Assembly (NCBI RefSeq): GCF_006345805.1
Contig: NW_021823810.1
Location: 1 to 20,905, forward strand
Direction of reading: 5' to 3'
DNA length: 20,905 nucleotides
DNA from: Octopus sinensis
Lineage: Eukaryota
Every line of letters begins with the position of its first letter. Within the stretch, counting starts at the first letter, position 1. Below, piece by piece: positions 1 through 20,905 of this stretch. The translations under genes and the position numbers were made by a program. Under the pieces are notes generated by a model. It was not told the DNA's origin. It searched no databases and was given only the letters and a program-made list of their open reading frames with translations.

Positions 1-625
1 GAGAGAGAGAGACAGAGAAATAGAGAGAGAAGAAGATAATATAGACGGAGAGATGAATATATGTGAGTGTGTGTGTGCGTGCGTCTGTGTGCTCTTAAAT
101 ATAAAACGAATGTTCTCATGCATAATCCAGAAATAATCTTTCACATAGATTGTAATAGTCTTTCTTGCAATAATACATCAGACATGATTAACATGAACCT
201 GGCTATTATCAGTACTTGAGCTGGCACATTAATTTACAAATGCGGCAGTTATGGACTTCCATGGAAGAACTGCGGTCATTATACTGCTCTGCTGTTCCGC
301 TGACTTCACAGCTAGAATACTTTGGGGTTAAAAAAAGCATAGTATCTTCGGTTCTTGGAGATCTGGTTATTTAGGTTCCAGTTACGTTAGAGTTTGACAT
401 AGGGAAATCTGATTCAACGATGGAGCTTCTAACTAACCTTCAACCATTCTAGATATAGCAACCAAATCTCCTTCAAATCGTACGCTACCATATTAAAAGG
501 AGTAAGAAAATGCGTGGCTCTAAACCTTGCAATCACCTTTCTTCTATAATTCTATAACATCGAACCGAAGGATTGCTTTGAGAACAAATTTGGTTGAGGA
601 ACTGAAGGAAACAACAGAAGACTAT

Positions 626-682
<57 letters not shown>

Positions 683-698
683 CGTGTGTGTATATATA
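626..698. repeat. (TA)n/(TG)n microsatellite
   Basis: Read directly from the sequence. Confidence 0.95.
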
Positions 699-729
699 CT
701 CCGAACTAGGAATTGAAACCACCACCATA

Positions 730-909
730 ATCTGACAACTAGCGTTGGTTTGTTTATATTTCTGTCCCTTAGCTGTTCAGCAAAGAGACCACCGATCGGA
801 TAAGTATCCATCTTAGAAATAATAAGTTTTGGAGTCGATTTGTTCGACTAAACATATCGAAGCGGTGCTCCAGCTAGGCCGCAGTCCAATAATTCAAATC
901 AAGTAAGAA
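730..909 (+). mobile_element. SINE family A, diverged 3' half
   Basis: GTCGATTTGTTCGACTAAA...GCGGTGCTCCAGCTAGGCCGCAGTC is homologous to 5620-5790. Confidence 0.7.
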
Positions 910-1020
910 CGGGAAAAAATGGCAAACTATGTTTGCATTGAAAAATATCGGGATGGTCGTGGCTGGAATATCATTCAAAACGTGTCTACTCGACCATTGT
1001 CTAATTGGATTAACCAGAAG

Positions 1021-1039
1021 AACTACTACTACTACAACA

Positions 1040-1070
<31 letters not shown>

Positions 1071-1127
1071 ACTACTACTACTACTACTACTAGTGCTGCT
1101 GCTGCTACTACGACTGCTGCTGCTGCC
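1021..1127. repeat. (ACT)n/(GCT)n microsatellite
   Basis: Read directly from the sequence. Confidence 0.95.
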
Positions 1128-1336
1128 GCGAGAGCTTTCGACTTTGTAAAATAGTAGGCTAGTGCTTTTCAAATTGTGCTCTTAGATATAGTGAAGTGGC
1201 TCAGTGTAATCTTTAATAGAATTTTCCAGAATAAAAGGCGGGTTGGCCACGGCTGAATTCAGTTTTTATTCCATTTATCAACTTGATTTCTACTCTTTAG
1301 ACTTAATTCGTAAAGGAACAAGGACATCTTAAGAGT

Positions 1337-1990
<654 letters not shown>

Positions 1991-2345
1991 CGATAATTTT
2001 ATTCGATGTGGTGATCGATAGTAACAAACTATCGAAACAATAGTAATGAAAGATTCACAATATCTGAAGCATCGATAATTAGTTTTCCGTGTTTATTTCA
2101 TTATAACTCTATGGTGTCTTTCGTTGCCGAGTTATATCGACATTACGCGTTTAAGCCCCTTTTACATTACATGAAAGTTTAAAACATATTTTGAATAAAG
2201 ATCCCCAGCTTGTACAATAACATGCTGTACATTGTAGCACACCACTAAGCGCATGCGTACACATAGTGTTTCCCCTTTACGTATCCCATTTCTTTTCCTG
2301 TCGATACTTTCTTCGGATTTTATACCTATTAAATAACCACCTGAT

Positions 2346-2416
2346 GGAGGCACATGGCCTAGTGGTTAGAGCAGCGGATTCGCGGTCGACAGATCGCGGG
2401 TTCGAATCTCAGCCTG
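2346..2416 (+). mobile_element. Isolated tRNA-like SINE head (Pol III A and B boxes)
   Basis: A box TGGCCTAGTGG at 2355-2365 and B box GGTTCGAATC at 2399-2408. It resembles the head at 5125(-) and has no proper acceptor stem. Confidence 0.65.
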
Positions 2417-2667
2417 TTAATCTATATTTTTTGTTATTTTTCAAAGCCCTGCTCGTTTACGTTAAATGTTGTGTTAATTCTCCTTGGAAACAATTTTTTA
2501 GTGGCAAATACCATAGCGGATCTATTTTTAGCGCCAGAGTCGACCATATAGTGGTCACTCTCTTATATATGTGTATATAAATTTTTATTGTATCCCTGGT
2601 TTTTTTATGCACTAAGCCACTTGGTGTTAAATTGATGGTATTATTAAATTATATCCAACTTTCACCC

Positions 2668-2671
<4 letters not shown>

Positions 2672-2748
<77 letters not shown>

Positions 2749-2782
2749 TATGTGTGTGTGTGTGTGTGGTGTGTGTGTGTGC
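2672..2782. repeat. (TA)n(TG)n microsatellite
   Basis: Read directly from the sequence. Confidence 0.95.
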
Positions 2783-2799
2783 GTTTTTATGTCTGTGTC

Positions 2800-2950
2800 T
2801 GTATATGTTCCACCAGCATCGCTTGACAACCGATAGAAAAAGTACTAGACTTACAAAGAATAAGTCCTGCGATCGATTTCTTCGACCAGAACCCTCAAAG
2901 GTGGTGCTGCAGTATGGCTGCAGTCAAATGACTGAAGCAAGCATAGGAAT
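2800..2950 (+). mobile_element. SINE family A, 3' half with an internal deletion
   Basis: CATCGCTTGACAACCGATAGAAAAAGTACTAGACTTACAAAGAATAAGTCCTG...CAGTCAAATGACTGAA. Confidence 0.8.
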
Positions 2951-3019
2951 GTATGTGTGTGGTGTGTGTACACACATATCTATCTATCTGTTTGTGTTTA
3001 CGCCTGTCTCTCTGTCTGC

Positions 3020-3090
<71 letters not shown>

Positions 3091-3120
3091 CCTATCTATC
3101 TATCTATCTATCTATCTGTC
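3020..3120. repeat. (TATC)n microsatellite
   Basis: Read directly from the sequence. Confidence 0.95.
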
Positions 3121-3144
3121 TATCGTTCGATCGATCGATTGATC

Positions 3145-3805
3145 GCGCCTTCCTCATCCATGTGGTCCCAATCGCCCTCCTAAAATTGTATCTCCACCGT
3201 CGTGGAGTCTTTGCGAGTGGTCGTTCCCGCTCGCGCGGATACCACTCGACAACTTCGCGGATCCACTGATTATCGGTGAGCCGGGGTACGTGTCCAGCCA
3301 ATCTCCTTCTTCTGGCGGGTCTCGCACAGCCCTAACACGTCGCACCTGATCTTCTTCCTCTCCTCCATAAGGTGGTTCAGTTCTTGCCACCTTGCGAAGG
3401 ACCTGCAGTTGTAGATGCATGTTTCAAGGTTGGTCATGTTCCATGACGGCCCTCGGGAACCTGTTATTCTTAGCAGCCTCTCGTCGCTCGAGTTGGACTC
3501 CGCCGTCATGGAGTGGCCTGATTGACGCGCAGGGTGCTGAGGCCCTTTTCCTTTTCTCTTCGTTTTGCGTGCTGTTTTAGCCATAAGATGACGCCATCCC
3601 ACTGGCTGGATGGGCAGGCCGACATTTTGTTGGATGGCCGTTGACTGTTCAGGAGTTCATCTGTCCTTTGATGGGTCTTATTTTTCATCCCATAGGGTGT
3701 CCTCACCAAGCGAGCCTGGTAGGATTGTCTGTTTAGTCGCCGACGACCCGATCATGCAAAGTTTTGTACTGGATTACATGTTATCAGTAGCACTCTAGAG
3801 CGACC
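3145..3805 (-). mobile_element. Internally deleted RTE-clade LINE (5' region and APE N-terminus fused to the C-terminal end of the ORF)
   Basis: ORF 3270..3602 contains TCIYNCRSF...LMEERKKIRCDVLGLCETRQKKE, the start of an AP endonuclease. ORF 3104..3301 contains AGHVPRLTDNQWIREVVEWYPRERERPLAKTPRRW, a typical RTE C-terminus. The segment is GC-richer than its flanks. The 5' boundary is approximate. Confidence 0.85.
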
Positions 3806-3980
3806 TGACATAACCTCTTACACATACACACACGCGCGCACACATATACACATACTTGTATTCTTTCAACAAATAGAGATAGATAGATAAATAGATAGAT
3901 TGATACCAGACTAAGAGACAAAGATAGATCGTTAGATTGATCGATCGAGAGATAGAGACAAATCAATCAATCGATCGAAC

Positions 3981-4129
<149 letters not shown>

Positions 4130-4577
4130 TGCGAGTTTTTGCTTGGGTTGAATTAAAATAAAAAATACCCTAATACAATTAGGAAACGACAATGAAAGTC
4201 TCCGAGATCGATTATTCTCTAGAGACAGATAAACAAGTGAATTATCCCTCATAGTACCACCCGCTCCGTTTTACAATAATATGGCGTTTTCCTCTTTATG
4301 TAAAACACCAAGGAAAAAAAACTTCAAAGATTTTATACAAAATGGCTTTGACTTATGCAATAAGCAATTATAATCTGTGTCTTTTGTTACTTTTTTCCTT
4401 TCGTCTACAGTTAATTTCAATTGACAGATATCCTATAACTGCATTCAACTTTAGAAATAACTCCCTAACTCCGTGTGAGTATGCGTGTGTCTCTACGTGT
4501 ATGTATGTATGTATCTGTGTATCTATGAATGTAATGTATTCTTGTATGCATTTACAACTACATCTACATATATTGGT

Positions 4578-4590
4578 ATATGTATGTGCA

Positions 4591-4629
<39 letters not shown>

Positions 4630-4686
4630 ATTATATATATATAATATATATATATATATACATACATATCTATATTTATATATGTA
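4578..4686. repeat. (TA)n microsatellite
   Basis: Read directly from the sequence. Confidence 0.93.
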
Positions 4687-4783
4687 TTTCTTTATTGCCC
4701 ACAGGAGGCTAAACATAGAGGGGAAAACAAAGACAGACAAAGCGATTAAGTCGATTACATTGACCCCAGTGCCTAACTGGTAC
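4684..4783 (-). mobile_element. 3' fragment of SINE family B with a different tail
   Basis: AAGTCGATTACATTGACCCCAGTGCCTAACTGGTAC is the reverse complement of the family B motif GTACCAG...CTGGGGTCGATGTAATCGACTT. Confidence 0.7.
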
Positions 4784-4863
4784 ATATACATATATATATA
4801 TGTGTATATATATGTGCGTGTGGTGTGTGTGTGTGTTTGTGTATGTATCGGTGTCAGTGTATA

Positions 4864-5125
4864 AACCAGCCCATCGGGTGTTTGCTATACTCTACTGGTT
4901 ACAATGCGCTTCGCATTTCAAATGATGTCACTCCGCTGGTTAAGCAGCAGGCCGACTTTCCTCCTAAACGGAATCCCAGCCCATTACAGGCTTATCCATT
5001 TACAGCTGAGGGAATTGAAGCAATGGGAAATGAAGTGTCTTGCTCAAGAACACAGCCAGTTGGGGAATCGAAACCACGATCTCGCAAACGTGAGTGCAGT
5101 ATTCTAACCATAAGGCCATCCGCCT
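4864..5125 (-). mobile_element. tRNA-derived SINE, family C
   Basis: The minus strand has an A box TGGCCTTATGG and a B box GGTTTCGATTCC, followed by TGTGTTCTTGAGCAAGACACTT...CTCAGCTGTAAATGG, a typical SINE body. The 3' boundary is approximate. Confidence 0.72.
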
Positions 5126-5341
5126 AAAACGCACGCGCGCGCATGCACGCACACAGATTATAAGTTAGGCGTAGGTCAGAAAACGAGCACAAAATATGTG
5201 TAATACAGCAGTTATAGATAGAGCTTATCACGTCTTTAATGACCGGCTGCACAATATAGGACTTCTTCTTTTGATGCAAGTCCAACGAAGTGCCATCCTA
5301 ATGTTTAAAACCGCTAATATTATGTAACTATTCCCATGTCA

Positions 5342-5504
5342 GGCGTAGGAGTGGCTGTGTGGTAAGTAGCTTGCTTACCAACCACATGGTTCCGGTTTCA
5401 GTCCCAGTGCGTGACACCTTGGGCAAGTGTCTTCTAATATAACCTCGGGCCGACCAAAGCCTTGTGAGTGGATTTGGTGGACGAAAACTGAAAGAAGCCC
5501 GTCG

Positions 5505-5564
<60 letters not shown>

Positions 5565-5793
5565 GTGTGTGTATGTATGTGTGTGTATAAGTTTGTGCGC
5601 TTGTGTTTGTCCCCCAACATCGCTTGACAACCGATGCTGGTGTGTTTACGTCCCCGTAACTTCCGCAAAAGAATCCGAAAGAATAAGTACTAGGTTTACA
5701 AAGAATAAGTCCTGGGGCCGATTTGCGCGACTTAAAGGTGGTGCTCCAGCATGGCCGCAGTCAAATGACTGAAACAAGTAAAAGAATAAAAGA
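5342..5793 (+). mobile_element. Full-length tRNA-derived SINE, family A, with an internal (TA)n(TG)n tract
   Basis: A-box-like TGGCTGTGTGG, B-box-like GGTTTCAGTCCC and an AAAGAATAAAAGA tail. A 6-bp target-site duplication ATGTCA lies at 5336-5341 and 5794-5799. Several homologues occur in the window. Confidence 0.88.
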
Positions 5794-6067
5794 ATGTCAC
5801 TTCTGCGTGAATTGGTGTTGAAAACGGAAGTGGTGCAGGAGCAATTGTAATTGTTCATTAAAGATGTGAGAAACTCTCTCTCTTACTTGGTTTACATTTT
5901 ACTTTTCCCTAACCCCACACATTGGTTTTTCTGATGTGACACCTGGATTTTCTACACCTGAAGGATTTCGATCCTAAGACAACAATTCAAGAGTGTAGAT
6001 AGATTCAAGCTTGTGAAGAATGCTGCTTTGGAAGTACTTCGTTTTCCACACTTCCAAGACTTTAATC

Positions 6068-6108
6068 ATATATATATATATATCTATAATATATATATAT
6101 AATATCTA

Positions 6109-6146
<38 letters not shown>

Positions 6147-6209
6147 CACATTTAAATATATATATATATATATATATGTATATATTATATATATTATATA
6201 TATAATATA

Positions 6210-6244
<35 letters not shown>
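6068..6244. repeat. Imperfect (TA)n
   Basis: Read directly from the sequence. Confidence 0.95.
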
Positions 6245-6387
6245 TGAAACCACTATTATGTATTCAGACAATGATAACATAAACAAATCATAAAAACAGA
6301 TTATAACATATAACTAGATCACAAAACGTAGGTCACACGCACACACAGATATTAGGTATATACAAATTTGTAATAGAGAATAAAATT

Positions 6388-6407
6388 GAGAGAGGGAGAG
6401 AGAGGGG

Positions 6408-6480
<73 letters not shown>
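6388..6480. repeat. (GA)n microsatellite
   Basis: Read directly from the sequence. Confidence 0.95.
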
Positions 6481-6483
<3 letters not shown>

Positions 6484-7200
6484 TGAAATGGCGAGATTTT
6501 ATTTCAGCTACGAAATAATCTTTCAAATGTGCATTTCTTAATTTGGAGTACGTTTCTCCCTCACAAATGCAAGAAAAGTTCAGGATTTCAGGAAGAAATT
6601 TAGTAATTCCAGAACGAAAATTGTTTTTAGGTTAAATATTTATCCTCATTATCGTACGTTTTTTTTGGGGGGCTAAATTTCTTTTTTCGTCATGTTAACT
6701 TCAAAGTAGTTACTGTATAAATTATTTATCTGTTATTACGTAAGATTAACAGGTTATGAAATTACAACTTAATTAAACAACAGCATCCTTATTTTATGTT
6801 TATCACATAAAGTTAGCATGTTATATAATAAATTAATACTGTATACAAAACTACATTTTGCTTGTGGGCGGCGAGATAGTGGAGAGAGGTCGATGTTATT
6901 TTTATATAAGGTTTTTAATGTCACACAACAACAGTCTTGTATACAAGATTAATTTTCTCTTATCACATTTATTAGGTATCCAGACCTCTCCGTTTTCAAA
7001 CAATAGTCCAAGTGACCCGAAAGTTGATTTGAAATGATGATTTGACCCGTTATTTTAAATGATATAATTTCAATGAATAACTGAGAGTTTGTGATAGTTT
7101 TCCAGTTTCTTTTTCTTTTTTTTTGTGGGTTTAGTTTTGCGGTTTGCTTTCTACAAGTTTGTCTTGCTTTCAGAAAATGTATCCTTGGTTAAGATCTTGT

Positions 7201-7373
7201 TTCTTTTATCGTTTTACTTTTTGTTTCAGTCAATTGACTGCGACCATGCTGGAGCACTACTTTGACGTGTTTAGTCGAACAAATTTACCCCAGTATAATT
7301 AATTTTCTTTTTAGCCTAGTACTTACTCTATTGGTCTCACTATGTTTCTGGGGATGTAAACAAAGCAACACCG
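7201..7373 (-). mobile_element. SINE family A, 3' half
   Basis: TGTTTCAGTCAATTGACTGCGACCATGCTGGAGCAC...GCCTAGTACTTA is the reverse complement of the family A tail. Confidence 0.75.
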
Positions 7374-7393
7374 AGAGAGAGAGAGAGGTATAG

Positions 7394-7433
<40 letters not shown>

Positions 7434-7488
7434 GTATATCTTTAAACATATACATATATCAAGCGCATACATAAAGATATACACATAT

Positions 7489-7700
7489 GACGAGCGGGTA
7501 GAATGGCGATATTGCTGAAGAAATACTCTGCAGTATTACTTCTGACTTCTTACGTTCTGAGTTCAAATGCCGCCGAGGTCAACTTTGCCGTACACCTCTC
7601 TGGGGTCGAGAAAACAAAGTACCAGTGAAGAACTTGAGACGTTGACATCGATAAACACACTCCTTTTGAAAACTACGGGCTTTGTACCAAAATTTGAAAC
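7489..7700 (+). mobile_element. SINE family B, diverged
   Basis: TTACGTTCTGAGTTCAAATGCCGCCGAGGTCAACTTTGCC...AAGTACCAGT...CCAAAATTTGAAAC. Confidence 0.78.
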
Positions 7701-7741
7701 GATACATACAATTATATAACACACACACACGTATACATATG

Positions 7742-7781
<40 letters not shown>

Positions 7782-8231
7782 TGCACACATACTTACGCAC
7801 ATACATCTGCAATCATTTATTTTGATATTGTGGAAACACTTGAATGTAAATATGCTGATGAATCTACATAACATATTAGAAAAATTCCTAGCGTTCCTCC
7901 TAAAGCCGATAAAACTTTGGAATACAATTATATAAGAATGGAGAAAAAAATAACTTTATATTTCTGTCACTAACCGTATCGTATAGACATGAAAAAAAAT
8001 TGTTATCATGGAAACTGGGATATAGTAAGATGATAAACACGATAATTAGGAACATATGGGTATTTAGGGTCGTCTTACAAATTATCTAATTCGTTTACAG
8101 GAATCTCATTCCATTCTGTTTAATAACAGCGACATTACGACTCTTTAGTGTTCTAGAGAACGTAGCTCTTTACATGAATGGCAACTGAAAATTATATGAT
8201 GGCTGTACGGGTAAACCTAAAGAAAAATGCC

Positions 8232-8252
8232 ATGTATGTATATATGTATATG

Positions 8253-8319
<67 letters not shown>

Positions 8320-8320
8320 T
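8232..8320. repeat. (TA)n(TG)n microsatellite
   Basis: Read directly from the sequence. Confidence 0.95.
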
Positions 8321-8327
8321 CCATATA

Positions 8328-8580
8328 GGCGTAGGAGTAGCTGTGTGGTAAGTAGCTTGCTTATGAACCACATAGTTCCGTGTTGAGTCCCACTGCGTGG
8401 CACCTTGGGCAAGTGTCTTCTACTATAGCTTCGAGCCGACCAAAGCCTTGTGAGTGGATTTGGTAGACAGAAACTGAAAGAAGCCCGTCGTATATATGTA
8501 TATATCTATGTGTATGCTTGTGTGTCTGTGTTTGTCCCCCCAACATTGCTTGACAATTGATAAGTCCTGGGGTCGATTTG
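8328..8580 (+). mobile_element. SINE family A, internally deleted and 3'-truncated
   Basis: The head matches the 5342 copy. The sequence jumps from CTTGACAA to ATAAGTCCTGGGGTCGATTTG. Confidence 0.85.
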
Positions 8581-8960
8581 TTTTTCTGCGAAGTTACTCA
8601 TAAAGCAATTTAACATTAATCTGAAGGATCATACGCAATACTTTTTTAGTAGAGTACATGTTTATTTAAGTTTCAGCTTACAAGCCGTCATATATGTTTA
8701 TATGTGTATCTTTTTCTTCTGTTATCTATCTATCTATCTATCTATCTATAACTCCTCTCTCTCTTACTCTCTCTCTCCACACACACACACACATGTTGTA
8801 CATAGCGTATATACAACATGGAGCGGAAAGGCGCTGTGATTTTCGTCCGAGATGAACATCTTCATAGACGTGCTTTGTTGAAAACGCAATATATAAGGTA
8901 TAAAATTATATATCAATATATATTCATATAGTCAACATCAAGTAGCATAATATACTATAA

Positions 8961-9581
8961 GTAGCAGCACCCGTAAATTTTTCACGGAATTAATGGTAAA
9001 CTTATTGGGTTATTTCTGGAAATTTTATGCAAAAAATATGAAAGCTTAGCCTGTGTTGTGTCTGTATCAAAAGATAGTCACTCATCTGCTAATCATTAAA
9101 AAGTGAAGGAAATTGGAATACGATGATTACTTAATGCACTTTATATATATGCACTTTATATATTTTATGCACACTTTTCTACACTTAATACACAACACAC
9201 ACACTCTCTCTCTCTCTCTCTCTGTTACTCTCACTCTTCGCCTTACCCTCTTTTTCTGACCCCTTTTTTCTTTTGCATGTCGCCTTTTCCTTCAGCTAGT
9301 CACGTGAAAGCGTTATAGACGGGCTATGTAGTGAAAGGAAATAAACTTAGTTAAAAAAAAACAAATTACACATTTCACTCACCATCACTTCTCCTTCCTG
9401 CTCCCAATCTCTCTCCTCTCCACCCCCTCGCCTCACGTGACTTCCCTTCTGATCCCCACTCTCCCCTTTCCTCTTCTCCCACCCCATCCACCTTCGTCCC
9501 TTGCCTTCCTACTTCAACAAATCACGTGGATGCGTTACGATCGGGCTAATTAACGGAGGAAGAAGCAGAATTATTACAAGA
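8961..9581 (-). mobile_element. Possible non-autonomous Helitron-like element
   Basis: The minus strand starts A|TCTTGTAATAATTCTGC, and the same end recurs at 15428. The far end has a CCGT...ACGG hairpin (8971-8987) near a degenerate CTAG. The Helitron assignment is inference. Confidence 0.35.
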
Positions 9582-9759
9582 TATTTCAATTACAACCACT
9601 GTGTATGTACTTAAATATAAAGTAAAATGCTAAGATTGCATTAAGCCGAAGAAGACTGTCACACCTTCAGAGCTTTCCTCGGCAAAGAAATGAAAAGAAA
9701 ATACGGAGATGTACTTGCATAGCAAGTGACTTGATCTGAGATCGTGTGCTGGAACGAAA

Positions 9760-9983
9760 ACAATTGCAGCGTGGAAGGTGTTTATAAGCCATTTAAGAAA
9801 CACACAAAACCGTTAGATTCACTTCAACATTTAAATTTAATTTGTCAAAATATTTTCGTCGCTTTGAGACCGCGACCTGTTCACTGACAAAACTTTGTGC
9901 TGTATCTCTGAGAAGATGAAGTGAATCTAACAGTTTTGTGTGTTTCTTAAATGGCTTATAAACACCTTCCACGCTGCAATTGT
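9760..9983. repeat. 67-bp inverted repeat with 90-bp spacer; probable Penelope-like element terminus
   Basis: 9760-9826 and 9917-9983 are reverse complements with 1 mismatch, and the spacer contains the hammerhead variant. The Penelope assignment is inference. Confidence 0.85.
9841..9891 (-). ncRNA. Minimal type I hammerhead variant (G3:C8 core, extra G after A9, palindromic stem III)
   Basis: The minus strand reads UUUGUCA GUGAACA G GUCGC-GGUCUCAAA-GCGAC GAA AAUAUU U UGACAAA. This gives a perfect 7-bp stem I, a 5-bp stem II, a compensatory swap of the C3-G8 pair and a self-complementary AAUAUU. Confidence 0.7.
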
Positions 9984-10146
9984 AGATGTTAAACATTTAT
10001 AAATATAAACTGCTTATGGTAATATAAACTGTTTATTTAAAGGCAGTTATTAATCACTTAATAAACTAAACATACAGGTTTGTGTAACAGGGTTACTTAA
10101 ATACTTCCTATTTGTGTAGGTTTCTAAGTTTGTATGTACTATATAT

Positions 10147-10280
10147 TTGCTTCCTGACCACAAGGATCCGGGTTCAGTCCCACAGCGCGGCACATTGAGT
10201 GAGAGTCTTCTATTATAGCCTCAGACCGACCAAAGCCTTGTGAGTGGATTTAGTGGACGGAAACTGAAAAATGCCCGTCG

Positions 10281-10281
<1 letters not shown>
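10147..10281 (+). mobile_element. SINE family A, 5' half
   Basis: GGTTCAGTCCC...CCGACCAAAGCCTTGTGAGTGGATTT...GCCCGTCGT, running into (TCTA)n. Confidence 0.8.
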
Positions 10282-10365
<84 letters not shown>

Positions 10366-10489
10366 ATATCTCATCTATTATCATCTATCTGTCTATCTAT
10401 CTATATATCTATCTATATATCTATCGCTCTCTATATATATATATATATTCTGTCTGTCTATCTATCTATCTATCTATCTATCTATTATA

Positions 10490-10529
<40 letters not shown>

Positions 10530-10571
10530 CATCTATCCATCTATATCTATCTATCTATCTATCTATCTATC

Positions 10572-10607
<36 letters not shown>

Positions 10608-10674
10608 GTCTGTCTGTCTGTCTGTTTGTTTGTCTGTCTGTCTGTGTCTGTCTGTCTGTCTGTCTGTCTGTCTG
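10281..10674. repeat. (TCTA)n grading into (TCTG)n
   Basis: Read directly from the sequence; it accounts for ORFs 10240..10839 and 10271..10687. Confidence 0.96.
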
Positions 10675-10738
10675 CGTAAGTGCGTGATGGCATGCGCACA
10701 CAAAAACATAAAATGGCGACAATTTACCTATCGCACGC

Positions 10739-10770
<32 letters not shown>

Positions 10771-10959
10771 CGACGAAGTTCAGTATTAATACCAAAAAGT
10801 AATCTTTATCGTCAATATAACATGGATGTTTTGTTGTAACACCGAATACGGCGTTATTAGCATTGAGAGATCATCTCATATAAGCGCTTGGCGCATAAAA
10901 GCACACAGATCGTAGATTCCCCTCTGCTACGGTCTATGTATGACTGTGTATGTGTACTC

Positions 10960-10964
10960 TGTGT

Positions 10965-11024
<60 letters not shown>

Positions 11025-11032
11025 TGTGCGTG
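10960..11032. repeat. (TG)n microsatellite
   Basis: Read directly from the sequence. Confidence 0.95.
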
Positions 11033-11397
11033 TACTTGTGCAGTTATAGTAGTGTGTATGGCTGTTGTGGTGTTCGTAATGGTGGCAGTAATTGCGATTT
11101 CTCGCCATACTACATAAAACATATCCTCAAGTACCTCAAATGATAAAATGATGAAAGCTACTGAACCACTCGAAGCAACACCTGCCGTAACGTTGTCGGA
11201 GCCTATCTCCTAGAAATAGCAGCCAACATCTCAAATCATACAGCAATGTCCTAAATATAGCCATAGATGCACTACGTCAGAATTACATATTTTATAATAT
11301 ACTTCTTGTTACATTATGTCTGAAGGCTCGAAGGATATATAAGGATTATATGATGAAGATATGCTGCATACATACACACACAAACGCACACATACCC

Positions 11398-11401
<4 letters not shown>

Positions 11402-11449
<48 letters not shown>

Positions 11450-11508
11450 GTTTAAATATTTGTTGTGCAAGATTTTTATGTGACCATTCCGAAATATAAC
11501 AATGTATA

Positions 11509-11548
<40 letters not shown>

Positions 11549-11700
11549 TGTATGTATGTATGTATGTATGTATGTATATAAATATATGCATATATATGTA
11601 TATATATATGTATATATACATATATATATGTATATATATGTATATATATATGAATATGCATATATACATATATATATATATATGTGTATGTGTGTGTATG

Positions 11701-11736
<36 letters not shown>

Positions 11737-11758
11737 TGTATGTATGTATGTATGTGTA
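11402..11758. repeat. (TA)n/(TATG)n microsatellite field
   Basis: Read directly from the sequence. Confidence 0.93.
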
Positions 11759-13122
11759 TAGGATGTCCCCCTAAAATGTATACACACTATAGCAGATGAA
11801 AACTCACTTATTGCACTCATTTAGAATTAACCCATTAAAAATAATGGAAGGAGTCAGACAAAGCTTTGAACAAAGCAAATTTACTGTAAAGAGCAACTGG
11901 AACTTTGAAAATGCAGTCGAAGTGCAGAGACCGCTTAATAGGGAACTTCAAACAGATCCACCTAAGCGACTTACCATCCCAGAAGTTTGAAGCAGATGGA
12001 ACCGTTCAGAATGATCACAAGAAACGCTCTGGAAGAGCGCAGACGTCGACAAGCCGCAGAAAGATAGAAAGAGTTCTAGAAACGTATTGACAGAATTCAA
12101 GAAAATCTGTGCAGCAAGCGAAGTCGGGAGATTGGAATTTCAAAATCAAGCGTCCATTGCATTTTGAATCGCTGTTACTGGAAAACTTACATTCCAAGAA
12201 TAATTCATGCTCTCAATAAAGATGATCAGGACCGAAGTATGGACTTTTGCTTATGGTTCTTGACAAGATCCACACTTTCTAACAAAGATTGTTTGGAGAG
12301 ACAGGCTTCATTGAAATTAAATGGCTCATTAACCGCCACAGTACCACTTTACCGGGGACTTAAGTATTGGCATATTACGGAGATTTCTCATTTTAATTTA
12401 CCAGCAGTTACATTATGGTCGACTTGGCGTCAAAAGGATTATTTAGACTAGGGGTTCTCGTTCTAGTGAACCCCCATAGCCATTCGATGTTTAAAAATTA
12501 GTTTTATAGAAACTTTTTTCAAAATTCCTATTTTGTTTTTCCCACATTAACTTGTGTAGGTCGAACTATGTAAAATATTAGAGAAAAATACCTAACTGTT
12601 TCTTGCAATACATTCCAGTACATACATCGAGAGCAAAATTTTTTCAGAGTCCCTTAAAATACTATAGTGGATCCCCAGTTTACTGTTTTGTTACATGAAC
12701 TCCCAAAAGTCTTATATAGACTTTCAGGGGCCATATAGGCCCCGGTTGAGAACCACTGAGTTACACCGTTCTTCTTCGACAGTACTGTGACAACTCCCAT
12801 CTACTTGAACACGACATGCGAAGAATTCAAGAGGGCTTCGAAGATGTGGAGTTTATTTCCAGCAAGATGGGGTAACCCCACACAACCAGAGGAATGTAAG
12901 GGCCTGCCTTAAAATTTTGCCACATAAGTAGATTGGACAAATAGGTTCAGTAGAATACACACTGCGTTCACCGGATGACAGAGCGCTAAAATTTATTTTA
13001 ATGAAGTTTACATTAGAAAACCAACAACAGTCGACGAATTGAGGGCAGCCATTGACAAAGAATGGGCACAAATACCGAAGGAAATGCTTCTTGACGCTTG
13101 CAATTCCCTTGTTCCTCGTTAT
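11759..13122 (+). pseudogene. Decayed Tc1/mariner-superfamily transposon with a transposase pseudogene, interrupted by a MITE
   Basis: The left end is TA|TAGGATGTCCCC, resembling a CAGGGTGTCC TIR. Frameshifted peptides include FENAVEVQR...DPPKRLTI, KFEADGTVQNDHKKRSGR, KTYIPRIIHALNKDDQDR, PFFFDSTVT, FQQDGVTPH...RSPD and VYIRKPTTVDELRAAI. No right TIR is visible. Confidence 0.88.
12449..12758. mobile_element. 310-bp non-autonomous hAT (Charlie-like) MITE
   Basis: The ends TAGGGGTTCTC and GAGAACCACTG resemble a CAGTGGTTCTC-type TIR. The 8-bp flanks ATTTAGAC (12441-12448) and AGTTACAC (12759-12766) match at 6/8 positions. Excising the element restores the transposase peptide KGLFRPFFFD. Confidence 0.8.
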
Positions 13123-13560
13123 CTACGTATGTATCTATGTATGCATGCACACATGTATACAATGTATCTTTCATAATATTTTTATACATTCGTATGTGTA
13201 CACACACACAGGCACACACACACACATATATATACATATACACACATACATACATACATACATACATACATACATACATACATACATACATACACACATA
13301 CATACATGTATATAGAAAGTGTGAGAGAGAGATTGAGAGACAAAAAGCAATCGAGAGAGAGAGAGAGACAGACAGACAGATAGATACACAAAATATGTAT
13401 CCGTGTGTGTGTGTGCATATATATGTACATATGTGCTTGTGTCAATATGTCTAAATGTGTATGCATGCTTATATATGATTATATATACATGCATACACAC
13501 ACACACACATATATATATATATGAATATATATACATTCTGTGCGTGTGTGTGAGTGTATA
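13123..13560. repeat. Compound (CA)/(CATA)/(GA)/(TA) microsatellite field
   Basis: Read directly from the sequence. Confidence 0.92.
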
Positions 13561-13890
13561 CTAGCACGCTCGGCCACGCCCCATCATTGTGAATGGGTTT
13601 ATTTTTATAATTACTGTGCATCTACTTCCTGCAACAAGTCCGGAAGCAGATAAACTCATCAAAGTGTCAAAGCTATTGTTCTTTTCTTGGCAGAACCCCT
13701 TTACTCCTCCGTTTACTTAGTCCATATGAATTGATTCCATTGTCTCTTTATATACTTACTGCATACTTCATATGACATTCACCTAGTTTCCTCTTAAGTA
13801 GACCGTCAATCCAGTAAAACAACTACAACAATATTAAGAGCGATTCTGCCAGAATTTCCTTTTAACAACAGCAGCAATAATAACAATGAT

Positions 13891-14624
13891 GGTTTCAAAT
13901 TTTGGTACAAGGTCAACTATGTCGAGGAAGCGGGTATGTCGATTACATTGGTACCTATTTCATCGACCCCGAAAGGGATGGAAAGCAAAGTCGCACACCG
14001 TGGAATTTGAAACTCAGAACGTAAAGCCGGACGAAATGCCATCAGTATTTTGCCCGGCGTGCTAAAGATTTTTCCTGCCGGCCGGCTTAATAATAATGGT
14101 AATAATACTTTCTACTATAGGCACAAGGCCTGAAATTTTGGGGAGGGAAATAGTCGATTACATCGACCCCAAAACTGAACTCGTACTTATTTTTTCGATC
14201 TGGAAAGGTTGAAAGTCAACCTCGACGGAATTTAAACTCAGACCATAAGGACGGATAAAATGCATCTAAGCATTTTGTTCGGCATGTCAACTGGCCATAA
14301 AGGCCGCAAAAACCTGTACACTATAAAGACATAGAACAGTTGAGGGTTTACATAAGACTGCGTGAAGAATAAAAAACAATAACAAAAATTTCTAAAAACA
14401 AAATCGACCAATTGTAGAATAAAACGTAGAAACCCCTCAGATCCCGAACTACCCTCCTAACCTGGAGTGCCATGGCAAGTTCTATCTCCTCCGTATTTTA
14501 ACTTTTTGGTACAAGGCCAGTAACTTTAAGTGTGGGGGCGGGGAGTAGTTGATACCTTCACCCCGGTATCAGTCTCGTACATATTTCATCGACCCCGAAA
14601 GGACGAAAGGCGAAGTTGACCTCG
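13891..14624 (-). mobile_element. Three SINE family B copies (13891-14087, 14109-14291, partial 14501-14624)
   Basis: ATCGACCCCGAAAGG..GAAAG.CAAAGTC and GGAATTTGAAACTCAGAACGTAA are reverse complements of the family B body. Confidence 0.82.
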
Positions 14625-15464
14625 ATTGGTCAGTTGACATTGCTCCCTTGCAATAGGTATTGTTGTAGTTGTTGTTGTTGTTGTTGTTGTTTTTGTCGTT
14701 TAACCCCTGGTCGGTCTTCGTCAGATATAAGATCAAAGCTGTTTCAGAAATGACTTTGTCGCCTATTGATAAACGTTTTGTATAAAATTACATTTCATGA
14801 AGTCTGATTGAGAAAATCGTTGGATAATCACGGGTGGAAACACTTTTGATCATAGGTTACTATAAACGGAATTAACCCGTGGCTGTATAATACCTGGCTA
14901 ACGAAGAAGGCTCAGTATCCAATAAGCTAATTCCCATTCTGTGGGGTCGCGATATGATATTTCTGAAAGGGTCTCGATGACAAGAAAATCACTTTCAAAA
15001 CAGTTGATATAATGTAAAATATATTTATGAATTTATTATAAAATGTTATATAAATATTCACATAAGTATTATGACCACAACACGACATTTACCTGAAGAC
15101 AGTCACTGTTTAATCTCAGGTGTGTCCGGAACCAGCAGACTTATGGTGTATATTAAAAGGACAGTTGTTACTTACTTACATATACCGAAATTAAAATGTT
15201 TTACTTTTGAAATATTTAACCAAATATGTAATAAATATTACGTTCTCCATACCACATGTCATGGACGCTTATCCCTCCGCCCTTTCTCTCTCCCTCTTTT
15301 TCTGCGTCACTCTTCGCCTTATCCTCTTTCTCTCTCTCCCGCTTTTCTTTCTCCCTCTTTTTCTCTAATCATGTGAAAGCGTTACGGACTGGCTAAGTAA
15401 CGTAATGACAAGCAGAATTATTATAAGATGTAACATATGAACTACTAATATATGCTAATATTAA

Positions 15465-15643
15465 GGCGGCGAGCTGGCAGGTCGTTACCGTACCAGGAAA
15501 AATACTCAGTAGCATTTCTTCCGACTTCACGATCTGAGTTCAAATTCCGTCAGGGTCGACTTTACCTGTCGATAAAATAAATGTTAGTTGAATATTGGAA
15601 GCTATATAAACGACTTACTCCCTCCCCTGAAATTACTGGCCTG
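15465..15643 (+). mobile_element. SINE family B
   Basis: GGCGGCGAGCTGGCAG...TCTGAGTTCAAATTCCGTCAGGGTCGACTTTACC. Confidence 0.8.
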
Positions 15644-15825
15644 ACATTATATGCTTAATTATGTGGTGCTCTGGTAAATATCCAGTACTTTGTCTAATAT
15701 ATGATACAAGCTTTGCATAGAGTTAAATTATACTTTTAGCGAGTGGCGTCATTAAGGATGAGTAAAATTTCACAAGACAGGCCATGAGAAAGAAAGAAAG
15801 CTTAAACGTGACTGATACAAAAGGC

Positions 15826-15835
15826 TGTTGTTTGT

Positions 15836-15866
<31 letters not shown>

Positions 15867-16130
15867 TACCGTTGTTGTTGTTGATGTTGATAGTTTTGTT
15901 GTTGAAGTTGTTGATGTTGCTGCTGCTGTTGTTTTTGTTTTTGTCGTTATTGTTGTTGTTGTTGTTGCAGTTATCTTTACTGTTGTTGCTATTGCTTGTC
16001 GTTGCTCCGCCTGTTTCAGCTTTTGTTACAGTTGTGGCTTCTGTTGCTTTTTGTTCCTATTCATATTTTGCTATTTGTCGTCGTTGTTGTTATTGTTGGT
16101 GTTGTTGCTTTTGATATTATGTTGTTGATG
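15826..16130. repeat. Degenerate (GTT/GCT)n trinucleotide tract
   Basis: Read directly from the sequence; it accounts for the poly-Val and poly-Leu ORFs. Confidence 0.93.
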
Positions 16131-16132
16131 AA

Positions 16133-16322
16133 GGCGGCGAGTTGGCAGAATCGTTAGCACGCCGCGCAAAAGGCTTAACAGCATTCCGTCCATCTTTACG
16201 TTCTGCGTTCAAATTCCACCGAGGTCGACTTTGCCTTTCATCATTTCGGGCTCGATAAAATAAGTACCAGTTGTGTACTGGGGTTGACGTAATCAACTTA
16301 ACCCCTCCCCCACCCGAAATTG

Positions 16323-16355
<33 letters not shown>

Positions 16356-17122
16356 GTCGATTTTGTCGCCGTGGTCGACTTTGCCTTTCATCCTTTCGGG
16401 GTCAATAATTTAAGTACCAGTAAAACACTGGGGTCGATGTAATCGATTAGCCCCCTCCCACCAAAATGTCAGGCCTTACGAGCTGGCAGAATCGTTAGCA
16501 CGCCGGGCGAAATGCTTAGCAGTATTTCGTTTGCCGCTACGTTCTGAGTTTAAATTCACCCGAGGTCGACGTTGTCTTTCATCCTTTCGAGGTCAATTAA
16601 TTAAGTACCAGTGAAAAACTGGGGTCGATGTAATCGACTCATCTCCTCCCCCAAAATTGCTGCATTTGTAGAAAAATTTGAAACCATTATTAAGTCGGTG
16701 TGCTGGCAGAATCGTTAGCGCACTGGACGAAATACTTAGCGGTATTTCGCTCGTGGTTACGTTCTGAGTTCAAATTCTGCCGTGGTCGATTTTGCCTTTC
16801 GTCTTTTCGGGGTCGATTAAAACACTAATGAAACACTGGGGTCGACGTAATCGATTATTCCCCTCCCCACAAATTTCAGGCCGTGTCCCTATAGTAGAAA
16901 AGCTTATTATTATTATTAAAGCGGTGAGCTGTCAGAATCGTTAGCACGCTGGACAAAATGTGCTTAGCGGCATTTCGTTCGTCTTTACGTTCTCCGTCGA
17001 TGGCTTTACGTTCTCCGGCGTTCTCTGCCGATGTCGACTTTTTTTTCAACCTTCTGGAGCCGATAAGCTTGACTAGCCCACTTCTCCGAAATGTCAGGCC
17101 TTGTGCCTTCAATAGCAAAGAA
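16133..17122 (+). mobile_element. Head-to-tail cluster of five SINE family B copies (16133-16323, 16367-16477, 16479-16685, 16694-16902, 16920-17122)
   Basis: Repeated GAGCTGGCAGAATCGTTAGCAC head, B-box-like GAGTTCAAATTC, and central CCGAGGTCGACTTTGCCTTTCATCCTTTCGGGGTCGAT...AAGTACCAG. Confidence 0.88.
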
Positions 17123-17224
17123 CGTTATGTTGTTGAGGTTGTCAGTACTGTTGTTGTTGTTGTTGTTGTTGTTGTTAACGTTATTGTTACCACTCTTTTT
17201 ATTGCTGTCACTGTTGTTACTGCT

Positions 17225-17408
17225 TATTCTTCACTATTTTTACTTGTTTCAGTCATATGACTGCGGCCATGCTGGAGCACCGCCTTTAGTCGAACATATC
17301 GACCCCAGGACTAATTCTTTGTAAGCCTAGTACTTTTTTCTATCGGTCTCTTTTGCCGAACTGCAAAGTTACGGGGAAGTAAACACATCAACATTGGTTT
17401 GCCAAACG

Positions 17409-17496
<88 letters not shown>

Positions 17497-17672
17497 ATGA
17501 GCTTCTTTCAGTTTCCGTCTACCAAATCCACTCACAAGGTCACAAGGCTTTGTTCGACCCGAGGCTATAGCAGAAGATCCGAGGCTATAGCACAAGGTGT
17601 CATGCAGTGGGAGGGAACCCGGAACCATGAGGTTGGGAACCAAGCTTCTTACCACACAACCACGCCTGCGCC
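17225..17672 (-). mobile_element. Full-length SINE family A
   Basis: Reverse-complement match to 5342-5793 from the head (GGCGCAGGCGTGG) to the tail, with an internal (CA)n at 17411-17487. Confidence 0.88.
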
Positions 17673-18083
17673 TTGCTGGTGATGTTGTTGTTGCTGCTAC
17701 TACCGTCGCTGTTTTATCACATCCTAGTTCTGACTGAGGCAGCAGACGTAACGCCAAAACCATACTAACCCTGATCATCCAATCTCTTTGTTTCGTTGGG
17801 GAGTGGGACAATTAATGGCTCACACACATCGTATTCTTATATTTTATATTTTCATAAAACAACTTAGCTGCTATTTCTAGCATGTCGAGCTACTATGCAA
17901 GAGTATTTATTTTCAAACAGCAGTAAATTGCACCTGCAGGAGTGGTTCTAAGGTAGATGTAAATATTTACATGTCAGGAGGTAAACATAACATGACCCTA
18001 GAGGGGTCATGATACATATTATGTAACAGCAAAGGAGTGACGTATAGCGAGAGCATGAAAAACTGCCGTGCTATAAATAATTG

Positions 18084-18289
<206 letters not shown>

Positions 18290-18401
18290 GAGGGCATTAT
18301 TATATATCATGCCACACGCTAAGAGGGACATTAGTCATTTCTACCAAAAATTTTACTAATCCTACCAATGCAATTCTTCAAAGCAGACATTTAAAAAATT
18401 A

Positions 18402-18448
18402 AGTCTTGTATCACCTGTGATTTCGTAATTACGTACTCATCAGCAACT
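18402..18448 (-). ncRNA. Type I hammerhead ribozyme, copy 1 (degenerate or mis-called)
   Basis: The minus strand reads AGUUG CUGAUGA GUAC GUAA UUAC GAA AUCAC AG GUGAU A CAAGACU. The core is intact, but relative to the other copies 2 nt are missing from the 5' strand of stem I and stem II has one mismatch. Confidence 0.8.
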
Positions 18449-18859
18449 GGTTCTGAACGTATCATAAATAAACGACCTGTCTCGTCGGAGCCCAACAGCC
18501 AACTGCTAAACCAACGACGCACATGGGGAAGTTTACATATAATACATCCGTAAATGGCAGGCTTCTTCGAATTGCACTTCGGGTATGAAAAGTTTTTTCG
18601 GAATAAAATTATTTAACAATTAAGGATAACCTCTTAATAAGGAATCTTAACAAGAAATTATCAGGTAGATAGCGTGAAAAACCTCATAAGAGAAAAAATT
18701 TCGAAAATAATTCTTTCTTATTGAACATATTAATTTATATATAGAGGGCATTATTATACATACATGCCACACGCTAAAAGGGACATTAGTCATTTCTACC
18801 AAAAATTTTACTAATCCTACCAAATGCAATTCTTCAAAGCAAGACATTTAAAAAAATTA

Positions 18860-18908
18860 AGTCTTGTATCACCTGTGATTTCGTACTTACGTACTCATCA
18901 GCAAGACT
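18860..18908 (-). ncRNA. Type I hammerhead ribozyme, copy 2 (intact)
   Basis: The minus strand reads AGUCUUG CUGAUGA GUAC-GUAA-GUAC GAA AUCAC-AG-GUGAU A CAAGACU. This gives a 7-bp stem I, canonical CUGANGA/GAAA core, 4-bp stem II, stem III and an AUA cleavage triplet. The predicted cut is between 18867 and 18866. Confidence 0.93.
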
Positions 18909-19337
18909 GGTTCTGAACGTATCATAAATAAACGACCTGTCTCGTCGGAGCCCAACAGCTAACTGCTAAACCCAACGACGCACATGGGGAAGTTTACATA
19001 TAATACATCCGGTAAATGGCAGGCTTCTTCGAATTGCACTTCGGGTAGGAAAAGTTTTTTCGGAATAAAATTATTTAACAATTAAGTATAACCTCTTAAT
19101 AAGGAATCTTAACAAGAAATTATCAGGTAGATAGCGTGAAAAACCTCATAAGAGAAAACATTTCGAAAATAATTCTTTCTTATTGAACATATTAATTTAT
19201 ATATAGAGGGCATTATTATACATACATGCCACACGCTAAAAGGGACATTAGTCATTTCTACCAAAAATTTTACTAATCCTACCAAATGCAATTCTTCAAA
19301 GCAAGACAGGTCGTTTATTTATGATACGTTCAGAACC

Positions 19338-19386
19338 AGTCTTGCTGATGAGTACGTAAGTACGAAATCACAGGTGATACACGACT
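19338..19386 (+). ncRNA. Type I hammerhead ribozyme, copy 3 (one stem I mismatch), located in the loop of the fold-back
   Basis: AGTCTTG CTGATGA GTACGTAAGTAC GAA ATCACAGGTGAT A CACGACT. The 3' strand of stem I is CACGACT instead of CAAGACT. The predicted cut is after 19379. Confidence 0.88.
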
Positions 19387-19792
19387 TAATTTTTTTAAAT
19401 GTCTTGCTTTGAAGAATTGCATTTGGTAGGATTAGTAAAATTTTTGGTAGAAATGACTAATGCCCCTTTTAGCGTGTGACATGTATGTATGATAATGCCT
19501 CTATTATATTAATATGTTCAATAAGAAAGAATTATTTTCGAAATTTTTTCTCTTATGAGTTTTTCACGCTATCTACCTGATAATTTCTTGTTAAGATTCC
19601 TTATTAAGAGGTTATCCTTAATTGTTAAATAATTTTTTATTCGAAAAAACTTTTCTATCCGAAGTGCAATTCGAAGAAGCCTGCCATTTACCGGATGTAT
19701 TAGATGTAAACTTCCCCATGTGCGTCGTTGGTTTAGCAGTTGGCTGTTGGGCTCCGACGAGACAGTCGTTTATTTATGATACGTTCAGAACC

Positions 19793-19841
19793 AGTCTTGC
19801 TGATGAGTACGTAAGTACGAAATCACAGGTGATACAAGACT
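19793..19841 (+). ncRNA. Type I hammerhead ribozyme, copy 4 (intact)
   Basis: AGTCTTG CTGATGA GTACGTAAGTAC GAA ATCACAGGTGAT A CAAGACT. All three stems pair. The predicted cut is after 19834. Confidence 0.93.
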
Positions 19842-20047
19842 TATTTTTTTAAATGTCTTGCTTTGAAGAATTGCATTTGGTAGGATTAGTAAAAGTTTTG
19901 GTAGAAATGACTAATGTCCCTCTTAGCGTGTGGCATGTATGTATAATAATGCCCTCTATATATAAATTAATATGTTCAATAAGAAAGAATCATTTTCGAA
20001 ATTTTCTCTTATGAGGTTTTTCACGCTATCTACCTGATAATTTCTTG

Positions 20048-20102
<55 letters not shown>

Positions 20103-20180
20103 GTTTGTATGTGTGTGTGTCTGCGTGTGTTTGTATGTGTGTGTGGTGTGTGTGTGCGAGAGAGAGAGAGATAGAAAGAA

Positions 20181-20216
<36 letters not shown>
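20048..20216. repeat. (TA)n(TG)n(GA)n, right flank of the ribozyme array
   Basis: Read directly from the sequence. Confidence 0.95.
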
Positions 20217-20225
20217 TTTAGATCG

Positions 20226-20500
20226 CGTCATTTGACAACCGATGCTGGTTTGTTTCCGTTCCCGCAATTTAGCAGTTCGGCAAGAACAGTACAGATAGAA
20301 TAAGTACTAGACTTAGAAAGAAAAAAAAACGTTTGTACCGGAGGTGATTTGATCGACTAAACCCCCTCAAGGCTGCAACCCATCATGGCGGCAATCCTCG
20401 GACTGAAGTGGATAAAGAAAGGATTAAATGAACAGTCGCGATGACTGTCCAGCACGACCGCAGTCTCATGGTTGAAGCGAATCAAAGAAATAAAAGAAAT
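20226..20500 (+). mobile_element. SINE family A 3' half (to ~20420) plus a second tail fragment (~20447-20500)
   Basis: TTGACAACCGATGCTGGTTTGTTT...GATAGAATAAGTACTAGACTTA, then CCAGCACGACCGCAGTC...AAATAAAAGAA. Confidence 0.75.
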
Positions 20501-20681
20501 CTGTCTATTTATCTATCTGTCTGTCTTTGTGTCTGTTTATCTATCTATCTGTGTGTGTGTGTGTAAAGTTTATGAAGGTGCCCAATAATGTAAAAATGTA
20601 GCGTGTAACGAAAATTAAGTAACCATTAGTGTTTGCTATCAGAAAGCTGATATCAACAATTTCCCCAGGGAACTGAGTTTT

Positions 20682-20717
20682 ACACACACGCACACGCACA
20701 TGCATATGTACTCGTAT

Positions 20718-20772
<55 letters not shown>

Positions 20773-20778
20773 CACACA
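20682..20778. repeat. (CA)n microsatellite
   Basis: Read directly from the sequence. Confidence 0.95.
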
Positions 20779-20905
20779 AACAAGGACCAGAGTCTCGGGC
20801 CAACCTCCTTCCACCTCAACAACCTTTGCTCATAAACACTCCTTCTCATTTTCATCCACTGCACACTCACAGACACACGCGCGCGCGCAGGCACTCACGC
20901 ACATT

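What the first reader, a model, noticed from the sequence alone, without database searches (positions are those of the whole stretch)
9841..9891. Second, unrelated hammerhead with a compensatory G3:C8 core swap and palindromic stem III
Seen on the minus strand: UUUGUCA | GUGAACA | G | GUCGC-loop-GCGAC | GAA | AAUAUU | U | UGACAAA. The core reads G3-U-G-A-A-C8-A instead of C3-U-G-A-N-G8-A, and the only two altered positions are the two that pair in the active hammerhead fold. Known: C3-G8 is a tertiary Watson-Crick pair that tolerates compensatory swaps, an extra nucleotide after A9 occurs in natural hammerheads, and minimal hammerheads with a short palindromic helix III are typical of Penelope-like elements and can cleave as dimers. 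Inference: this is a non-canonical ribozyme that CUGANGA-based searches would miss, with a predicted cut between 9848 and 9847 (UUU triplet, probably slow).
Basis: partly seen in the sequence, partly recalled or inferred. Interest (0 to 1): 0.8.

Follow-up and report, generated by a model that had tools for sequence, protein, structure and literature searches.

The report
Swapped-core hammerhead in octopus jumping gene
This 51-base motif is a hammerhead-shaped RNA with its key C-G core pair flipped to G-C, carried by more than 5,000 copies of an octopus Penelope-type jumping gene; it is likely a slow self-cutter that works only in pairs, but cutting is untested and most copies appear to come from uncut RNA.

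Summary
The motif is there as described, and it is not chance. It lies in the pseudo-LTR of a Penelope-like retroelement (PLE) family. The window holds a short, 5'-truncated, inverted insertion (9983-9702). A full-length copy elsewhere has pLTR-ORF(RT, GIY-YIG)-pLTR with the motif in both pLTRs, on the sense strand.

G3:C8 is the family state: 5,299 of 5,794 pattern matches. Five related PLE families carry the same minimal hammerhead at the same place with C3:G8 or U3:A8, different but paired stems, the extra G after position 9 and, in four, a palindromic stem III. So the swap is a natural compensatory change. Published double mutants show it is partly active. I found no natural G3:C8 report in a limited search.

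Against strong function: none of 108 copy ends lies at the predicted cut. Instead 40 pile up at a likely capped start site about 58 nt upstream. About 2% of copies are G3/G8, and the sister family has C at position 9.

The scan noted a similar, unresolved motif in another genome. Verdict: new variant of a known kind; cleavage untested.

The parts
9841..9891 (-). Type-I minimal hammerhead motif with G3:C8 core (G3 9884, C8 9879, A9 9878, extra G 9877); stem I 7 bp, stem II 5 bp, 6-nt palindrome for stem III (9854-9849), U17 at 9848; predicted cut 9848/9847
9702..9907 (-). Sense arm of the PLE insertion: from the likely transcription start (+1 = 9907) through the hammerhead and the rest of the pLTR to the end of the tail
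   Evidence: shared with all 29 other loci down to about 9702; matches the pLTRs of full-length copy L154
9908..9908 (-). G in front of +1, where internal copies have C or T; inferred to be the copied RNA cap
   Evidence: 17 of 18 copies ending here have G, 9 of 9 internal copies have C/T
9917..9983 (+). Inverted, more truncated second arm (pLTR 3' part without tail), 99% complementary to 9760-9826
9909..9916 (.). Short junction filler between the two arms
9702..9759 (-). PLE 'tail', present on one arm only; lies between two fixed 3' end points of copies
   Evidence: tail as the span between two RT start sites in PMC11167929
9702..9792 (-). First 30 codons of the element's ORF (ATG at 9792), truncated here; continues into the RT-GIY-YIG ORF in full-length copies

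Best explanation
The motif is the pLTR hammerhead of a high-copy octopus Penelope-like retroelement whose C3:G8 core pair has been swapped to G3:C8, and it likely remains a slow ribozyme that would cut after U17 only when two motifs pair through their palindromic stem III, probably with protein help. In the element's life cycle, transcription is inferred to start about 23 nt before the core. A transcript running from one pLTR through the ORF to the next holds two motifs that could form a dimer, while short transcripts with one motif stay uncut and capped. These uncut RNAs appear to be the main templates: RT starts at either of two fixed sites downstream (giving the tail), and two cDNAs join head to head, as in this window. 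Shown: sequence, position in both pLTRs, fixation, covariation across families, end-point patterns. Inferred: cap and start site, dimer, protein help, any cleavage.
For: Context: 2,561 candidates in the own genome; 10-16 nt target-site duplications in 12 of 17 copies with non-microsatellite flanks (11 microsatellite-flanked loci set aside, 2 of 30 not parsed). The motif lies on the same strand downstream of the GIY-YIG domain in 25 of 29 loci picked by that protein. Full-length L154 has it in both pLTRs. Fixation: 5,299 G3/C8, 308 G3/non-C8, 187 non-G3. Two subfamilies differ in loop II but not in the core or stems. A common A-to-G variant in stem I keeps a U-G pair (13 of 87; 17-28% of depth in four runs). 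Covariation: of six families, 3:8 is G:C in one, C:G in three and U:A in two; G10.1:C11.1 and the extra G are invariant; stems I and II differ but pair; stem III is a perfect palindrome in five of six, in four different sequences. The sister family (quick tree, SH-aLRT 100) has C3:G8, so G3:C8 is probably derived. Literature: the C3G/G8C double mutant partly restores cleavage in a PLE hammerhead that needs the PLE protein (PMC11167929); it is the only rescuing double mutant in that core region (PMC9901934); PLE minimal hammerheads cleave weakly and only as dimers (PMC4209133).
Against: No cleavage was measured. Of 108 arms sampled by a 3' anchor, 0 begin within -3..+2 of the cut, 93 extend past it, and 40 begin at -61..-55. 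About 45 of the 100 listed non-C8 copies are G3/G8 (about 2.4% of all matches, several times the rate of the other transversions), and 14 of 87 core-independent copies are G3/G8 (inflated by tandem arrays and duplicates). So core-broken copies were propagated or arose repeatedly. The sister family has 2,245 matches with C at position 9 in 95 of 100 listed and an imperfect palindrome, which hints at relaxed catalytic constraint in this octopus clade. Within the family there is no two-sided compensatory change, and the core is no more conserved than the flanking pLTR. The 6-bp palindrome duplex is worth only -0.2 kcal/mol on its own.
Confidence: 0.65

Rival explanations
1. A vestigial hammerhead: the swap was fixed while the ribozyme still mattered, but the present family no longer cleaves at a useful rate and spreads without it.
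For: Copy ends ignore the cut and pile up at a likely capped start; G3/G8 copies exist in several backgrounds; the sister family amplified with C9. Hammerhead mutants do not affect PLE insertion in vitro, and no RNA-seq ends were found at the cut in the anole PLE (PMC11167929). Naiad PLEs spread without canonical hammerheads (PMC8557442).
Against: The youngest ORF-bearing subfamily keeps every core base, all stems and the palindrome while loop II changed. Among copies that keep upstream sequence, 93 of 100 listed are G3/C8.
Confidence: 0.25
2. The bases are held by another job, such as an internal promoter just downstream of the start site, and the G3:C8 complementarity is a coincidence of two unrelated changes.
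For: The motif lies at about +17 to +67 from the inferred start, where Penelope has its internal promoter (PMC2377424, passages).
Against: My own rough estimate for two random core changes landing on positions 3 and 8 and being complementary is about 0.4% (1/78 x 1/3). Stems I-III pair with different sequences across families. The spacing from +1 to the core differs between subfamilies.
Confidence: 0.06
3. A chance hairpin in the spacer of a MITE-like inverted repeat.
For: Seen alone, the window copy looks like a 224-bp foldback with 67-bp arms.
Against: The arms vary in length and orientation, one carries a tail, and the motif belongs to both pLTRs of an RT-encoding element. Related PLEs have the homologous hammerhead.
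Confidence: 0.02

Closest known systems
Minimal type-I hammerheads in pLTRs of metazoan Penelope-like elements (Cervera and de la Pena 2014, PMC4209133)
   Same: Position in both pLTRs, sense strand; extra nucleotide between 9 and 10.1; G10.1:C11.1; short palindromic stem III; U17 is frequent in their alignment.
   Different: Core 3:8 is G:C. That paper reports C3:G8 and a U3:A8 variant; none of the 9 'GUGA' strings in its readable supplement is a G3 core (one supplementary file could not be searched). Stem I is longer here (7 bp).
Natural U3:A8 hammerhead variants (Perreault 2011, PMC3088659; Schistosoma Cercyon PLE)
   Same: Natural Watson-Crick covariation of the 3:8 tertiary pair.
   Different: U:A needs two transitions; G:C needs two transversions through an inactive intermediate. 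In the passages read, Perreault lists only U3:A8 as natural (the figure itself was not visible).
Engineered C3G/G8C double mutants (PMC11167929, PMC9901934, PMC8495972, PMC3884650)
   Same: Identical core swap; partial rescue of activity.
   Different: Those are laboratory mutants; this one is the fixed state of a genomic family.
Neptune-type EN+ Penelope-like elements
   Same: Single ORF with RT, a cysteine linker (C-x3-C-x2-C) and C-terminal GIY-YIG-like domain; tandem and inverted pLTRs; tail; frequent (TA)n flanks (features from PMC8557442).
   Different: Clade assignment was not tested against named reference elements. The tail is about 58 nt rather than 30-40. Pfam gave no RT or GIY-YIG hit for the 1,042-aa frame, though homologues carry PF00078 or PF01541.

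Membership tests
Hammerhead ribozyme (type I) | Three-way junction with stems I and II flanking the core | tested here: met
Hammerhead ribozyme (type I) | U4 G5 A6, A9, G12 A13 A14, A15.1:U16.1, H17, G10.1:C11.1 | tested here: met
Hammerhead ribozyme (type I) | Canonical letters C3 and G8 | tested here: not met
   G3 and C8 in 5,299 of 5,794 matches; no C3/G8 among the 100 non-G3 matches listed
Hammerhead ribozyme (type I) | Watson-Crick pair between positions 3 and 8 | tested here: met
   G:C here; C:G or U:A in five related families
Hammerhead ribozyme (type I) | Match to an Rfam hammerhead model | tested here: not met
   No hit at E<=10 in 9750-10000. The 150 listed whole-window rows also held no hammerhead hit for the canonical motifs at 18.4-19.8 kb, so this test is weak.
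Hammerhead ribozyme (type I) | Site-specific self-cleavage after N17 | not testable with these tools
   Only assembled contigs were available, no raw RNA reads; genomic 5' ends show no pile-up at the cut
PLE minimal (dimeric) hammerhead | Located in pLTRs of a PLE on the sense strand | tested here: met
PLE minimal (dimeric) hammerhead | Extra nucleotide after A9; short palindromic stem III | tested here: met
PLE minimal (dimeric) hammerhead | Cleavage as a dimer | not testable with these tools
   Needs a bench assay
EN+ Penelope-like element | Single ORF with RT and C-terminal GIY-YIG endonuclease | tested here: met
   1,042-aa frame with YVDD, cysteine linker and YIGET motif, read by eye; homologues named RT-domain proteins, some with PF00078 or PF01541; no direct Pfam hit
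EN+ Penelope-like element | Tandem or inverted pLTRs, one-sided tail, target-site duplication | tested here: met
   the window's own copy shows no duplication
Neptune clade | Phylogenetic placement with named Neptune elements | not tested
   No named reference sequences were in hand; only the linker motif was seen
MITE (DNA transposon) | Fixed-length terminal inverted repeats at both ends, no RT-encoding parent | tested here: not met

The most novel reading that the evidence does not exclude
This is the first natural, catalytically active hammerhead with a G3:C8 core, fixed in thousands of copies of an octopus retroelement. One PLE clade would then use three of the four Watson-Crick states of the active-site pair, and with the sister family's C9 core it would point to a hidden layer of non-CUGANGA hammerheads, perhaps tuned down on purpose so that the capped element RNA is cut only as a protein-bound dimer.
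Probability: 0.4. Interest if true: 0.68.

Novelty: new variant of a known kind. Interest (0 to 1): 0.52.

Why it matters
The 3:8 pair was established with engineered swaps and natural U3:A8 variants. A fixed natural G3:C8, reached by two transversions, is evolutionary confirmation of that pair and means standard descriptors miss whole families (over 5,000 copies in this genome). It also gives a ready test set for the open question of what PLE hammerheads do: one clade with C:G, U:A, G:C and C9 cores. The genomic footprint (copies starting at a likely capped start upstream of the ribozyme, none at the cut) agrees with in vitro work showing that uncut RNA is the insertion template.

Tried and rejected
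Rfam scans: no hammerhead hit. MITE reading: rejected. Pfam on the endonuclease fragment and on the 1,042-aa frame: nothing significant.

The 5'-end pile-up as a splice junction: the upstream sequence resembles a branch point and 3' splice site, but the copies keep the AG and add one G with variable bases before it, which fits a capped start better. An intron was not tested on reads.

Copy ends marking the cut in vivo: none found. Core-broken G3/G8 copies being enriched among long copies: not supported, 1 of 100 listed.

Sequencing runs: no RNA holder listed, contigs only, so no evidence on expression or RNA ends. Searches list no variant at core positions in runs of four organism codes, but depth is lower there and one search's table was cut.

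An automatic DNA alignment of the family motifs was out of register, so pairs were read by anchoring on the core instead. Of 13 closer metagenome PLE loci, 4 gave a Watson-Crick-core motif downstream of the ORF, 1 an A3/G8 core and 8 none; several contigs end soon after the ORF. The tree is a quick one without bootstrap or one-clade test, and one locus (L198) was left out for lack of a long open frame.

Lunse et al. on PLE hammerhead dimers and Przybilski and Hammann 2007 were not held and may bear on novelty.

Full report
Observation. Stems I (7 bp) and II (5 bp) form in the predicted fold, z -2.52. The core is G3-U-G-A-A-C8-A9 plus one extra G, followed by G12-A13-A14, the palindrome AAUAUU and U17; the predicted cut is 9848/9847. 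A descriptor with any Watson-Crick 3:8 pair and long stems gives 3 hits in the window against a mean of 0.013 in 150 shuffles. A CUGANGA pattern misses the motif and Rfam has no hammerhead hit there.

Surroundings. The motif lies between 67-bp inverted arms, 9760-9826 and 9917-9983. The 2.7-Gb own genome holds 2,561 candidates for this stretch. In all 29 other fetched copies one arm continues for about 58 nt to a fixed end, at 9702 in the window. Twelve of 17 copies with non-microsatellite flanks have 10-16 nt target-site duplications; the window's copy has none, 11 microsatellite-flanked loci were set aside and 2 were not parsed. Longer copies lead upstream through a microsatellite-rich region to a GIY-YIG-like domain. 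In 25 of 29 loci picked with that protein the motif lies downstream on the same strand. One locus has a 1,042-aa open frame with RT motifs, a cysteine linker and the endonuclease. L154 is a full-length pLTR-ORF-pLTR copy with one frameshift and the motif in both pLTRs; its ORF starts at the ATG that corresponds to window 9792. Inverted truncated arms and a one-sided tail are described features of PLEs (PMC8557442, passages). The host is an octopus: the closest protein, labelled Octopus vulgaris by its source, matches the own genome at 99%.

Is G3:C8 fixed? Exact 22-nt patterns give 5,299 G3/C8, 308 G3 with another base at 8, and 187 with another base at 3, so 91.5% are G3/C8. None of the 100 listed non-G3 matches is C3/G8. 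Of the 100 listed non-C8 matches about 45 are G, 40 T and 15 A (counted by eye), so G3/G8 is about 2.4% of all matches, more than the other transversions. In 87 copies picked without using the core, 67 are G:C and 14 G:G, the latter inflated by tandem arrays and duplicates. The youngest ORF-bearing subfamily changed loop II but kept core and stems. Within the family the core is no more conserved than the flanking pLTR, as expected for dead copies, and there is no two-sided compensatory change.

Covariation across families. A sister PLE family in the same genome (56% protein identity; sister in a quick tree at SH-aLRT 100) has a hammerhead at the same pLTR position with C3:G8. Four related PLE loci from metagenome contigs have C3:G8 (two) or U3:A8 (two). 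Across the six families G10.1:C11.1 and the extra G are invariant, stems I and II differ in sequence but pair, and stem III is a perfect 6-nt palindrome in five, in four different sequences. By parsimony G3:C8 is derived; the closest outside relatives gave no motif data. My rough estimate that two random core changes would hit 3 and 8 and be complementary is 0.4%.

Does it cut? Not testable here: only assembled contigs were available. As a proxy I mapped the 5' ends of 108 arms from 78 loci chosen by a 3' anchor on one chromosome. None begins within -3..+2 of the cut, 93 extend past it, and 40 begin at -61..-55. Of 18 copies that begin at that point with the AG intact, 17 have a G in front, while 9 of 9 internal copies have C or T (Fisher p 2e-6; in the other locus sets it was 17 of 24). 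I read this as a transcription start with a reverse-transcribed cap; that RTs copy caps is recalled knowledge, not from a call. The window's copy has this G at 9908. So most templates appear to be uncut. This agrees with the anole PLE, where unprocessed RNA was the main substrate, hammerhead mutants did not affect insertion, cleavage needed the protein, and C3G/G8C partly rescued cleavage (PMC11167929, first two of four parts read). Also against strong constraint: the sister family has C at position 9 in 95 of 100 listed of 2,245 matches.

Mechanism. Most likely (0.65) this is a slow, dimer-dependent and probably protein-assisted ribozyme. A full transcript holds two motifs that could pair through the palindrome; single-motif RNAs stay intact and serve as templates. 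Second (0.25), it is a vestige of such a ribozyme. A promoter constraint with coincidental pairing (0.06) and a chance MITE hairpin (0.02) are unlikely.

Comparison with what is known. PLE minimal hammerheads, the extra nucleotide, the palindromic stem III, weak dimer cleavage and a natural U3:A8 variant are in PMC4209133 (first two of four parts read; one supplementary file searched, one not searchable). Natural U3:A8 is also in PMC3088659 (passages). The G:C swap is documented as a laboratory mutant in PMC9901934, PMC8495972 and PMC3884650 (passages). Searches for a natural G3:C8 and for an octopus PLE hammerhead (supplement search of PMC8557442) found none, but two key papers were not held and figures are not visible. 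In phage contigs G3/C8 pattern hits look like background, 7 of 120 against 88 of 129 for C3/G8.

Verdict. A real motif and a new natural core variant of the known PLE minimal hammerhead, with good comparative support and no direct evidence of cleavage. Interest 0.52.

Noticed in passing
window 18279-20009: A different 462-bp repeat in tandem and inverted arrangement carries four canonical CUGAUGA hammerheads (18421-18443 -, 18879-18901 -, 19345-19367 +, 19800-19822 +); it looks like another PLE pLTR or retrozyme array.
   Followed up: partly
G000 sister family, e.g. L185, L186, L634: The sister PLE family's hammerhead has C instead of A at core position 9 (95 of 100 listed, 2,245 matches; 4 have A) and an imperfect stem III palindrome.
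   Followed up: partly
window 9907-9908 and family copies: Copy 5' ends pile up at one point with an extra G, a likely start site with copied cap; the bases just upstream also resemble a branch point and 3' splice site.
   Followed up: partly
L253 (metagenome contig), position 1736: A PLE-like locus has a hammerhead-shaped motif with good stems but an A3/G8 core.
   Followed up: no
G000 contig C30, L145-L151: The short pLTR unit with the hammerhead forms tandem and inverted arrays, some with G3/G8 cores; retrozyme-like.
   Followed up: no
window 3154-3656 (-) and 12080-12451 (+): Open frames that look like fragments of a LINE endonuclease and of a Tc1/mariner-type transposase (by eye, from recall).
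   Followed up: no
window 16480-16993: A 220-bp unit repeated 2.3 times at 77% identity, resembling a dispersed SINE-like repeat seen in other loci.
   Followed up: no
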